Positions 1 through 64,000 of a stretch of DNA of 64,000 bases are shown piece after piece. The DNA comes from Oscillospiraceae bacterium (lineage in GTDB: Bacteria > Bacillota > Clostridia > Oscillospirales > Ruminococcaceae), in contig JAJQIF010000016.1 of assembly GCA_021199355.1 (NCBI GenBank), positions 10,230 through 74,229 of the forward strand. Reading direction: 5' to 3'. Numbering within the stretch: the stretch's first letter is position 1; each line of letters opens with the position of its first letter. The notes under the pieces were generated by a model that searched no databases, was not told the origin of the DNA, and worked only from the letters and a program-made list of their open reading frames with translations. A program made the position numbers and the translations under genes.

Positions 1-6
1 AAGGAC

Positions 7-1719
7 ATGGCAAAGAGCATTTCTTCGCTCAAGTCAAGTCTCGTCGTGAGACTGTGTGCGCTTGTCATAGCTTCCCTTCTGTCGGCTTACATAACGATTG
101 CGACCGACATGGGCTTGACGCTCATCCCGATTCTTACTCAGGCTACGTCCTATGTATTCGCAAACGTTATAATCGGGCTTGTCGCCTGCTTCGTTTCCTA
201 CACCGTCATATCCGTCGGTCTCAAAAAGCTCTTCACGATGAAGGCGGACAGCGACAGTCTTGCCGCAATTTCGATGATACTAAGCCTTGTTTCGGGCGTG
301 GCGCTGTTGGCGGACACGGGAGTTGTCCAGATGAAGCTTGCCAACGTCTATATCAGCGTTTCAATCTTCGGACTTCTTGTGAACACGATCGGAAAGCTTC
401 TTATCGTCACGAGAACCGAGCGGAATTTCAGATATATTTCCGGCGGATATTCGAAATACGCCGCCATGCACATCGACGACGAGGACGTCGCAAGCAAGTT
501 CACAAAGGGCGCTCTCACAGACTTCCCCTCTCTTTCGACCTCGAGAAAGACCGAGTTCGTCACCGACTTCATCAAGAACAGCTATTCAGCCGACCTGACC
601 GACTCCTTCTGCAAGATATTCGTGCCGGTTGTGACTGTCATTTCGATTATCGTCGGAGTTATAACGGCGTTTGTCTATCCGGTTGAGATTACCGACACCG
701 CATCAAGGATTTACTATGCGCTCTCCTGCGCTGCAGGGACGATGGCGCTCTGCTCGGCTATGGGCATGATGCTCGTCACGAACATCCCACTCGCCAAGGG
801 CTCGAAGAAATATCTCCAGTCGTCGGCGGTAATGCTCGGCTATTCGGCGGTTGACAAGTTCGCCGACACCAATTCGGTACTCGTCGACGCCGTTGACCTC
901 TTCCCCGACGGAATGGTCGAGATTGTGAATATCAAGCCGGTCCGCAAGACCCCGATTGAAGACGGCATCCTCTATGCCGCTTCCCTCTGCTGTCAGACCG
1001 AGAGCATTCTAAGACCCGCATTTTACAAGACTATCAAGGGCAAGACCGAAATGCTCTATCCCGTCGAGAGCTATATCTACGAGGACGGCTTGGGGCTTTC
1101 CGGCTGGATTGAGAATCAGCGTGTGCTTTTCGGCAACAGAACCCTCATGGAGAGCCATTCCATCGAAGGGCTCCCGACCCTCGAAAAAGAGCAATCCTAT
1201 GCCAAGGGCGACAACATCGTTTATCTGTCGATTGGCGGGGCGCTTGCCATGATATATGTAGTGAAGCTCAAGGCTTCGCTGTCCGTTTCGAAGGCGCTTC
1301 GTGACCTCGACAAACAGCATATAACCGTTATCCTCCGCTCGGTCGATTCGCTCCTGAGCATCACCAAGCTTTCAGAGCTCTTCGGTGTCAAGCCGACAAT
1401 ATTCAAGCTCCTGCCGTTCAGATATCATTCGGATTACGATGCGCAGACGTCCTATGTCGCCTCAATGTCCTCGCCGATGATTTATTCGGGAAGATTTTCG
1501 TCGCTCGCGATGCTCCTTTGCGGCACCAAGAAGCTCCAGCGCTCGGCGGCGGTCGGCGTCACGATTCAGGCTCTTGCCTCGGTAATCGGCGTAATACTCG
1601 CCGTTATATTCGCAATAGTCGGCTCCTTCGGCGGAACCCTCACGGCAACGACGGTGCTTGTCTACAATCTCATCTGGACAGCGATAACCGCCGTGGTGCA
1701 ATCAATTTCAAGAACATAA
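7..1719 (+). CDS. Polytopic membrane protein with a degenerate P-type (P1B-like) ATPase core
   Basis: 570-aa ORF. TM-rich N- and C-terminal parts flank a soluble block shaped like P/N domains (GNRTLMESHSIEG...). DKTGT is replaced by DAVDL and the TGD(N) region by RSVDS. There is no stop between the window edge and the ATG at 7, so the start may lie upstream. Confidence 0.5.
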   Translation: MAKSISSLKSSLVVRLCALVIASLLSAYITIATDMGLTLIPILTQATSYVFANVIIGLVACFVSYTVISVGLKKLFTMKADSDSLAAISMILSLVSGVALLADTGVVQMKLANVYISVSIFGLLVNTIGKLLIVTRTERNFRYISGGYSKYAAMHIDDEDVASKFTKGALTDFPSLSTSRKTEFVTDFIKNSYSADLTDSFCKIFVPVVTVISIIVGVITAFVYPVEITDTASRIYYALSCAAGTMALCSAMGMMLVTNIPLAKGSKKYLQSSAVMLGYSAVDKFADTNSVLVDAVDLFPDGMVEIVNIKPVRKTPIEDGILYAASLCCQTESILRPAFYKTIKGKTEMLYPVESYIYEDGLGLSGWIENQRVLFGNRTLMESHSIEGLPTLEKEQSYAKGDNIVYLSIGGALAMIYVVKLKASLSVSKALRDLDKQHITVILRSVDSLLSITKLSELFGVKPTIFKLLPFRYHSDYDAQTSYVASMSSPMIYSGRFSSLAMLLCGTKKLQRSAAVGVTIQALASVIGVILAVIFAIVGSFGGTLTATTVLVYNLIWTAITAVVQSISRT

Positions 1720-1727
1720 ACCCTCAT

Positions 1728-1757
1728 CTGTCTCACATTTGTGGGACAGATTTTTTT
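1728..1757 (+). terminator. Rho-independent terminator after the ATPase-like gene
   Basis: CTGTCTCAC-ATTT-GTGGGACAG 9-bp stem (one G.U) followed by A+T7. Confidence 0.8.
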
Positions 1758-1916
1758 CGAAACCATGCAATAATTCAGGGGTCTAATCTGTATTAATAGT
1801 TGAAGAGCAAACAAGTTTGCCCTTCAACTACAAAAGAACGACTAAAATTGCCCTAATGGCAATTTTACGGACGGCGTCCGCCGTCGTTCTTTACATAATG
1901 AAAGGAGTTTTGAACC

Positions 1917-3281
1917 ATGAAAAGAATCTTATCCACAATATTAGCAATAACCATGCTTTTATCCCTCACCGCTTGCGGAGCAAGTGAAAACAACGAGCCC
2001 GAGGTGACTACGGAGGCTACTCTTGGGAGTGAAGACGCTTCGGTTACTACTTCGATAGCAGACGAAGCCGTGCCCGGCAGTGTTACTGTCGAGAAGGTGG
2101 ACATCGTCGCGGTGTTTGAGGGGGTTTACTCCTACACCGAGAGAAGCTTCGATACCAAGAGCTACGAATCAAACGGCGGAACCGGATATACCCTCGAAAA
2201 CGACCAGTATGTCGACATTTATGAGTATGACTCGGAGGAGGCTGCCGCACAAGCCGCTTCTCAGTTCGACGCCGGCGGAACCACCTTCTATGGCAGTGAC
2301 GGCACTGTGACCGAATATGAATATGTCTACCCCGTCCACTTCTGGCTGAACGGCTTGAGCATCGTCTTCTACTGCTCCGAAACGGGAGAGTTCCTGCAGG
2401 ACTTCAACGCCATTCTTGGGGAGGAATTTGCGGGTGCAGGAAGCGACTACTACAGACCCGCCTATGCAAACGAGCTGATTTATGCGCTCTGGGACGCAGG
2501 CTATAACGTCGACTATAAGACTTCCACCGGCACCGGTCAGGACTATCTCAAGGAGACCGTCAGTGAGTGCATGCTTGTCGTCTCGAACGGCGATGTTATC
2601 TATCTCTTCGAGTACGCCGACGAGTATGAGGCGCTGGACGAAGCCTCGAGATATTCGGCTAATGCAAGCTTCTACTCGGGCGACGACTTCACCATCGGAA
2701 TTGATTACGCCAGCCCGGTGCACCTCTTCGTGCTTGATAACGTGATTGTCCAGTACTGCTCAAGCACCGGCGAGCTTCTTGACACAATTTCCTCGGTCTA
2801 TGGCTACCAGTTTGCGGGCGTCGACTATGATTATGACGGCGAAAAGCCCTGGTATGCCACCGGCACAGTCGAGTTCGACTATTACACCGTCCCCGCCGCA
2901 AGCGACGGCGGATTGTCCGTCTTCCCGCAGTCGGTCGTCATCCGCTCGCAGTATGCGCTCGAGACGACCCACGACGTTCTTAACCTCGAGATTGCCGACA
3001 ACGTCGACACCACCTGGGAGCTTCTGACGGCGAAGTATACGGACGAGTGGTTCCAAAATAACGACCTGATTCTCGTCCTTCTCGAGGAGCCGAGCGGCAG
3101 TATCAACCCCTATGTTTCAGATGTCACAAGGGACGAGGACCGCAACTACACTGTCAGCATCAACGATGACAAGCCCGAAGCCTACACCGACGACATGGCG
3201 TATTGGTATGTCCTGGTCGAGATTAACGGGACAAAGGTCAACCCGCTGACGGGGGTGGAGGTTGTTTCGAGCAGGGGATGA
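1917..3281 (+). CDS. Secreted lipoprotein of unknown function with an internal domain duplication
   Basis: AAAGGAG SD. Signal peptide plus lipobox (LSLTAC|G). Two ~80-aa segments are clearly homologous (..YEYDSEEAAAQAASQFDAGGTTFYGSDG..VHFWLNGLSIVFYCSETGEFLQDF.. and ..FEYADEYEALDEASRYSANASFYSGDDF..VHLFVLDNVIVQYCSSTGELLDTI..). Confidence 0.7.
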   Translation: MKRILSTILAITMLLSLTACGASENNEPEVTTEATLGSEDASVTTSIADEAVPGSVTVEKVDIVAVFEGVYSYTERSFDTKSYESNGGTGYTLENDQYVDIYEYDSEEAAAQAASQFDAGGTTFYGSDGTVTEYEYVYPVHFWLNGLSIVFYCSETGEFLQDFNAILGEEFAGAGSDYYRPAYANELIYALWDAGYNVDYKTSTGTGQDYLKETVSECMLVVSNGDVIYLFEYADEYEALDEASRYSANASFYSGDDFTIGIDYASPVHLFVLDNVIVQYCSSTGELLDTISSVYGYQFAGVDYDYDGEKPWYATGTVEFDYYTVPAASDGGLSVFPQSVVIRSQYALETTHDVLNLEIADNVDTTWELLTAKYTDEWFQNNDLILVLLEEPSGSINPYVSDVTRDEDRNYTVSINDDKPEAYTDDMAYWYVLVEINGTKVNPLTGVEVVSSRG

Positions 3282-3374
3282 GCCTTAAACGGCTCCTCCC
3301 TTTGAATACCCCGTTGACTTTTTGCCAAAACTCGTATATAATATAGTAACGTTCTTTAGTGAGGAGGCGGGCGG

Positions 3375-3842
3375 ATGGCTAAATCTCAGGGTGAGCGGAT
3401 TATTGCCGAGAATCGGCAGGCGCGGCACGAATACTTTGTTTTGGATACTTTGGAAGCCGGCATCGAATTGGTCGGCACCGAGGTCAAGTCCATTCGCTTG
3501 GGCGGCGTGAACCTCAAGGACAGCTGGTGCGAAATCCGGGACGGCGAGATTTTTGCCGTCGGCGTGCACATCAGCCCCTATGAAAAGGGCAACATCTATA
3601 ACCGCGACCCGCGGCGCGACCGCAGGCTCCTCATCCACAAATCGGAGATAAGACGGCTTTACGACAAGGTCCGGCAGGAGGGACTGACGATTGTCCCCCT
3701 CAAGCTCTACTACAGCGGCTCGAGGGTCAAGATGCAAATCGGGCTCTGCAAGGGCAAAAAGCTCTATGACAAGCGCGACGACATGGCTCGCCGCCAGACC
3801 GAGCGGGACATTGAGCGAGTCCTCAAAGAACGCAACCAATAA
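3375..3842 (+). CDS. smpB: SsrA-binding protein SmpB
   Basis: 155 aa with the typical SmpB sequence (ENRQARHEYF..GTEVKSIR..LLIHKSEI..KGKKLYDKR). tmRNA lies immediately downstream. Confidence 0.95.
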   Translation: MAKSQGERIIAENRQARHEYFVLDTLEAGIELVGTEVKSIRLGGVNLKDSWCEIRDGEIFAVGVHISPYEKGNIYNRDPRRDRRLLIHKSEIRRLYDKVRQEGLTIVPLKLYYSGSRVKMQIGLCKGKKLYDKRDDMARRQTERDIERVLKERNQ

Positions 3843-3844
3843 CC

Positions 3845-4195
3845 GGGGGCGTAAAGGTTTCGACGGGGATTCCGAAGGCGAATAAGCGAGTAGAGAACGC
3901 ACTGATCTCTTTAACCTGTGCAAACCTAAATTTTAAACGACAATAATAGTTTAGAATTGGCTGCTGCCTAATAGCGGCCCGTCCTGCCGATGAGTACTGC
4001 GGCATCGGTCTGGGCGTCGATTAGCAGTGAACGTTCTGCGGTAACTCCGGTAGCCGCAGGATGAATTACCGGATACCGAAGTCACAAGCCTGCTTACCGG
4101 CGTGAGATTTCGGAAATCCAAAAGATAAGCTACACTCGTAGAAAGTTCTCCCAAAGAGTTTTCGGACATGGGTTCGATTCCCATCGCCTCCACCA
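3845..4195 (+). ncRNA. ssrA: tmRNA (SsrA)
   Basis: 5' GGGGGCG pairs with 3' CGCCTCC, followed by ACCA. T-arm GGGTTCGATTCCC. Internal tag frame ..AAC GAC AAT AAT AGT TTA GAA TTG GCT GCT GCC TAA TAG (..NDNNSLELAAA**) at about 3936-3974. Confidence 0.92.
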
Positions 4196-4248
4196 AAATC
4201 TGAGAAAGTCCCCATTCGGGAATTTTTTCAAATAGGAGCTTAAGACAA

Positions 4249-4758
4249 ATGCCATTTCCTAACATAGACCAACCCGAAACAATCGAAATCGAGCCGGGAC
4301 TACGACTCAAGAAGTTTGATTGGAATATCGACAAGATGCTTGAGGGCTACCACGACCCGGTGGTCTATCAGAACTCCGAGGGGATTTTCGACGAAGACAA
4401 GATTCCCGATTCCGATTACATAGAAAGAATGTGCCGCTATCTTGATGGTGTCGGCGAGCTTTACTTTATTCAGGTGCTTGAAAACGGCGAATATACTTCT
4501 GTCGGAGATGTCACCGTGAAGCCCGAGAACCCGCCGATTGCAATCTGGGAGGAGAAATATCGCGGCGCCGGCATCGGCGCAAAGGTGATGAAGACGGTCA
4601 TCAGCCGCCTGTCAGCCTTAGGCTACAAGAAAATCACCGGAAGTACCGTCTACAAGTGGAACGTGGCATCACAGAAAATGCACGAGCGACTGGGTTTCAT
4701 CCGTACAGGAGAGACGGATAGGGATTATATTTATGAGTATACAATAAAGGAAGCCTGA
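4249..4758 (+). CDS. GNAT family N-acetyltransferase
   Basis: AGGAG SD. Acetyl-CoA motif region RGAGIGAKVMKTVISRLSALGYKKI...MHERLGF. Confidence 0.8.
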   Translation: MPFPNIDQPETIEIEPGLRLKKFDWNIDKMLEGYHDPVVYQNSEGIFDEDKIPDSDYIERMCRYLDGVGELYFIQVLENGEYTSVGDVTVKPENPPIAIWEEKYRGAGIGAKVMKTVISRLSALGYKKITGSTVYKWNVASQKMHERLGFIRTGETDRDYIYEYTIKEA

Positions 4759-4833
4759 AAATGCCCCAAGAAAATGCAAAAGCAGAACTTTTCGAGCGCA
4801 CGCCGATACCGAAAGCGGTGCTGAGAAGATTGA

Positions 4834-4871
4834 TAAAAAAAGCGGAAGCTACTGTGTAACTTCCGCTTTTG
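4834..4871. terminator. Bidirectional terminator hairpin (GNAT side / aspS side)
   Basis: A7-AGCGGAAG...CTTCCGCT-TTT between convergent genes. Confidence 0.65.
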
Positions 4872-4873
4872 TG

Positions 4874-6643
4874 TTATTCTACTATCTTGAGTCCCAGCTC
4901 CTTGAGCTGTTCCTCGTCGACCTCGGTCGGGCAGTTGCTCATGAGTTCGCTGGCGTTCTGAACCTTCGGGAAGGCTACGACATCTCTTAAGCTATCTGCG
5001 TCGCAGAGAAGCATCGCGAGGCGGTCAAGACCCATGCCGAGTCCTCCGTGCGGCGGTGCACCGTATTTGTAGGCGTCAACGAGGAAGCCGAACTTTGCCG
5101 AGATTTCCTCGTCGGTCATGCCGAGGGCTCTGAACATGTGCTCCTGAAGCTCACGGTCGGTGATTCTCATCGAGCCGGAGCAGAGCTCAACGCCGTTCAA
5201 GACGAGGTCATAGCACTTCGCCCTGACGTTTGCGGGATCTGAATCGAGATAAGGAAGGCACTCGTCAAGAGGCATCGTGAACGGGTGGTGCATGGCGTCC
5301 CAGTGCCCCGTTTCGTCGTTATACTCGAAGAAGGGCATCTCGACAATCCACAATAGATTGTACTTGTCCTTCGGGATGATGTCGAGCTTCTTGGCGCAGA
5401 TGAGACGCAATGCTCCCAAAGTCGGGAGAACAACTTTGTCCTTGTCGGCGACGATGAGGACAACATCGCCCTTTTCGGCACCGAGTGTCGAGAGGATCGC
5501 GTCGAGCTCACCTTCTTTAAGGAACTTCGCAAACGAGCAGTTCGGGGCGTCCTCGACCCATCTTATATAGGCAAGCCCCTTGGCGCCGATTCCCTTGGCG
5601 TGCTCCGTGAGCTTGTCGATTTCTTTTCTTGTGTAAACGCCTGCGCCGTTCTTAACGACAATCGCCCTGACGGAACCGCCCATCTCAAGAGCCGACTTGA
5701 AAACGGGGAATTCGCAGTCCTTGACGGTTTCGGAGAGGTCCTGAATCTCCATTCCAAAGCGGGTGTCCGGCTTGTCGGAGCCGTAGCGGTTCATGGCGTC
5801 CTTATAGGAAAGCCTCGGAAGCGGGGTCTCGATGTCGACGCCCTTTATCTCCTTGAAGAGCCTCTTCATGAAGCCCTCGGTGATTTCGAGAATGTCGTCG
5901 ACGTCTACAAACGACATCTCAAGGTCAATCTGGGTAAATTCCGGCTGTCTGTCGGCGCGGAGGTCCTCGTCTCTGAAGCATCTTGCGAGCTGGATGTATC
6001 TGTCGAGACCCGCAATCATAAGAAGCTGCTTATAAATCTGCGGCGACTGCGGAAGGGCATAGAACGAACCCTTATGAACTCTTGAGGGAACGAGATAGTC
6101 ACGGGCGCCCTCGGGAGTGGATCTAATCATCATCGGGGTTTCAATCTCGACGAAGCCGTTCTCATAGAAGTACTCTCTCGCAATTTTCGCAATTTCATGG
6201 CGGGTAATCAGGTTGCGGGTGAGCTTTTCGCTTCTCAAATCCAAATAGCGATACTTGAGCTTCAGCTCGTCGTTGACCTTATCGGAATTGGAGACCTCGA
6301 AAGGCGGTGTCTGAGCCTTCGAAAGGAGCTTGAGCTCGCTTACTCTTATCTCATAAGCGCCGGTTTTTATCTCTTTATTTATACTCTCCCTCGGAGTGAC
6401 GGTTCCCTTCGCCATAACGACGTACTCGTTACGAAGGGTTTCAGCCTTCTCGAAAACGTCCCTCGGAGTGTCGTCGCCGAAAGCGAGCTGAACGAGACCT
6501 GTGCGGTCTCTGAGGTCAATAAAGATAAGATTTCCTAAGTTTCTTACTCTCTGAACGAACCCGCCGACAACGACCTCCGTTCCGCCCTCGAGCGGAATTT
6601 CGGCGCAATAGTGGGTTCTACGCATATTTCCCATGGTGTCCAT
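4874..6643 (-). CDS. aspS: Aspartate--tRNA ligase
   Basis: 589 aa, class II aaRS bacterial AspRS sequence (FIDLRDRTG..., QSPQIYKQLLM, FRDEDLRADRQPEFTQ.D.E, GGLGMGLDRL). Confidence 0.95.
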   Translation of the reverse strand: MDTMGNMRRTHYCAEIPLEGGTEVVVGGFVQRVRNLGNLIFIDLRDRTGLVQLAFGDDTPRDVFEKAETLRNEYVVMAKGTVTPRESINKEIKTGAYEIRVSELKLLSKAQTPPFEVSNSDKVNDELKLKYRYLDLRSEKLTRNLITRHEIAKIAREYFYENGFVEIETPMMIRSTPEGARDYLVPSRVHKGSFYALPQSPQIYKQLLMIAGLDRYIQLARCFRDEDLRADRQPEFTQIDLEMSFVDVDDILEITEGFMKRLFKEIKGVDIETPLPRLSYKDAMNRYGSDKPDTRFGMEIQDLSETVKDCEFPVFKSALEMGGSVRAIVVKNGAGVYTRKEIDKLTEHAKGIGAKGLAYIRWVEDAPNCSFAKFLKEGELDAILSTLGAEKGDVVLIVADKDKVVLPTLGALRLICAKKLDIIPKDKYNLLWIVEMPFFEYNDETGHWDAMHHPFTMPLDECLPYLDSDPANVRAKCYDLVLNGVELCSGSMRITDRELQEHMFRALGMTDEEISAKFGFLVDAYKYGAPPHGGLGMGLDRLAMLLCDADSLRDVVAFPKVQNASELMSNCPTEVDEEQLKELGLKIVE

Positions 6644-6646
6644 AAA

Positions 6647-7948
6647 TTATCCCTCAATTCCTTCTAATTCAAACATATCGTTGAGCAACGTCGGCACGAA
6701 GCCGGTCTTGAAATCGTTAAGATTTACCGGAGTTTCGTCACCGGTTCTCATATTCTTGAGCTTCGCCTGTCCCGATTCGATTTCGTTGTCTCCGAGGACG
6801 CAGACGAACTTGGCACCGACTTTATTGGCGTATCTCATCTGGGGCTTCAAGCCTCTGCCGACTATGTCGAACTCGGCGGAGTAGCCCTCGGTTCTTAATT
6901 CCTGACAAAGCTTCGACGCCACTGAGTAAGCGTTCTCGCCCATCGGGGCGAAGTAGATGTCGGGGGTGTTCGGGTCGAGGAACTCGACGCCCTCGCCCTC
7001 CATCGTCATGATAAGGCGCTCGAGACCCATGCCGAATCCGAGTGCCGGTGTCGGCTGTCCTCCGAGTGAACTTACAAGCCCATCGTAACGACCGCCGCCG
7101 CAGACGGTTCCCTGCGCGCCGATTCCGTCATAGACGAACTCGAAAACGGTCTTGGTGTAGTAGTCGAGACCTCTTACAATCTTCGGGTTGACGACGTATT
7201 CTACTTTATAGGAGTCTAAAATTGCCTGAAGCTTTTCGAAGTGCTCGCGACATTCGTCACAGAGATAATCAAGTATCACGGGCGCATCCTTTGCAATCTC
7301 GGAGCACTTAGGGACCTTGCAATCAAGGAGCCTCATAGGGTTCTTGTCAAGTCTTTCAAGGCAGGTCTCGCAGAGGTCTTCCTTCCTCTTCGAGAAGTAC
7401 TCAACAAGCGCCTCCTGATACTTCTTTCTGCACTCGGGACAACCGATTGAGTTTATATTGAGCTTAACGCTGTCGATTCCGCAGGTCGAAAGAACCTCAC
7501 GAGCAAGCATAATGACGTCGGCGTCCGCATATGGTGAAGAGGTACCGAACATCTCAACGCCGAACTGGTGGAATTCTCTTAATCTTCCCGCCTGAGGCTT
7601 CTCGTGACGGAAGCAGGGAGTGATATAGTAAACCTTCTGCGGGAAGCCCTCGTTCATGAGTCCGTTTTCGAGCATAGCCCGGACGACTCCGGCGGTTCCC
7701 TCCGGCTTAAGTGTGAAGGTGTGCTCGCCCTTTGAGGAGACGGTGTACATCTCTTTTGTGACGACGTCCGATGTATCTCCGACCGAACGGACGAAGAGCC
7801 CCGTTTCTTCGAATGCGGGGGTTCTTATCTCCTTGAAGCCGAAGCGCTCGGCAGAATCTCTTGCCGCCTGCTCGACCGTTCGCCACTTGTTCGATTCCGA
7901 AGGCACCATGTCCTGGGTTCCCTTCGGTCTTTGCACGGAAAGTGCCAT
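6647..7948 (-). CDS. hisS: Histidine--tRNA ligase
   Basis: 433 aa with HisRS motifs (RPKGTQD, YYITPCFRHEKPQAGRLREFHQ.GVE, GGGRYDGL). 3-nt gap to aspS, so they form an operon. Confidence 0.95.
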   Translation of the reverse strand: MALSVQRPKGTQDMVPSESNKWRTVEQAARDSAERFGFKEIRTPAFEETGLFVRSVGDTSDVVTKEMYTVSSKGEHTFTLKPEGTAGVVRAMLENGLMNEGFPQKVYYITPCFRHEKPQAGRLREFHQFGVEMFGTSSPYADADVIMLAREVLSTCGIDSVKLNINSIGCPECRKKYQEALVEYFSKRKEDLCETCLERLDKNPMRLLDCKVPKCSEIAKDAPVILDYLCDECREHFEKLQAILDSYKVEYVVNPKIVRGLDYYTKTVFEFVYDGIGAQGTVCGGGRYDGLVSSLGGQPTPALGFGMGLERLIMTMEGEGVEFLDPNTPDIYFAPMGENAYSVASKLCQELRTEGYSAEFDIVGRGLKPQMRYANKVGAKFVCVLGDNEIESGQAKLKNMRTGDETPVNLNDFKTGFVPTLLNDMFELEGIEG

Positions 7949-7968
7949 AAATTTTCCTCCTTAGTTTC

Positions 7969-8008
7969 AAAAAAAGACGGCGACGCCCCAGTAGGGACGA
8001 CTGCCGCC
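7969..8008 (-). terminator. Rho-independent terminator after mgsA, upstream of hisS
   Basis: Minus strand GGCGGC[AGT]CGTCCC-TACT-GGGGCG[TC]GCCGTC followed by T7. Confidence 0.7.
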
Positions 8009-8036
8009 GTAATACACCCTATTCCCCGGGCTTATA

Positions 8037-8426
8037 TCAAGGGATTCTGTAGTCCAGATCTCCTCTGTCAAGAGCCATGATCAAAGCATCGGCTGTTGCA
8101 ATATTCGTCGCCACGGGAATGTTATATACATCGCAGAGCCTCAGAATATCTCTTTCGTCGGGCTCGCTTGTCTTTCGGTTAATGGGGTCTCTGAAGAACA
8201 GAAGCAGGTCGATTTCGTTGCAGGAAATCTTTGCGCTGATCTGTTGGCAACCGCCCTGAGAACCGGCAAGGTATTTTTCAATCTTAAGTCCTGTTGCTTC
8301 GGCGACTTGTTTCCCGGTGGTACCGGTTGCACAGAGGTTGTGTTTTCCCAAAATTCCACTGTATGCAGTACAGAACTGAATCATGAGTTCTTTTTTGGCG
8401 TCGTGAGCTATGAGAGCGATATTCAT
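8037..8426 (-). CDS. mgsA: Methylglyoxal synthase
   Basis: 129 aa; IALIAHDAKK...ATGTTG...GGCQQI...FFRDP matches the MgsA signature. Confidence 0.9.
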   Translation of the reverse strand: MNIALIAHDAKKELMIQFCTAYSGILGKHNLCATGTTGKQVAEATGLKIEKYLAGSQGGCQQISAKISCNEIDLLLFFRDPINRKTSEPDERDILRLCDVYNIPVATNIATADALIMALDRGDLDYRIP

Positions 8427-8579
8427 AGGCTACCCCCTTTAAGATATTACGGCATAAACCGCTTCTTATAGCATATCACATTATGCCCAAAAAGTCAATC
8501 ACTTTCGACGTAATATTTGGGTTAAATTATTGCACCTGATTTTCAAGGGACAGTCTAAAAAGATTAAATATTCGGCTTT

Positions 8580-9050
8580 TTATCCGCTTACGCCAAGGTC
8601 TTCGCCCGAGTCAATCCCGAACATAGCCTCAAATTCGTCGCGGTCGATGCCGTCCTCCCAAAGGATTTCAACCTCTTCCTCATCCTCGTCGACGGTGGTC
8701 GTTATAGCCGCAGTGGTTGTGGCTTCGGTTGTCGTCGTTGCCTTGGTGGTAGTGGTCGCCTCGGTGGTGGTAGCGGCTGTTGTGGTCGCCTCAGTAGTGG
8801 CTTCGGTGGTTGTCGTAGTTGCCTCGGTCTCGGATTCGGGAACGGTCGTAACCGCAGGGTCCTCGGTTGTGACCTCCGTCTCTTCCGGCAATACCTCCGT
8901 CACGTCCTCCGTTGCAACCGTTACCGGCAACTCGGCAGGCGTAATATCCTCGGAAACGTCGCCGGTGGATACGGCATCCCCGTCCCCACCGCAAGCGGTG
9001 AGCATTATTGCAGTCATCAGAGCTAAAATAATAAGTAGTGCTTTTTTCAT
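8580..9050 (-). CDS. Thr/Glu-rich low-complexity lipoprotein
   Basis: Signal peptide plus lipobox (IMLTAC|GG), followed by TTTEATT-type repeats. The + strand 'VVVA' ORF is its shadow. Confidence 0.6.
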   Translation of the reverse strand: MKKALLIILALMTAIMLTACGGDGDAVSTGDVSEDITPAELPVTVATEDVTEVLPEETEVTTEDPAVTTVPESETEATTTTTEATTEATTTAATTTEATTTTKATTTTEATTTAAITTTVDEDEEEVEILWEDGIDRDEFEAMFGIDSGEDLGVSG

Positions 9051-9091
9051 AATTTCACTCCGGTATATTTGATTTCCTTTTCAGGAATACT

Positions 9092-9134
9092 ATTAAAACA
9101 TAACGCGCCCCGCTTTGGGTTTTAAGCGGAGCGC
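9092..9134 (-). terminator. rpsT terminator
   Basis: Minus strand GCGCTCCGCTT...AAGCGGGGCGC followed by a U-rich tail. Confidence 0.6.
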
Positions 9135-9150
9135 AATCAAAGCGTCTTTA

Positions 9151-9396
9151 TCAGCCGTTAAGCTTCTTGGCGAGCTGAGACTTCTTTCTTGCCGCCTTGT
9201 TCTTGTGGATGATTCCCTTTGCGGCTGCCTGATCAACCTTCTTGGTTGCAACCTTTACAGCGGCGACCTTTTCCTCGCCCTCAGTAGCGTCAACCTTCTT
9301 GATAGCAGTCTTGAGCGCGCTCTTAGTAGCCTTGTTCTGAGCCGCCTTCTTCTCGTTGACGAGAACTCTCTTCTTGGCAGACTTAATATTTGCCAT
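9151..9396 (-). CDS. rpsT: 30S ribosomal protein S20
   Basis: 81 aa, [10 protein letters not shown]... S20 signature; AAGGAGGTG SD. Confidence 0.95.
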
Positions 9397-9581
9397 AAGA
9401 CACCTCCTTAGTTAATATTCTGCGGGAGCTTCCGCAAGCGGGTTTAACCCGCAGTCAAACTTAGTTGGATACCCGGTGCACGACTGAGAGAAAGTGCGCC
9501 TTGGGGCTAATGACTCCCCGACTATTCAACAAGTAGAATTCATGACCCTTGTGGTCATATAACCACATAGTCACAAGCTAT

Positions 9582-9610
9582 AATATACCACTACTCACTT
9601 GAAAATGCAA
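9582..9610 (-). promoter_or_regulatory. Sigma-A promoter of rpsT (TTGCAT-17-TATATT with TGn extended -10)
   Basis: Read on the minus strand. Implies a ~175-nt 5' leader before rpsT. Confidence 0.5.
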
Positions 9611-9649
9611 GTGTTTTTTTGATTTTTTCTTAAGAAAAGAGGATTTTTT

Positions 9650-10474
9650 ATGATTTTCAAGCCCGAAACGCCGAGAACCGACCTGGCACTCGAGCTTTCA
9701 GACAACCTGCCCGAGGGCGTCGAAGTCAGAAGCGGCACAATCGGCGGCTTCACCGTGACGGATATCAATCTCAAGAGCGAATCCGCCGCACGTTCGGTCG
9801 GCAAATCAGTCGGGCGATATCTGACCCTCGAGCCCCGGGACAGCTTCGAAATGATTCCGTCCAGTGCCGACGAATACTCGATGGGGCTTTCGGAAAAGCT
9901 TCGGGAGCTCTTGGGCGGTGCAAGCTCCGTTTTCGTCGCGGGGCTCGGAAACGAGTGCATCACCCCCGACAGCCTGGGACCGAGGGTGGTTTCGCACATA
10001 TTCGCAACGAGGCATCTCCCGACGGATGCTCCCGACCTCGACACAAGCGGCTTGGGGCTCGTCTCTTGTGCCGCTCCCGGGGTCATGGGTCAGACGGGAA
10101 TCGAGACGTCCGAGTTCTTAGGCTCCCTCATCGGGAAGCTTTCGCCCGACGCCGTGATTGTCATCGACGCCCTCGCCTGTCAGGACCCGAGGCACCTCGG
10201 GCGCACAATTCAGCTCACCGACGCCGGAATCTCCCCGGGGAGCGGCGTTATGAACTCCCGAAGCGAGGTCTCAAAGAGGACGCTCGGCATCCCCTGCATC
10301 GCAATCGGCGTCCCGACCGTCGCCGACGCCGGAACGAGCGGCGAGCCCCTGATGGTCACTCCAAAGAACATCGACAAACTGATTTCGACTTCGGCGATGA
10401 TTATTTCGGGAGGGATAAATAAGTGCTTGCATAAGGGGCTCAGTTTGGGGGAATTGAGGCTGTTGACGGCATAA
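9650..10474 (+). CDS. gpr: Germination protease GPR (spore endopeptidase)
   Basis: 274 aa, N-terminal RTDLALE motif. Synteny next to rpsT, as in Bacilli and Clostridia. Confidence 0.85.
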   Translation: MIFKPETPRTDLALELSDNLPEGVEVRSGTIGGFTVTDINLKSESAARSVGKSVGRYLTLEPRDSFEMIPSSADEYSMGLSEKLRELLGGASSVFVAGLGNECITPDSLGPRVVSHIFATRHLPTDAPDLDTSGLGLVSCAAPGVMGQTGIETSEFLGSLIGKLSPDAVIVIDALACQDPRHLGRTIQLTDAGISPGSGVMNSRSEVSKRTLGIPCIAIGVPTVADAGTSGEPLMVTPKNIDKLISTSAMIISGGINKCLHKGLSLGELRLLTA

Positions 10475-10477
10475 AAA

Positions 10478-10500
10478 CAACCGCCCCATCAGGGCGGTTG
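10478..10500. terminator. Bidirectional terminator hairpin
   Basis: CAACCGCCC-CATCA-GGGCGGTTG between convergent gpr and the lipoprotein gene. Confidence 0.7.
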
Positions 10501-10514
10501 CTAATTTCCGGTTA

Positions 10515-11966
10515 TTAGCTCACCGTTTCCGCATCGGGGTCGTATGCCGCGATGGATTCGTTCAGAGCGTTGATGTAGTAGTCAAGCTGTTCGTTATAGG
10601 TCTCCTTGAGCTGTGCCCATGTTGTGGGCTCCTCGGAATAGGCGTTGCCTTCGTAGCTGTAGAGAACCGCATAGAGCTTGTCGCCGTAGCCTTCGTAGTA
10701 GGTGATGACAACCTTGTCAATCTGAGTTGTGAGGTCGTAGCACTCATCCCACATGTCGAGCATTTCCTGAGTCCACATGTAGGTCTCCTCGAGCTGAATT
10801 CTGTCGATGTCGACAACTGTCGGGTCGAGAACCTTGAATCTCATGCAAGCCGCCAGAAGCGCAACGCCCTCGGGGTTCGAAGCACCGTTTACGATGCAGT
10901 AGCCGTCGGCTGTCGATTCCATGTAGTAAACGCCGTCGCCGTCATCATCTCTGGGAAGCGGAACGAACATGACTTCGCCCTCTTCGATGTCGCCCCAGAC
11001 GGAGTTGACGTTCTCAACCGTGTCGGTGAATTCGGAAGTCTCTGCGATGCAGAAGAGCTGAAGTCCTTCCTTGATACCGCCGCCGGAAACGCCGTTGCGG
11101 ATTGACCAGCTCTTGTTCCAGAGCGGATATACGCACTCGTTCTTGCCGAGGTTATAAAGAAGGTTCGCCGCACGCTCAACGGCAGGTGAATCTATATTAC
11201 TCTCAAACTGCTGTGTTTCGGTGTTATACTGGATTATCATCTCGCCACAGGAGTGCATCAGAGCCGCACTGTAGTACCATCCGTCAAGGGCATATCTGTC
11301 CTCATCGACGTCGGAGAAGTCTACGCACATCTCATAGAATTCGTCCCAGGTCCACTCGTCGTTCCAATAGAGCTCGGCGGGGTCGTCATAACCGAATTCC
11401 TCGATGACTCTTCTGTTGTAAACCACAACGTGACCGAAAGCGTTATCATAAACGATGACATAGGGTCTGTCCTTGAGGGAATAGTAGTCATAGGCGAATT
11501 CCTTCTCGCCTTCCCAAAGCGGGTCGTCATAGTCTATGTAGGTATCGACCGGCTGGAACATGCCCTTGATGCAGTTTGTCGGGAAGACCTCGTTGCCGCC
11601 CGGGTAGAAGTCGGGTGAGCTTGAAGCCAAGATAAGGTTTGCCAGTTCGTCAAAACGTGTATCCCAAGAGCACTCGTACCACTCGATAGAGCAGCCGTAC
11701 TTCTCCTGGAACGTCCAATAGCCTGAATTGATGATTTCATCGTCGGAATAGTTCTGCATATCGTCATACCATGCGAACCAGACGATGGTTGAATTTGCCG
11801 CAGATGTCTCTTCAACAGTCGGAAGATAAACGCCCGCCGCATTAAGGATAGCCTCGGCATCCTGTGTAGCGAAAGTAAGCTGAACTACCTCTTTATTTGC
11901 ACTGCCGCAACCGACCAAAGAAATAATCAGTATTCCGGCAAGAAGAAGCGAAATTACCTTCTTCAT
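10515..11966 (-). CDS. Extracellular solute-binding-like lipoprotein, paralog 1 (orphan, no permease nearby)
   Basis: Start reassigned to ATG 11966 (GGAGGTG SD; MKKVISLLLAGILIISLVGC|GS lipobox). The longer track ORF runs through its own promoter. About 70% identical by eye to 12552-14009. Confidence 0.6.
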   Translation of the reverse strand: MKKVISLLLAGILIISLVGCGSANKEVVQLTFATQDAEAILNAAGVYLPTVEETSAANSTIVWFAWYDDMQNYSDDEIINSGYWTFQEKYGCSIEWYECSWDTRFDELANLILASSSPDFYPGGNEVFPTNCIKGMFQPVDTYIDYDDPLWEGEKEFAYDYYSLKDRPYVIVYDNAFGHVVVYNRRVIEEFGYDDPAELYWNDEWTWDEFYEMCVDFSDVDEDRYALDGWYYSAALMHSCGEMIIQYNTETQQFESNIDSPAVERAANLLYNLGKNECVYPLWNKSWSIRNGVSGGGIKEGLQLFCIAETSEFTDTVENVNSVWGDIEEGEVMFVPLPRDDDGDGVYYMESTADGYCIVNGASNPEGVALLAACMRFKVLDPTVVDIDRIQLEETYMWTQEMLDMWDECYDLTTQIDKVVITYYEGYGDKLYAVLYSYEGNAYSEEPTTWAQLKETYNEQLDYYINALNESIAAYDPDAETVS

Positions 11967-12026
11967 TAAAGCACCTCCAAAAAGAATTTTGCTAAAAAGC
12001 TTGTCTAAAAAAAGCCTGCTTTTTTT

Positions 12027-12055
12027 ATTATACACCTTTTCACAAGCAAATTCAA
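12027..12055 (-). promoter_or_regulatory. Sigma-A promoter of lipoprotein paralog 1 (TTGAAT-17-TATAAT)
   Basis: Minus-strand hexamers with a 17-nt spacer. The homologous sequence is found upstream of paralog 2. Confidence 0.6.
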
Positions 12056-12124
12056 TTCAGCATAATAGACAAGAAACGGGGATTGATTTTGTGCAGGTTG
12101 CACAGAAGAAACCGCTGTATAAGC

Positions 12125-12153
12125 AATAAAAAAGCTGTTGACAAAACAACAGC
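12125..12153 (-). terminator. Terminator of the small-peptide mRNA (locus 1); its stem contains the -35 of the antisense promoter
   Basis: Minus strand GCTGTTG-TTTTGT-CAACAGC followed by TTTTTTATT. Confidence 0.65.
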
Positions 12154-12166
12154 GATGGAGTATAAT
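12138..12166 (+). promoter_or_regulatory. Consensus sigma-A promoter of the antisense RNA (locus 1)
   Basis: TTGACA-17 nt-TATAAT, perfect hexamers. Confidence 0.75.
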
Positions 12167-12172
12167 AAAAGA

Positions 12173-12307
12173 GGTGAGAGGATAGGTTACGGACAAAGTC
12201 CCTAACTTAGCCTGAATTGCAGTTCAGGCGACGGTCACTCTTTCCAATAATCAAAGACCATTAGTTAGAATGCCGCGCTGAATCAATCAGACGCGGTTAT
12301 TTCTTCT
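12173..12307 (+). ncRNA. Candidate type I antitoxin / antisense RNA (locus 1)
   Basis: No ORF. Starts about 7 nt after the -10. Internal hairpins (CCTGAA..TTCAGG). Ends at hairpin 12273-12296 plus TTATTTCTTCT. Complementary to the 3' UTR and last codons of the convergent peptide gene. Confidence 0.55.
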
Positions 12308-12389
12308 GGTTAGAACCCACGGTGTAACCAACAGTAAAGGCAGTCAAGAGCAAAGCTAAGACCTCCAAGATTATAGAAATAATCTCCAT
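12297..12389 (-). CDS. Candidate type I toxin: 30-aa hydrophobic peptide MEIISIILEVLALLLTAFTVGYTVGSNQKK
   Basis: GGAGGTG SD 7 nt upstream of the ATG. Single TM-length helix plus KK tail. Own consensus promoter. Paralog at 53099-53188. Confidence 0.6.
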   Translation of the reverse strand: MEIISIILEVLALLLTAFTVGYTVGSNQKK

Positions 12390-12440
12390 CAGCGTCACCT
12401 CCTCTCACGAGGAAAGAGTAGCCAACCTCTCACTGTCGAC

Positions 12441-12469
12441 ATTATAGCATATAAATTGACAACTGTCAA
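12441..12469 (-). promoter_or_regulatory. Consensus sigma-A promoter of the small-peptide gene (locus 1)
   Basis: Minus strand TTGACA-17 nt-TATAAT. The -35 sits in the palindrome TTGACA-GT-TGTCAA. Confidence 0.75.
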
Positions 12470-12470
12470 C

Positions 12471-12497
12471 AAAAAGCCACCCTTTCGGGTGGCTTTT
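12471..12497 (-). terminator. Terminator of lipoprotein paralog 2
   Basis: GCCACCC-GAAA-GGGTGGC followed by T5 on the minus strand. Confidence 0.8.
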
Positions 12498-12551
12498 CTA
12501 ATACTAAGCGGTTTTTGCGGGAATATCGGGATTACTATCCGGGATAGGCTA

Positions 12552-14009
12552 CTATCCTTCGTAGTCATTCATCTGATACGGGTCGTAGGAATCAATCTGG
12601 GCGTTCAGCTCGGCTACATAGTACTCAAGCTGTTCGTTATACGATTCCTTGATCTGTGCCCATGTGGAGGCATCAGAGGAGTCTGCGATTGACTCGTACT
12701 TCTCGGTTACAGCCTGAAGCTTGTCGCCCAAGCCGGAATCGTAAACGACGATGAGGTTTTCTGCGGACGATGCAAGTCTGTAGCACTCGTCATACATGTC
12801 GAGCATTTCCTGAGTCCAGAGGTAGGTTTCCTCGAGCTGGATACGGTCGATGGAGATAACAGTCGGGTCGAGAACCTTGAATCTCATGCAAGCCGCCAGG
12901 AGCACAACGCCTTCGGGGTTCGAAGCACCCTGAACGATGCAGTAGCCGGAAGCGGCAGACTCGGTGTAGTAGTAGCCGTCGCCGTCGTCATCTCTGGGGA
13001 GAGGAACGAACATGAGCTCGCCATCGGTGACATCGCCGAATACAGCGCTGATTTCCGCAACGGTTCCGGTGAATACCCATGAACCACGGATGTAGAAGAG
13101 AAGAAGTCCTTCCTTCATGCCGCCGCCCTCGGTGCTGTTACGGAGGCTCCAGCCGTTATTCCATCTCGGATAGATGCAGTCGTTCTTATTGAGGTCATAG
13201 AGAAGCTGTGCCGCACGCTCGATAGGCGCAGAATCAACGTTGATTTCATACTGCTGTGTCTCGGTGTTGTAGACAATTATCGTCTCGCCACTCGAGTGCA
13301 TGATACCGTGGTTATAACCCCAACCGTCAAGAGCATATCTGTCCTCGTCAGGGTCGGAGAAGTCAACGCACATCTCATAGAATACGTCCCATGTCCACTC
13401 GTCGTTATAGTAGAGCTCGGCGGGGTCGTCATAGCCCCATTCTTCCATAACTCTGCGGTTATAAGCAACAACGTTGCCGAAGGTGTTATCAAAGATGATT
13501 ATGTAGGGTCTGTTCTTGATTGAGAAGTAGTTGTAAGCATAGTCCTTCTCGTCTGCCCAAAGCGGGTCGTCATAGTCCATGTAGTCGTCAACGGGGACGA
13601 ACATGCCCTTGATACATCTTGTCGGGAAGATTTCGTTATCTCCGGGGTAGAAGTCGGGAGAGTTGGAAGCCAAGATAAGAGTTGCAAGCTCGTCATATCT
13701 TGTTTCCCAAGTGCATTCATCCCACTTGATTGCGCAGCCATACTTCTCCTGGAAGGTCCAGTAGCCGGAATTGATAATTTCATCTTCCGAATAGTTCTGC
13801 ATGCCGTCATACCAAGCGAACCATCTGACTGTGGAGCCAGCCGCCGCAGTTTCCTCTGCATCGGGAAGATAGATACCTGCTGCATTGAGGATGTCTTCAG
13901 CGTCCTGGGTATTGAACGTGAGCTGAACAACCTCACGCGAGGAGCTTCCACAGCCGACCAAAGCGATAATCATTAGCCCTGCCATAAGCATTGCGATGAT
14001 TCTTTTCAT
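12552..14009 (-). CDS. Extracellular solute-binding-like lipoprotein, paralog 2
   Basis: Start reassigned to ATG 14009 (AGGAGG SD; MKRIIAMLMAGLMIIALVGC|GS). Collinear homology with paralogs 1 and 3. Confidence 0.6.
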   Translation of the reverse strand: MKRIIAMLMAGLMIIALVGCGSSSREVVQLTFNTQDAEDILNAAGIYLPDAEETAAAGSTVRWFAWYDGMQNYSEDEIINSGYWTFQEKYGCAIKWDECTWETRYDELATLILASNSPDFYPGDNEIFPTRCIKGMFVPVDDYMDYDDPLWADEKDYAYNYFSIKNRPYIIIFDNTFGNVVAYNRRVMEEWGYDDPAELYYNDEWTWDVFYEMCVDFSDPDEDRYALDGWGYNHGIMHSSGETIIVYNTETQQYEINVDSAPIERAAQLLYDLNKNDCIYPRWNNGWSLRNSTEGGGMKEGLLLFYIRGSWVFTGTVAEISAVFGDVTDGELMFVPLPRDDDGDGYYYTESAASGYCIVQGASNPEGVVLLAACMRFKVLDPTVISIDRIQLEETYLWTQEMLDMYDECYRLASSAENLIVVYDSGLGDKLQAVTEKYESIADSSDASTWAQIKESYNEQLEYYVAELNAQIDSYDPYQMNDYEG

Positions 14010-14059
14010 TACATTACCTCCTGAATACCTGTGTTCCAAGTATATTTTCGTGTTCTTTA

Positions 14060-14088
14060 ATTATACGCCTTTTTCACACCGATTTCAA
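14060..14088 (-). promoter_or_regulatory. Sigma-A promoter of lipoprotein paralog 2 (TTGAAA-17-TATAAT)
   Basis: Minus-strand hexamers, homologous to the paralog 1 promoter region. Confidence 0.6.
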
Positions 14089-14170
14089 CTTGTCATTGTG
14101 CACAATATATGAAGGCTGATTTTGTACATAATGTCCAAGTGGGAAAGGCAACTTGTTACCAAGACGTAAC

Positions 14171-14199
14171 TTGACAATTTCGCCGTCTTAGAGTAATAT
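14171..14199 (+). promoter_or_regulatory. Putative glmM-glmS promoter (TTGACA-17-TAATAT)
   Basis: Hexamer match 36 nt upstream of the glmM ATG. Confidence 0.45.
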
Positions 14200-14234
14200 A
14201 TTATAATAGCATTTCTTTAATAAGGGGACTTGGT

Positions 14235-15608
14235 ATGTCAAGATATTTCGGAACCGATGGGTTTCGTGGCGAGGCTAACGTCGGTCTGACGGCGGAGCAC
14301 GCTTTCAAAGTAGGAAGATTTCTCGGGTGGTATTATTCGGAGCTCAGAAAAAGAGCCGGCGATAACTCTCCCGCTAAAATAGTTATAGGAAAAGACACCC
14401 GGCGCTCGAGCTATATGTTTGAATATTCGCTCGTGGGCGGCTTGGTCGCTTCGGGTGCCGACGCATATCTCTTGCACGTCACGACGACCCCGTCGGTGGC
14501 ATACGTCGTCGGGAGGGAGGATTTCGACTGCGGAATCATGATTTCCGCAAGCCACAACCCCTATTACGACAACGGCATCAAGCTCATCGGCTCGAGGGGC
14601 GAAAAGATGGACGAGGAAGTTATCAGCCTCGTTGAGGATTACCTCGACGGGAAGCTCAATGTTTTCGGCGTTGATTTCCCCGAGATTCCGTTTGCACATA
14701 AAGAGCAAATTGGCAGAACCGTCGACTATATCGAGGGCAGGAACCGCTACATAGGGTATCTTATTTCGCTCGGGATGTTCTCGTTCCGTGGGGTCAAGGT
14801 CGGGCTCGACTGCGCCAACGGTGCGAGCTGGCACATCGCCAAGGCTGTTTTTGACGCTCTCGGCGCCAAGACCTATGCCATCAACACCGAGCCGAACGGC
14901 TTCAACATAAACGACAATGCGGGCTCGACCCATATCGAGGCTCTCCGGAAGCATGTCCTCGAGAACCACCTCGACGTCGGCTTTGCCTATGACGGCGATG
15001 CTGACAGGTGCATAGCCGTCGACGAGAAGGGCGAGGTCGTCACCGGCGACCATATCCTCTATATCTGTGGAAAATACATGCGCTCCCGCGGCGAGCTCGA
15101 AAACAACACAGTCGTCACGACGGTTATGTCTAACATCGGGCTCTACAAGGCGTTTGACCGCGAGGGCATCGACTATGCCAAGACCGCAGTCGGCGACAAA
15201 TATGTGTATGAATACATGAGCCAAAACGGTTGCAGGCTCGGCGGCGAGCAGTCGGGGCACATCATCTTCTCGAAATACGCCGGCACCGGCGACGGAATCC
15301 TGACATCATTAAAACTCATGGAGGTCATGCTTTCCGAGAAGAAGACGCTTTCTCAGCTCTGCGAGGGCTTGCAGATTTACCCGCAGGTATTGGTAAACGT
15401 GAAGGTAAGCGATAAAGAGGCGACTCTCAGCGACCCGAAGGTGAAAGAGGCAATAGAAAAAGCTTCCGAAGCATTGGGCGATTCGGGAAGAATTTTAGTC
15501 AGAGCATCCGGCACAGAGCCCTTGGTCAGGGTAATGGCGGAGGCGGAGACGGAAGAATTGTGCAAGAAATATACGGATGATATAGTATCAGCGATAGAGG
15601 GAGGTTAA
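14235..15608 (+). CDS. glmM: Phosphoglucosamine mutase
   Basis: 457 aa with the active-site loop SASHNPYYDNGIK, FGTDGFRG N-terminus and DGDADR metal loop. Confidence 0.95.
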   Translation: MSRYFGTDGFRGEANVGLTAEHAFKVGRFLGWYYSELRKRAGDNSPAKIVIGKDTRRSSYMFEYSLVGGLVASGADAYLLHVTTTPSVAYVVGREDFDCGIMISASHNPYYDNGIKLIGSRGEKMDEEVISLVEDYLDGKLNVFGVDFPEIPFAHKEQIGRTVDYIEGRNRYIGYLISLGMFSFRGVKVGLDCANGASWHIAKAVFDALGAKTYAINTEPNGFNINDNAGSTHIEALRKHVLENHLDVGFAYDGDADRCIAVDEKGEVVTGDHILYICGKYMRSRGELENNTVVTTVMSNIGLYKAFDREGIDYAKTAVGDKYVYEYMSQNGCRLGGEQSGHIIFSKYAGTGDGILTSLKLMEVMLSEKKTLSQLCEGLQIYPQVLVNVKVSDKEATLSDPKVKEAIEKASEALGDSGRILVRASGTEPLVRVMAEAETEELCKKYTDDIVSAIEGG

Positions 15609-15611
15609 GCT

Positions 15612-17450
15612 ATGTGTGGTATTGTCGGATATTCGGGGAAGAATCAGGCGGCGCCGATACTGTTGGATGGGCTTTCGAGGCTCGAATACAGGGGCTACGA
15701 CTCCGCAGGAATCGCCGTCCGTGACGGTGACGGCGAGATTAAGGTCGTCAAAGCGAAGGGCAGGCTGGCGGTTCTTGCCGAAAAGACCGACGGCGGCAAG
15801 GCTCTTTCGGGCACATGCGGCGTCGGGCACACAAGATGGGCTACTCACGGTGCACCCTCCGAGATAAACGCTCATCCCCACCGTTCGGACGACGGCAACG
15901 TTGTCGGCATCCACAACGGAATCATCGAGAACTACAAAGAGCTCAAGGAGCTTCTCGAGAAGAACGGCTACAGCTTCTATTCCTCGACGGATACGGAAGT
16001 TGCAATAAAGCTGATAGATTACTATTATAAGAAGGGCTTGGGCACGCCGATTGACGCCCTGACCCGTGCCATGACGAGAATTTCCGGCTCCTATGCCTTT
16101 GCGGTGATGTTCAAGGACTTCCCCGACGAGATTTTCGCCGCCAGAAAGGACAGCCCGATTATCGTCGGCGTTAACGGCGACGAATCCTATCTTGCGTCGG
16201 ACGTCCCGGCTATTCTCAAGTACACCCGAAGCGTTTACTATATCGGCAACTACGAGATTGCGCACCTCTCGGGCGGAAGCGTTGAGTTCTACAACATCGA
16301 CGGCGAGAAGATTGAGAAAGAGCCGAGCGAGATAAAATGGGATGCCGCAACCGCCGAAAAAGCCGGCTACGAGCACTTCATGATTAAGGAAATCCACGAA
16401 CAGCCGGAAGCCGTCAGGAACACGCTTTCCTCGGTCATTCACGACGGAAAAATCGACTTAAGCTCGGTCGGGATTTCTGACGAGGAGCTCAAGTCCATCA
16501 GTCAGATTTACATAGTCGCATGCGGCTCGGCTTATCACGTCGGGGCGGTCATGCAGTATGTTATAGAGGACCTGGCGGGAATCCCCGTGCGGGTCGAGCT
16601 TGCTTCGGAATTCAGATACCGCAATCCGGTGCTCGACAAGAACGGGCTCTGCATCATCATCAGCCAGTCGGGTGAAACGGCGGACAGTCTGGCGGCGCTC
16701 CGTGAAGCAAAGAGCAGAGGGCTCAAAACCCTTGCGATAGTAAACGTCGTCGGAAGCTCGATTGCAAGAGAGGCTGACAACGTCTTCTATACCCTTGCCG
16801 GTCCCGAGATTGCCGTCGCAACGACAAAGGCATATTCGGCACAGCTCGTCGCGGGATACACTTTTGCCGTCCAGCTCGCCTATGTCATAGGCAGAATTGA
16901 CGAAGCGAAGTATGAAGACCTGATTGCCGAGCTCCTGACGCTTCCCGAAAAGATTGGGAAGATACTTGAGGATAAAGAGCGGCTACAGTGGTTCGCCGCA
17001 AAACAGGCTTCATCAACGGATATATTCTTCATCGGTCGCGGCATCGACTATGCCATCAGCCTCGAGGGAAGCCTCAAGATGAAGGAGATTTCCTATATCC
17101 ATTCCGAGTCCTACGCCGCCGGTGAGCTCAAGCACGGCGCAATCAGCCTCATCGAGGACGGAACCCTCGTTGTCGGTTGCCTGACACAGAGCGAGCTCTA
17201 TGAAAAGACGGTCAGCAACATGGTCGAGTGCCAAAGCCGTGGGGCATATCTCATGGCGGTGACGACCGACGGCAACTATAACACCGAGGACATAGCCGAC
17301 TTCACCGTCTATATTCCCGAGACGGATTCCCACTTCGCAGCGTCTCTCGCCGTAATCCCACTACAGCTGATGAGCTATTATGTCTCACTGGCGAAGGGAT
17401 TGGATGTGGATAAGCCGAGGAATCTGGCGAAGAGTGTGACGGTGGAATGA
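15612..17450 (+). CDS. glmS: Glutamine--fructose-6-phosphate aminotransferase
   Basis: 612 aa, N-terminal MCGIVGY, two SIS domains, C-terminal ..NLAKSVTVE. Confidence 0.95.
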   Translation: MCGIVGYSGKNQAAPILLDGLSRLEYRGYDSAGIAVRDGDGEIKVVKAKGRLAVLAEKTDGGKALSGTCGVGHTRWATHGAPSEINAHPHRSDDGNVVGIHNGIIENYKELKELLEKNGYSFYSSTDTEVAIKLIDYYYKKGLGTPIDALTRAMTRISGSYAFAVMFKDFPDEIFAARKDSPIIVGVNGDESYLASDVPAILKYTRSVYYIGNYEIAHLSGGSVEFYNIDGEKIEKEPSEIKWDAATAEKAGYEHFMIKEIHEQPEAVRNTLSSVIHDGKIDLSSVGISDEELKSISQIYIVACGSAYHVGAVMQYVIEDLAGIPVRVELASEFRYRNPVLDKNGLCIIISQSGETADSLAALREAKSRGLKTLAIVNVVGSSIAREADNVFYTLAGPEIAVATTKAYSAQLVAGYTFAVQLAYVIGRIDEAKYEDLIAELLTLPEKIGKILEDKERLQWFAAKQASSTDIFFIGRGIDYAISLEGSLKMKEISYIHSESYAAGELKHGAISLIEDGTLVVGCLTQSELYEKTVSNMVECQSRGAYLMAVTTDGNYNTEDIADFTVYIPETDSHFAASLAVIPLQLMSYYVSLAKGLDVDKPRNLAKSVTVE

Positions 17451-17499
17451 CTTGGCTTCGCCAAGTCAGCAAGTTTTGCTTTCAGCAAAACTTGCACTT
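17448..17499 (+). terminator. Two strong hairpins after glmS (the first contains the stop codon)
   Basis: TGACTTGGC-TTC-GCCAAGTCA, then GCAAGTTTTGC-TTTCA-GCAAAACTTGC. No clean U-tract. Confidence 0.45.
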
Positions 17500-17518
17500 T
17501 GAACAAATATAGAACAAA

Positions 17519-17562
17519 AGCGGGAGCGCAGTTCATTATGAATTGCGTTCCCGCTGATTTTA
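17519..17562. terminator. Long hairpin terminator between glmS and the convergent ABC operon
   Basis: AGCGGGAGCGCAGTTCAT/ATGAATTGCGTTCCCGCT stem followed by GATTTTAT. Confidence 0.6.
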
Positions 17563-17593
17563 TCTTTCAATATGAAAGCGTGCCGCTGGCTTC

Positions 17594-19438
17594 CTACGCC
17601 ACCTCTTCAAACTGGCTGTTATACAGCTCGGCATAGAAGCCGCCTTTGGCGAGGAGTTCGTCGTGCGTGCCTTGCTCGACAATGTCGCCGTCGCGCATAA
17701 CGAGGATGATATCGGCGTTCTTGATGGTCGACAGACGGTGGGCGATGACGAAGCTTGTTCTCTTATCGGTCAGCTTATCCATCGCTTCCTGAGTGATCAT
17801 CTCGGTCTTCGTGTCGACGCTCGAGGTCGCTTCATCAAGGATCAGCATCGGGCTGTTCTGAATCATCGCTCTGGCGATTGTCAGGAGCTGTTTCTGACCG
17901 GCGGAAATAGCCGTGTTGTCGCTGAGAACCGAATCGTAGCCGTTCGGAAGTGCCTTGATAAAGCTGTGGATTCCGCAAGCCTTGCAAGCCGCCTCCATCT
18001 GCTCATCTGTTACGCCCTCAGTGTTGTAGAGAAGATTCTCCCTGACGGTTCCTTCAAAGAGCCAAGTTTCCTGCAAAACCATTCCGAACTGGTTGTGGAC
18101 GTTGGACCTCGGGACGTCCTTGGTCGAAACACCGTCGATGAGAATATCTCCGCCGGTGGGCTCGAAGAAGCGCATCAGCAGGTTGACCATAGTCGTCTTG
18201 CCGGCGCCTGTGGGTCCGACGATTGCGACCTTCTGCCCGGGCTTGACCTTCACGCTGAAGCCATGGATAATCTCCTTTTCGGGAGCGTTCGGATATGCGA
18301 ACTTGACATTCTTAAATTCGACTTCGCCCTTAACATTCTCAATCTTCTTGGTCTTATCGGACTCGTCGTCCATCTCTTCCTCACCGAGGAATTCGAAAAC
18401 TCTCTCGGAAGCCGCCGCACAGGACTGAACCTGGGTCATAGCCTGAGAAATCTGACGGAGAGGAGACTCGAAGAGTCTTGTGTAAATCAGGAATGCGGTG
18501 ATAACGCCGAAGGTTATCTGTCCGTCGATGATGAGTGCCGCACCGACAACGCAGACAGCAACATAGCTGAAGTTGCCGATGAAGGTCATGATAGGCTGCA
18601 TAAGTCCCGAAAGGAACTGCGAGCGGAAGTTTGCGTTCTTGACAGCCTTGTTCATCGAAGTGAAGGTATCCTTGACCTCGCCCTCGGCGTTCAGGATTCT
18701 TATAACATCGTGACCGGTGTACATCTCTTCAATATAGCCGTTCAGGATACCTAAGTTTTCCTGACGAGCGGTAAAGTACTTCTGCGAATGGCTCATGACG
18801 ATTACCATGCAGATAAGTCCGACTATGGTAGCAACGACGGTCGTGGTTGCCATAATGGCGTTGGTGTAGTACATCATGATGAGGCAACCGATGAACTGAG
18901 CGATTGCGGTGACGAGGTTTGACAGGCTGTTGGACATAGCCTGACCTATCATATCGACATCGTTCGTCATTCTCGAGAGAACGTCGCCTGCGGCGTTACC
19001 CGAGAAGTATTTCAGGGGAAGTCTGTTAATCTTGGTGCTGATGTCGCCACGGAGCCTCTTCGAGGTTCTCTGTGTGACGGTCTGCATGATGTAGTGCTGT
19101 AAGAAGCTGAATATTGCACTTGCAAGGTACAAGCCGAGCAGGAGCAATGCAACGCTCAGAATTCCGTCCATATCTATTGAGGTGGTCAGACCATCATAGA
19201 TGTAGTCGGTAAGGCGACTGAGCTGGTTCGGTCCTATAATCGTGAGAACCGCACCTGCGGCGGCGAGAACGAGTGCAAAAATGATGATTCCCGTCTGGTT
19301 ACTGATATATCTGAGAAGTCCGAGGAGTGCGCCCTTCATGTCCTTGGCTTTGCCGCCCGACATGCCTCTGCCGCCCATGGGACCTCTTCCACCCATCGGT
19401 CTGCCCGTGGGTCTTGAATTTGTTTCCGGCATAATCAA
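17594..19438 (-). CDS. ABC exporter, fused permease/ATPase (heterodimer subunit with canonical Walker B, degenerate signature)
   Basis: 614 aa, 6-TM domain plus NBD: GPTGAGKTT, ISAGQKQL, LILDEATSSVD. Confidence 0.85.
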   Translation of the reverse strand: MIMPETNSRPTGRPMGGRGPMGGRGMSGGKAKDMKGALLGLLRYISNQTGIIIFALVLAAAGAVLTIIGPNQLSRLTDYIYDGLTTSIDMDGILSVALLLLGLYLASAIFSFLQHYIMQTVTQRTSKRLRGDISTKINRLPLKYFSGNAAGDVLSRMTNDVDMIGQAMSNSLSNLVTAIAQFIGCLIMMYYTNAIMATTTVVATIVGLICMVIVMSHSQKYFTARQENLGILNGYIEEMYTGHDVIRILNAEGEVKDTFTSMNKAVKNANFRSQFLSGLMQPIMTFIGNFSYVAVCVVGAALIIDGQITFGVITAFLIYTRLFESPLRQISQAMTQVQSCAAASERVFEFLGEEEMDDESDKTKKIENVKGEVEFKNVKFAYPNAPEKEIIHGFSVKVKPGQKVAIVGPTGAGKTTMVNLLMRFFEPTGGDILIDGVSTKDVPRSNVHNQFGMVLQETWLFEGTVRENLLYNTEGVTDEQMEAACKACGIHSFIKALPNGYDSVLSDNTAISAGQKQLLTIARAMIQNSPMLILDEATSSVDTKTEMITQEAMDKLTDKRTSFVIAHRLSTIKNADIILVMRDGDIVEQGTHDELLAKGGFYAELYNSQFEEVA

Positions 19439-19447
19439 AGCACCTCC

Positions 19448-21244
19448 TTATTCATTTGCCGCAAGCTCGTCTTCCGAGAGCTGTGACAAAGCTATCTGCT
19501 GATAAACCGGGCAATTCTTCATGAGTTCATCATGAGTGCCGATTCCTGCGACTGCACCGTCATCAAGAACGATAATCTTGTCGGCGTGACGGATGGTTCC
19601 GATTCTCTGGGCTACGATGAGGCAGGTTGTGCCGTCAAGGTCGGTCTTGATGCGCTGACGGAGTGCACGGTCGGTCTTATAGTCGAGAGCCGAGAAGGAG
19701 TCGTCGAAGATGAGGATTTCCGGCTTGCCGGCAACCGCTCTGGCAATGGAGAGACGCTGTTTCTGACCGCCGGACACGTTCGAGCCGCCCGCAGAAATTC
19801 TGCTGTTGACTCCGTCGTCCATGGCATTTACAAAGTCGGAAGCCTGAGCGATATCCATCGCATTTTCCATCTCTTCATAAGTAATATTATTTCTCGTTGA
19901 ACCGAACTTCAGGTTGCCCTCAACAGTATTTGCGAACAGAGTCGCTTTCTGAGGAATATAACCAATCTTGTTATAGAGCGTTTCAAAATCGTATTCCGAG
20001 ATTTCCTTGCCGTCGAGAAGAACGGTTCCCGAAGTGGCATCATAAAGCCTTGCGGCAAGACCGCCGAGGGTGGATTTACCGGAACCGGTGGCACCGATGA
20101 CGGCGACCGTTTCGCCCTTCTTGGCGGAGAATGTGATGTGCTTGAGGCAATCCTCAGAGGCATCGGGATAGCGGAAGGAAACATCCTTGAATTCGATGGT
20201 GCCGGTTTCTGTGGAAGTGGTTTCGTTGCCCTCTTTAACGGCAATATCCGAATCGAGGACTTCGTTGATTCTGGCTGCAGAAACCTGTGCACGGGGAAGG
20301 AGCATGAATATCATCAGAAGCATCACGAACGACATGATGACATAGAGCGCATACGAGCTGAACGAAACGACCTCGCCGAGCATGTTCGAACGCTCGGAAA
20401 TAGCGGTTGCGATTTCGGCGGCTGTTCCGCTCAGAGGCACTTCGATATTGTTGATGAGAATTGCGCCGACATAGTAGATGGCAACGCTGACGCCGCTCTG
20501 CACGAACATCATGATAGGCGACAGAATCGCCATTCCACGACCTGTGAAGAGCTGTGTTTTCATGAGGTTTGTATTAGCCGTGTCGAATTTATCTTCCTGA
20601 TACTTTTCGGCGTTGAAGGCACGAACAACTCTGATACCGTTGAGGTTTTCTTCCGTGATTCTGTTGACGTCATCAATCTGCTTCTGGACGACTCTGAATT
20701 TCGGAATCATAATTGCGAGTATCACAATCAGTGCTCCGACGACGATTACAACCGCCGATGCAACGACAACCGAGAGCTCCCAGCTCTTGCCGACAATCTT
20801 GATAATCGCCCAGATAGCCATAATAGGTGCACGAATAAGCATCTGAAGACCCATCGAGATTATCATCTGAATTTGGGTTATATCGTTGGTGGTACGGGTG
20901 ATTAAACTTGCGGTCGAGAACTTCTTTATCTCACCGGGTCCGAAAGAAGTGACTTTGTCGAATAGCTTAGCTCTTACGTCGTAAGAGAAGTCAGCCGCAA
21001 TCATAGCGGACAGATATCCGACTATGACCGTCAGCAAAGCACTGCACAAAGCACAGGCAAGCATCTTTCCGCCTGCTACGAAGTATTGCGACAGCTCGGT
21101 TACCTCACTGCTTATAAGAACTGTGATTTCAGCGGTGTAATCGGGCAGGCGCAAATCAAAATAAACCTGACCGCAAACAAGCAGCACACACAGAAGTGCG
21201 AGCCACCTGTCCTTGGTCTTCATATTTCCGAAAATATGAAGCAT
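19448..21244 (-). CDS. ABC exporter, fused permease/ATPase (heterodimer subunit with Walker B Asp-Asp)
   Basis: NBD motifs GATGSGKST, VSGGQKQR, ILIFDDSFSALD. Start set at ATG 21244, since GGAGG lies inside the TTG-initiated extension to 21262. Confidence 0.85.
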   Translation of the reverse strand: MLHIFGNMKTKDRWLALLCVLLVCGQVYFDLRLPDYTAEITVLISSEVTELSQYFVAGGKMLACALCSALLTVIVGYLSAMIAADFSYDVRAKLFDKVTSFGPGEIKKFSTASLITRTTNDITQIQMIISMGLQMLIRAPIMAIWAIIKIVGKSWELSVVVASAVVIVVGALIVILAIMIPKFRVVQKQIDDVNRITEENLNGIRVVRAFNAEKYQEDKFDTANTNLMKTQLFTGRGMAILSPIMMFVQSGVSVAIYYVGAILINNIEVPLSGTAAEIATAISERSNMLGEVVSFSSYALYVIMSFVMLLMIFMLLPRAQVSAARINEVLDSDIAVKEGNETTSTETGTIEFKDVSFRYPDASEDCLKHITFSAKKGETVAVIGATGSGKSTLGGLAARLYDATSGTVLLDGKEISEYDFETLYNKIGYIPQKATLFANTVEGNLKFGSTRNNITYEEMENAMDIAQASDFVNAMDDGVNSRISAGGSNVSGGQKQRLSIARAVAGKPEILIFDDSFSALDYKTDRALRQRIKTDLDGTTCLIVAQRIGTIRHADKIIVLDDGAVAGIGTHDELMKNCPVYQQIALSQLSEDELAANE

Positions 21245-21356
21245 ATAAAAACATTCCTCCAATAAAATCTATCTTCTGATATTAACTTAATACCGTCCTG
21301 TTTTCCCCTCAAGCAATATATTCCACGCATCACTTTCCTTAATGCCTGATTTATAA

Positions 21357-22538
21357 TTACAGAGGTAAATCTTTCTTCTGGAATCTGACTGCGCCGACTG
21401 CGTAGCAGACCACAGCTATTACAACCAAAGCTATAAGCTTCGGAACGAAAGCATAATCAACGGCACCGGAGCCGACCGTTCCGAGGGCTTCAACGTCAAA
21501 CAAACCTACTATAGTCAGATTATTGAAGACTCCGAGCATTTCGGCGCCAATTCCCATGCTGACCATCGTATCGGAACCGAACATTCCGAGAAGCGAGCAG
21601 AGGAAGAACCAGACATTGAGTCCGCCGCCGAGAGCCATAGCATTCTTGCTGAGGTTGAATACACAGCTTGCCATGTAGCAGATGCTCGCCATTGCCTCCG
21701 CTAAGAGATAGATTCCGCCGTAGAGAGCCAGGAATTTCACTACATCCACTTCACCGGTAAAACCTCTTGTCGCCACAAGCCTTACTATCAGTCCACAGCC
21801 GACCATTATCAGAGGCGTGACTATCATGTATATAAGCTGAGTGATGACAACAGCGCTTCTCTTTGTCGGTGTGGATAAGACATAAGCCATCGAGCCCTTG
21901 TCGACCTGGTCAACGAAAAGCTCGTTGCCGGCGAAGATGATGAAGAGTATAATCGGAAGTAAGCACATGATGGTGAAGTACATCTGATTGAGCATAGCGG
22001 ATGTATCCATCTCGGTCATGGTGTTGAGCATATCCGATGACATACCCATCATCTCAAACATGTTAGTCATCATTGTGCTGACATCCAAGGTGTCGCCCGT
22101 GAAGACGCCTTCGGTGGCGCCCAAGGCATAGACATACTCGAAGTTTGTGATATAGACATCAAGTCCTACGTCCGATTCCGAAAGAAGCTCAGCCGATTCT
22201 GCGAATTTCTCAACCGACAAATCGAGCTCTTCCGACTGCGCGGACATCATCTCGAAAACAGTCTCGTACATGGTCGTGTCGTCGGAAGATGCAAAGTCGT
22301 CATAGCTCAAGTCGGTTCCCATCATCTCGTTATATGCCGCCAGAACATACAGGTGGCTGTAGAAATCGGTCTGGGCGTCGGTATAATCGGTCGACTCCGT
22401 TCCGGCAATGAGGTTTCCGGCGTAGGTGGTGACAATCGTCATCAGGCATAAGACCACCGTGCAGGCAATCAGAAGCACTCTGTTTGCCCGAAGGCTCTGC
22501 TTGAACAGAGGTATTGAAAATACTTTCGTTACTTTCAT
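21357..22538 (-). CDS. ABC-2 type transporter permease
   Basis: 393 aa. N-terminal TM, large extracytoplasmic segment, C-terminal multi-TM bundle. Overlaps the upstream ATPase gene by 4 nt. Confidence 0.7.
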   Translation of the reverse strand: MKVTKVFSIPLFKQSLRANRVLLIACTVVLCLMTIVTTYAGNLIAGTESTDYTDAQTDFYSHLYVLAAYNEMMGTDLSYDDFASSDDTTMYETVFEMMSAQSEELDLSVEKFAESAELLSESDVGLDVYITNFEYVYALGATEGVFTGDTLDVSTMMTNMFEMMGMSSDMLNTMTEMDTSAMLNQMYFTIMCLLPIILFIIFAGNELFVDQVDKGSMAYVLSTPTKRSAVVITQLIYMIVTPLIMVGCGLIVRLVATRGFTGEVDVVKFLALYGGIYLLAEAMASICYMASCVFNLSKNAMALGGGLNVWFFLCSLLGMFGSDTMVSMGIGAEMLGVFNNLTIVGLFDVEALGTVGSGAVDYAFVPKLIALVVIAVVCYAVGAVRFQKKDLPL

Positions 22539-23434
22539 TTCTTTTTCTCCTCTTCTCTGTATATGTTCATGAAGTATTCCTCCAGATTCTCGTGGGTTTC
22601 GTCAACGGTAACGACTTCAAGGTTCCTAAGAGCCTTGAAAAGCCCGTCGGTTTCGTTTGCAAGAAGACCTATTGTCGCTTCGTTGCCGTTCATGGTCGCC
22701 TCGGGCATCCTCTCCGCAAATTTCTTTGCCGAGGGCTGATTGCCGAAGACAATTTTATAGTTTCTCTTGGTTCCGTGCCTGAGGTCGGAAAGGCTCAGGA
22801 CGCTTTCAATCTTGCCGTTGCCGATTATGGCGACTCTGTCGCAGACGTCCTCGATTTCCTCGAAGATGTGGCTCGACATGAAGATTGTTCTGCCCTTGTT
22901 CTTTTCCTCACGAACAAGCTCAAGGAAGGTTTCTCTCATCAACGGGTCAAGACCTGTTGTCGGTTCGTCCATGACGAGGATTTCCTTGTCGCCCATCAGA
23001 GCCGCAACGATTGCGGTCTTCTGCTTCATGCCCTTGCTCATTCGCTTTAAGTTAGCCGAAGGGTCGAGCCCGAGCTTGTCGATAAGGTAGTTCATATAGG
23101 TGAAATCCTTGACGCCAAGGAATTCCGCCTGAATTTTAAAGAAATCGGTTCCTGTCTTTACATCCGGGAAGGCAATCTCACCGGGGATGTAGCTCACGTT
23201 TTTCATGACCTCGGGGGCATTCTTCCAAGGATTTATGCCATTTACGTCCACCTCGCCGGAATCGGGCTTAAGAAATCCCATCATGTGGCGGATAGTAGTG
23301 GTCTTGCCGGAGCCGTTGGTGCCGAGGTATCCGAAGACCTCGCCCTTCTTGATGTCGAGGGAGATATCAAAGACACCACGATTATATCCATAGTCTTTTG
23401 TGAGATGCTGTACGGAAATAACGCTGTCGCTCAT
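22535..23434 (-). CDS. ABC transporter ATP-binding protein
   Basis: GTNGSGKTT, MSKGMKQK, ILVMDEPTTGLD. Confidence 0.9.
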   Translation of the reverse strand: MSDSVISVQHLTKDYGYNRGVFDISLDIKKGEVFGYLGTNGSGKTTTIRHMMGFLKPDSGEVDVNGINPWKNAPEVMKNVSYIPGEIAFPDVKTGTDFFKIQAEFLGVKDFTYMNYLIDKLGLDPSANLKRMSKGMKQKTAIVAALMGDKEILVMDEPTTGLDPLMRETFLELVREEKNKGRTIFMSSHIFEEIEDVCDRVAIIGNGKIESVLSLSDLRHGTKRNYKIVFGNQPSAKKFAERMPEATMNGNEATIGLLANETDGLFKALRNLEVVTVDETHENLEEYFMNIYREEEKKK

Positions 23435-24345
23435 CTGCTCACCCCCTCGAAATGATGACCTGTGTCATAGAAGCTCATGAAGTAGTCCTCAAGTGTGAAC
23501 GGAATCTCGACGAAATCCGCAATCTCATAATCTCCTAAGCACTGTGTCAGCTCGCCGACCCTGTCAGCCTCAATCTGGACTTTTGCACGAAGCTTGCCAT
23601 GGTTTTTAGATGTAAACCTGAACGGCTTCTCGATAAATCTTAAGTACGAGCCCTCGTCCTTGAATGTGACGCGATAGATTCTGTCGTGGCTCGCCTTGAG
23701 CTCATCCGACTTGAATTCCGAAACGATACTGCCGTCACGGATTATTGCAATCCTGTCGCACGAAGCGTCGACCTCGTGGAAGATGTGGGACGAGAGGAAG
23801 ATGGTCTTGCCTCTTGCCTTTTCCTCTTTTACAAAGTCAATAAACGTCTCCTGCATGACCGGGTCGAGTCCCGATGTCGGTTCGTCCAATATCAGAATAT
23901 CCGGGTCGTGCATGAAAGCCGTAACAACCGCAAGCTTTCTCTTGACGCCAAGACTCATCCGCTTGATGCTGATGTTCGGGTCGAGGTCGAACTTGTCAAG
24001 AAGCATCTTTAAGTAATCGTCGTTTTTTGTGTTCCGCATGCCCTCCATCATCTTAAGGAAGCCTGTTCCGGAAAGTCCCTGCGGGAGGGTGACCTCTCCG
24101 GGGAGATAGCCGACGGTGTTCTTGAGTTCCGCCGAGTGCTCCCAGCTGTCTTTACCTGAAATAGAGGTTTTGCCTTTTTCGGGCTTTGAAAAGCCCATCA
24201 GATGTCGTATTGTAGTGGTTTTCCCGGCACCGTTAGGTCCGAGAAAGCCGTAGCATTCGCCTTTGTCCACTTGAATAGACACATCAAACACGCCACGACC
24301 GTGACCGTAGTCCTTTGTCAGATGGTCTACAGAAATAACCGGCAT
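23431..24345 (-). CDS. ABC transporter ATP-binding protein
   Basis: GPNGAGKTT, MSLGVKRK, ILILDEPTSGLD; AAGGAGG SD. Confidence 0.9.
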   Translation of the reverse strand: MPVISVDHLTKDYGHGRGVFDVSIQVDKGECYGFLGPNGAGKTTTIRHLMGFSKPEKGKTSISGKDSWEHSAELKNTVGYLPGEVTLPQGLSGTGFLKMMEGMRNTKNDDYLKMLLDKFDLDPNISIKRMSLGVKRKLAVVTAFMHDPDILILDEPTSGLDPVMQETFIDFVKEEKARGKTIFLSSHIFHEVDASCDRIAIIRDGSIVSEFKSDELKASHDRIYRVTFKDEGSYLRFIEKPFRFTSKNHGKLRAKVQIEADRVGELTQCLGDYEIADFVEIPFTLEDYFMSFYDTGHHFEGVSR

Positions 24346-24363
24346 TCAAATTTCCTCCTTGTT

Positions 24364-24448
24364 ATTATCCAACAACCTGTTGTATGATTAGTATTATACT
24401 CAACCGAAATCGGGTGTCAACCCAACAATTTCCAAAGTGTCGGATAGT
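24364..24448 (-). promoter_or_regulatory. Promoter/operator module A (TTGACA-16-TATAAT plus ACAAC-CT-GTTGT operator) driving the ABC-2 operon
   Basis: About 85 bp homologous to 28668-28754, including an identical 24-mer ATTATCCAACAACCTGTTGTAT. -10 at 24393-24398, -35 at 24415-24420 (minus strand), operator at 24372-24383. Confidence 0.6.
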
Positions 24449-24463
24449 TCGCGGACGGTTCAA

Positions 24464-25444
24464 TTACGAAAAATACCTGCAAAATTCTTTGTAATTATAA
24501 TCCTTTTCAGGCTTGCAGAGGACGGCGAAGTCTATCGAGTCAAACAGCGCCTCCGCCGGCTTTCCGGCATAGGAGAAGCCCATAATCGCCTCATAAAACA
24601 GCCTTGATACAAGGCTTGCATCGTTTCCGTATATTCCGCAACCGAATGCGCCCAAGATCAAATGGCGATATTTTTCCGTTGCGGCGACCGTCAGCATTCC
24701 CCGAATACGGGTTTCGAGCATGCTTTCATACTCTTCCTGCGTCATCCCCTCGAGCCCCATGCGAATCATCGGTGCTGAGCACGACATGACCGATATCGGG
24801 AACGGCTCTGCGAGCGTTTCGGAAGAGTGATTTTTTATAACCTCGACATTTTCCGACATGACAATCCCGTCTGAGCCCATGTGGGTCTTGTGGGCGTTGT
24901 TATAGTCGTAATACTTCTTTGCGTTCTCGCTTTCGAGGGAAAGAAGGAGCGACGAACGCCGGCAGAGGTCTTCCTCCTGCGCACTTGCGCCCTTGCGGGT
25001 GCGTCCACCGGGCTCGGTAGCCGAAGCGAGATTCAAAACCAATACCTTCGGTGAGAAGTCCCCCGCTTCCTTCATTTCAAGATATCTTTTCTTTGCAAGA
25101 ACAAGCGCATCTTCGTTTTCACAGCCGAAAATCCGGCTTATATCGCGTTCATCGTGTGCTTCTGTAACCGGTGCCGACTTTTCAATAGCTTCGATATCTT
25201 CGGGGAGATAGACTTTTGCTTCTTCCATTTCGCCGACAGAGAATCTGAGATTTATTTCCTTGCCGTCCTTTTCATAAGAGCCTTTTTCGAGAATGCCGAG
25301 CGTGTCCTCAAGAATCCTGATATTTTCAAGCCTGCGCTTTTCTCTTTCGGCATCACGAACCTTGATTTGTTCCTCTGTCAGACCCTTGTTTTCCGCTTCG
25401 CGCATCTTCTCGGCAAGCTCTTTCATCTTTTCTTCATCAGGCAT
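24464..25444 (-). CDS. PARG-like macrodomain protein (TIGR02452/DUF2263-type)
   Basis: 326 aa; LNLASATEPGGRTRKGASAQEEDLCRRS matches the GG-X6-8-QEE bacterial PARG signature. C-terminal GAFGCG macrodomain diphosphate loop. Confidence 0.7.
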   Translation of the reverse strand: MPDEEKMKELAEKMREAENKGLTEEQIKVRDAEREKRRLENIRILEDTLGILEKGSYEKDGKEINLRFSVGEMEEAKVYLPEDIEAIEKSAPVTEAHDERDISRIFGCENEDALVLAKKRYLEMKEAGDFSPKVLVLNLASATEPGGRTRKGASAQEEDLCRRSSLLLSLESENAKKYYDYNNAHKTHMGSDGIVMSENVEVIKNHSSETLAEPFPISVMSCSAPMIRMGLEGMTQEEYESMLETRIRGMLTVAATEKYRHLILGAFGCGIYGNDASLVSRLFYEAIMGFSYAGKPAEALFDSIDFAVLCKPEKDYNYKEFCRYFS

Positions 25445-26147
25445 TTTTGCTCCGCCTTTCCTTAAGCTCTCTGAATACGTCGTCGCATTCTTCGCGAATG
25501 TTCAGATCCGCAACCCTGTCGAAGGCTGTGTGCCCCGGGTTAATCTGGACTATGGTGGCGTCGCTCCGTCTGTGGTTCCAATAAACGCCGCCATAGTAGC
25601 CGTTGGTGCCGATTACTATAATCAGGTCGGCTTTTGAAATCCAGTTCTGCGCGTCCTTGACGCCTTCGTCCCACAGCCCGATGTGGCTGTAGAGCTCCCA
25701 CGGGAGAATCGTCCCGCCGCAGGAATCGCACTTGGGGAGTTCATCCTTGTTCCATATCTCATAGCCGTCAAAGTGCTTGCCGCAATCCGAACAGCGGTTA
25801 ATCTGGAAGCTTCCCTGAATCTCGGCGACGTTCTGTGAGCCTGCGATGGTGTGCATGCAGTCCTCGTTCGTCGTGATGACACCTATGAGCTTGCCTTCGC
25901 GTTCAAGATCCGCCAAGGCATAATGACTCAGGCTCGGCTTATAGTGGTGCATGGTTTTGACATAGGACTTAAGAAACGATTCGCTTTCAAAACCTCCGGG
26001 GCGAAGATTGCGGGAGAGCTGACTGTAGGTCACTCCTCCGCCGGAAATCGAGATTCCCGCACCCGTGATTGCGACTATACCGCTACTGTTGTCTACATAT
26101 TCCGCAAATTTCTGTATCTTGTCGTCGAAGCCCGATTTAGAGAACAT
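25437..26147 (-). CDS. SIR2-family (sirtuin-like) protein B, catalytic His replaced by Gln
   Basis: TGAGISISGG, TTNEDCMHTIAGS, AEIQGSF (canonical xxxHGS), Zn-ribbon CSDCG..CDSCGG, IGTNG, VQINP. Confidence 0.7.
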   Translation of the reverse strand: MFSKSGFDDKIQKFAEYVDNSSGIVAITGAGISISGGGVTYSQLSRNLRPGGFESESFLKSYVKTMHHYKPSLSHYALADLEREGKLIGVITTNEDCMHTIAGSQNVAEIQGSFQINRCSDCGKHFDGYEIWNKDELPKCDSCGGTILPWELYSHIGLWDEGVKDAQNWISKADLIIVIGTNGYYGGVYWNHRRSDATIVQINPGHTAFDRVADLNIREECDDVFRELKERRSKNA

Positions 26148-26886
26148 TTTCGCACTTCTCCCATCCGTCCATCACTTCGCCAAGAACCTCTGCGGCGTCG
26201 GCGTGGATATTCCAGTCGGCAACGCTGTCAAGCGGAGTTTCCGAAGGATTAATCTGGACGAGCTTTGTATCCTTTCTCATCTTCTTGAGATACTCGTCGC
26301 TTCTGAACCCTGTTGTGCCGATGATAATGACCAAATCCGCCTCGGAAATCATCTCCTGCGCTTTCTTCATGCTTTCTTTGGAAACCTGCTCAGATATCTT
26401 GTTTTCCCTGCAGAAGGTTGTCGGCATCAGCGGTGAACCGCACTTTTCGCAGGTGGGTGTGTGCCCGTGATTCCAGATTTTATAATTAAGGTATCTTGCG
26501 CCGCAGTCCACGCAGATGTTGTCCCCGAAGCTTCCCTGAAACTCGACGACGTTCTTTGAACCGGCAATCGTATGCAGGCAGTCCATGTTCTGGGTGACTA
26601 TCCCATAGAGCAAGCCGTGCTTTTCGAGGGTCGCAAGCTGTTTGTGAACCTCGCTCGGACCCTTTTCGAAGGTGGCATCCAAAAATGATGTCTTGACTAT
26701 TTTATAGAAATCATCCGGGTTGCTTCTTACGAACGAAGGGGAGAGCACCTGCCTTGAATTCATGAGCCCGACGCTCTGCTTAAGGCGTCTCATCCCGTAC
26801 AAATAGGAGATGCCGGCACCCGTTACCGCGACTGTTTTGCCGCTTTGTTCCATATATTCTCTTAGCTGACTTGATTCGTATCTCAT
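26137..26886 (-). CDS. SIR2-family (sirtuin-like) protein A, catalytic His replaced by Gln
   Basis: TGAGISYLYG, TQNMDCLHTIAGS, VEFQGSF, CVDCG..CEKCGS, IGTTG, VQINP. 11-nt overlap with the next gene. Confidence 0.7.
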   Translation of the reverse strand: MRYESSQLREYMEQSGKTVAVTGAGISYLYGMRRLKQSVGLMNSRQVLSPSFVRSNPDDFYKIVKTSFLDATFEKGPSEVHKQLATLEKHGLLYGIVTQNMDCLHTIAGSKNVVEFQGSFGDNICVDCGARYLNYKIWNHGHTPTCEKCGSPLMPTTFCRENKISEQVSKESMKKAQEMISEADLVIIIGTTGFRSDEYLKKMRKDTKLVQINPSETPLDSVADWNIHADAAEVLGEVMDGWEKCENVL

Positions 26887-26916
26887 AAATTCATCTCCAT
26901 ATTTTTATAAATGCAG

Positions 26917-26962
26917 TTACAAACACCGACCCACCAAATCGTTGCTTCTTCGGTGGGTGGTG
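26917..26962 (-). terminator. Terminator after the nitroreductase operon
   Basis: Minus strand CACCACCCACC...GGTGGGTCGGTG followed by TTTGTAA. Confidence 0.55.
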
Positions 26963-27004
26963 CTTTATCTATATGTGACTTTGTGGAGGTACCAACGATT
27001 GCAG

Positions 27005-27697
27005 TTACTTCCAGGTGAAGTTTTCCTTTCCCGCACCGAGCTCGAAGAAATATTTGCTGATTCCGAGGTCTGCTTTTGAGAACGAGCCCTCGGGAACGGT
27101 CATCGAAACTTCGTTGCCGGTGCCTTTGATTGTGAACTCCTGACGGTTCATGCCCGTCGGAGCCAGTAGAGCCGCTTCAACTCCCGCCTTGAACCAGTCG
27201 GGGGCTTCGCCTTCATAGGAAGAAACTTCGCTTGCGGGCTTTGACTTGTGAGGAACGCCCTGCTCCATTCCGTAGCCGACGGCTACAACTCCAATAATTT
27301 TCGCATTTTCCGGAGCGTCAGAATTCTTTCTTGCGTTCTTCTTGCTGTACATTCCGCCTATCCACCAGGTGTTCAAGCCAAGTGTCTGGGCATACAGCAT
27401 AAGGTCGGCACTGACATATCCGAGCACCTCGTCGGTCGACGCCTTGTCGGGACCGGCTAAAATCATATAGTTCAGGACGTTCTTCGACATAGTCGCAGCC
27501 ATGATTCCGGGCATTGCCTCCTTGTTGTTCAGGACAAGCCGGATGTTCAAGGCATATTTTTTGTTGTTCTCCCCGATTCTTTCGTTGAGCTTTTCGACAA
27601 TGTCCGAAGAGAGCTTATCAGTCTTGTACTTGCGGACGGTGTGCCGTTCGCTCATCGCCTTCTTCATTGCCTCCTGTGTGACTTCATAAGTTGCCAT
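27005..27697 (-). CDS. Nitroreductase family protein
   Basis: 230 aa; RHTVRKY N-terminal motif and overall nitroreductase-fold pattern. Confidence 0.7.
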   Translation of the reverse strand: MATYEVTQEAMKKAMSERHTVRKYKTDKLSSDIVEKLNERIGENNKKYALNIRLVLNNKEAMPGIMAATMSKNVLNYMILAGPDKASTDEVLGYVSADLMLYAQTLGLNTWWIGGMYSKKNARKNSDAPENAKIIGVVAVGYGMEQGVPHKSKPASEVSSYEGEAPDWFKAGVEAALLAPTGMNRQEFTIKGTGNEVSMTVPEGSFSKADLGISKYFFELGAGKENFTWK

Positions 27698-27730
27698 AGT
27701 AGTGCCTCCTTGCTTTTTTAACAGTTCAGA

Positions 27731-28261
27731 TCAGATGTAGTTGGTGCTGAGTGAGACAGTCAGGTCTCTCGACTCTGCTTCACCGCTCAGGCTATAGCCG
27801 ATTGCGGCGGCGGAAACAGGTCTGAAGCCTTCCGGAATGCCTATCTTCGCACACATGTCCTTGTTTCTTGCAAGACCCTGAACAGGTCCCCAGAGATAGA
27901 TATTTCCAAGTCCCGCGTCAGTTGCGGCAATCAACATATTCTCGATGACGCAAGCGGAGTTGGCATATTCAATTCCCGGTGCCATTTGTTCCTCTGAAGC
28001 GGAAACGAAGACAACGACCGGTGCTCCATAGAAGAAGTCTCTTGCCGGCATCTTCATAGCTGCGGCGGTGGACTGGTTGATTTCTTCGAGAATCTCACGG
28101 CTCTTGCATACTGTCAGGTGAAGAGAATCTCTCTTGCCTCCGCCGACCGGAGCCTGACAACCCGCCTTGACGATTTCGTCGATAACCTCGTCCGGAACAG
28201 CCTTTGTGGGGTCAAAGTCCCTTGTTGACTTTCTTTTTGCGATTGCTTCCGATGTTTGCAT
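27731..28261 (-). CDS. Nitroreductase family protein
   Basis: 176 aa; KRKSTRDF motif, small NfnB/FRase-like fold. Confidence 0.75.
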   Translation of the reverse strand: MQTSEAIAKRKSTRDFDPTKAVPDEVIDEIVKAGCQAPVGGGKRDSLHLTVCKSREILEEINQSTAAAMKMPARDFFYGAPVVVFVSASEEQMAPGIEYANSACVIENMLIAATDAGLGNIYLWGPVQGLARNKDMCAKIGIPEGFRPVSAAAIGYSLSGEAESRDLTVSLSTNYI

Positions 28262-28284
28262 AAAAATTCCTCCTTAAAAATATA

Positions 28285-28620
28285 TCAGGTTTCTTCATCC
28301 TGCTTGTGTATCCACACCCGGAAGGTTGTCACATATGGACAATCCTCCGGAAGCGTGGTATTAAACAGCGCCGTGTACAAAGTCAGTTTTCCGCAGTGGT
28401 TGCACTTCTTGAATCGTTCCTCATACACACGGCACAGATTCGTCTGGGTGTCAAGATATTCGCAGGGGTTGTCATAATGAATCCTCACCTTGCCGTCGGA
28501 GCCGATTGAGCGGGTGTAACAGCATTTTCCGCAACGGGTGCACAGGGAATCCCAGTCCTTTCGCCACTTAAGCCATTCCTTGAATACGCTTATGGCATAT
28601 CCGCCAGCCGAGTCACTCAT
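28285..28620 (-). CDS. YkgJ-family cysteine-cluster (CxxCxxCC) protein
   Basis: CTRCGKCCYTR ... CEYL ... CRVY ... CNHCG pattern. Confidence 0.7.
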   Translation of the reverse strand: MSDSAGGYAISVFKEWLKWRKDWDSLCTRCGKCCYTRSIGSDGKVRIHYDNPCEYLDTQTNLCRVYEERFKKCNHCGKLTLYTALFNTTLPEDCPYVTTFRVWIHKQDEET

Positions 28621-28662
28621 ACATCCGCTCTCCTCTCCGACAAAATTACGGGAAGATTTGTC

Positions 28663-28754
28663 TTGACATTATCCAACAACCTGTTGTATAATATATATTA
28701 TACTCAGCTTGGAGGTATTATCAACCCCCAATTTTTCCGGAACTGTCGGATAAT
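28663..28754. promoter_or_regulatory. Divergent promoter/operator module B (TetR gene on +; ykgJ-nitroreductase operon on -)
   Basis: + strand: TTGACA(28663)-18-TATAAT(28687). - strand: TTGATA-16-TATAAT (28724-28697). Shared operator ACAACCTGTTGT at 28676-28687. Homologous to module A. Confidence 0.6.
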
Positions 28755-28773
28755 TAAGAAGAGGCGATTTTAG

Positions 28774-29343
28774 ATGAAAAAACAACCGGAAATCACAGAT
28801 AGAACAAGGCAAAAGTTTGTTGACTCCTTTTGGGCTCTGGCAAAGGAAAAGCCGGTTTCAAAGATTGCGGTGAGCGAGCTGACGCGACGTGCCGGCTACA
28901 ACCGCAGTACCTTCTATGAGTACTTTTTGGACACCGACGATTTATTGTCCTACGTCGAGGACAAGCTTATCGGTGAGGTCAAGGCAGTGGCTCAGAAATC
29001 CATGTCAGATGAGAAACCGCCAACGGAATTCTTCCGGATGGTATTTACCGCTATGAATGAGGAGATTTATATTCTCTTGGGTCCGAACGGGGACTCGAGC
29101 TTTTTGTCGAGGGTCAGAGCCGAACTGATTCCTCTCGCTTCGCAGTACATCCCCGTCCGTCCGGACTCAGAGAACTTCGACTATCTCGTCGCATTCGTCA
29201 ACTCCGCCATGTTTGGGCTCCTGGAGCGTTGGCATGAAAATAATAAGGACATCAGCCCGGAGGAAATCAGCGACCTGATGCAGAATCTGGTGTCCAGCGG
29301 CGTCAGGGGGTATATTGAGGGGAAGGGTACACTGAACGGATAA
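28774..29343 (+). CDS. TetR/AcrR family transcriptional regulator
   Basis: 189 aa with an N-terminal HTH, VSKIAVSELTRRAGYNRSTFYEYF. Confidence 0.85.
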   Translation: MKKQPEITDRTRQKFVDSFWALAKEKPVSKIAVSELTRRAGYNRSTFYEYFLDTDDLLSYVEDKLIGEVKAVAQKSMSDEKPPTEFFRMVFTAMNEEIYILLGPNGDSSFLSRVRAELIPLASQYIPVRPDSENFDYLVAFVNSAMFGLLERWHENNKDISPEEISDLMQNLVSSGVRGYIEGKGTLNG

Positions 29344-29449
29344 GCCGCTTTGGACGTTTTGCCAACCTGCAAGAATTATATTTAAGAAAAGCCCCGATTG
29401 CTTTCTTGTTCGAAAACAATCAGGACTTTTTATTTCTGCAAGGCAAATC

Positions 29450-30565
29450 TCAGGTATAGTATTGGTAAAGCCAGCACCTAATCATCCCATTATACAGCTT
29501 CCGCCGTTTATCGGCTTTTTTGCCGAAGAGGCGTTCGAATTCTTCGTGCGGGGAGATGATGTAGCAGGGGTGCTCCTTCGACGGGTCGAGAACCTGTCCC
29601 ATCACTTTATAGAGCTCCTCGGCTTCCTTGAGTTCGAGGAGGCGCTCGCCATAGGGCGGGTTGCAGACGGTGATGGTGCCGTCCTTCGGCTTGAAGCTTC
29701 GGATGTCGGCTTTCGCCGCCTTGATGTACTCCCCTACTCCCGCAAGCTTTGAGTTTTGTAGCGTAAGGTCAACCGCATGGTCGTCTATATCCGAGCCGGT
29801 GCCGGTGAAGCCGCCAACGAGGTACGCCTGCTCACGGGCGAGGTCACGCTCGGTCTTCCAGATGCTTTTGGGGACGCTTTCCCAGCTTTCGGCGGAGAAG
29901 TGGCGCATAAGCCCCGGGGCGATTCGCATCGACTTATATGCCGATTCGATAAGGAGCGTTCCGCTTCCGCACATCGGGTCGACAACCTGACTGCCCGTCT
30001 TGACACGGGCAAAGTCGGCGATTGCGGCGGCGAGGGTTTCCTTGATGGGCGCTTCGTTTGCCTCCTTGCGATACCCACGCTTGTGGAGACCGATTCCGGA
30101 GGTGTCGAGATAAATCGTGCACCTGTCCTTGTAGATATAAAACTGAATCTGGTGGAGGGCGCCCGTTTCCTCGAAGCGCTCGATGCCGTATTTCTTCGAC
30201 AGCCTTACGACTGCCGCTTTTTTTATTATCGACTGGCAATCGGGGATGCTGTGAAGCTGGGAATTGAGCGAGCTTCCCTTGACGGGGAAGCGGTCAAGCT
30301 TGCCGATGAAGTTCTCGAACGGCAGGGCTTTTACGCCTTGGAAGAGCTGTTCGAAGGTCTTCGCCTCGAAGCTTCCGAGCTCAATCATGACTCGCTCGGC
30401 GGTCGACAGCCTTATGTTCGCACGGGCTAACATATTTATGTCGCCGTCAAAGGAGATTCTTCCGTCGGAAACGGCGAGATTCTCTCCCCCAATTCTCTTA
30501 ATCTCAAAGGACAACACGCTTTCCACGCCGAAAAGGCAGGGACAGCAGTATCTTATCCCATCCAT
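29450..30565 (-). CDS. THUMP-domain class I SAM-dependent RNA methyltransferase (RlmL/YpsC-like)
   Basis: 371 aa; DPMCGSGT SAM motif, NPPYGERL motif IV. Confidence 0.8.
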   Translation of the reverse strand: MDGIRYCCPCLFGVESVLSFEIKRIGGENLAVSDGRISFDGDINMLARANIRLSTAERVMIELGSFEAKTFEQLFQGVKALPFENFIGKLDRFPVKGSSLNSQLHSIPDCQSIIKKAAVVRLSKKYGIERFEETGALHQIQFYIYKDRCTIYLDTSGIGLHKRGYRKEANEAPIKETLAAAIADFARVKTGSQVVDPMCGSGTLLIESAYKSMRIAPGLMRHFSAESWESVPKSIWKTERDLAREQAYLVGGFTGTGSDIDDHAVDLTLQNSKLAGVGEYIKAAKADIRSFKPKDGTITVCNPPYGERLLELKEAEELYKVMGQVLDPSKEHPCYIISPHEEFERLFGKKADKRRKLYNGMIRCWLYQYYT

Positions 30566-30607
30566 CAGAACACCTCAAATGCTAATTCAAATTTTGTCAC
30601 AGAGTAA

Positions 30608-30634
30608 GCGGGCGGATAATATCCGCCCCTACAA
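30608..30634. repeat. Palindromic intergenic repeat GCGGGCGGATAATATCCGCCCCTACAA (copy 1 of 3)
   Basis: Same unit recurs at 44307-44333 (inverted) and 44355-44380. Confidence 0.8.
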
Positions 30635-30637
30635 TTT

Positions 30638-32992
30638 TTAATAAAACTCTCTGAGTATCTCAGTTACATAAGTGTAGTTGTTGCCGGTCAGGGCGATGTA
30701 TTCGTTGACATCGATGCCGTCGGTGACTATGCACGCAGTAGAGCTCGAAGAGAGAGCCGAAAGGGTCTTGTCAAGCTCTGTTTCCTCGTGAACGCCCGAG
30801 CAGGTTGCCGGGATATTGGTCTTCTTGTAGTATCCCGTGGCGGTGCTTGTGCAGTTGCTTCCGGCGATAAGTCCCGTCTCGGTGCAGTATTCACGGGTTA
30901 CGACAGACGAGCATGTGTCGAATGTCGTAATCTCGCCTGCGTCGGCGATGTCCCCGAAGATGTTCTTCCACATGACAGCCGAACCGTAGCAGTTATCCGT
31001 ATCAATCTCCTCGGGAGTGTCATGACCAATCCAGAGACCCGTTACATATTCGGGAGTGCAACCGATGAACCAGAGGTCGCACCAGTCCTGAGTGGTACCG
31101 GTCTTAGCGATGAGCTCGACGTTGTCAAGCTTGGCGTTGCGGGCGGTTCCTCTTGAGGAAGAAACAACGCTCTCGAGCATTCTGTTCATGACATAAGCGG
31201 TCGATTCCTCGATGACCTGCTCGCCGGCATAGGCGTAGGTATAGATGGCGTTGCCGGAGCTGTCAAGGATTCGGGTGATGAACGTCGATTCATAATACTT
31301 TCCGCCGTTTCCGAAAATCTGGTATGCGGCGACCATATCCTGAAGCGTTACGCCGTCGGTAAGCGCACCAACCGACATAGGAGACCTCGCGACGTCCGTT
31401 AGTCCGTCCTCATAGAGCACCAGTGAACTCAGGTGGAGCTTATAGTACATGAACTCGAAGCATGCGCTCGGGCTCAGGAGCTCAACAAGCTGAGCCGCAC
31501 CTGTATTGAGCGAGCGTTGCAGGTTGTTCGCCACGGTGTTATATTCCTTCGACCACGACGACGTATAGGCGCCGCTCGTCGAGTAGTTTCTGGGCCAGAC
31601 GAGATAACCGTTGTCCGAGCTCGCATCTTCAATGAGAAGAGGCACATCCAAAAGGAGCGTCGACCAGGTTACGAGATCGTTCTCGATTGCAAGTGAATAG
31701 GACGAAAGCGGCTTGATTGACGAACCGGGCTGACGGGTCGACATGGTGGCGCGGTTCAAGCCCAAGGGGCTTTCCTTCTCGCCGATGCCGCCGACAACGG
31801 CAAGTACCTGTCCCGAGTAGTTCATGCAGATGAATGCACTCTGCGGGATGTCTTCATTTCCATCCTCCGAGAAGGTGTAGAGGTCTAAATATTTCTCCTC
31901 GAGCTCAATCTGGACATCGAGGTCGACACAGCAGTAAATCTTGTAGCCGCCGGAGCAGAGCTCGGTATAGGCTTCATCCCAGGTCTCATAGCCGTAGTAG
32001 CTCATGAAGTAGTCGACCGCCTGATAGATTACGGCATCGACATAGTAGGACGAAACATCGTCGAAGTTATCATAAGCCGAAAGCGACGATGTGTCTACTT
32101 CTTCTGACGAAGAAGAATTATAATCCATGCTTCCGACGAGATTCAGCTCTTCGTTGAGAGCCTCCTCATACTCCTCAGTCGAAATAGCTCCGTTTTCGAG
32201 CATCTGGTCAAGAATGTATTTCCGTCTTTCGTAGTTTTTTTCCGGGTGAGTTATCGGGTCGTTATTGTAAGGGCTCTTGGTAATAGCCGCTATACATGCC
32301 GACTCGGCAAGCGTGAGCTGGCTTACGTCCTTATTGAAGTAATAGTTCGCCGCCGCCTGAACGCCGTAGATATTGTTGTTAAGGGGGACCAAATTCAGGT
32401 ATGCCTCAAGGATATCGTCTTTTGAATAGTTCTTCTCAAGCTGAACCGCACGGTAAATCTCGCGGAGCTTTCTCTGGATGCCCTCGATGCCGTCTGCATC
32501 GTCATCGCCGGTTATCTGCTTGACCGTCTGCTGAGTGATGGACGAAGCGCCTCTGACGTCGCCTTTGATGAATATCTCCACAACCGCAGTTGCGATTCCA
32601 TAGAAGTCGACGCCGTCGTGGCTGTAGAATCTCTCGTCCTCGGAATAGACGAACGCGTCTCTTAAGTACTGGGGGATTTCCTCAAGGTCTGCCCAGATAC
32701 GCTTTTCGCCCTGACTCGACAGGGTGTCGTAAACAACCCATTCATCGCCCGATTGGGCATAGATATAAGTGGTATAGCTCGAAGAGATGTCGTCGAGGCT
32801 TATCTCCGAGGTGTCTTCCATCAGATTCACGACAAAAACGGTTGCCGCACATGCGACAATCATGACGGTTATAATCGCAATCATCAGGGCGCACAAAATG
32901 ACCGTTCCTATCGTCTTAAGAATAACTGCGAACGGCTTGGTCGCCTTCTTGAATCCTCTTTTGAATTTTTTCAGGTTGGAAGTTTTCTTCAC
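30638..32992 (-). CDS. Bifunctional class A penicillin-binding protein (PBP1A-type)
   Basis: 784 aa. N-terminal TM. GT51 motifs (EDERFYSHDGVD, ASSITQQ, RKLREI). Transpeptidase SIKP motif. Confidence 0.9.
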   Translation of the reverse strand: MKKTSNLKKFKRGFKKATKPFAVILKTIGTVILCALMIAIITVMIVACAATVFVVNLMEDTSEISLDDISSSYTTYIYAQSGDEWVVYDTLSSQGEKRIWADLEEIPQYLRDAFVYSEDERFYSHDGVDFYGIATAVVEIFIKGDVRGASSITQQTVKQITGDDDADGIEGIQRKLREIYRAVQLEKNYSKDDILEAYLNLVPLNNNIYGVQAAANYYFNKDVSQLTLAESACIAAITKSPYNNDPITHPEKNYERRKYILDQMLENGAISTEEYEEALNEELNLVGSMDYNSSSSEEVDTSSLSAYDNFDDVSSYYVDAVIYQAVDYFMSYYGYETWDEAYTELCSGGYKIYCCVDLDVQIELEEKYLDLYTFSEDGNEDIPQSAFICMNYSGQVLAVVGGIGEKESPLGLNRATMSTRQPGSSIKPLSSYSLAIENDLVTWSTLLLDVPLLIEDASSDNGYLVWPRNYSTSGAYTSSWSKEYNTVANNLQRSLNTGAAQLVELLSPSACFEFMYYKLHLSSLVLYEDGLTDVARSPMSVGALTDGVTLQDMVAAYQIFGNGGKYYESTFITRILDSSGNAIYTYAYAGEQVIEESTAYVMNRMLESVVSSSRGTARNAKLDNVELIAKTGTTQDWCDLWFIGCTPEYVTGLWIGHDTPEEIDTDNCYGSAVMWKNIFGDIADAGEITTFDTCSSVVTREYCTETGLIAGSNCTSTATGYYKKTNIPATCSGVHEETELDKTLSALSSSSTACIVTDGIDVNEYIALTGNNYTYVTEILREFY

Positions 32993-33222
32993 AGCACTTC
33001 TCCTCTCTTGAAACCTAACACGGGTGGTATTGTGAAGCTGTTACATGCTATTATAGCACAAATCTCGGCGGATGTTAAGAGGGTAAGGAAATTTGTAATG
33101 GATTTTTAATCTTTTCCGGTTAGATAAAATAAGAGGGGTAGCACAGGGCTACCCCGACTAATTTTTCACAGTTTATTCTGCCACTTGAGACGGGTTTAAG
33201 GTCTCCGTCCCGGCCGAATGTA

Positions 33223-35253
33223 TTATTCCTCAGTCTCAGCCTCTTCGGCTTCGTCCTCAGCGGGAGCGGTCTCCTTTGCGGGCTTGTATTCTCCCTTGGG
33301 GAGAAGAGCTCTGATGGAAAGGCTTACTCTCTTGTTAGCGATATCGCAATCGGTAATCTTTGCCTTGACTACGTCGCCGACAGCGAGGAAGTCAGCAACG
33401 TTTGCGACTCTCTGGTTGGCAATCTGGGAAATGTGGATAAGTCCGTCGATGCCGGGGATAATCTGAGCGAACGCTCCGAAGCCGGTGATTGAAACAATCT
33501 TTACTTCAACGGTCTGTCCGACAGAATAGTTCTTCTCGAAGATGACCCAAGGGTTGTCCTCGGTCTTCTTGTAGACGAGAGAAACCTTGCCGGTCTCCTT
33601 GTCGATGTCCTTGATGGTGACTTCGATGTGGTCGCCAACGGAAACAACGTCCGAAGGATGCTTGATTCTTGCCCATGTGAGATCCATTCTTCTTACGAGT
33701 CCGTCAACTCCGCCGACATCAACGAATACTCCGTAGTCGGTGATGGACTTGACTTCGCCCATAACGGTCTGTCCGACCTCTGCGGTCTCGAAGAATGCTT
33801 CTCTGCGCTGAGCTCTCTCTTCGGCGGTTACCTTCCTGATGGAGCCGACTGCTCTCTTTCTCTGCTCGTTGAGCTCGATAATCTTGAAACGAACTTCCTT
33901 CTTGAGAAGAGTGTCCATGGAATCAGCCGCTCTCACACCGGTCTGGGATGCGGGAACAAAGACTCTCATGCCGTTGCAGGTGACGATAACGCCGCCCTTG
34001 ATGATGTTGGTGACTGTGCCTGTGAGAACCTCGCCGCTCTCATAAGCCTTCTTGACGTCGTCATAGCCCTTCTGAGCATCTACCTGCTTCTTCGAAAGCA
34101 TTGCAATGCCCTCTACGTCGTTAAGCTTTGTGACGATTACGTCGATGGTGTCGCCGACCTTGACTACGTCCTCGGGCTTGGCGTTCGGGTCCGCCGAAAG
34201 CTCGGACAGAGGAATATATCCGGTATGCTTGGTGCCGATATCAACTATAACTTCAGTGCTGTTGACAGCTGTAACTACGCCGCTTACTCTCTTTCCGGTA
34301 TATATTTTCTTGAGGCTTTGTTCCATCGCTTCTTCGAAGTTGAACTCTTCCTCGTTTGACAAAATCTCAGTCATGTCTTTTTTTACCTCCTCAATGATAT
34401 ATGCCGGAGTTGATGCGCCGGCCGAAATCCCTACGGATTTCGCTTTAGAAAAATCAATGTCCTTGAGCTCTCGCGAATCTTCGATAAGAAAGCACCTTGA
34501 GTTAGCTGAGCAAATATCGTACAGCTTCTTCGTGTTTGAGCTGTTGCGCCCGCCAATAATCAGCATCGTATCACATTTGCGGGAAAGACTCTCCGCCTCC
34601 GACTGCCGTTTTTCGGTAGCCGTGCAGATGGTGTCGTAAACAGTGACATCTTCGGCGGAAAATTCCGAGATCGCCCTTATACACTGATTCCACATTACTA
34701 TATTATAAGTTGTTTGAGAAAGAATTGCAACACCTTTTTTTGATTTTTCACAATTCTTTCTAAGAAGCTTAACAAGCTCAACGCAATTCGGGAAGACTTT
34801 GGCACAACCTTCGCCCGAATTGTCGCAGACAGCGGAGCTTTCTGTCCAGCCGAGAATTCCCTGAACCTCCGGGTGCTCCCTGTCTCCGGCTATGAGCACG
34901 AGCTCGCCCTTAGCCGTTCGCTCCGCCACGAGCTTATGAATCTTCGTAACGAACGGGCATGTGGCGTCGACTATGTTTACTCCCCTGTCTTTAAGCTCGT
35001 CGAAGACAGCCCTGCCGACTCCGTGGGAGCGGATAATGACCGTGTCGCCCTCTTTGGCTTCGGACGGCGAATTTATCACGCCGATGCCCCGCTTCTCCAG
35101 ATCCGCAACAACCGACGGGTTATGGATAAGAGGACCGAGGGTGTAGATTTTTTTGCCCGTCTGCTTATCTGCTGTCTCGTAAGCGATTTTCACCGCTCTG
35201 TCCACTCCGAAGCAGAAGCCGGCGGTTTTCGCAACCGTAATGCTCTTATTCAT
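33223..35253 (-). CDS. ispH: Bifunctional IspH (HMBPP reductase) / ribosomal protein S1 fusion
   Basis: N-terminal AKTAGFCFGVDRAV IspH domain (~285 aa), followed by four S1 repeats. Confidence 0.9.
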   Translation of the reverse strand: MNKSITVAKTAGFCFGVDRAVKIAYETADKQTGKKIYTLGPLIHNPSVVADLEKRGIGVINSPSEAKEGDTVIIRSHGVGRAVFDELKDRGVNIVDATCPFVTKIHKLVAERTAKGELVLIAGDREHPEVQGILGWTESSAVCDNSGEGCAKVFPNCVELVKLLRKNCEKSKKGVAILSQTTYNIVMWNQCIRAISEFSAEDVTVYDTICTATEKRQSEAESLSRKCDTMLIIGGRNSSNTKKLYDICSANSRCFLIEDSRELKDIDFSKAKSVGISAGASTPAYIIEEVKKDMTEILSNEEEFNFEEAMEQSLKKIYTGKRVSGVVTAVNSTEVIVDIGTKHTGYIPLSELSADPNAKPEDVVKVGDTIDVIVTKLNDVEGIAMLSKKQVDAQKGYDDVKKAYESGEVLTGTVTNIIKGGVIVTCNGMRVFVPASQTGVRAADSMDTLLKKEVRFKIIELNEQRKRAVGSIRKVTAEERAQRREAFFETAEVGQTVMGEVKSITDYGVFVDVGGVDGLVRRMDLTWARIKHPSDVVSVGDHIEVTIKDIDKETGKVSLVYKKTEDNPWVIFEKNYSVGQTVEVKIVSITGFGAFAQIIPGIDGLIHISQIANQRVANVADFLAVGDVVKAKITDCDIANKRVSLSIRALLPKGEYKPAKETAPAEDEAEEAETEE

Positions 35254-36538
35254 CTATAAGTCCCTTGACTTCGTTTAAAATTATATCCCTTGAATGCTTG
35301 AGTTCACTTGAGCTCAGCGAGTTGACTTTGAGCTTATAATAGGGAATCAGCTTGCCGAAGCGCACTGTCAGAAACGTCCTTCCGAGCCTGGTCTTGCGCC
35401 TTGTGATTCCGACCGGCAGGACATCGGCATTTGCCTCGCTTGCAACAAACACAACGCCGCTCTTGAATGCGCCGAGCTTGCCGTCCTTCGAGCGTGTCCC
35501 CTCGGGGAAGATGGTGAGGTTATAGCCTCGCTCCAAATAGTCAAGAGAGGTCTTGATTGCGCTCCTGTCGCTCGTTCCGCGCTTCACGGGAAACGCGTGG
35601 AATATCTTAAGGATATGAAATAGTTTGACTTTAAAAACGTCATCCTTGACCATGTACGCCGAGATGTTCGGAATCCTGACGCTGACGGCGACAGGGTCCA
35701 TAAGCGTATGGTGATTCGGGGCGACGATATATGAGCCGGTTTTCGGGATGTTCTCGAGCCCTTCGTGCTCAATTTTCATCGGAATCCTCAGGATTAAGAG
35801 AGCTATCCACCGAACAATTCTATAGAAGAAGCGGTTGACGGGCGGCGCCATCTTCGGAGCCGGTCGAAGAGCATTCATCTTCTCGTCGACAATCCCGAGC
35901 ACCGCCAAAACTGCGCCGTTTATGTCGAGATTCGAGGTATCAAGTTCATAAGCATCGTTGGCTTTCTTTAAGGGTGCCGCCGCTCTGTGGGAGTCGTTAT
36001 AGTCCCGCTCGTTGATTTCTTTTAAAATCTCTTCATATGAGATTTCCTGACCCTTGGCAAGATGCTCTTTCAAGCGCCTGTTGGCTCTCTCCTCGGCAGA
36101 AGCCGTGATGAAAATCTTGACCTGTGCGTTCGGGAGGATTACGGTGCCGATGTCCCGCCCGTCCATGACGATATTGTGCTTTTCCGCCATGTTTCTCTGC
36201 AAGTCGAGCAGGAATTCGCGGACCTCGGGGATTGCCGAAACGTCCGACGCCGCCATCGCTATCTCGGGGGCTCTTATCGCCTCGGAGACGTCCTCGCCGT
36301 TCAGGATGACCCTCTGTGTGCCGTCTATATACTTAAGCTCAAGCTTGATGTCCCCGAGAAGCGGAACAACCTCGCTTGCGTCATTCGTCTTTTTTCCGAG
36401 CCTGTATGCGTAGAGCCCGATTGAGCGATAGAGGGCGCCAGTGTCGACATAGACATAGCCAAGGCTTTTGGCGACCTCCTTAGCTATCGTCGACTTTCCG
36501 GCACCGCTCGGTCCGTCGAGCGCAATGCTTATTCCCAT
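35246..36538 (-). CDS. cmk: Cytidylate kinase fused to a lysophospholipid acyltransferase (PlsC-like) domain
   Basis: N-terminal IALDGPSGAGKST..DTGALYR (Cmk). C-terminal NHHTLMDP...FPEGTRS (LPLAT HX4D / EGTR motifs). Confidence 0.85.
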   Translation of the reverse strand: MGISIALDGPSGAGKSTIAKEVAKSLGYVYVDTGALYRSIGLYAYRLGKKTNDASEVVPLLGDIKLELKYIDGTQRVILNGEDVSEAIRAPEIAMAASDVSAIPEVREFLLDLQRNMAEKHNIVMDGRDIGTVILPNAQVKIFITASAEERANRRLKEHLAKGQEISYEEILKEINERDYNDSHRAAAPLKKANDAYELDTSNLDINGAVLAVLGIVDEKMNALRPAPKMAPPVNRFFYRIVRWIALLILRIPMKIEHEGLENIPKTGSYIVAPNHHTLMDPVAVSVRIPNISAYMVKDDVFKVKLFHILKIFHAFPVKRGTSDRSAIKTSLDYLERGYNLTIFPEGTRSKDGKLGAFKSGVVFVASEANADVLPVGITRRKTRLGRTFLTVRFGKLIPYYKLKVNSLSSSELKHSRDIILNEVKGLIDE

Positions 36539-37785
36539 GTAGCTTCACCATCCTGTGTTGTATTTAAAATCGCCCGAGCCGCCGTTTCAGCGGTCGCAAA
36601 CGCTATCTGCAAATTAAATCCGCCCGTCATGGCGTCGCAGTCGATAATCTCGCCCGCAAAGTAGAGTCCACGGACAAGCTTCGATTCCATCGTCTTCGGG
36701 TTGATTTCACCGGTTTTAACTCCGCCTCGGGTGACGATTCCCTCTTCAATCGGACGCAGTCGTGTTACCGTGAGAGTCAGGTTCTTCGTGAGCCGGGCGA
36801 GCCGCTCTTTTTCTTCTCTTGTAATCTGGTTGCAGGGCTTGTCCTGCGGGATTTCCGAAAGGCGAACCATGTCCGCTCTCAGCTCCCTCGGGAAAAGCCG
36901 ACCGAGCGATTCGCCAAAGGGCGTGTTCGGCGTTTCGTCGAAATCCCTCTGAATCCGCTTTGTGAGCTGTTCCATACTGAGCCCGGGCTTGAGGTCTATT
37001 ACTATCTTATAATCTTGTTTATCGTCGATATAGCATGAAGCCGACAGACTGAGCGGTCCCGCAATGCCGTATCTTGCGAAGCTCATCTCGCCGAGTTCTG
37101 TGTAAATCGGCTTTTTCTTATTGCCGTACAGCGAGAGGGTCACATTCTTTACCGTGAAGCCCCAGAGCTCTTCGGAAAAGTGTTCTTTGGTCTCAATCGG
37201 GACAAGCGAAGCCTTCGGCTCGGAGATTGTGTGCCCCAAATCGCCTGCAAGCTTATATCCGTCGCCGGTCGAGCCGGTTTTCGGATAGCTCTTCCCGCCG
37301 GTTGCCAAAATCACGGCGTCGGCTTTGTATTCTCCGTGCTCGCCCTTAACTCCCGTAACTCTGCCGTCCTCGGTGAGAATCTTGATTGCTCTGTCTTTTA
37401 CAATCTTAACGTCGCTTTTCTCAAGAGCCGCCGCAACGTCCGAAGCCTTGTCACTTATGGGGAAGACTCTCCCGCCGCGCTCGGTCTTAAGCGGCACGCC
37501 GTGCGATTCAAACCACGCCATCGTGTCCTGCGGGGACAGGTTGTCAAGCGCACTGTAGAGAAACTTCGGGTTTCGCATGACGTTTTTCATGACCTGCTCG
37601 ACTGTGCAGTTGTTCGTAAGATTGCATCTGCCCTTGCCGCTGATTCTGAGCTTCCGAAGCGTTTGCCCCGTCGGCTCAAGAACGGTCGCCCGGAGTCCCA
37701 TTTCCGAAAGCCTCGCGGCAGCAAACATCCCTGCCGCACCGCCGCCGATTATCAGTATGTCAGAATTTATTCTGTTAGACGCCAC
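36529..37785 (-). CDS. NAD(P)/FAD-dependent oxidoreductase, HI0933/YhiN (BaiN-like) family
   Basis: IIGGGAAGMFAA dinucleotide motif; GKGRCNLTN motif typical of the family. Confidence 0.8.
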   Translation of the reverse strand: MASNRINSDILIIGGGAAGMFAAARLSEMGLRATVLEPTGQTLRKLRISGKGRCNLTNNCTVEQVMKNVMRNPKFLYSALDNLSPQDTMAWFESHGVPLKTERGGRVFPISDKASDVAAALEKSDVKIVKDRAIKILTEDGRVTGVKGEHGEYKADAVILATGGKSYPKTGSTGDGYKLAGDLGHTISEPKASLVPIETKEHFSEELWGFTVKNVTLSLYGNKKKPIYTELGEMSFARYGIAGPLSLSASCYIDDKQDYKIVIDLKPGLSMEQLTKRIQRDFDETPNTPFGESLGRLFPRELRADMVRLSEIPQDKPCNQITREEKERLARLTKNLTLTVTRLRPIEEGIVTRGGVKTGEINPKTMESKLVRGLYFAGEIIDCDAMTGGFNLQIAFATAETAARAILNTTQDGEATWE

Positions 37786-38653
37786 GGTTTCCGTCCTCGC
37801 TCTTCTGGTAGACGTCGTATTCGTCCCAGATTTCCTCGAGTATCGCGAAGCTCTTCTCGACTTCCTCGTGATTTTTGAGCGAAACCGCCGCGATAAGGGC
37901 GTTAATCAGGCTCATCGGCGCAACGAGCGAATCGACAAACGAGACCATATCACTTCTTGCCAAAAGAACATTTCCCGCATTCTCGGCAATCGGCGAATCG
38001 AGGCTGTCGGTAATGGCGAGGGTTTCCGCACCCTTCTTCTTGGCATAGGCAAGAGCCTGAACCGTCTGGCGCGAATACCTCGGGAAGGAGATTCCGATAA
38101 GAAGGTCGCCCTCGCCGAGGCGCATGAGCTGCTCGAAAAGCTCCGAACGGCTTCCCTGCCGCAGAGCCACGACATCGGGGCGCATAAGCTGGAAATAGTA
38201 GCCCATGAAGGACGCCAGAGCCGCCGAGCTCCGGACGCCCAATATGTAGATGTGTCTTGCGTTTATGATGCTGTCGACCGCAGAATTGAAGTTCTTTTCG
38301 TCGGTCTCCTCGAGGGTGCGGCGGATGTGCTCGATGTCGTTTTTCAGAACCTTGCTGAAAACTTCCTCGGGGCTGAGCCTTGATTGCTCGATTCTCTGAA
38401 CGGCAGTCAACTTGTTTCTGGCGGCTTCGCGAAGGGATTTCTGGAATTCCGGGTATCCCGAAAAACCGAGGTCAGATGCAAACCTGACAACCGTCGATTC
38501 GCTCACTCCGACGCACTCGCCCAATTTCGCCGCAGTCAGATATTCCGCCTTGTCATAGTGGTCGAGGATATACTCGGCGATTTTTTTGTGCCCCTTCGAG
38601 GCGGTTTTTTCCCTTTCCCTTATCAAATCGAAAAGGTCCGATGAAGTATTCAA
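37775..38653 (-). CDS. MurR/RpiR family transcriptional regulator
   Basis: N-terminal HTH (..ESTVVRFASDLGFSGYPEF) plus a SIS domain. Confidence 0.85.
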   Translation of the reverse strand: MNTSSDLFDLIREREKTASKGHKKIAEYILDHYDKAEYLTAAKLGECVGVSESTVVRFASDLGFSGYPEFQKSLREAARNKLTAVQRIEQSRLSPEEVFSKVLKNDIEHIRRTLEETDEKNFNSAVDSIINARHIYILGVRSSAALASFMGYYFQLMRPDVVALRQGSRSELFEQLMRLGEGDLLIGISFPRYSRQTVQALAYAKKKGAETLAITDSLDSPIAENAGNVLLARSDMVSFVDSLVAPMSLINALIAAVSLKNHEEVEKSFAILEEIWDEYDVYQKSEDGNRGV

Positions 38654-38886
38654 TCCTCTTCACTCCTGTGTTCGAAAAGTTTATCCTGCATTTGCTTCAT
38701 TGTTTCGCGGCGAACCTCCGTAAGGAGCTTATGAAGTACAAATTTGCCTTCGTTCTCGACATACTCGACAATGTCGCCCTCACAGGCGCCCTCAGGCATA
38801 TCCGACTTGGGTCCCGTCAGACGGTATTCCTTGCCTATCTCAAGGATGACCTTGTCCCCTTCAAATCTTTCAATGGTCATGAACAT
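38650..38886 (-). CDS. DUF3006-like small protein
   Basis: 78 aa, IERFEGDKVILEI... pattern. 4-nt overlap with the downstream gene. Confidence 0.6.
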   Translation of the reverse strand: MFMTIERFEGDKVILEIGKEYRLTGPKSDMPEGACEGDIVEYVENEGKFVLHKLLTEVRRETMKQMQDKLFEHRSEED

Positions 38887-38889
38887 ATT

Positions 38890-39882
38890 TTATCCTCCGC
38901 TCTCAGTCTCGATACTAAAGCCGGAGCCGGTGCAGGAAAAGATGACCGTTCCGTCAATATCGGTTCTGTAAATATTTTCGGTATAAAGCTCTAATCTATC
39001 AACAACATCCGAATTCGGATGGTTATAGCTGTTGTCGCCGCATTCTATGACGCAATATTCCGGCGTGACGGCATCAAGGAAGGCATAGGACGACGAGGTC
39101 GAGCTTCCGTGGTGCGCGACCTTAAGCACGTCGACGTCCAAATCAATTCCGCTTTCGACAAGCTGGGTCTCAATCAGCTTCTCGATGTCTCCGGTGAACA
39201 AAAACGAACTGCTTCCAAAATCAAATCTTATCACTATCGAATAGTTGTTGAGCTCGTCCTCGGAATAGTCCGGCACGATTATCCTGAGCGTCCCGCTTCC
39301 GAACGCGATGGTTTCGTCCTCGGCGGCATACAGGTGACAGCCCTTCTTCTCGATAGCCGTAAGGAGCTTTTCATAGGAGTTGGTCGTCGGGACGTAATCG
39401 TCGGGAATTTCCGGCATGATAACCTCGCCGATTTCGATGTCGGAGGAGATGACCTTGCGAAGCCCGCCGATGTGGTCGGAATGAGGGTGCGTCCCCACGA
39501 CATAGTCAAGCCTGGTGATTCCGAGTTCCCCAAGGTATGCGACCACCGTGTCGCCATACTCCGACTCACCGCCGTCGATGAGCATCGTGGTGCCGTCGTC
39601 GGCAACTATGAGCTCGCAGTCGCCCTGCCCGACGTTGATAAAGTACACCTTAGCACAGCTTCCGTCCGCAACCGGCACTACGGTCTCGTCCGACGAATTT
39701 GTCGCCGAAGTGGTAACCGAGCCGCCCGAATCGGTGTCCGCAACCTGCGGCTCCATAAAGAAGTGGTCAACGCCGACGTAGATTATAAACAGCGAGCACA
39801 ACAGCACCAACGCCGCCGCAAGGTTTAATCTGTTCTGTTTTCTCTTTTTAGCAGACCTGCGCCTGCGATGGGTTTTGGGCAT
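38890..39882 (-). CDS. Membrane-anchored MBL-fold hydrolase (ComEC C-terminal-domain-like)
   Basis: N-terminal TM; INVGQGDC and HPHSDHIGG metallo-beta-lactamase motifs. Confidence 0.75.
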   Translation of the reverse strand: MPKTHRRRRSAKKRKQNRLNLAAALVLLCSLFIIYVGVDHFFMEPQVADTDSGGSVTTSATNSSDETVVPVADGSCAKVYFINVGQGDCELIVADDGTTMLIDGGESEYGDTVVAYLGELGITRLDYVVGTHPHSDHIGGLRKVISSDIEIGEVIMPEIPDDYVPTTNSYEKLLTAIEKKGCHLYAAEDETIAFGSGTLRIIVPDYSEDELNNYSIVIRFDFGSSSFLFTGDIEKLIETQLVESGIDLDVDVLKVAHHGSSTSSSYAFLDAVTPEYCVIECGDNSYNHPNSDVVDRLELYTENIYRTDIDGTVIFSCTGSGFSIETESGG

Positions 39883-39902
39883 TAGTGTCCCCTACTTAAA
39901 TC

Positions 39903-40658
39903 TCAATAAATATGGCTGAAAATCAGCGCTAAGATTCCGGCTAAAATCAGGAACGGCAGAATGTACAACAGGAAGGCATACCCGAGGGTCTGCAGGCAGG
40001 ACTTTTCCTGCTTGCGCTCAGCTTGGCGCTGACGCATCGCTTCACGCTCTTCGGCTATCTTTGCCGAGCGCTCCTCTTTTTCCTTCTCCTCGGCTTCGCG
40101 TTTCTCCTGTTCCTTGGCATCGACTTCATAAACTATTCTGTCAAAAAGCGTTCCAATCATTTCATCCGGAGATATTTCCTTCGGCACGGAAATGCCATAC
40201 TTCCGGTTGGCTTCGTCGACAACTGCGTCGACATCGCTCTTGGAAAATCCAAAGCCTCTGTCAAGCAGGATATCAACAGATATCTCATCCGAAGTGAAGA
40301 CAATTCCGTTAAGTGCCTTTTCCGGATGGGCATGTCTCACAACACACTCGGCGAGGAAGTTCCAGACGCCCATTTCAACATTATCCCAGCTGTAGCTGTC
40401 GACAAGTTCCTGAAACATGACATCATAGACGTCCTTCATAGTCTCGCATCCCTCGGCAATCGCCATGCCTGTGGCTTCGTCATACTCGTCCATGATGCCT
40501 TCACATATATCGCCGAAGTTGAAGTCATCGATTCCGGCTTCCGAAAGCGTGGTCTCAAAGCTGAGACCGTCGGCAGAAGTTCCCGTTGTCTTCTCGGTAA
40601 ACCGCTTTATGTCGTCCCAGAGCTTACTGCACTCAAGAATCATATCTTTTCTTTGCAT
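39903..40658 (-). CDS. Hypothetical tail-anchored protein with a charged coiled-coil segment
   Basis: ATG 40658 is preceded by AAAGGGA; the track start at 40676 is a TTG. C-terminal TM LGYAFLLYILPFLILAGILALIF. Confidence 0.5.
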   Translation of the reverse strand: MQRKDMILECSKLWDDIKRFTEKTTGTSADGLSFETTLSEAGIDDFNFGDICEGIMDEYDEATGMAIAEGCETMKDVYDVMFQELVDSYSWDNVEMGVWNFLAECVVRHAHPEKALNGIVFTSDEISVDILLDRGFGFSKSDVDAVVDEANRKYGISVPKEISPDEMIGTLFDRIVYEVDAKEQEKREAEEKEKEERSAKIAEEREAMRQRQAERKQEKSCLQTLGYAFLLYILPFLILAGILALIFSHIY

Positions 40659-40706
40659 ATTCAATTTCCCTTTCAAATTTTATTTAAAGCCGTCCGGCTT
40701 AAATGA

Positions 40707-43307
40707 TTATTCCCCTTCGGAGCTGTCTGTTGGCGTCTGTGCTCCAGCGCCAATCATCGCCCGTCTTTCGAGCCACTGTGCCTTGGTCATGAGCACCTGC
40801 CTCGGCTTTGCTCCGTCGGCGGGACCGACGATGCCCATCGCTTCGAGCTCGTCCATGGTGCGGGCGGCGCGGGCATAGCCTAATTTCAGCCTTCTTTGCA
40901 GGAAGCTTGTCGAGGCTTGTCCCGCTTCGACAACGGCTTCAATGGCGCGCTCGGTCATATCATCATTGCTGTTGGTTTTAGCTTCGGAATCGTCGGACGA
41001 AGGCTTGTCCTTCTTCGAAGAAAGATCCTCCGCCGCCTTATCAGCGGCTCTCTCAAACTCTTCGTCATACGTTGCTTCTTTCTGAGCCTTCAGAAATTCA
41101 ACAACGCGTTTAATCTCATCCGTTGCGACAAAGCTTCCCTGAATTCTTGTCGGCTTCGACTGCCCGACCGGCTTATAAAGAAGGTCGCCGTTGCCGAGGA
41201 GGTCTTCGGCGCCGCCTTCGTCGAGAATTACTCTCGAGTCAATCTGATTCGAAACCTTCAACGCAACACGGCTCGGGATATTCGCCTTGATAAGACCGGT
41301 GACGATGTCGACTCTCGGGCTCTGGGTTGCGACTATCAGGTGCATGCCTGCGGCTCTCGCCAACTGTGCCAGACGGCAAATCGAATTTTCAACGTCCTTC
41401 GGAGCCGCCATCATAAGGTCGGCAAGCTCGTCCACGACGATTACCATCTGCGGAAGCGGCTTCAGATTCTCGCTCTCTTCGGCGAGCTTGTTATAGTCCT
41501 TCAGGTCCCTCACGCCGTTATCGGCGAAGATGCTGTAACGTCTGAGCATTTCGGTGACAGCCTGATTCAGGGCGCCCGCCGCTTTCTTGGCGTCGGTAAC
41601 GACCGGAATCAGAAGATGCGGAATGCCGTTATAGACGGGGAACTCGACCTGCTTCGGGTCAACCAAGATAAGCTTGACCTCGTCCGGCGAAGCGTTATAA
41701 AGGATGCTCATTATAATCGAATTTGTGAAGACGGATTTACCGGAGCCGGTGGTACCGGCAATCAGGATATGCGGCATTTTTGAGATGTCGCCGATGATGA
41801 TCTTGCCGTCGATATCGCGCCCTACGGGAAAGCTGAGCTTGCCCTTGGCGTTTCTGAACTCGTCGCTGTCGATGAGCTCTCTTATGTAAACGGTTTCACG
41901 CTGTTTGTTTGCAATCTCGATGCCGACTGCGGCTTTTCCCGGGATGGGCGCTTCGATTCTGACGCCGCTCGCCGCAAGGTTCAGGGCGATGTCGTCCGCA
42001 AGGCTCGTGATCTTCGAGACCTTGACTCCCGCCGCCGGCTGTAATTCGTATCTCGTGACGGAAGGTCCACGGCTGATGCCGACAATTCTGGTGGCAACGC
42101 CGAAGCTCCGAAGAGTCTCGACCAATGTCTGCGAATTCTTCTCTGATTCTATGGCTGTATCCTCCGCAGAGGCTTTTCTCTCTACCGGATTAAGCAAATC
42201 AATCGGCGGGGCGTTATATGCCGAGACGGTTGTGTCCTCCATCTCGATAAGAGTCGTCTGACCGCCCTCGGTGACATAGAGCTTGTTCTCGGGCTCCGCT
42301 TCGGTGACGCCGGTTTCGACAGTTTCCTCTTTCTTCGGTTCTTCCTTAACCGGCTCGGGTTTGACTTCAGGCTTTGTCTCCTCGGCGGGCTTTTCCTCTC
42401 CCTTCGGGAATTCCTTCGGGAAGATTTCCTCGCTCGCCTTGATGGTTATATCGTCGTCTGAGATGAAGTCCGCCGGCATCTTCTCGCGCTTTTTATTCGA
42501 TTTCTTAACGGGAAGCTTCTTGAGAGCCTCCTGCTCGTCGTCCTCAAGGAACTTGGCAACGTCGATTCTCGGCTCCTGCGCCTTCTTCTGCTTCTCTTTT
42601 TCCTTGGCTTCGGCTTCCTGCTTCTTGCGCTTTTCTTCGTTTGCGGCTTCGCGCTCGAGGCGCTTGATTTCCTGCTCCTCTGCTGTTTCCGAAAGGGCGA
42701 CCTTAGCCTTGCCGAAGAGACCGGCGATGAATTTTCCGATATCGACAATAGTGATGTTCGTAAGCAGCATTACGAACAGGAGCACCAGAAGTATTATGAT
42801 AATCAACGCTCCGACATTGCCGCAGAGCTTAGAGAGCCCTCCGCCTATGAAGATAGACAGAGCGCCGCCGCCCTTGTGGTTCTCGGCGCCGTTTTTATAA
42901 AGAGCGCTGATGATGGTCCCGAAACTATCCCCCGAAAACGCGCTGTTTCCGGAGGTGAAGCCGTTGATAATTTCAAACATCGGGCTGACAAGGAAGATGA
43001 GGACAACTCCCTGAACCGTCTTGATGACAGCCGCACTGCCCGACTTGTCGATTGCGAGCATGCAGGCGACATAGATGATTATGGGCGCAACAAGAGCCGC
43101 GGAGATTCCGAAGAGTCCCCACATGACATTGTGCATACCGTTCCAGAGGGATTCCCCCTTGACCCACGTCACGAAGAGAAGGAATATTCCCACCACGGAA
43201 AATACTATTGAGTAAACCCGATTTTTGCGAAGCCGCTGTGCCTCGGAAGCCTTAGCCGAAGCCGAAGCGCGCTTTCTTGTTGTCGTTTTCTTCTTAGTTT
43301 GCGCCAT
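40707..43307 (-). CDS. ftsK: DNA translocase FtsK/SpoIIIE
   Basis: 866 aa. N-terminal TMs, Lys/Glu-rich linker, motor domain with GTTGSGKS Walker A, C-terminal gamma wHTH. Confidence 0.95.
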   Translation of the reverse strand: MAQTKKKTTTRKRASASAKASEAQRLRKNRVYSIVFSVVGIFLLFVTWVKGESLWNGMHNVMWGLFGISAALVAPIIIYVACMLAIDKSGSAAVIKTVQGVVLIFLVSPMFEIINGFTSGNSAFSGDSFGTIISALYKNGAENHKGGGALSIFIGGGLSKLCGNVGALIIIILLVLLFVMLLTNITIVDIGKFIAGLFGKAKVALSETAEEQEIKRLEREAANEEKRKKQEAEAKEKEKQKKAQEPRIDVAKFLEDDEQEALKKLPVKKSNKKREKMPADFISDDDITIKASEEIFPKEFPKGEEKPAEETKPEVKPEPVKEEPKKEETVETGVTEAEPENKLYVTEGGQTTLIEMEDTTVSAYNAPPIDLLNPVERKASAEDTAIESEKNSQTLVETLRSFGVATRIVGISRGPSVTRYELQPAAGVKVSKITSLADDIALNLAASGVRIEAPIPGKAAVGIEIANKQRETVYIRELIDSDEFRNAKGKLSFPVGRDIDGKIIIGDISKMPHILIAGTTGSGKSVFTNSIIMSILYNASPDEVKLILVDPKQVEFPVYNGIPHLLIPVVTDAKKAAGALNQAVTEMLRRYSIFADNGVRDLKDYNKLAEESENLKPLPQMVIVVDELADLMMAAPKDVENSICRLAQLARAAGMHLIVATQSPRVDIVTGLIKANIPSRVALKVSNQIDSRVILDEGGAEDLLGNGDLLYKPVGQSKPTRIQGSFVATDEIKRVVEFLKAQKEATYDEEFERAADKAAEDLSSKKDKPSSDDSEAKTNSNDDMTERAIEAVVEAGQASTSFLQRRLKLGYARAARTMDELEAMGIVGPADGAKPRQVLMTKAQWLERRAMIGAGAQTPTDSSEGE

Positions 43308-43326
43308 TATATCACCTTTATAAAAT

Positions 43327-43391
43327 CACTTAAAGCCTCCCCTGAAAGGGGAGGGGGACCGCCGCCGAAAGCGGTGGTGGAGGGGTTATCC
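43327..43391. repeat. 65-bp two-hairpin intergenic repeat, copy 1 (overlaps the uppP stop codon)
   Basis: CACTTAAAGCCTCCCCTGAAAGGGGAGGGGGACCGCCGCCGAAAGCGGTGGTGGAGGGGTTATCC. About 92% identical to the reverse complement of 57825-57888. Confidence 0.85.
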
Positions 43392-44252
43392 ACCTATCAC
43401 AAACGCATGCCCTACGATTGCCTCGAGTATTGCGATGAATATTGTTACAATTCCGAGAACTCCGGTGTAAATCCAGAATATCTTGAACTTATCCGACTTG
43501 ATTATGTACTGAATGAGCCTGATTGCGAGGAATCCGACCACTGCGGCGACTATGAAGCCGACGAGGCAGGGGAAGAACCCGACCGAGCTCTCCGAGCCTA
43601 TGGCTCCGCCGATTTCGCTTATGCAACCGGCGATGATTGCCGGAATGCCGAGGATGAACGAATAGCTGACGGCGGCGTCTCTTGAAAGTCCGCAGAAGAT
43701 ACCGGCTGAAATAGTGGAGCCGGAACGCGAAACGCCCGGGAGAAGTGCAACGCCCTGGAAGAAGCCTATCTTCACGGAATCACTGTACTTCAGATCGGTC
43801 ATCTTCTTCGAGCCCTTCGACTGCATATCTGCCATGAAGAGGATTGCGGCGGTATAGAGGAAGCAGATGCCCTCCATGAGAATCGAGCCGTCCTCCGAGA
43901 AGCTTTCGAAGAAGCCCTTGAAGATAGCGAACGGGATGAGCATTGCCGTTGAGATTATGAACATGAACACCAGGCGTCTCTCGGGAGAGGCGTTGTCGAT
44001 TGAGAAATTGCGGGTGAAGATGTCCTTTATCATCCGTCCGAATTCCTTGATGAGCTCCCAGATCTGCTTATAGTAAACAAAGCAGACGGCGACAAGTGTG
44101 CCGAGGTGCAAAACAGCCGTTAAGACAAGTCCGTCCTCGCCGCTCGTGCCTGTGAAATGCTGGAACAAAGAAAGGTGTCCCGACGACGAGACCGGCAGAA
44201 ACTCCGTCAACCCCTGAATGATTCCTTGCCAGATTGCTGATAATATCGACAT
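43386..44252 (-). CDS. uppP: Undecaprenyl-diphosphate phosphatase
   Basis: 288 aa, multi-TM; GLTEFLPVSSSGHL and PGVSRSG BacA motifs. Confidence 0.95.
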   Translation of the reverse strand: MSILSAIWQGIIQGLTEFLPVSSSGHLSLFQHFTGTSGEDGLVLTAVLHLGTLVAVCFVYYKQIWELIKEFGRMIKDIFTRNFSIDNASPERRLVFMFIISTAMLIPFAIFKGFFESFSEDGSILMEGICFLYTAAILFMADMQSKGSKKMTDLKYSDSVKIGFFQGVALLPGVSRSGSTISAGIFCGLSRDAAVSYSFILGIPAIIAGCISEIGGAIGSESSVGFFPCLVGFIVAAVVGFLAIRLIQYIIKSDKFKIFWIYTGVLGIVTIFIAILEAIVGHAFVIGG

Positions 44253-44306
44253 ATGCTCAAGTCCTTTCTATAAGTGGATCTGTTTTATTCTTTGGTGTGG
44301 CAACTT

Positions 44307-44380
44307 CTGTAGGGGCGGATATTATCCGCCCGCTTTTTCGCAGGTGCTTTGGTTCGGGCGGATGATATCCGCCCCTACAA
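44307..44380. repeat. Inverted pair of the GGGCGGAT(A/G)ATATCCGCCC-CTACAA repeat (copies 2 and 3)
   Basis: CTGTAGGGGCGGATATTATCCGCCCGC ... CGGGCGGATGATATCCGCCCCTACAA, between ylzJ and uppP. Confidence 0.8.
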
Positions 44381-44569
44381 TTAAATCCGTTTCCCCGGCT
44401 GGTACCTTTCCTCCAGATACACCCTCGGGTCGGTCGAAAACAAGCTCTTTACTACTTTATTTTTGCCGGAGACGGTATATTCTACTTTTCCGTTCCCGAT
44501 GTCCATAAACCGCGTCGGTTTTTCGCCTCGGGTGAAGATGTCGTACTCGGAGATTATTGTGTAGAGCAT
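44381..44569 (-). CDS. YlzJ-like small protein
   Basis: 62 aa from the ATG that overlaps the tepA stop (ATGA). Position downstream of tepA as in Bacillus. Confidence 0.6.
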   Translation of the reverse strand: MLYTIISEYDIFTRGEKPTRFMDIGNGKVEYTVSGKNKVVKSLFSTDPRVYLEERYQPGKRI

Positions 44570-45255
44570 CACTCGCCACCTTCTATCATCCGATATAAGC
44601 ACTCGATTGCCTCGCTCAGACCTCCGACGGAATCTATTATCCCTTCAGAAACTGCGTCCTCGCCCGTCAGAACGCTTCCCACGTCCATGACGAGCTCGCC
44701 GGTCTTGAGCATAAGCTCCTTGAAGCGCTCGGCGGAAACGTTCGAGTTGTCGGCAACGAACCGCACGATTCGCTCCTGCATTTTTTCAAAATACGATAGC
44801 GTCTGCGGCACTCCCAAGACGAGCCCCGTAAGCCGCACCGGGTGAATTGTCATCGTGGCGGATTTGACTATGAAGGAATGCTTTGCGCTGACCGCCAAGG
44901 GAACTCCTATCGAATGCCCTCCGCCGACGACTATCGAGACGGTCGGGGTCTTCATCGAAGAGATAAGCTCCGCCAAGGCAAGCCCCGCCTCAACGTCCCC
45001 GCCGACGGTGTTTATTATTATAATGAGCCCTTCGATGGTCGTGTCCTGCTCAATGGCGACGAGTGCGGGCATGATGTGCTCGTATTTTGTGGTTTTGTTC
45101 TGCGGCGGAAGGATATAGTGCCCTTCAATCTGCCCGATAACACTCAGGCAGTGGATGAGGTGCCGCGAATTCTGGATTGCGATGTCGCGATACTGCTCCG
45201 AAAGCTCCGCCTGCTCCTCGGTGACTTCGTTGTTTTGCGCCATTTCATCACTCAT
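44569..45255 (-). CDS. tepA: ClpP-family protease-like protein TepA
   Basis: ClpP/crotonase-fold pattern ([14 protein letters not shown]..., GGGHSIG). Start ATG 45255 is preceded by GGGAG. Confidence 0.7.
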
Positions 45256-45493
45256 GTAATCAACTCCCGATTGGTTTTTGATTAGCATGTGCGGGGCGAG
45301 CAAAATTATGCAGGAAGACTACGCCTGATTATTCATCTTCAATTATACTCTATAAAAGCGAAATCGTCAAGGAAATAAGAACATTTTTGCAAGAACAATT
45401 TTATGAGATAGCGAAAACAGGATTGCTAAAATAATTGAAACTATATTCAGCAGTTTCTACGATTTTTTGTATATACTGCTTAAAAACTTATTA

Positions 45494-45522
45494 TTGCGCC
45501 CGAATATTAAAATTGTTATAAT
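45494..45522 (+). promoter_or_regulatory. Sigma-A promoter of lipoprotein paralog 3 (TTGCGC-17-TATAAT)
   Basis: Hexamer match 47 nt upstream of the ATG. Confidence 0.5.
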
Positions 45523-45568
45523 GGCATCAGGAGTATATTCCACTACTTTTGAAAGGAGCTTCACCAAA

Positions 45569-47008
45569 ATGAAAAAACTTATTTCGCTTGCGCTGGCGAT
45601 TGTCATGATAATGGCGCTTGTGGGTTGCGGAAGCTCAACCCGCCAGGTTGTTCAGCTGACCCTCTCGACGGAGGATTCACAGGCGATTTTAGCCGCCGCG
45701 GGAATCCGCCTCCCCGATGCCGAGGACACCGCCGCTTCGGGGACAACCGTCAAGTGGTATGCGTGGTATGACGACTTCCACAACTACTCGGAGGACGAGG
45801 TTGTCAACACCGGCTACTACACCTTCACCGAAAAATACGGCTGTGAAGTCAAGTGGATTGAGTGCACATGGGACGCGAGATTTGACGACCTTGCCAATCT
45901 TGTGCTTTCGAGCAATTCGCCCGACTGCTATCCCGGCGACGTCGAGACCTTCCCCGCAAACTGCATAAAGGGAATGTTTCAGGCAGTCGACCCCTATATC
46001 GACTATGAGGACCCACTGTGGGAGGGCACCGCGGATCTCGCCTACTCAAGATTCACCCTCGGCGACCACGTTTATATGATTATAACCGACATCACAACCG
46101 AGCACGTCGTTGCATATAACCGCCGTGTCATCGACGAATACGGTTATGACGACCCCGCCGAGCTCTATTGGAACGGCGAGTGGACCTGGGACGTATTCCT
46201 TGAGATGTGCATCGACTTCTCCGATGCCGACGAGGACAGATATGCACTCGACGGTTGGGCTTATGACAACGCAATTATGGAGTCGAGCGGCACCGACATC
46301 GTTACATACGACACCGACCTCGGGGAGTTCGTCACGAACCTTGACGACCCGAGGCTCGAGCGTGCGGCGAACCTTATATACGAGCTCAAGAAGAACGACT
46401 GCATCTATCCCGTCTGGAACAACGGCTGGCAACTCCGTGGCGGTCAGGAAATCGAGGGAGTCGGAATCAAGGAAGGCTTGACTCTCTTCTGGCTGAGAGG
46501 CACATGGGCGTTCACCGGAACGGTCGAAGAGATGAGCCAGATCTGGGGCGACATCTCCGAGGGCGAGCTCATGTTCTGCCCGCTTCCGAGAGACTCCGAG
46601 GGCGACGGCAACCACTACGTCACCGTCAAGACCTCGGGCTACGTCATCGTTGAAGGTGCCGAAAACCCCGAGGGCGTTGCGCTCCTCGCTTCCTGCGACA
46701 GATTCAAAATCTTAGACCCGACAGTCGTTTCCGTCGACCGCAAACAGCTTGAAGAAATTTATCTCTGGACCGACGAAATGCTCGAGATGTACGACCACGT
46801 CCACGACCTCGCCAACGGCGACTACACCGTCGTGGTTTACGACGCAGGTCTCGGCGATAAAGTAGACGGCGCCGTCAACAGCTGCAAGGAGCTCGGACGC
46901 CTCGCCACCGCCTCCACCTGGGCACAGGTCAAGGAGTCATATTCCGAGAAGCTTGAGTACTATGTTCAACTGCTGAATGAAGAGGTTGATGAGTACAACA
47001 ACGGATAA
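45569..47008 (+). CDS. Extracellular solute-binding-like lipoprotein, paralog 3
   Basis: ATG 45569 with AAAGGAG SD; MKKLISLALAIVMIMALVGC|GS. Collinear homology with 10515-11966 and 12552-14009. Confidence 0.6.
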   Translation: MKKLISLALAIVMIMALVGCGSSTRQVVQLTLSTEDSQAILAAAGIRLPDAEDTAASGTTVKWYAWYDDFHNYSEDEVVNTGYYTFTEKYGCEVKWIECTWDARFDDLANLVLSSNSPDCYPGDVETFPANCIKGMFQAVDPYIDYEDPLWEGTADLAYSRFTLGDHVYMIITDITTEHVVAYNRRVIDEYGYDDPAELYWNGEWTWDVFLEMCIDFSDADEDRYALDGWAYDNAIMESSGTDIVTYDTDLGEFVTNLDDPRLERAANLIYELKKNDCIYPVWNNGWQLRGGQEIEGVGIKEGLTLFWLRGTWAFTGTVEEMSQIWGDISEGELMFCPLPRDSEGDGNHYVTVKTSGYVIVEGAENPEGVALLASCDRFKILDPTVVSVDRKQLEEIYLWTDEMLEMYDHVHDLANGDYTVVVYDAGLGDKVDGAVNSCKELGRLATASTWAQVKESYSEKLEYYVQLLNEEVDEYNNG

Positions 47009-47020
47009 CTGACGCATAAG

Positions 47021-47055
47021 AAAAAGCCTACCGGTTTTACCGATAGGCTTTTTTG
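47021..47055. terminator. Bidirectional terminator
   Basis: A5-GCCTA(C)CGGT-TTT-ACCG(A)TAGGC-T6. Confidence 0.8.
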
Positions 47056-47062
47056 TTTGTAA

Positions 47063-47437
47063 TCAGCCCTGCCACAATCCATGCAGATTGCAATAAGCAT
47101 AAACCGCAACAACCTCGTCGTCCGGGAGAAGTGCAAAGCTTGCCTTTGGAGCGTCAGTTGGGGTGAGAACCTTTCTCTGGTTTCCGTTCTTGGTCTCGAG
47201 GAGAATCCACTCTATGTAATGAGCCTCGGTCATCGGGTGCTCTACTGAGCCGACGGTGACGTTTACGACGCCGTTCTCAACGGTATATACCGGAATATGC
47301 TTCTCATGTGCGGCTTCAGTGGTTCCGGGGACGAGCTCTTTCATCGGTTCGCCACAGCAGATAACCGGCACACCCTTGTCCTTGATTTTCGCAACAACTT
47401 GCCCGCAATGGGCGCAGATATAGAACTTAAGCTTCAT
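47063..47437 (-). CDS. dfx: Desulfoferrodoxin (class I superoxide reductase)
   Basis: N-terminal CAHCG...CCG desulforedoxin-like site; C-terminal H..H...CNLHG centre II. GGAGG SD before ATG 47437. Confidence 0.85.
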   Translation of the reverse strand: MKLKFYICAHCGQVVAKIKDKGVPVICCGEPMKELVPGTTEAAHEKHIPVYTVENGVVNVTVGSVEHPMTEAHYIEWILLETKNGNQRKVLTPTDAPKASFALLPDDEVVAVYAYCNLHGLWQG

Positions 47438-47501
47438 AGTGTTTACCTCCAAGTATTATTCTTGTGTTTATGATAGCATATTCGTCCACACTTTTCAAGC
47501 C

Positions 47502-48773
47502 TTAATCATCCGAAACTGTGAGCACTCCGACCTGCCCGAGAACTCTTTCCGCTTCATCCGAGTCGAGCTCGCCGACCGAGCCCATTTTCTTCTGGATAAT
47601 ATCGGAGCGGTGCTTGAGCTCGTCGACGCCAGAACGTGCAGAATCCAACTGCTTCATGACCTTGTCAATCTGGGTGCCGAACTTCTGATACTGAGCCTTG
47701 ACCGCCATCAGGAGCTTGAGGACCTCGGCACTCTTTTCGTTCAAGGCGACGTTCGCAAATCCCACACGGAGGCTGTTGAGAAGAGCCGTAATCGTCGTGG
47801 GACCGGCAATCATAATCTTCTCGTTCTGCTGGCACCATTCGGAGAGACCGTCGATTCGGAGTACTTCGGCATAAAGCCCCTCGGTCGGAAGGAACATGAT
47901 TGCGAAATCTGTGGTGTACGGCGGGTCTATGTATTTCGAGGAAATGCTCTTTGCCTCAGCTTTGATGCGCTGTTCGAGCTCTTTTACTCCTGCCGAAACA
48001 CCTGCAGGGTCGCTGGCTTCGGAAGCGTCAAGAATCTTGTTGTAGATGTCGGATGGCATCTTCGAGTCTATCGGCAGATAGGTGAACGTCTTCTTGTCAC
48101 CGGTGCTCGACGGGAGCTTGACGGCGAATTCGACCCTGTCGGAAGAACCGCGCTTTGTGGCGACGTTTTTCTCGTACTGTGACGAGGACATGGTGTCCTC
48201 AAGGATTGCGGCAAGCTGTTGCTCGCCCCAGATTCCTCTGGTCTTGACGTTCGAGAGCGTGCGGTTCAGGTCCTGAACCCCGCCGGAAAGCTGATTGAGC
48301 TCGCCAAGGGTCTTATAGAGCTCGCTTAACTGTTCGCCAATCTGCTTGAAGTTCGAGTCGAGGCGCTCGTTGAGGGTCTTCTGCATCTTCTCGTCGACGA
48401 CGCCCTTGATTTCGCCGAGCTTTTCGTTCATGATGTTCCGAACGCTGTTGAAACCGCTGTCCATCGCCTCCGATTGCGACCTGCGTGAGGCTTCAATCGA
48501 CTTCGAGAGCTCTTCCCTATTATCGGAAAGCGACTTCGAGAGCTCCTGCCGGAGTATCTGGTCGGAGGTGAGCTGAGAGGAACGGATTCCCTCAATCTGC
48601 GCTTTTATCTCGCCGATGGGCTTCGAGCTCTCCCTTATCTCGGATAAGATTTTTTCGTTCTCCTGAGAATTATCTTTCTGGGCGTTCTTCTTGCCGAAGT
48701 ATATTACCGCCGCAAGAGTGCCCGCCAAGAGAGCTATTGCGATGGCAAGCAAAACTATCGTCAGTGTTTGCAT
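47502..48773 (-). CDS. rmuC: DNA recombination protein RmuC
   Basis: N-terminal TM, long coiled coil, C-terminal RmuC nuclease-like domain (FAIMFLPTEGLY...). Confidence 0.85.
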   Translation of the reverse strand: MQTLTIVLLAIAIALLAGTLAAVIYFGKKNAQKDNSQENEKILSEIRESSKPIGEIKAQIEGIRSSQLTSDQILRQELSKSLSDNREELSKSIEASRRSQSEAMDSGFNSVRNIMNEKLGEIKGVVDEKMQKTLNERLDSNFKQIGEQLSELYKTLGELNQLSGGVQDLNRTLSNVKTRGIWGEQQLAAILEDTMSSSQYEKNVATKRGSSDRVEFAVKLPSSTGDKKTFTYLPIDSKMPSDIYNKILDASEASDPAGVSAGVKELEQRIKAEAKSISSKYIDPPYTTDFAIMFLPTEGLYAEVLRIDGLSEWCQQNEKIMIAGPTTITALLNSLRVGFANVALNEKSAEVLKLLMAVKAQYQKFGTQIDKVMKQLDSARSGVDELKHRSDIIQKKMGSVGELDSDEAERVLGQVGVLTVSDD

Positions 48774-48797
48774 GGTTAAACTTCCTTTCAAAATCCT

Positions 48798-48986
48798 CTA
48801 AACAGCTTGCTTAAATGTCTTGCATTGCTCGCTGTTTTTTGATATAATGTCTGTATCGGCTTCAATCTGGGCTCTCAAGAGCTGTTCTTCTTTTGCATCA
48901 TTGTAATTTTGAATGATGAGAAGACCCTCTCTGAGTTTGTAGATTCCGATAAGTCCGAGTGCGAGTGCCGCTAAATATGAAAGCAT
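48798..48986 (-). CDS. Small membrane protein, hypothetical
   Basis: 62 aa, N-terminal TM helix. Directly upstream of rmuC. Weak SD. Confidence 0.4.
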   Translation of the reverse strand: MLSYLAALALGLIGIYKLREGLLIIQNYNDAKEEQLLRAQIEADTDIISKNSEQCKTFKQAV

Positions 48987-49126
48987 AATGATGCCGCCTT
49001 TCTTTTTAAACTAACACCATTATACTATACAGGTTGTCCGTTTATTCGGACTATGGGCGGCTTTTATTCGATTTTTGGTACCATTTTTCGTACTTCAACG
49101 CTATTTTTTGCGGGAGATGAGCATAT

Positions 49127-49669
49127 TTGTCCGAAATTAAGCTTATTGCGGGGGTCAGCGTCGGCGCCGACTCCGTCAGAAAAGAATATAAAATCGAGGA
49201 CGGCAGGCTCACCCTGACGCTTTCCGCCGAAGACTACAAGAGTTTCTTCCGGCAAGCAATCGCCAAGTTCACCGAGCCGATGTTCTTCTTTATCGAAGTT
49301 CCGGATGGAGACTCAGACGAGTATCTGACTTATTACCTCAACTGCACCGTTCCCGTTGCGAAGGCAATACTCAAGCGCTACGGCGGAATTCTCTTCTCAG
49401 ATGGCGTGATAAAGTTCGGCTTCGGAAGCGAAGCGGGCGACGAGATATACATGCAGGAGTTCCAGCGCCTCGACATCTACTCTAACAGTTTATCAAAATT
49501 CGAGGCGATTGTAAAGTCCCTCGGCTACAAAAATAATCCCGAAGCGACTACTATATGGGACGTCCTGAGCGACGATAACCCCGGAATGAGGGAATGCGTC
49601 GAAGTCGACGACGAAAGCTTTGAGGATATTGTGGAAAATCTTAAAGACGTAGGATTATATTGCAAATAG
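49127..49669 (+). CDS. Hypothetical protein
   Basis: 180-aa ORF, TTG start 10 nt after GGGAG. No recognisable motifs. Confidence 0.5.
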   Translation: MSEIKLIAGVSVGADSVRKEYKIEDGRLTLTLSAEDYKSFFRQAIAKFTEPMFFFIEVPDGDSDEYLTYYLNCTVPVAKAILKRYGGILFSDGVIKFGFGSEAGDEIYMQEFQRLDIYSNSLSKFEAIVKSLGYKNNPEATTIWDVLSDDNPGMRECVEVDDESFEDIVENLKDVGLYCK

Positions 49670-49753
49670 GCTCCCCTACGCTTAGGGGAGCTGTCAGCGA
49701 AGCTGACTGAGAGGTTCGCCGAAGGCGACAAAAGTAAATTACCGGCTTGCCGG
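49670..49753 (+). repeat. Cluster of four short GC-stem hairpins (two with GAA triloops)
   Basis: GCTCCCCTA..TAGGGGAGC; GTCAGC-GAA-GCTGAC; TCGCC-GAA-GGCGA; CCGGC-TT-GCCGG. Confidence 0.7.
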
Positions 49754-49776
49754 AACATATATTGGAGGAATCATTT

Positions 49777-51300
49777 ATGGCTTACATTATAGGTGTAGAC
49801 ATTGGCACAAGCGGAACCAAGACGGTTCTGTTTGACGAAATGGGTACGGTTATCGCTTCAAAGACGATAGAATACCCGATGTATCAGCCGAAGAACGGCT
49901 ATGCGGAGCAGGATCCCGCAGACTGGGCTAATGCCGCTATCGGCACTATCAAGGCTGTCGTTGCGGAAAGCGGCGTCAAGAAGGAGGATGTCAAGGGCAT
50001 CGGTCTTTCCGGTCAGATGCACGGTCTTGTCATGCTCGACAAGGACAACGAGGTTATCCGTCGCTCAATCATCTGGTGCGACCAGAGAACGGCAAACGAG
50101 GTTGACGAGATGAACCGCATCCTCGGCAGAGACAAGCTCATCGAAATCACCGCTAACCCCGCACTCACCGGCTGGACAGCCGCAAAGATTCTCTGGGTCA
50201 AGAACAACGAGCCCGAGAACTACGAGCGTTGCCGCCACATCCTGTTGCCTAAGGACTATATAAGATTCGTTCTCACTCATGAATATGCAACCGAGGTTTC
50301 CGACGCTTCCGGAATGCAGCTTCTTGACGTTCCGAAGAGAAACTGGTCGGAGGAGGTCATCGACGCTCTCGGATTCGACCGCTCGATGTTCGCAAACGTC
50401 TATGAATCCTGCGAGGTTACCGGCGGCTTGACGAAGGAAATCGCCGAGACAGTCGGACTTTGCGAGGGCACACCGGTTGTCGGCGGTGCCGGAGACAATG
50501 CCGCGGCGGCAGTCGGCACAGGCGTAGTCGAGGACGGCAAGGCGTTCACCACTATCGGAACCTCCGGCGTTGTATTCGCTCACACATCTAACATTTCTAT
50601 AGACAAGCTCGGCAGAGTCCACACCTGCTGTGCGGCTGTTCCGAACAGCTGGCACGTCATGGGCGTCACACAGGGCGCAGGTCTTTCGCTTAAGTGGTTC
50701 AGAGACAACTTCTGCAACGCCGAGAAGGAAACCGCAAAGATGATGGACGTCGACGCGTATTATCTCATGGACAAGGAGACCGCAACCGTCCCGATTGGTG
50801 CGAACAGGCTTCTTTATCTCCCGTATCTTATGGGCGAGAGAACTCCGCACCTCGACCCTGATGCAAGAGGCGTGTTCTTCGGTCTTTCCGCTATGCACAC
50901 GAAGAAGGATATGCTCCGTGCCGTTATGGAGGGCGTTTCCTACTCGCTCCGTGACTGCGTCGAAGTGTTCAGACAGATGAACATCAACGTTTCCGACATG
51001 ATGGCTTGCGGTGGCGGCGGCACCAGTCCCATCTGGAGACAGATGCTCGCAGACCTCTATAACTGCCCCGTAAAGACCGCTTCCTCGAAGGAAGGTCCTG
51101 CCCTCGGCGTCGCAATCCTCGCCGGTGTCGGCGCAGGACTCTACTCAAGCGTCCCCGAAGCCTGCCACGCAATCATCAAGACCGACAAGGTTCAGGGGCC
51201 CATCCCCGAGGATGTCCCGAAGTATGAGGAGTTCTATCAGCTCTACACCGAGATTTACCCCGCACTCAAGGCGGAGTTCAAGAAGCTCGCCGCTTTGTGA
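49777..51300 (+). CDS. xylB: Xylulokinase (FGGY family)
   Basis: ATG 49777 after GGAGG; IIGVDIGTSGTK and GGGA..S..W FGGY motifs. Confidence 0.85.
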   Translation: MAYIIGVDIGTSGTKTVLFDEMGTVIASKTIEYPMYQPKNGYAEQDPADWANAAIGTIKAVVAESGVKKEDVKGIGLSGQMHGLVMLDKDNEVIRRSIIWCDQRTANEVDEMNRILGRDKLIEITANPALTGWTAAKILWVKNNEPENYERCRHILLPKDYIRFVLTHEYATEVSDASGMQLLDVPKRNWSEEVIDALGFDRSMFANVYESCEVTGGLTKEIAETVGLCEGTPVVGGAGDNAAAAVGTGVVEDGKAFTTIGTSGVVFAHTSNISIDKLGRVHTCCAAVPNSWHVMGVTQGAGLSLKWFRDNFCNAEKETAKMMDVDAYYLMDKETATVPIGANRLLYLPYLMGERTPHLDPDARGVFFGLSAMHTKKDMLRAVMEGVSYSLRDCVEVFRQMNINVSDMMACGGGGTSPIWRQMLADLYNCPVKTASSKEGPALGVAILAGVGAGLYSSVPEACHAIIKTDKVQGPIPEDVPKYEEFYQLYTEIYPALKAEFKKLAAL

Positions 51301-51314
51301 TTTAGCATAGTAGC

Positions 51315-51348
51315 AATCGCCCACCATTATCGGTGGGCGATTATTTTG
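51315..51348 (+). terminator. xylB terminator
   Basis: AATCGCCCACC-ATTATC-GGTGGGCGATT followed by ATTTTG. Confidence 0.8.
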
Positions 51349-51368
51349 CAATTTATCGTTCGATTTTC

Positions 51369-51397
51369 TTGACTTTTCCGTTCGATTCGCATATAAT
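51369..51397 (+). promoter_or_regulatory. Sigma-A promoter of the phd-vapC-kinase operon (TTGACT-17-TATAAT)
   Basis: Hexamers 30 nt upstream of the antitoxin ATG. Confidence 0.65.
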
Positions 51398-51426
51398 ATA
51401 GGTAGAACATCTAAGGAGATGATAGT

Positions 51427-51642
51427 ATGACCGTTACGGCAACAGAATTCAAAATGAACCTCGGAAAATACCTCGTTCTTGCGGAAACCGAGGACGTATT
51501 TATCTCGAAAAACGGCAAAGTAAGCGTCAAGCTTGTCAACAGCAATCAGGATAAGGTCGAGGCAATGCGGTCTCTCTTCGGAATTCTCCCGTCGGACATT
51601 TCTCTTGAAGAAGCCCGGGAAGAGAGGCTCGGGAAGATATGA
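51427..51642 (+). CDS. Type II antitoxin, Phd/YefM family
   Basis: 71 aa; N-terminal VTATEFKMNLGKYL pattern. 4-nt overlap with the PIN gene. Confidence 0.75.
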   Translation: MTVTATEFKMNLGKYLVLAETEDVFISKNGKVSVKLVNSNQDKVEAMRSLFGILPSDISLEEAREERLGKI

Positions 51643-52064
51643 ACGTAATTGTGGACACCTGCATCATCATCGACGCTCTCGCCAACCGTGAGCCGTTTGC
51701 GGGGGACGCCCAGGCACTTTGCCTTTCTGTTGCAAACGATGAAATCACAGGATTTATCCCCGCGAAATCCGTTGCGGACATCTACTATATCATGCACAAG
51801 TGCTTCCACAGCGATTCGCAGACCCGGGAACTGCTGAAAAAGCTCTTTATGTCCTTCGGCATTCTCGACACCACTGCCCTTGACTGCCGCAACGCCCTGA
51901 CTTCCCCGATTTCCGACTTCGAGGACGCCATCCTCGCCGAAACCGCCTATAGATGCGGCGTGGATTACATCGTCACGAGGAATACGCGTGACTTCGCCCG
52001 CTCCGTTGTGCCGGTGGTGACGGCTGGGGAGATTATGGAGATGTGTGGGGATAATTCATTATGA
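51639..52064 (+). CDS. vapC: Type II toxin, PIN-domain ribonuclease VapC
   Basis: 141 aa; VIVDTCIIIDAL N-terminal acidic motif, later D/E residues (FEDAI). Confidence 0.8.
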   Translation: MNVIVDTCIIIDALANREPFAGDAQALCLSVANDEITGFIPAKSVADIYYIMHKCFHSDSQTRELLKKLFMSFGILDTTALDCRNALTSPISDFEDAILAETAYRCGVDYIVTRNTRDFARSVVPVVTAGEIMEMCGDNSL

Positions 52065-52963
52065 ACGAAACCAGAAATCTTACCGCCGAGGAATGGGCGG
52101 AATTTGCAGGGGTATTTGAGAAAGCCGGGGTTTACAGCCCCGATTCGGTGCGGAGATTCGTCGATACCCGCCTCAACAAAATATACGACGTCTTCCTATT
52201 GGACGGCAAGCTTGTGTTGAAGAAGTCCGATCGCGACAAGGAGAAGTTTGAGAATTATTTCGCCGGTCACGGCTTCTCGGTCCCGCTTGTTGTCTCAAGC
52301 TTTCGGCATGGCGACGACTGCTGGGTGACTATGCCGTATATAGACGGCACGGACGCAAGAGATTGCTCGCCCGAGGATGCAGAGAAAGTCGGCAGGGAGC
52401 TCGCGAAAATTCAGAGCTACTATCTCGGCACCGGTACCAATCCCGACGGGTGCAAAAGCTACTTTGACCGCAAGGTTCTTCGGTTCTGGGAGAAGAGCCG
52501 CAAGTATTTTCCCGAATACAGCGACATTTTCGGAGCAATCGAAGCCCGTTTCTTTTCGGCTCCACGGACACTGATTCACGATGATTTTCTCCCGATAAAC
52601 GCTCTTCTGGACGGCGAAAACGCCTGGCTCATCGACTGGACGTATGCCGACATTCTCCCCTACTTTCTGGACTTGGGGCGGTTCGCCTTTGTCGGGTACG
52701 AAGATGGCAAGCCGTACATCTCCACCGATTCCGCAAAGGCGTTCCTTGAGGCTTACTACGAAGAAATGCGCCGGAATCCCCGGTTTACAGTTAACAGGCA
52801 GGAATTCTCCCGCGACACCGCCATCTCCGCCTTCTGCCAGTACTCAATGTTTGTATATTTCGAGGAAGAGGAAAAAGTGAAAGAGTCAGAGGATTATCGC
52901 ATGCTTGGGGAGATTCTTGGGTATCTTGATAAGGAATTTAAAAGCACAAAAAAATCCTCTTGA
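52061..52963 (+). CDS. APH/choline-kinase-like phosphotransferase
   Basis: 300 aa. Brenner motif LIHDDFLPINAL and LIDWTYA (DxD-like) loop. ATGA overlap with vapC. Confidence 0.7.
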   Translation: MNETRNLTAEEWAEFAGVFEKAGVYSPDSVRRFVDTRLNKIYDVFLLDGKLVLKKSDRDKEKFENYFAGHGFSVPLVVSSFRHGDDCWVTMPYIDGTDARDCSPEDAEKVGRELAKIQSYYLGTGTNPDGCKSYFDRKVLRFWEKSRKYFPEYSDIFGAIEARFFSAPRTLIHDDFLPINALLDGENAWLIDWTYADILPYFLDLGRFAFVGYEDGKPYISTDSAKAFLEAYYEEMRRNPRFTVNRQEFSRDTAISAFCQYSMFVYFEEEEKVKESEDYRMLGEILGYLDKEFKSTKKSS

Positions 52964-52971
52964 CAAAGAGG
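52946..52971 (-). terminator. Terminator of the small-peptide mRNA (locus 2); its stem contains the -35 of the antisense promoter and the kinase stop codon
   Basis: Minus strand CCTCTT-TGTC-AAGAGG followed by ATTTTTTTG. Confidence 0.6.
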
Positions 52972-52988
52972 AAGAAGTGGCATATAAT
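52960..52988 (+). promoter_or_regulatory. Consensus sigma-A promoter of the antisense RNA (locus 2)
   Basis: TTGACA-17 nt-TATAAT. Confidence 0.75.
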
Positions 52989-52994
52989 AAAAGT

Positions 52995-53108
52995 AGCGAG
53001 AGGGTTGCCTGAACGCCAATTCAGACAACACGGTCACTCTCCGAACAAATAATGTTACAGGAAAGCGAAGCTGTTTTTGACCATCCGGTCAAGGACAGCT
53101 ATTTCTTT
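52995..53108 (+). ncRNA. Candidate type I antitoxin / antisense RNA (locus 2)
   Basis: No ORF. Shares the block CGGTCACTCT with the locus 1 RNA. Ends at the 14-bp hairpin 53069-53100 plus ATTTCTTT, which is the complement of the Lys-Lys-stop codons. Confidence 0.55.
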
Positions 53109-53188
53109 GAGCTATTGCCGATGGTAATGCCCAAATTGATAGCCGAAATCAGCAAACCCAGAAGTTGAATCATAGTTGAAACGTCCAT
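53099..53188 (-). CDS. Candidate type I toxin: 29-aa hydrophobic peptide MDVSTMIQLLGLLISAINLGITIGNSSKK
   Basis: AAAGGAG SD 8 nt upstream. Homologous to the 12297-12389 peptide (..G.T.G.N..KK* tail). Own promoter. Confidence 0.6.
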   Translation of the reverse strand: MDVSTMIQLLGLLISAINLGITIGNSSKK

Positions 53189-53238
53189 GAGCATCACTCC
53201 TTTCCGTTCGGAAGAAGTGACTGCCTCTCGCTGAATGT

Positions 53239-53267
53239 ATTGTATCATATAAAGAACTTATTGTCAA
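53239..53267 (-). promoter_or_regulatory. Sigma-A promoter of the small-peptide gene (locus 2), TTGACA-17-TACAAT
   Basis: Minus-strand hexamers. The -35 lies within the palindrome ATTGACAAT. Confidence 0.7.
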
Positions 53268-53282
53268 TCTTTGCCGGAAATT

Positions 53283-53460
53283 TTGTATTATCAGCTTGAA
53301 GTTGATATAAAGAAACAACCGCAACATAGTATAGCGGTTAGCGGTCAATCTTCAAGTTTTTGAATTTTAGAGGTTGTACCCCAAACTGCTGGAACAGTTT
53401 CGTCTCCTCATGTCATTACTATACGTCATTCATCCCTCTTTGTCAAGAGGCTTTTTTATT
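53283..53460. ncRNA. Convergent promoter/terminator pair without an ORF (possible overlapping sRNA pair or decayed TA copy)
   Basis: + strand: TTGTAT-17-TATAAA (53283-53311), then hairpin CCTCTT-TGTC-AAGAGG plus T-tract (53435-53460). - strand: TTGACA-17-TATAGT (53446-53418), then AACCGC..GCGGTT plus U-rich (53339-53305). Confidence 0.4.
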
Positions 53461-53595
53461 TTAACCCCAAGTCCCCTCCCCGCATAAAATGAACCAAGCT
53501 TCCGTTTTCTCCCCGACGGGGCTGAATAAACGGCTTTGATGTCGTCAACAATATGAGTACAAAAGCGTTTATTCATCGAAAGGAATGGTGATTTT

Positions 53596-53949
53596 ATGTC
53601 AATGCCGGTGCCGGTATACAGAGGAGAGATTTATTATGCGGACTTAAGTCCCGTAATTGGCAGTGAACAAGGAGGAATCCGTCCCGTACTTATAGTTCAG
53701 AACGACGTTGGAAACCGTCATTCGCCGACGGTCATCGCCGCCGCTATCACAAGTCAACGGGAAAAGACCCACCTGCCGACGCATATCGAGATAGACTCGA
53801 ACTCATGCGGGCTCGCAAAGGATAGCATTGTTCTTTTGGAGCAGATTCGCACGATTGACAAAAAGCGCTTGAAGGAGCGCATGGGCGTTTTGGACCAGAC
53901 CTCTATGGACAAAATAAATCAGGCACTTGCCGTGAGTTTAGGAATGTAG
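53596..53949 (+). CDS. mazF: MazF/PemK-family endoribonuclease toxin
   Basis: 117 aa; RGEIYYADLSPVIGSEQGGIRPVLIVQND..., typical MazF/EndoA. Confidence 0.9.
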   Translation: MSMPVPVYRGEIYYADLSPVIGSEQGGIRPVLIVQNDVGNRHSPTVIAAAITSQREKTHLPTHIEIDSNSCGLAKDSIVLLEQIRTIDKKRLKERMGVLDQTSMDKINQALAVSLGM

Positions 53950-53978
53950 CACTTTGCGGAGCATAGCGAAGCAAAGTG
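53950..53978. terminator. Hairpin between convergent mazF and ricT (contains GCGAAGC)
   Basis: CACTTTGC...GCAAAGTG 8-bp stem. Confidence 0.5.
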
Positions 53979-53992
53979 TGTGCCCGAACGGC

Positions 53993-54853
53993 TTATTTCT
54001 CTAAATCCTTGAGCGCCTTGAGCTCTTCACGGGAGACCTTTATAACCGCATCCTTGATGACGGTCAGCTTGTCCCGCTCGAAGACGGTTGTGCCCTCGGC
54101 ACCGTCAAGCTTGACGGTAATCTTGCCGGAAATCAGGTTCGCGTCGGTGACGGTTCCTCTGCCGGAGGGAGTGTTGACGAGTGCGCCGACCTTGGGGGTA
54201 ATCTTGAGGAGCTCCTCATAGCCGTCCTGCTCGTACTTGAGACAGCACATGAGCCTTCCGCAGGCTCCCGAAATCTTTGTCGGGTTGAGGGACAAGCCCT
54301 GCTCCTTTGCCATGCGGATTGAAACCGGCTGGAACTCGCCGAGGAAGCTCGCACAGCAGAACTGCCTGCCGCAAACTCCCAAGCCGCCCATCATCTTGGC
54401 TTCGTCCCTGACGCCAATCTGCCGGAGCTCTATTCTCGTGTGGAAGACGGACGCCAGATCCTTTACGAGCTCGCGGAAGTCGACTCTGTTCTCCGCAGTG
54501 AAGTAGAAGAGGAGCTTCGAGTTGTCGAAGGTGCACTCGACGTCGACGAGGTTCATCTTGAGCCCATAGTGGGCAATCTTTCTCTCGCAGATGTCGGCGG
54601 CGTCGACCTCTTTTATCTTGTTCCGCTCAATCTGCTTGAAATCGTCCTCTGTGGCGATTCTTATGATAGTTTTGAGAGGCGGAACAATCTCACTGTCCTC
54701 GACCATTTTGTTGGCGAGCACGACGCTTCCGCACTCAACGCCCCGGGCGGTCTCGACAATTACCTTCGTCCCGACGGGAATCTCAGCCCCGTCCGGCGAG
54801 AAGTAATAGACCTTCCCGACGCTCTTAAATCTTACTCCGATTATTTCAGTCAT
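53993..54853 (-). CDS. ricT: PSP1-domain protein RicT (YaaT)
   Basis: 286 aa; VRFKSVGKVYYF start and the GVCGRQFCCASFL / CGRLMCCLKYE Cys motifs. Confidence 0.9.
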   Translation of the reverse strand: MTEIIGVRFKSVGKVYYFSPDGAEIPVGTKVIVETARGVECGSVVLANKMVEDSEIVPPLKTIIRIATEDDFKQIERNKIKEVDAADICERKIAHYGLKMNLVDVECTFDNSKLLFYFTAENRVDFRELVKDLASVFHTRIELRQIGVRDEAKMMGGLGVCGRQFCCASFLGEFQPVSIRMAKEQGLSLNPTKISGACGRLMCCLKYEQDGYEELLKITPKVGALVNTPSGRGTVTDANLISGKITVKLDGAEGTTVFERDKLTVIKDAVIKVSREELKALKDLEK

Positions 54854-54901
54854 TTCCGTTCTCCCCGTTATTTGCGACGGGGTCCTTTCTTATATATAGG
54901 T

Positions 54902-55861
54902 CTATATTCTCCCAACCAACTTCCCGCACAAATCCGCCATGGTGAGCCCGACGCTTGCATTGCCCTTAAGCTTTTGCAAAGCCTCGAGCGCCCTGTCGTA
55001 CATAGTCATGAGCGCTTTGCCGCTTATCGTTTCGCTCAGCTTCCGGGCTTCGTTCGCATAGAAGCTTACGTCCTCGTAGCCCTGCTTGCGCTTTATCGCT
55101 TCGGAGAGGACTTTTGAGAGCTCGGTTGCAAGTTCCGTTGCCGTTGCACGGTCGGCTTCGTTCAGGATTTTCAGGAGTGCGTATTCGTCCGATTTGACGA
55201 GTGCCTCCGACGCCGATTTTACTCTTAAATAGAGCTCGTCGCTCCCGCCGTTCAGGTATTCAATGCACGCTCCGATGTTGCCGCCAAGGAGCCCATAAGC
55301 CCGCTCGGCGTCTTCTTTCGAAATCTTTCTCTCCGAAAGAGCCGCAATCGTGTCTTCTCTAGAAGCTTCCGGCACATTAATCACAATCGCCCTCGAGCGG
55401 ACCGTCGGCAGGACGTTCTCCCGCTTCTCGGCGGTCATAATGATGATGACGTGGTCGGGCGGCTCCTCGAAAATTTTGAGAAGCGTATTCTGCGCCGCGG
55501 GGAGAGCCTTGTCGATGTCCGGCAGGATATAAATCTTGTAACCGCCCTCGTTCGAAGCGATATATGCGTCGCTTATGAGGGGTCTGAGGTCGTCGGCGCG
55601 ATAGTTGCCCGACTTTCCGCTCGCCGAAACGGTTATCACGTCCGGGTGTGCGTCGTTCAGAATCGTCCGGCAATCTTTGCACTTCCCGCAGGGGACTTCT
55701 CCGTGACTTCTGCAAAGAATCTCGAGCGCCATATATTTCGCCGCCGTCTTCTTGCCGACGCCCTTGTCTCCTACGAGAAGGAACGAATGGCAGAGGCGGT
55801 CGCGCTGTCTCATAGAGAGGACGAGCCCCGAGATGTTGTCTTTCGAATAAAGCTTAAGCAT
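54902..55861 (-). CDS. holB: DNA polymerase III subunit delta'
   Basis: HSFLLVGDKGVGKKT P-loop-like motif, CGKCKDC zinc module. Confidence 0.85.
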   Translation of the reverse strand: MLKLYSKDNISGLVLSMRQRDRLCHSFLLVGDKGVGKKTAAKYMALEILCRSHGEVPCGKCKDCRTILNDAHPDVITVSASGKSGNYRADDLRPLISDAYIASNEGGYKIYILPDIDKALPAAQNTLLKIFEEPPDHVIIIMTAEKRENVLPTVRSRAIVINVPEASREDTIAALSERKISKEDAERAYGLLGGNIGACIEYLNGGSDELYLRVKSASEALVKSDEYALLKILNEADRATATELATELSKVLSEAIKRKQGYEDVSFYANEARKLSETISGKALMTMYDRALEALQKLKGNASVGLTMADLCGKLVGRI

Positions 55862-56178
55862 CAGAACTTCTCGAACCGGTCGACGTCGGTGACGAAGATT
55901 GTCGCACCGCCGATTGTGACCTCGAGCGGCTTTGCGGCGAAGTTGCCCCTGACAGCCGTCATCGGGACGCTCTGCTTGCGCTTGCGGCAGTTGTGCTTGA
56001 TTATTTCGATGCAGTCCTCAAGCTTTCCATCGTCGACGCAGATTAAAAGCGTCGAGTTCCCCGAACGCAGGAAGCCGCCGGTGGATGAGAGCCTTGTAGA
56101 CTGAAATCCGGCAGTGTTCAAGGCGTCCGAAACGCCTCTGAAATCGTCATCGTTTATAACAGCAAAAATCAGTTTCAT
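55861..56178 (-). CDS. darA: PII-like cyclic-di-AMP receptor DarA (YaaQ)
   Basis: 105 aa; MKLIFAVINDDD...STGGFLR..NSTLL pattern. ATGA overlap with holB. Confidence 0.8.
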   Translation of the reverse strand: MKLIFAVINDDDFRGVSDALNTAGFQSTRLSSTGGFLRSGNSTLLICVDDGKLEDCIEIIKHNCRKRKQSVPMTAVRGNFAAKPLEVTIGGATIFVTDVDRFEKF

Positions 56179-56213
56179 GTAATCAGGCTCCTTAGGGTAC
56201 TATTAATAGTTCT

Positions 56214-56242
56214 ATTATAACACAGCGCTTGAAAAAATGCAA
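56214..56242 (-). promoter_or_regulatory. Sigma-A promoter of darA-holB-ricT (TTGCAT-17-TATAAT)
   Basis: Minus-strand hexamers with a TGT extended -10. Confidence 0.6.
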
Positions 56243-56272
56243 CGATTCGCCCGGGTTTTTAAAATATCACGC

Positions 56273-56479
56273 TCAAAGATATTTCCGCATGGCGATGATG
56301 TCCTCCAAAATCTCGAACCTTTCGACATCCGCGGCGTAGATTCGCCTTTGCAAGGATTTCCGTTCGTTCACGTCTCTTTCAATCTCGAGCTGAGCCTTGA
56401 GCTTTTCAAGATGCTCCCCGAGCCGAACCGCTTCTTTTTCATAACTCTCAATCAATTCTTTCAAATATTCTACCTCCAT
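56273..56479 (-). CDS. Small coiled-coil protein, hypothetical; candidate SOS-regulated gene
   Basis: 68-aa ORF. An alternative TTG start at 56464 sits 8 nt after GGAGG. Tandem LexA boxes lie immediately upstream. Confidence 0.45.
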   Translation of the reverse strand: MEVEYLKELIESYEKEAVRLGEHLEKLKAQLEIERDVNERKSLQRRIYAADVERFEILEDIIAMRKYL

Positions 56480-56487
56480 TAATCTTA

Positions 56488-56511
56488 GAACTTCTGTTCG
56501 AACTTTTGTTC
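56488..56511. promoter_or_regulatory. Two abutting LexA (Cheo-type) boxes, GAACTTCTGTTC GAACTTTTGTTC
   Basis: Both fit GAAC-N4-GTTC. They lie just downstream of a minus-strand TTGACA-16-TATCAT promoter (56549-56522). Confidence 0.6.
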
Positions 56512-56603
56512 TTCAATTTCAATGATAGCAGAAAATTTGTTTTTGTCAAACGAAGTTAGGGTAAATCTTCGGACTGATTGCAAAAATTTTTTCGAAGTTG
56601 GGA

Positions 56604-56632
56604 TTGAAATTAGCTTCAAGGCGTGATATACT
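56604..56632 (+). promoter_or_regulatory. Sigma-A promoter of the DUF896-WYL operon (TTGAAA-17-TATACT with TGn)
   Basis: Hexamers 31 nt upstream of the DUF896 ATG. Confidence 0.6.
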
Positions 56633-56662
56633 TTTTCTATTGCTGATAACGGAGCTGAAATT

Positions 56663-56833
56663 ATGGAACAGAAAAAGATAGACAGAATCAACGCGCTTGC
56701 AAGGAAATCCCGCACAGATGGGCTTTCGGACGAAGAAAAAGAGGAGCAACAGGCTCTTCGTGACGAATACAGAGCGGCAATGAGAGCGAGTCTCAAGGCA
56801 ACGCTTGACAATATAGAAATCAAAGAAGGCTGA
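56663..56833 (+). CDS. ynzC: DUF896/UPF0291 protein (YnzC-like), 56 aa
   Basis: Below the ORF-track size cut-off. GGAG SD. MEQKKIDRINALARKSRTDGLSDEEKEEQQALRDEYRAAMRASLKATLDNIEIKEG follows the YnzC pattern (INELA..K...T.EE..EQ..LR.EY....R.S...TL). Confidence 0.8.
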   Translation: MEQKKIDRINALARKSRTDGLSDEEKEEQQALRDEYRAAMRASLKATLDNIEIKEG

Positions 56834-56837
56834 CATT

Positions 56838-57830
56838 ATGTTTGAACCGAGACCGAAAATCAAGCTTCTGGTGCTCCAGAAGATTCTTTTTGAAAACACC
56901 GACCCCGAACACCCGATATCCGGAAACGATATTATCCGCCTCCTCGGGGAATACGGCATCAACGTCGAGCGGAAATCCGTCTATGACGACATCGACACCC
57001 TCATCCAGTCGGGGATGGACATCGTGACCGAGCGGAGAGGGCATGCAAACTACTATTATGTCGGCTCGCGGACCTTCCAGGACGAGGAGCTGATGATCTT
57101 AGTCAACACCGTCGCGTCGTCGAAATTCCTGACGAAAAAGAAGTCGGACGAGCTCATCCAGAAGCTCAAGACGCTTACGAGCAAGTATCAGGCGCAGTCG
57201 CTCTCGAGAACAATCTATGTAGACGGGCGGTCTAAGTCGAACAACGAGCGTATATACTACTCTATAAACGCGATTCACGAGGCTATTGTCACGAACAGGC
57301 AGATTACCTTCCACTACACCGAGTACGACCTGAGCCTCAAGAAGAAGTATCGCCGTGGCGGACAGCTCTATACTGTCTCACCGATTTACCTGATTTCCGA
57401 CAGCGACTATTACTATCTCACCGCCTACAACCCCGGTCACGACGACATCTCGAACTTCAGAATCGACCGCATGACGGACGTCGCCATTTCCGAAGAGCCG
57501 AGAGTTGAACTGAGCCCCGAATTGCAGGAAAAGGCGAAGGAATGCCGCACCACCTTCGGGGCGTTCGTCCGTGAGACCTCGACCGTCACCCTTCGGATGA
57601 CCAATAAGCCCTATGTTATCGGCGTTCTCGTCGACAAATACGGCTCGAATCTCCACCCGACCCGCATTTCCGAGGACAAATTCACCGTCCGCATCGAAGC
57701 CCAGATAAGCCCCGCCTTCTACGCCTGGCTCTTCTCGTTCGGAGAAGACGCAGAGGTTATGGAACCGGAATGGGTTCGCAATGAGGCGAAAGAGCAACTG
57801 GAGAAGATGGCGGCGGTGTATAAGGGATAA
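56838..57830 (+). CDS. HTH plus WYL-domain transcriptional regulator
   Basis: 330 aa. N-terminal wHTH (ISGNDIIRLLGEYGINVERKSVYDDI), central WYL-like region (YYYLTAYN). 4 nt after the DUF896 stop. Confidence 0.7.
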   Translation: MFEPRPKIKLLVLQKILFENTDPEHPISGNDIIRLLGEYGINVERKSVYDDIDTLIQSGMDIVTERRGHANYYYVGSRTFQDEELMILVNTVASSKFLTKKKSDELIQKLKTLTSKYQAQSLSRTIYVDGRSKSNNERIYYSINAIHEAIVTNRQITFHYTEYDLSLKKKYRRGGQLYTVSPIYLISDSDYYYLTAYNPGHDDISNFRIDRMTDVAISEEPRVELSPELQEKAKECRTTFGAFVRETSTVTLRMTNKPYVIGVLVDKYGSNLHPTRISEDKFTVRIEAQISPAFYAWLFSFGEDAEVMEPEWVRNEAKEQLEKMAAVYKG

Positions 57831-57888
57831 CCCCTCCACCACCGACTTCGTCGGCGGTCCCCCTCCCTTTCAGGGGAGGCTTAAGTGC
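57825..57888. repeat. Two-hairpin intergenic repeat, copy 2 (inverted; overlaps the last codon and stop of the WYL gene)
   Basis: GGATAACCCCTCCACCACCGACTTCGTCGGCGGTCCCCCTCCCTTTCAGGGGAGGCTTAAGTG. Confidence 0.85.
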
Positions 57889-57920
57889 TCCTGACTACAG
57901 ATACTAATTCGGAGGTTTCC

Positions 57921-58400
57921 ATGTTTTCCTGGCTAACATCAACACATATCGGCAAGCTGATTGCCACGTTTTTAATCTCCATGCTCCCGATTGTCGAGCT
58001 GAGGGGAGGCATCCCCTATGGCGTCGGGTTCGGGCTTAAGCCCTATGAGGCTTTTATCGCCGCGGTCCTCGGGAATATGCTCCCGATTCCGTTTATTCTC
58101 CTTCTCCTTGACAGGATTCTCAAGTGGATGAAGAAGCAGCCCAACTTTCTCGGCAAAGCCGCCAACTGGCTCGAGAAAAAAGCCTACAGCAAGCAAGGCA
58201 CTATCGAGCGCTTCAAAGCCCTCGGGCTGTTTATCTTAGTTGCCATCCCCCTCCCCGGCACCGGCGCCTGGACCGGCTCGCTCGTCGCCGTCGTCCTCGG
58301 CATCGACAAAAAGAAAGCCTTCCCGATTATCTTTGTGGGCGTCATCACAGCAGGCGTGATTATGCTACTCGTGTCGTATGGAGTTAAGGCGATTTTCTGA
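57921..58400 (+). CDS. COG2426-type small membrane protein (putative small multidrug export protein)
   Basis: ATG 57921 after GGAGG; MLPIVELRGGIPYG and PLPGTGAWTG motifs. Confidence 0.7.
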   Translation: MFSWLTSTHIGKLIATFLISMLPIVELRGGIPYGVGFGLKPYEAFIAAVLGNMLPIPFILLLLDRILKWMKKQPNFLGKAANWLEKKAYSKQGTIERFKALGLFILVAIPLPGTGAWTGSLVAVVLGIDKKKAFPIIFVGVITAGVIMLLVSYGVKAIF

Positions 58401-58462
58401 AAAAATAGGTTGAATTTCTCCTATTCATGGTGTATAATAGTATCAGAAAGGAGTGCGTCAGC

Positions 58463-58705
58463 ATGAATGTCAATACAAGTAACCTCGTGTCCATCACCGA
58501 AGCAAATCAGAACTTTTCGAGAGTCGCCCGCATGGTGGACGAAAACGGCGCAGTCGTCATTCTCAAAAACAATACTCCCCGTTACCTGCTCATAGAGTTC
58601 GGCACCGCCGAAGGCGAACAGCTTGCCAGAGACGAAGACGTCTCTGCCATCTCCAAAAGACTGATAGCAAAGAATAAGCAGGCATATGAGGAGTTGGCGA
58701 AATGA
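58463..58705 (+). CDS. phd: Type II antitoxin, Phd/YefM family
   Basis: ATG 58463 after AAAGGAG; VSITEANQNFSRVARMVDENGAVVILKNN. 4-nt overlap with doc. Confidence 0.8.
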   Translation: MNVNTSNLVSITEANQNFSRVARMVDENGAVVILKNNTPRYLLIEFGTAEGEQLARDEDVSAISKRLIAKNKQAYEELAK

Positions 58706-59079
58706 TTCGGCTCAGCAAAGCACAGATAATCAGTCTGCACCAAGACCTTATCGAAGCCACCGGCGGAAGTGACGGAATCCTGAATGAGGATCTCCTCGAG
58801 TCGGCGATCAACGCCCCATTTCAGAGCTTCGGCGATACGGAGGCTTATCCCTCAATTCAGCAGAAAGCCGCAAGGCTCGGCTATGGTCTTGTCAAAAACC
58901 ATGCCTTTGCGGACGGCAACAAGCGCATCGGTGCCCACGCGATGCTCGTCTTTCTTGCCCTGAATGGCATCGAACTCGAATATACCCAAGAGGAACTTTC
59001 GGACATCTTCCTGAACCTCGCCGCCGACAACTCCGACTTTGACGACCTGCTCGATTGGGTAATCTCCCATCAAATATGA
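58702..59079 (+). CDS. doc: Type II toxin Doc (Fic-fold kinase)
   Basis: Fic motif HAFADGNKRIGAH. Confidence 0.9.
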   Translation: MIRLSKAQIISLHQDLIEATGGSDGILNEDLLESAINAPFQSFGDTEAYPSIQQKAARLGYGLVKNHAFADGNKRIGAHAMLVFLALNGIELEYTQEELSDIFLNLAADNSDFDDLLDWVISHQI

Positions 59080-59134
59080 TTTCAGCCCCACCGAATCCCG
59101 GCAGGGCTGAATTTTTATGCTTTTTTCTTTTCCG

Positions 59135-59644
59135 TCAGGATATTTCCGCTAACTTTGCTTCTCTTTCGGCGATGGTGAGGACTTCTGCGTCTGCCCGGGC
59201 GTCGCTTTGCACGTCCTCTATCGGCACGATTTCTTCCCGCAAGCCGTCGAGGGCGGTTTCGCCGTCCGGCTGAACTATGGCGAAGTCGAAGCCGCCGCTG
59301 TAGATGATGGTGCTGTCCTTATACTCGTAAAACGGCGACTGCTTGTAGGTCGAGTAAACTGTCGGCTCGTAGGTTGTAAGGTCAATCACCATCCAACCGA
59401 CGCTTTTGCCGCTGTCGTAAGAAAACTCCACGCAGGTATAGGTCTCGTTTCCCGAGACATCGGTGAGATGATAGGCATCCGTCGGCATGACCTCCAAGCC
59501 GTTGTTCTCGAAGATTACCGCCTGAGCATAGGCAGAGTCGACCGCAAGCAAATCTTCGTCCGAAACACCGGCAGAGAACACCGCCACCGCCGAGACGGCT
59601 AAAAGTACCACCACAGCCACAAGTAAACCGATAAATCTTTTCAT
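59135..59644 (-). CDS. Secreted hypothetical protein
   Basis: 169 aa, N-terminal signal peptide. Last gene of the ECF sigma operon. Confidence 0.55.
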   Translation of the reverse strand: MKRFIGLLVAVVVLLAVSAVAVFSAGVSDEDLLAVDSAYAQAVIFENNGLEVMPTDAYHLTDVSGNETYTCVEFSYDSGKSVGWMVIDLTTYEPTVYSTYKQSPFYEYKDSTIIYSGGFDFAIVQPDGETALDGLREEIVPIEDVQSDARADAEVLTIAEREAKLAEIS

Positions 59645-59670
59645 GCTGATTTCTCCTTTCTCTTTTCCAA

Positions 59671-60921
59671 TTAGTTAAAGCTCCCGTCCCAGACGGTCAG
59701 GTCGGAGATGTATTCCTCTGAGATTGCAGGGACGTAGTAGGCGGCGTAGGTGGTCAAGCCACTATTGTAGAAGCTGTCGCCATAGCCGGGGTCGATTTCG
59801 ACATAGAAGCGGTAATACGGGATAAAGTTCTCCTCATAGGCTCCGGTGCGATAGATGAGCTCAACCTTGCCTATATACTCCGTTCCCGGGAACTCAACCG
59901 GCGCCGATGTGAGATACTTTCCCTCCGTCAACATTTCGGTCGCCTCATCCGCAGTGATGATGGGATAGTCGCCGATTTTGTCCGACAGGTCAACATTGAA
60001 GAAGCTAATCTTCCACAAATAGCCGTCACTGTCGCAGCTGAAGCGGATTTTTTTAAAGTTATAACTGAGAATGTTCTCGGTGTCGTCGCCTGTAGTCTCA
60101 TAGAATGAGATGCTGAACGACTGCTCGCCCTCAGTGTCATAGTCGCCGCCATCTATGCTGATGCTCGGATTCTCCATGCAGATAAGCTCCGAATATTCTT
60201 CAAGGAAATTCTCTGCGAGTGCATAGGGGTCATCCTCAATCTCATCGGGAAGCGAAACAGGGTTTTTGAATGTAACCATCACAGTCAGATAGGTGTTGAC
60301 TTCTATATCATAGTCGTCCGTTTCGCACATATAACGAGTGGCATCGAAGTAGCTATCGGGAATGTCATAGCCGGATCCCTCGTAACTCTTGATAACGCTC
60401 TGCTTGCGCTCCTCGCTGTAGGCATCGTCGGTTATTTCAAGAGTTTCCGTGTCGAGCCCAAGACGTCCCGCAACGTCATAGAGAAGCTCCGACATTCTGT
60501 CGTAATCCACACCGCTCAAAGGCACATAATAATCGTCATACGAAATGACATTCTGATAAACCGGAAGGGTCGAAAGCTCCATGTCCTCGTTCCACGGATT
60601 CCCGCTCACGAGGTCAGAGATGTCGTAAACCCAATAGCCCTCAAAACCCATTCCACTGTCGCCAAGCGAAATCGTCAGCATCGGCAGGTCGACAGAATTG
60701 ACCGTATCGTCGCCATAATCAATAACTTCAAACCTGCTATCATCCCAATTCACCCAGACCGTCGCCGCTACAACAAGGCACAGCGCCGCCGCGAGGGCGA
60801 GATATCTCACATAAACAGGTTTCTTTTTCGGCGCCGCTTCCGGCTTATAGCCGAGCATTTCGGTCACATACTTCGGGTCGAGTTCACCCATCGCTTCGGA
60901 AAAAAGCTCACTCGTAATCAT
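59671..60921 (-). CDS. Putative anti-sigma factor, single-pass membrane protein with a large extracytoplasmic domain
   Basis: ATG 60921 overlaps the sigma stop (ATGA). TM helix YLALAAALCLVVAATVWV about 50 aa in. Confidence 0.55.
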   Translation of the reverse strand: MITSELFSEAMGELDPKYVTEMLGYKPEAAPKKKPVYVRYLALAAALCLVVAATVWVNWDDSRFEVIDYGDDTVNSVDLPMLTISLGDSGMGFEGYWVYDISDLVSGNPWNEDMELSTLPVYQNVISYDDYYVPLSGVDYDRMSELLYDVAGRLGLDTETLEITDDAYSEERKQSVIKSYEGSGYDIPDSYFDATRYMCETDDYDIEVNTYLTVMVTFKNPVSLPDEIEDDPYALAENFLEEYSELICMENPSISIDGGDYDTEGEQSFSISFYETTGDDTENILSYNFKKIRFSCDSDGYLWKISFFNVDLSDKIGDYPIITADEATEMLTEGKYLTSAPVEFPGTEYIGKVELIYRTGAYEENFIPYYRFYVEIDPGYGDSFYNSGLTTYAAYYVPAISEEYISDLTVWDGSFN

Positions 60922-61475
60922 TCCATCACACCCCTTTCTTTCAGGTATTCTTTCAGGCTCTTTCTGAGACGCACCAGCCGCACCGAGACGTTTTTCTTGG
61001 AGAGCCCAACCGCTTCGGCGATTTCGTCGTAGCTCTCGGATAACCAATATCTGCGCATAAAAATAGCTCGGTTCTCGGCTGAGAGCGTATCGAGGAAGCT
61101 CTCGATAATTTTCGCCAGCTCCTTTGCCTCGAGGTCGCCCTCAACACTGCCGCCGCTCGCAAGGCAACCCTCAATCTCCTCCATCGCAACCGTGTAGGAG
61201 CTCCGCCGCTTGGCGGCTTCCTTTTTGCGGTAGGCGTTGATTGAGATGTTGCGGACGATTTTGATGACGAACGACAGAAGCGGCTCCGGTCTCGCCGGTG
61301 GGATGGAGTTCCAGACGCCTAAGTAAGCATCATTGACGCACTCCTCCGCATCCTGCCTGCTCCCGAGGATGTTCCGGGAAAATCCCCGGCAAATCTCGCC
61401 GTACTTCAAATCGAGCTCCCGTATCGCCGTCTCCGACCGGTCAAAAAACAGGTCGATAATCATGCTGTCTTCCAT
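60918..61475 (-). CDS. ECF-type sigma-70 family RNA polymerase sigma factor
   Basis: 185 aa. Region 2 (DAEECVNDAYLGVW) and region 4 HTH (SYDEIAEAVGLSKKNVSVRLVR). AGGAGG SD. Confidence 0.85.
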   Translation of the reverse strand: MEDSMIIDLFFDRSETAIRELDLKYGEICRGFSRNILGSRQDAEECVNDAYLGVWNSIPPARPEPLLSFVIKIVRNISINAYRKKEAAKRRSSYTVAMEEIEGCLASGGSVEGDLEAKELAKIIESFLDTLSAENRAIFMRRYWLSESYDEIAEAVGLSKKNVSVRLVRLRKSLKEYLKERGVME

Positions 61476-61557
61476 ATTTTCTCCTCCTTTTTGGGGCTTT
61501 AACTGTATACTACGGTTTTGTGGAAGAAAACTACAAACCCCATAAAAAACGGGCGGG

Positions 61558-61611
61558 CAGTTAGCGAAGCTAACTGTATATCCAGCCCCTACATGGTCGG
61601 TTACGCCGACC
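61558..61611. repeat. Hairpin pair downstream of the GNAT gene (CAGTTAGC-GAA-GCTAACTG; GGTCGG..CCGACC)
   Basis: Same GCGAAGC-centred hairpin type as at 49693, 53966 and 17454 (reverse complement). Confidence 0.6.
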
Positions 61612-62135
61612 TATCCCCAATAAAACCACACATCCGCCTTCCCCGCTTGCTTCGTGCCCTCGTAGATTTCGGTGTCGAGACCGCCGATGCGGAAGCCGGT
61701 GGAGAGGTAGAGGCGGCAGGCGATGAGATTGTTGTCCTGACCGACGGTGCAGATGCCTTTGTAGCCATGTTCGGTGGCATAAGCTTTGCAAGCCTCGACA
61801 AGAAGTCTGCCGACGCCTTTGCCCCGGGCTTTACGGGAGACCTTCAGGTCCTCGAGATAGAGCCGCCCGGTGAAGTGCGGGCAAAGAATCGCCACGCCGA
61901 CGCAAACATCATTCTCATAAGCACCGAGAAAGACGTAATCTGGCATCTCCTCGTAAACATAGTTCTCGTCGGGGAAGACCATTTCGGAGGCTTCCGCCTC
62001 GGGGAGCATCTCCTCCCGATATCTCCATTCACCGTCACGGCGTTCGACAACGAGACGTCCAATCAACCTGAACGGGTCGTTTTTGAGATTGATGTCCGCC
62101 TTGTTTTCGGCGGTTATTTTGCGGATTTCAATCAT
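61611..62135 (-). CDS. GNAT family N-acetyltransferase (streptothricin acetyltransferase SatA-like)
   Basis: 174 aa; RGKGVGRLLV acetyl-CoA loop, C-terminal YLSTGFRIGGLDTEIY.. resembles Sat/YyaR-type enzymes. Confidence 0.6.
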   Translation of the reverse strand: MIEIRKITAENKADINLKNDPFRLIGRLVVERRDGEWRYREEMLPEAEASEMVFPDENYVYEEMPDYVFLGAYENDVCVGVAILCPHFTGRLYLEDLKVSRKARGKGVGRLLVEACKAYATEHGYKGICTVGQDNNLIACRLYLSTGFRIGGLDTEIYEGTKQAGKADVWFYWG

Positions 62136-62824
62136 TTCGTCACTTCCTCCACCGTCAATCTGTCTCCATCAACCTTAAACCCCACCTTCATCTCGGCAAA
62201 CTCGAATGTATAAACCCTCTCAGGGTCGTCCTGATAGGCGGGTCTCGGGTCGAGGCTGAGAAGGGTTTTCAGATTCTCGAGCTTATCTTCGGGAATTTCT
62301 TGCTCGATTTCGGGAGGGATGGTGACTTGTAGCACATGATGCTCGGCGTCGGCAATGTCGGAGAAGCCGCAGACGGCATCGGGGTGGCTGTCGGAATAAG
62401 CGATATAGGGCTTGATGTCGAAGATAGGAGTGCCGTTCATGAGGTCTGCGCCCGTCACTTCGAGGACTGTGCCCTTGTCGGGGGTCTTCTTCACGCCGAT
62501 GAGCTTCACGGACGAAAGCCCGAGGGAATTGGGACGGAAGGGCGAACGCGTTGCGAACACTCCCACCCGCCTGTTGCCGCCGAGCCTCGGCGGGCGCACC
62601 GTCGGGGAGAAGCCGTCCCGCACCGACTCCGAAAACTGCCAGATAAGCCACAGGTGCGAGAAGCCGTCAATCTCCCGTAGCGCCTGCTCGTCCCGGAATT
62701 CCGGCTCAAATACTATTGTAGATTTCATATTCTCAAGAAGCCCACTCTGCCTCGGAATTCCGAATTTCGAGGTGAAGTCGTTCTCGATATGCGCAATTTG
62801 CTTTATTTCAAAGGTTTTGGACAT
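62132..62824 (-). CDS. trmO: tRNA (t6A37) methyltransferase TrmO (TsaA/YaeB family)
   Basis: FGIPRQSGL, SHLWLIW, RPPRLGG motifs. Start ATG 62824 after AAGAGGGA. Confidence 0.8.
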   Translation of the reverse strand: MSKTFEIKQIAHIENDFTSKFGIPRQSGLLENMKSTIVFEPEFRDEQALREIDGFSHLWLIWQFSESVRDGFSPTVRPPRLGGNRRVGVFATRSPFRPNSLGLSSVKLIGVKKTPDKGTVLEVTGADLMNGTPIFDIKPYIAYSDSHPDAVCGFSDIADAEHHVLQVTIPPEIEQEIPEDKLENLKTLLSLDPRPAYQDDPERVYTFEFAEMKVGFKVDGDRLTVEEVTK

Positions 62825-62984
62825 TGTAGTCCCTCTTTTCAACTCTTTTTAAACAGTATAACAGATTCCACGCCACCTTTCAATAAAATTCCCCGACATT
62901 TTCTCAAAACTGTGCCCTTTTCAAGTTGTGTTCAGGTGAATTTTATGCTAAAATAAGGTTAATAAAAGCTTGGAGGCGGCAGTT

Positions 62985-64000
62985 ATGGCAGACAAAAAGT
63001 ACATCTTGGCTCTCGACGAGGGCACAACGAGCGCTCGCGCGATTCTCTTCGACAAAAACGCGAAGATTATCGGGATTTCACAGCAGGAGATCCCGCAGTT
63101 TTTCCCGCATCCCGCATGGGTCGAGCAGGACCCAATGGACATCTATGCCAGTCAATACGCCGCCATGACAGAGTGCGTCCTGAAAAGCGGCATTTCGCCC
63201 GCTGAAATCGCCGGAATCGGCATCACAAATCAGCGCGAGACGACGATTGTCTGGGACGCCGAAACCTCAAAGCCGATTTTCAACGCCATTGTCTGGCAAT
63301 GCAGACGCACCTCGGACATCTGCGAGGAGATTCTTGCGAGCGGCGAGGGAGATTACATAGCCGAAACGACCGGGCTTCGGGTCGACGCCTATTTCAGCGC
63401 CACAAAAATCAAGTGGATTCTTGACAACGTCGAAGGCGCCCGTGAGAAAGCCGACAGGGGCGAGCTCCGATTCGGCACAGTCGACACTTGGCTCGTCTGG
63501 AAGCTGACGGGCGGAAAAGTTTACGTCACAGACCGCACCAACGCCTCCCGCACGATGCTGTATAACATAGACAAGGACGACTGGGACGACAGGCTCTTGG
63601 GGCTCTTCGGGATTCCGCGCTCGATGCTCCCCGAAATCCGCTCGTCAAGCGAGATTTACGGCTACACCGAGATTATGGGAGAACGGATTCCCATATGCGG
63701 AATTGCCGGCGATCAGCAGGCGGCGCTCTTCGGGCAGTGCTGTTTCGAGGAGGGCGACGCCAAGAACACCTATGGCACCGGTTGCTTCTTACTCTCCCAT
63801 ACCGGAAACCGCAGGGTCACGAGCTCACATGGGCTTGTAACGACCGCGGCGGCTTCGGAAAAAGGCAAGCCGAGAGAATTCGCACTCGAGGGGAGCGTTT
63901 TTGTCGGCGGAGCGGTTATCCAGTGGCTTCGGGACGAAATGAGGCTCATTGCGGAAGCCAAGGACAGCGAGTATTTCGCCGAGAAGGTTCCCGACTGTGC
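62985..64000 (+). CDS. glpK: Glycerol kinase (3' end beyond the window)
   Basis: GGAGG SD; [23 protein letters not shown]...[13 protein letters not shown]...FGTVDTWL. The ORF runs off the window end. Confidence 0.9.

Follow-up and report, generated by a model that had tools for sequence, protein, structure and literature searches.

The compact ~330-bp locus described here (locus 2; Table 1) probably represents one copy of a previously undescribed family of type I toxin–antitoxin (TA)-like modules in which the gene for an antisense RNA lies within the 3'UTR of a peptide mRNA. It was found in the window, the whole 64,000-nucleotide stretch of Oscillospiraceae DNA that was analysed, and comparative sequence analysis shows it to be a genuine pair of small genes that is conserved in uncultured gut-type Oscillospiraceae and has so far gone unannotated. 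The general features of type I TA systems are present at the level of sequence: an ORF for a small hydrophobic, membrane-targeted peptide with a charged tail, and an antisense gene with its own promoter and terminator. From these features we infer the label 'toxin–antitoxin' itself, including expression, toxicity and cleavage by RNase III.

A first-pass annotation had proposed that locus 2 shares its type I TA-like layout with a second locus in the window (locus 1), of which it would be a diverged paralogue. The comparison supports this, at least 23 complete modules in other genomes showing the same layout. The elements it had listed for locus 2 (52946–53267) all proved to be where it had placed them, bar two small details. 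The plus-strand promoter is TTGACA-17-TATAAT, with the TGA stop (52961–52963) of a 300-aa ORF (52061–52963) inside its -35 box; the minus-strand promoter is TTGACA-17-TACAAT and additionally carries a TG extension. An AAAGGAG SD (53203–53197) precedes the 29-aa ORF, and the 14-pair hairpin at 53069–53100 is followed by ATTTCTTT, the complement of the Lys-Lys-stop codons. The sequence block CGGTCACTCT shared by the antisense RNAs of the two loci was correctly located at 53031–53040 in locus 2, but in locus 1 it occupies 12232–12241 and not 12229–12238.

The element list had also lacked the minus-strand terminator, a hairpin at 52972–52955 with a U-run, and because of this terminator the peptide mRNA is predicted to span the whole antisense gene. 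The ~150-nt 3'UTR that covers this gene and the long-range helix between the mRNA 5' end and the 3'UTR were likewise missing from the earlier picture. With the starts and ends of both transcripts placed from consensus motifs, the predicted peptide mRNA is ~285 nt (53232–52948) and comprises a 45-nt 5'UTR, the 29-codon ORF and the 3'UTR; its start near 53232 is 6 nt past the -10 box, as in all modules. The arrangement at locus 2 exceeds chance. Promoter-like sites numbered eight in the 2-kb region against 2.0 expected, and the pattern TTGACA-N17-TATAATAAAAGNNGNGAGAGG, which joins the promoter to a 5' motif common to loci 1 and 2, occurs twice in the window and in none of 100 shuffles.

Table 1. 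Predicted features of loci 1 and 2 and of a neighbouring element (window coordinates).
Feature	Position	Strand	Details
Locus 2, antisense RNA promoter	52960..52988	+	-35 TTGACA 52960-52965; -10 TATAAT 52983-52988; spacer 17; 12/12 consensus
Locus 2, predicted antisense (antitoxin-like) RNA, ~115 nt	52994..53108	+	start and end inferred; R1 model, fold z-score, terminator
Locus 2, peptide mRNA promoter	53239..53267	-	-35 TTGACA 53267-53262; extended -10 TGATACAAT ending 53239
Locus 2, long-range helix, 5' arm	53224..53232	-	first 9 nt of peptide mRNA, AGCGAGAGG
Locus 2, 5'UTR hairpin burying SD	53193..53221	-	AAAGGAG (53203-53197) against CU-rich anti-SD segment; GAAC tetraloop
Locus 2, 29-codon ORF and TAG stop	53099..53188	-	MDVSTMIQLLGLLISAINLGITIGNSSKK; predicted single-pass membrane peptide, G-x3-G motif, KK tail
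Locus 2, long-range helix, 3'UTR arm	52995..53003	-	CCUCUCGCU on mRNA; exact complement of antisense RNA 5' end
Locus 2, peptide mRNA intrinsic terminator	52948..52972	-	hairpin 52972-52955 and U-run; stem holds antisense -35 box
Possible degenerate toxin-less antisense-type gene	53309..53457	-	promoter-in-hairpin and terminator tail as in system; unrelated body
Locus 1, whole (paralogous)	12134..12469		same layout as locus 2
Locus 1, mRNA terminator and antisense -35	12134-12153		
Locus 1, antisense promoter	12138-12166		
Locus 1, antisense RNA	~12172-12306		
Locus 1, ORF	12389-12297	-	MEIISIILEVLALLLTAFTVGYTVGSNQKK
Locus 1, mRNA 5' end	~12434		
Locus 1, peptide mRNA promoter	12469-12441		

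The predicted antisense RNA is nested entirely in the mRNA 3'UTR, and its terminator extends over the stop codon and the last few codons before it. From its 5' end it consists of AGCGAGAGG, hairpin 1 (53004–53029), a CU-rich motif GGTCACTCTCC (53032–53042), the terminator hairpin and a U-run. Fold z-scores were -4.3 for this RNA and -5.7 for the predicted mRNA. The covariance model R1 scored 95.9 bits at 52989–53108; R1 served for searching only, and a 2-nt misalignment of subfamily B by MAFFT left its automatic consensus structure without hairpin 1. The stem of the convergent mRNA terminator contains the -35 box of the antisense promoter. The -35 and -10 boxes of this promoter are arranged alike in all family members.

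In the mRNA, the SD is predicted to pair with an anti-SD segment, and an equivalent hairpin (-11 to -17 kcal/mol) was found in 20/20 modules, with a compensatory change from CCUC:GAGG to CCCU:AGGG. The first 9 nt of the mRNA are predicted to pair with the 3'UTR precisely opposite the 5' end of the antisense RNA. This 5'–3' helix was recovered unprompted by RNAalifold and was present in the minimum-energy folds of all 15 single sequences examined (15/15). Pairing was retained in 98.4% of cells, three of the nine pairs change on both sides, and the covariation score was matched by 1/500 shuffles, a score that reflects few independent events because the sequences form four or five subfamilies. 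The distant member L049 has a different helix altogether, AAGAGCUAC:GUAGCUCUU, again at both predicted transcription starts, and compensatory change was seen in four helices overall. The two RNAs also share sequence in the same sense, the 5' end and CU-rich motif of the antisense RNA being the same as the 5' end and anti-SD segment of the mRNA.

The family comprises at least 23 complete modules and two toxin-less antisense genes, carried by nine Oscillospiraceae/Ruminococcus genome assemblies and a few metagenome contigs. A scan for the exact pattern in one genome per species returned 44 matches, 15 of them true members, all in Oscillospiraceae or Ruminococcus MAGs, and 29 of them chance matches with no module. 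Further members that do not have the exact motif came from the covariance model, a metagenome scan and a profile search of 1.84 billion proteins; the metagenome motif scan gave two true loci and one chance match, and the sole motif match on a viral contig (L001) was dismissed as chance. Genomes carry one to four copies at unrelated intergenic sites, with a tandem pair in L037, and in L046 and L037 the toxin half of a copy has been deleted and the antisense gene left. Neighbouring genes differ at every site and the module is therefore autonomous. The peptide mRNA promoter (TTGACA/T-17-TGnTAyAAT) is present in all modules, although most members were found by a pattern that includes the -10 box and GAGAGG, so that these bases are invariant by construction in that subset. 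The mRNA terminator hairpin and its U-run are retained in 19/20 modules with at least six different stem sequences, while the consensus promoter and intrinsic terminator of the antisense gene are kept in all members and in the toxin-less copies. The proposal that selection rather than chance promoters accounts for the two loci is thus borne out, as promoters, SD, terminators and RNA helices are conserved with compensatory changes.

The family peptides are 28–33 aa long, and that of locus 2 combines an acidic N-terminus, a hydrophobic helix with the invariant G-x3-G and a Lys-Lys tail. GRAVY values of the core are 1.7–2.2 across the family and 1.74 in the locus 2 peptide (residues 3–24). The conserved motif is [ST]-A-x3-G-x3-G, proline occurs in 0/17 distinct peptides, and only the G-x3-G and one Lys are invariant. 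Locus 2, with G-I-T-I-G-N-S-S-K-K, departs from the tail pattern originally suggested for both loci, G-x-T-x-G-x-N-x(1-2)-KK. Loss of the peptide frame in orthologous loci had been named as an observation that would count against the system; the frame is intact in every complete copy, with an excess of synonymous changes, and a strong SD at 6–9 nt spacing is kept alongside it in all modules. Within subfamilies pN/pS is 0.15–0.35 (Fisher p 0.012 to 4e-7) and the architecture persists at 30–40% peptide identity. This codon-level comparison shows purifying selection on the peptide.

Cross-neutralisation between loci 1 and 2 had been raised as an experiment. Predicted duplex energies for the cross pairs (-76 to -90 kcal/mol) are near those of shuffled controls and far from those of the cognate pairs (-230 to -268 kcal/mol), and cross-neutralisation is therefore unlikely and was set aside as a default expectation. 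The element at 53309–53457 is a doubtful member of the system. R1 scored it at 14.3 bits (E 0.81), and a 90% identical copy is present in L032. As a candidate antitoxin acting in trans it was rejected, its duplex energies with either toxin mRNA being no better than those of shuffles.

Searches of Pfam and NCBIfam with the 17 distinct peptides gave no type I toxin match, only transmembrane-helix noise (Pfam E >= 0.046, NCBIfam >= 0.05), and identities as holin-like, Fst/Ldr or BsrG/TxpA peptides were accordingly without support in these profile searches. The same 17 peptides had PHROGs matches only at E >= 0.016 and none in PADLOC. Rfam reported nothing in the window at gathering thresholds; matches at E <= 10 were all unrelated and far below gathering scores. 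Seven of the eight peptides tested were absent from ~15 billion predicted proteins, and the peptide strings were found in no paper by full-text literature search. Neither DNA nor peptide searches matched the phage and plasmid collections; with no plasmid or phage association, a role in stabilisation is not indicated.

We give a small though appreciable probability to a different account, in which the product is a harmless small protein of the membrane, such as a regulator or an accessory subunit, and a cis-antisense RNA tunes its expression, with no toxin–antitoxin pair. An antisense partner does not in itself make a small membrane protein a toxin, and this account would sit well with the purifying selection, with an invariant G-x3-G that suggests specific helix–helix contacts, and with chromosomal loci that lie between housekeeping genes and are absent from plasmid and phage collections. 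It would not, however, readily explain why a genome has several diverged paralogues, scattered over unrelated sites and even duplicated in tandem, with no conserved neighbour gene as a partner. Copies reduced to the antisense gene are usual for TA modules and not for a housekeeping accessory subunit; both promoters come close to consensus, and our fold models suggest an mRNA that is built to be translationally silent.

We also considered whether only the minus strand is transcribed, the plus-strand promoter being a by-product of the terminator hairpin and the 3'UTR acting in cis on mRNA stability or 5'–3' closure with no antisense RNA. A full TTGACA-17-TATAAT and a plus-strand terminator hairpin with a U-run in every member make this very unlikely, as does the plus-strand unit that remains intact (90–100 bits against the model) in two loci without the ORF and the minus-strand promoter; L049, too, retains a convergent promoter and terminator despite its different sequence. 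In its favour are the position of the -35 box inside the mRNA terminator stem, the pairing of the 3'UTR with the mRNA's own 5' end, and hairpin 1 of subfamily B, which is perfect only when read as mRNA, its G.U pair turning into a C.A mismatch when read as antisense. Any short, multi-copy, hairpin-bounded module might be suspected of having arisen by chance or of being a repeated intergenic element with no function, but this reading is refuted by the comparative data and we regard it as having next to no probability: selection acts at the level of codons, compensatory change affects four helices, the architecture is kept across strongly diverged peptides, and the motif found twice here did not arise in the shuffles.

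Taking the locus as a type I TA-like module, the best reading of its sequence is that it is closest in layout to bsrG/SR4. Like bsrG/SR4, txpA/RatA, bsrE/SR5 and yonT/SR6 it belongs to a Gram-positive lineage, encodes a small hydrophobic peptide that is rich in Lys at the C-terminus, and has a convergent antisense RNA whose complementarity is to the 3' portion of the toxin mRNA and not to the ribosome-binding site (RBS); at locus 2 the antisense RNA (52994–53108) lies inside the mRNA (53232–52948) and extends no further into the ORF than its last few codons and stop. SR4, a 3'-overlapping antitoxin, promotes RNase III decay and also tighter SD sequestration at a distance (PMC8309996), and our model of the antisense-bound state predicts an SD effect in the same direction. 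These Gram-positive families are listed in T1TAdb as overlapping partially at the 3' side (PMC8594479), whereas here a long 3'UTR encloses the whole antisense gene, the mRNA terminator holds the antisense -35 box, a 5'–3' long-range helix is predicted and the loci are not in prophage or plasmid collections. No homology to the Bacillus bsrG-type families was detected for the peptide (Pfam/NCBIfam) or the RNA (Rfam).

Other systems share individual features. The predicted locking of the mRNA by pairing of its 5' end with a 3' element, together with the burial of the SD, recalls hok/Sok of plasmid R1, in which 3'-end processing and refolding activate the mRNA (PMC8309996), and aapA1/IsoA1 of Helicobacter pylori, in which mRNA folding controls expression (PMC5416894). 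Those systems are Gram-negative, have no sequence similarity to the present family and aim the antisense RNA at the 5' region; here it targets the 3'UTR, and its 5' end falls at the docking site of the mRNA 5' end. Transcription convergent towards the 3' ends, and an SD held in an intramolecular 5' stem-loop as in Fst RNA I (PMC8309996), are shared with par (Fst RNA I/RNA II, Enterococcus faecalis) and sprA1/SprA1AS (Staphylococcus aureus). SprA1AS represses translation via a segment outside the overlap that pairs with the RBS (PMC8309996), and by analogy the conserved CU-rich antisense motif could act on the RBS in the same way. The overlap here, however, is the whole antisense RNA and not a shared terminator, and in place of DRa/DRb-type direct repeats the two RNAs share same-sense 5' sequences. 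The Fst/Ldr group has a conserved A-P-x3-G in the transmembrane helix (PMC8309996), a motif that the present peptides do not have, and they do not match Fst/Ldr models. The type I systems of Clostridioides difficile (CD2517.1/RCd8, CD0977.1/RCd11 and others) belong to the same class, Clostridia, and have a similarly strong RBS 7–8 nt before the ATG; they went unannotated because their ORFs are small (PMC7699646). Their toxins are 34–53 aa, are found in prophages, beside CRISPR arrays and on plasmids, and were reported to have no homology to other TA modules (PMC7699646). On that published description the present family is set apart, its peptides being 28–33 aa and its loci chromosomal with no match in the phage collection.

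Under the proposed mechanism, the strong extended -10 promoter would drive the ~285-nt peptide mRNA and the convergent promoter the ~115-nt antisense RNA. The folded primary mRNA would be stable and poorly translated; structural hints of such a stable toxin mRNA are its modelled paired 5' end and buried SD. The antisense RNA would form a full-length duplex with the 3'UTR, to be cut by RNase III as in bsrG/SR4. As its 5' end and CU-rich motif are identical to the 5' end and anti-SD of the mRNA, its binding would also displace the mRNA 5' end from the 3'UTR, and the anti-SD thus freed would close on the SD. A fall in the antisense RNA would let the peptide be made and inserted into the membrane, with growth arrest as the outcome. 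In the modelled antisense-bound state the cost of opening the SD rose by ~1–6 kcal/mol in 15/15 mRNAs; since the SD is already strongly buried in the model of the free mRNA (5–10 kcal/mol to open), antisense binding adds only a modest effect, and one known purely from computation. Tentatively, and with the balance of our judgement against it, we suggest a '5'-end mimicry' in which the antitoxin copies the mRNA 5' end and anti-SD and evicts the docked 5'UTR, which would then shut over the SD and leave the 5' end open to decay. Docking of the 5'UTR on the 3'UTR of the free mRNA would protect the 5' end and, in several members, keep the anti-SD off the SD. Such mimicry, if true, would amount to a remote 3'-to-5' switch built into the arrangement of the genes, in which a single hairpin holds the mRNA terminator and the antitoxin -35 box.

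If toxicity proves true, counter-selection or strain marking in organisms that resist manipulation could be uses for the module, and type I modules of C. difficile have already been put to such use (PMC7699646). It also offers a ready model with testable RNA features, namely the nesting of the antisense gene, the placing of a -35 box in a terminator and the covariation of the 5'–3' helix, and through it uncultured gut-type Oscillospiraceae would join the short list of Firmicutes with such modules.

Every element of locus 2 listed by the first-pass annotation, which had claimed two paralogous type I toxin-antitoxin-like loci, was found in the sequence, and the same layout was seen at locus 1: a peptide ORF on the minus strand (29 codons at locus 2) and a convergent, predicted antisense RNA on the plus strand. 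The combined promoter and 5' motif is found at two places in the window and at none in 100 shuffles. Two details needed correction; the block CGGTCACTCT lies at 12232-12241 in locus 1 rather than at 12229-12238, and the tail motif proposed for the peptides does not fit that of locus 2.

Features of the two loci and their surroundings (positions in the window)
Feature	Position	Strand	Basis or remark
Locus 2 promoter, TTGACA-17-TATAAT	52960-52988	+	Sequence
APH-family kinase (phosphotransferase) ORF	52061-52963	+	Pfam APH; stop codon inside -35 box of the + promoter
Locus 2 promoter, TTGACA-17-TACAAT with TG extension	53267-53239	-	Sequence
29-codon ORF, MDVSTMIQLLGLLISAINLGITIGNSSKK	53188-53099	-	AAAGGAG 8 nt ahead of ATG
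14-bp hairpin	53069-53100	+	Then ATTTCTTT, complement of Lys-Lys-stop
Terminator	52972-52955	-	Followed by U7; stem holds -35 box of the + promoter
Locus 1	~12134-12469		Same layout as locus 2
25-nt insertion in locus 1 antisense RNA, ATAGGTTACGGACAAAGTCCCTAAC	12182-12206		Extra small hairpin directly after GAGAGG motif
Phd/YefM-like antitoxin	51427-51642	+	Beneath Pfam cut-off
PIN-domain toxin	51639-52064	+
Third antisense-type gene	53309-53457	-	Just upstream of peptide mRNA promoter
Its promoter, TTGACA-17-TATAGT	53446-53418	-
PemK/MazF-family toxin	53596-53949	+	Pfam, E 1e-36
tmRNA gene	3845-4195	+	Rfam RF00023, 166.7 bits

The minus-strand terminator had been overlooked by the first-pass annotation. 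Since it carries a U-run, whereas the hairpin 3' of the peptide stop codon has none on this strand, the most likely extent of the peptide mRNA is about 53232 to 52948 (~285 nt), which would span the entire antisense gene. Its predicted fold (-102.9 kcal/mol; z-score -5.7) pairs the SD in a hairpin, GUCACUUCUUCC-GAAC-GGAAAGGAGUGAU, and joins nt 1-9 (AGCGAGAGG) to CCUCUCGCU in the 3'UTR, a segment exactly complementary to the 5' end of the antisense RNA.

One genome per species was scanned with the pattern TATAATAAAAGNNGNGAGAGG, which gave 44 loci. True modules numbered 15, every one in an Oscillospiraceae or 'Ruminococcus sp.' MAG; the remaining 29 were chance matches. With a covariance model built on the antisense RNA, four copies without the exact motif were added from the same contigs, and a metagenome scan added two further contigs; among 1.84 billion representative proteins, a profile search returned only seven related peptides, three of which led to further complete modules (L049-L051). 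In all, complete modules number at least 23, and two antisense genes have the toxin half deleted, with one additional copy cut off at the end of the fetched sequence; genomes carry one to four copies as a lower bound, including a tandem pair in locus L037. As the -10 box and GAGAGG belonged to the search pattern for most members, invariance there is by construction; members from other routes show variants such as TATAATATAGATGGTGAGAGG, GATGAGAGG and TAAGAT...GAAAGAGC. The locus 1 insertion is shared only with the near-identical L034 copy.

The peptide frame, whose loss in related loci the first-pass annotation had named as refuting its reading, is kept in all complete modules, each with a GGAGG or AGGAG SD at a spacing of 6-9 nt, and ORF indels are whole codons. 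Within subfamilies pS is 0.3-0.6 and pN 0.06-0.16 (ratio 0.15-0.35; Fisher p from 0.012 to 4e-7 in six pairs). Seventeen distinct peptides share an invariant M1, two Gly spaced G-x3-G and one Lys, with a nearly invariant Ala four residues ahead of the first Gly; GRAVY values of the helix core are 1.7-2.2. One library protein, P0002, is a subfamily B peptide that has lost its stop codon and extends to 47 aa (MDVETIILLLGLLISAVNLGITIGNNSKKWLTLDPFVKNQLRFFLTH); inactivation of the copy or an error in sequencing may explain this.

All modules have a peptide mRNA promoter of the form TTGACA/T-17-TGnTAyAAT, and in 20 of 20 the long-range helix starts exactly 6 nt past the -10 box and is paired at positions 2-9. 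Pairs change from G-C to A-U (position 2), U-A to C-G, U.G being the intermediate (position 3), and A-U to G.U (position 5); in the anchored alignment 98.4% of helix cells are paired, as against only 43-71% in slid registers, both sides change in three of nine pairs, and the covariation score was reached by 1 of 500 shuffles. RNAalifold predicted this helix unprompted, and it is present in all 15 single-sequence minimum-energy folds. The SD hairpin (20/20; -11 to -17 kcal/mol) shows a compensatory change of CCUC:GAGG to CCCU:AGGG, even between the two L037 tandem copies, whose peptides are identical; the mRNA terminator hairpin with its -35 box is kept in 19/20 modules, its stem taking at least six different forms, and in the antisense terminator A-U is exchanged for G-C and C-G for U-A. 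Hairpin 1 of subfamily B (53004-53029; equivalents in L010, L021, L032 and L040) has a C.A mismatch as antisense RNA where the mRNA 3'UTR has G.U, which hints that it is also under selection in the mRNA.

A distant member, L049 (1349-1775; ENA ERZ27247126), adjoins dnaX on an AT-rich contig and encodes MDIIKIIEVLSFMLTAFGLGYEIGSKSKNK. Its 5'UTR is 117 nt, and its mRNA terminator lies beyond, and not inside, the antisense promoter. The 5'-3' helix, AAGAGCUAC:GUAGCUCUU (9 bp), is a complete replacement, still at both predicted transcription starts.

The antisense RNA and mRNA 5'UTR share two same-sense segments, GYGAGAGG and a GGUCACUCUUUCC-like one, so that the 5'UTR could, in these models, pair either locally with the SD or with the 3'UTR; the anti-SD segment is paired with the 3'UTR in about 10 of 15 minimum-energy folds. 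Opening the SD already costs 5.5-10.5 kcal/mol in the modelled free mRNA, and modelling the antisense target as occupied raised the cost of opening SD and AUG by ~1-6 kcal/mol in 15/15 mRNAs. Cognate duplexes of loci 1 and 2 have energies of -268 and -230 kcal/mol, as against -90 and -76 for the cross-pairs and -58 to -66 on average for shuffled controls (minima ~-72); the longest perfect block common to both is 10 nt. On these modelled energies, cross-neutralisation would not be expected.

Genes beside the module differ at every site (elsewhere solute-binding proteins, GlmS, BipA, ThrRS, an MFS transporter or an MmeI-type restriction enzyme), and the module is thus self-contained. In the window the neighbours are Phd/YefM-PIN, the kinase and a lone PemK/MazF; the Phd/YefM-like, PIN and APH genes (51427-52963) have overlapping stop and start codons, and locus 2 thus lies within a small toxin-antitoxin island. 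A contig of Oscillospiraceae bacterium U.3_2 matches the window at 96% identity across 8 kb. In L032 a kinase orthologue adjoins the module in opposite orientation. The PemK/MazF gene, with no MazE-like ORF to either side, is flanked by a PSP1 gene and the third antisense-type gene. The latter has the A-run and CCTCTTGACAAAGAGG hairpin of the family, a terminator with tail GTTTCTTT and an unrelated body of ~100 nt; no ORF lies behind it, the covariance model matches weakly (14.3 bits, 53309-53418), and it has no special complementarity to the toxin mRNA of locus 1 or 2. L032 carries a 90% identical copy at 1219-1367, at a distance of 5.6 kb from its module. The gene in the window could be a toxin-less copy that has decayed, or an independent small RNA. 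The toxin-less antisense genes in L046 (2838-2945) and L037 (4549-4661) each retain an intact promoter and an intact terminator (100 and 90 bits), with the peptide ORF and its promoter deleted directly after TTATTTCTTT; a single deletion could account for both, since a similar GGCTCCCCTG..AAGGGGAGC hairpin lies 3' of each.

The shared architecture, selection on the ORF and helix conservation with covariation are what the comparison shows, and both the type I reading of the first-pass annotation and its argument for selection are supported; the most likely mode of action is that of a type I toxin-antitoxin pair. The mRNA would be made closed, poorly translated and probably stable, and the nested antisense RNA would pair full-length with its 3'UTR; by analogy with bsrG/SR4 (PMC8309996), RNase III would cleave this duplex and SD sequestration would become tighter still on binding. 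Were the antisense RNA level to drop, peptide would be made and act on the membrane. The steps that we infer are transcription, the half-lives of the RNAs, a part for RNase III and toxicity.

Pfam, NCBIfam, PHROGs and PADLOC gave no peptide match beyond transmembrane-helix noise, and Rfam no family match even at E <= 10; seven of eight peptides were absent among ~15 billion predicted proteins, the other being present without a name. Phage (50,697) and plasmid (72,556) records gave no match by DNA or peptide, and a literature text search found the peptide strings in no searched paper. T1TAdb holds 24 families, of which the Gram-positive ones have the antisense RNA on the 3' side, partially overlapping the mRNA (PMC8594479). 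The general layout is common to both; here, however, the antisense gene is fully nested and the terminator and -35 box share one hairpin, and for a 5'-3' helix of this sort hok and aapA1 are the better-known cases (PMC8309996, PMC5416894). We file it as a new sequence family within a known kind of system, belonging to no named family. The family, unannotated and restricted to one lineage, is type I toxin-antitoxin-like, with a neat RNA architecture and a putative function; it is of interest to specialists, though of a known kind.
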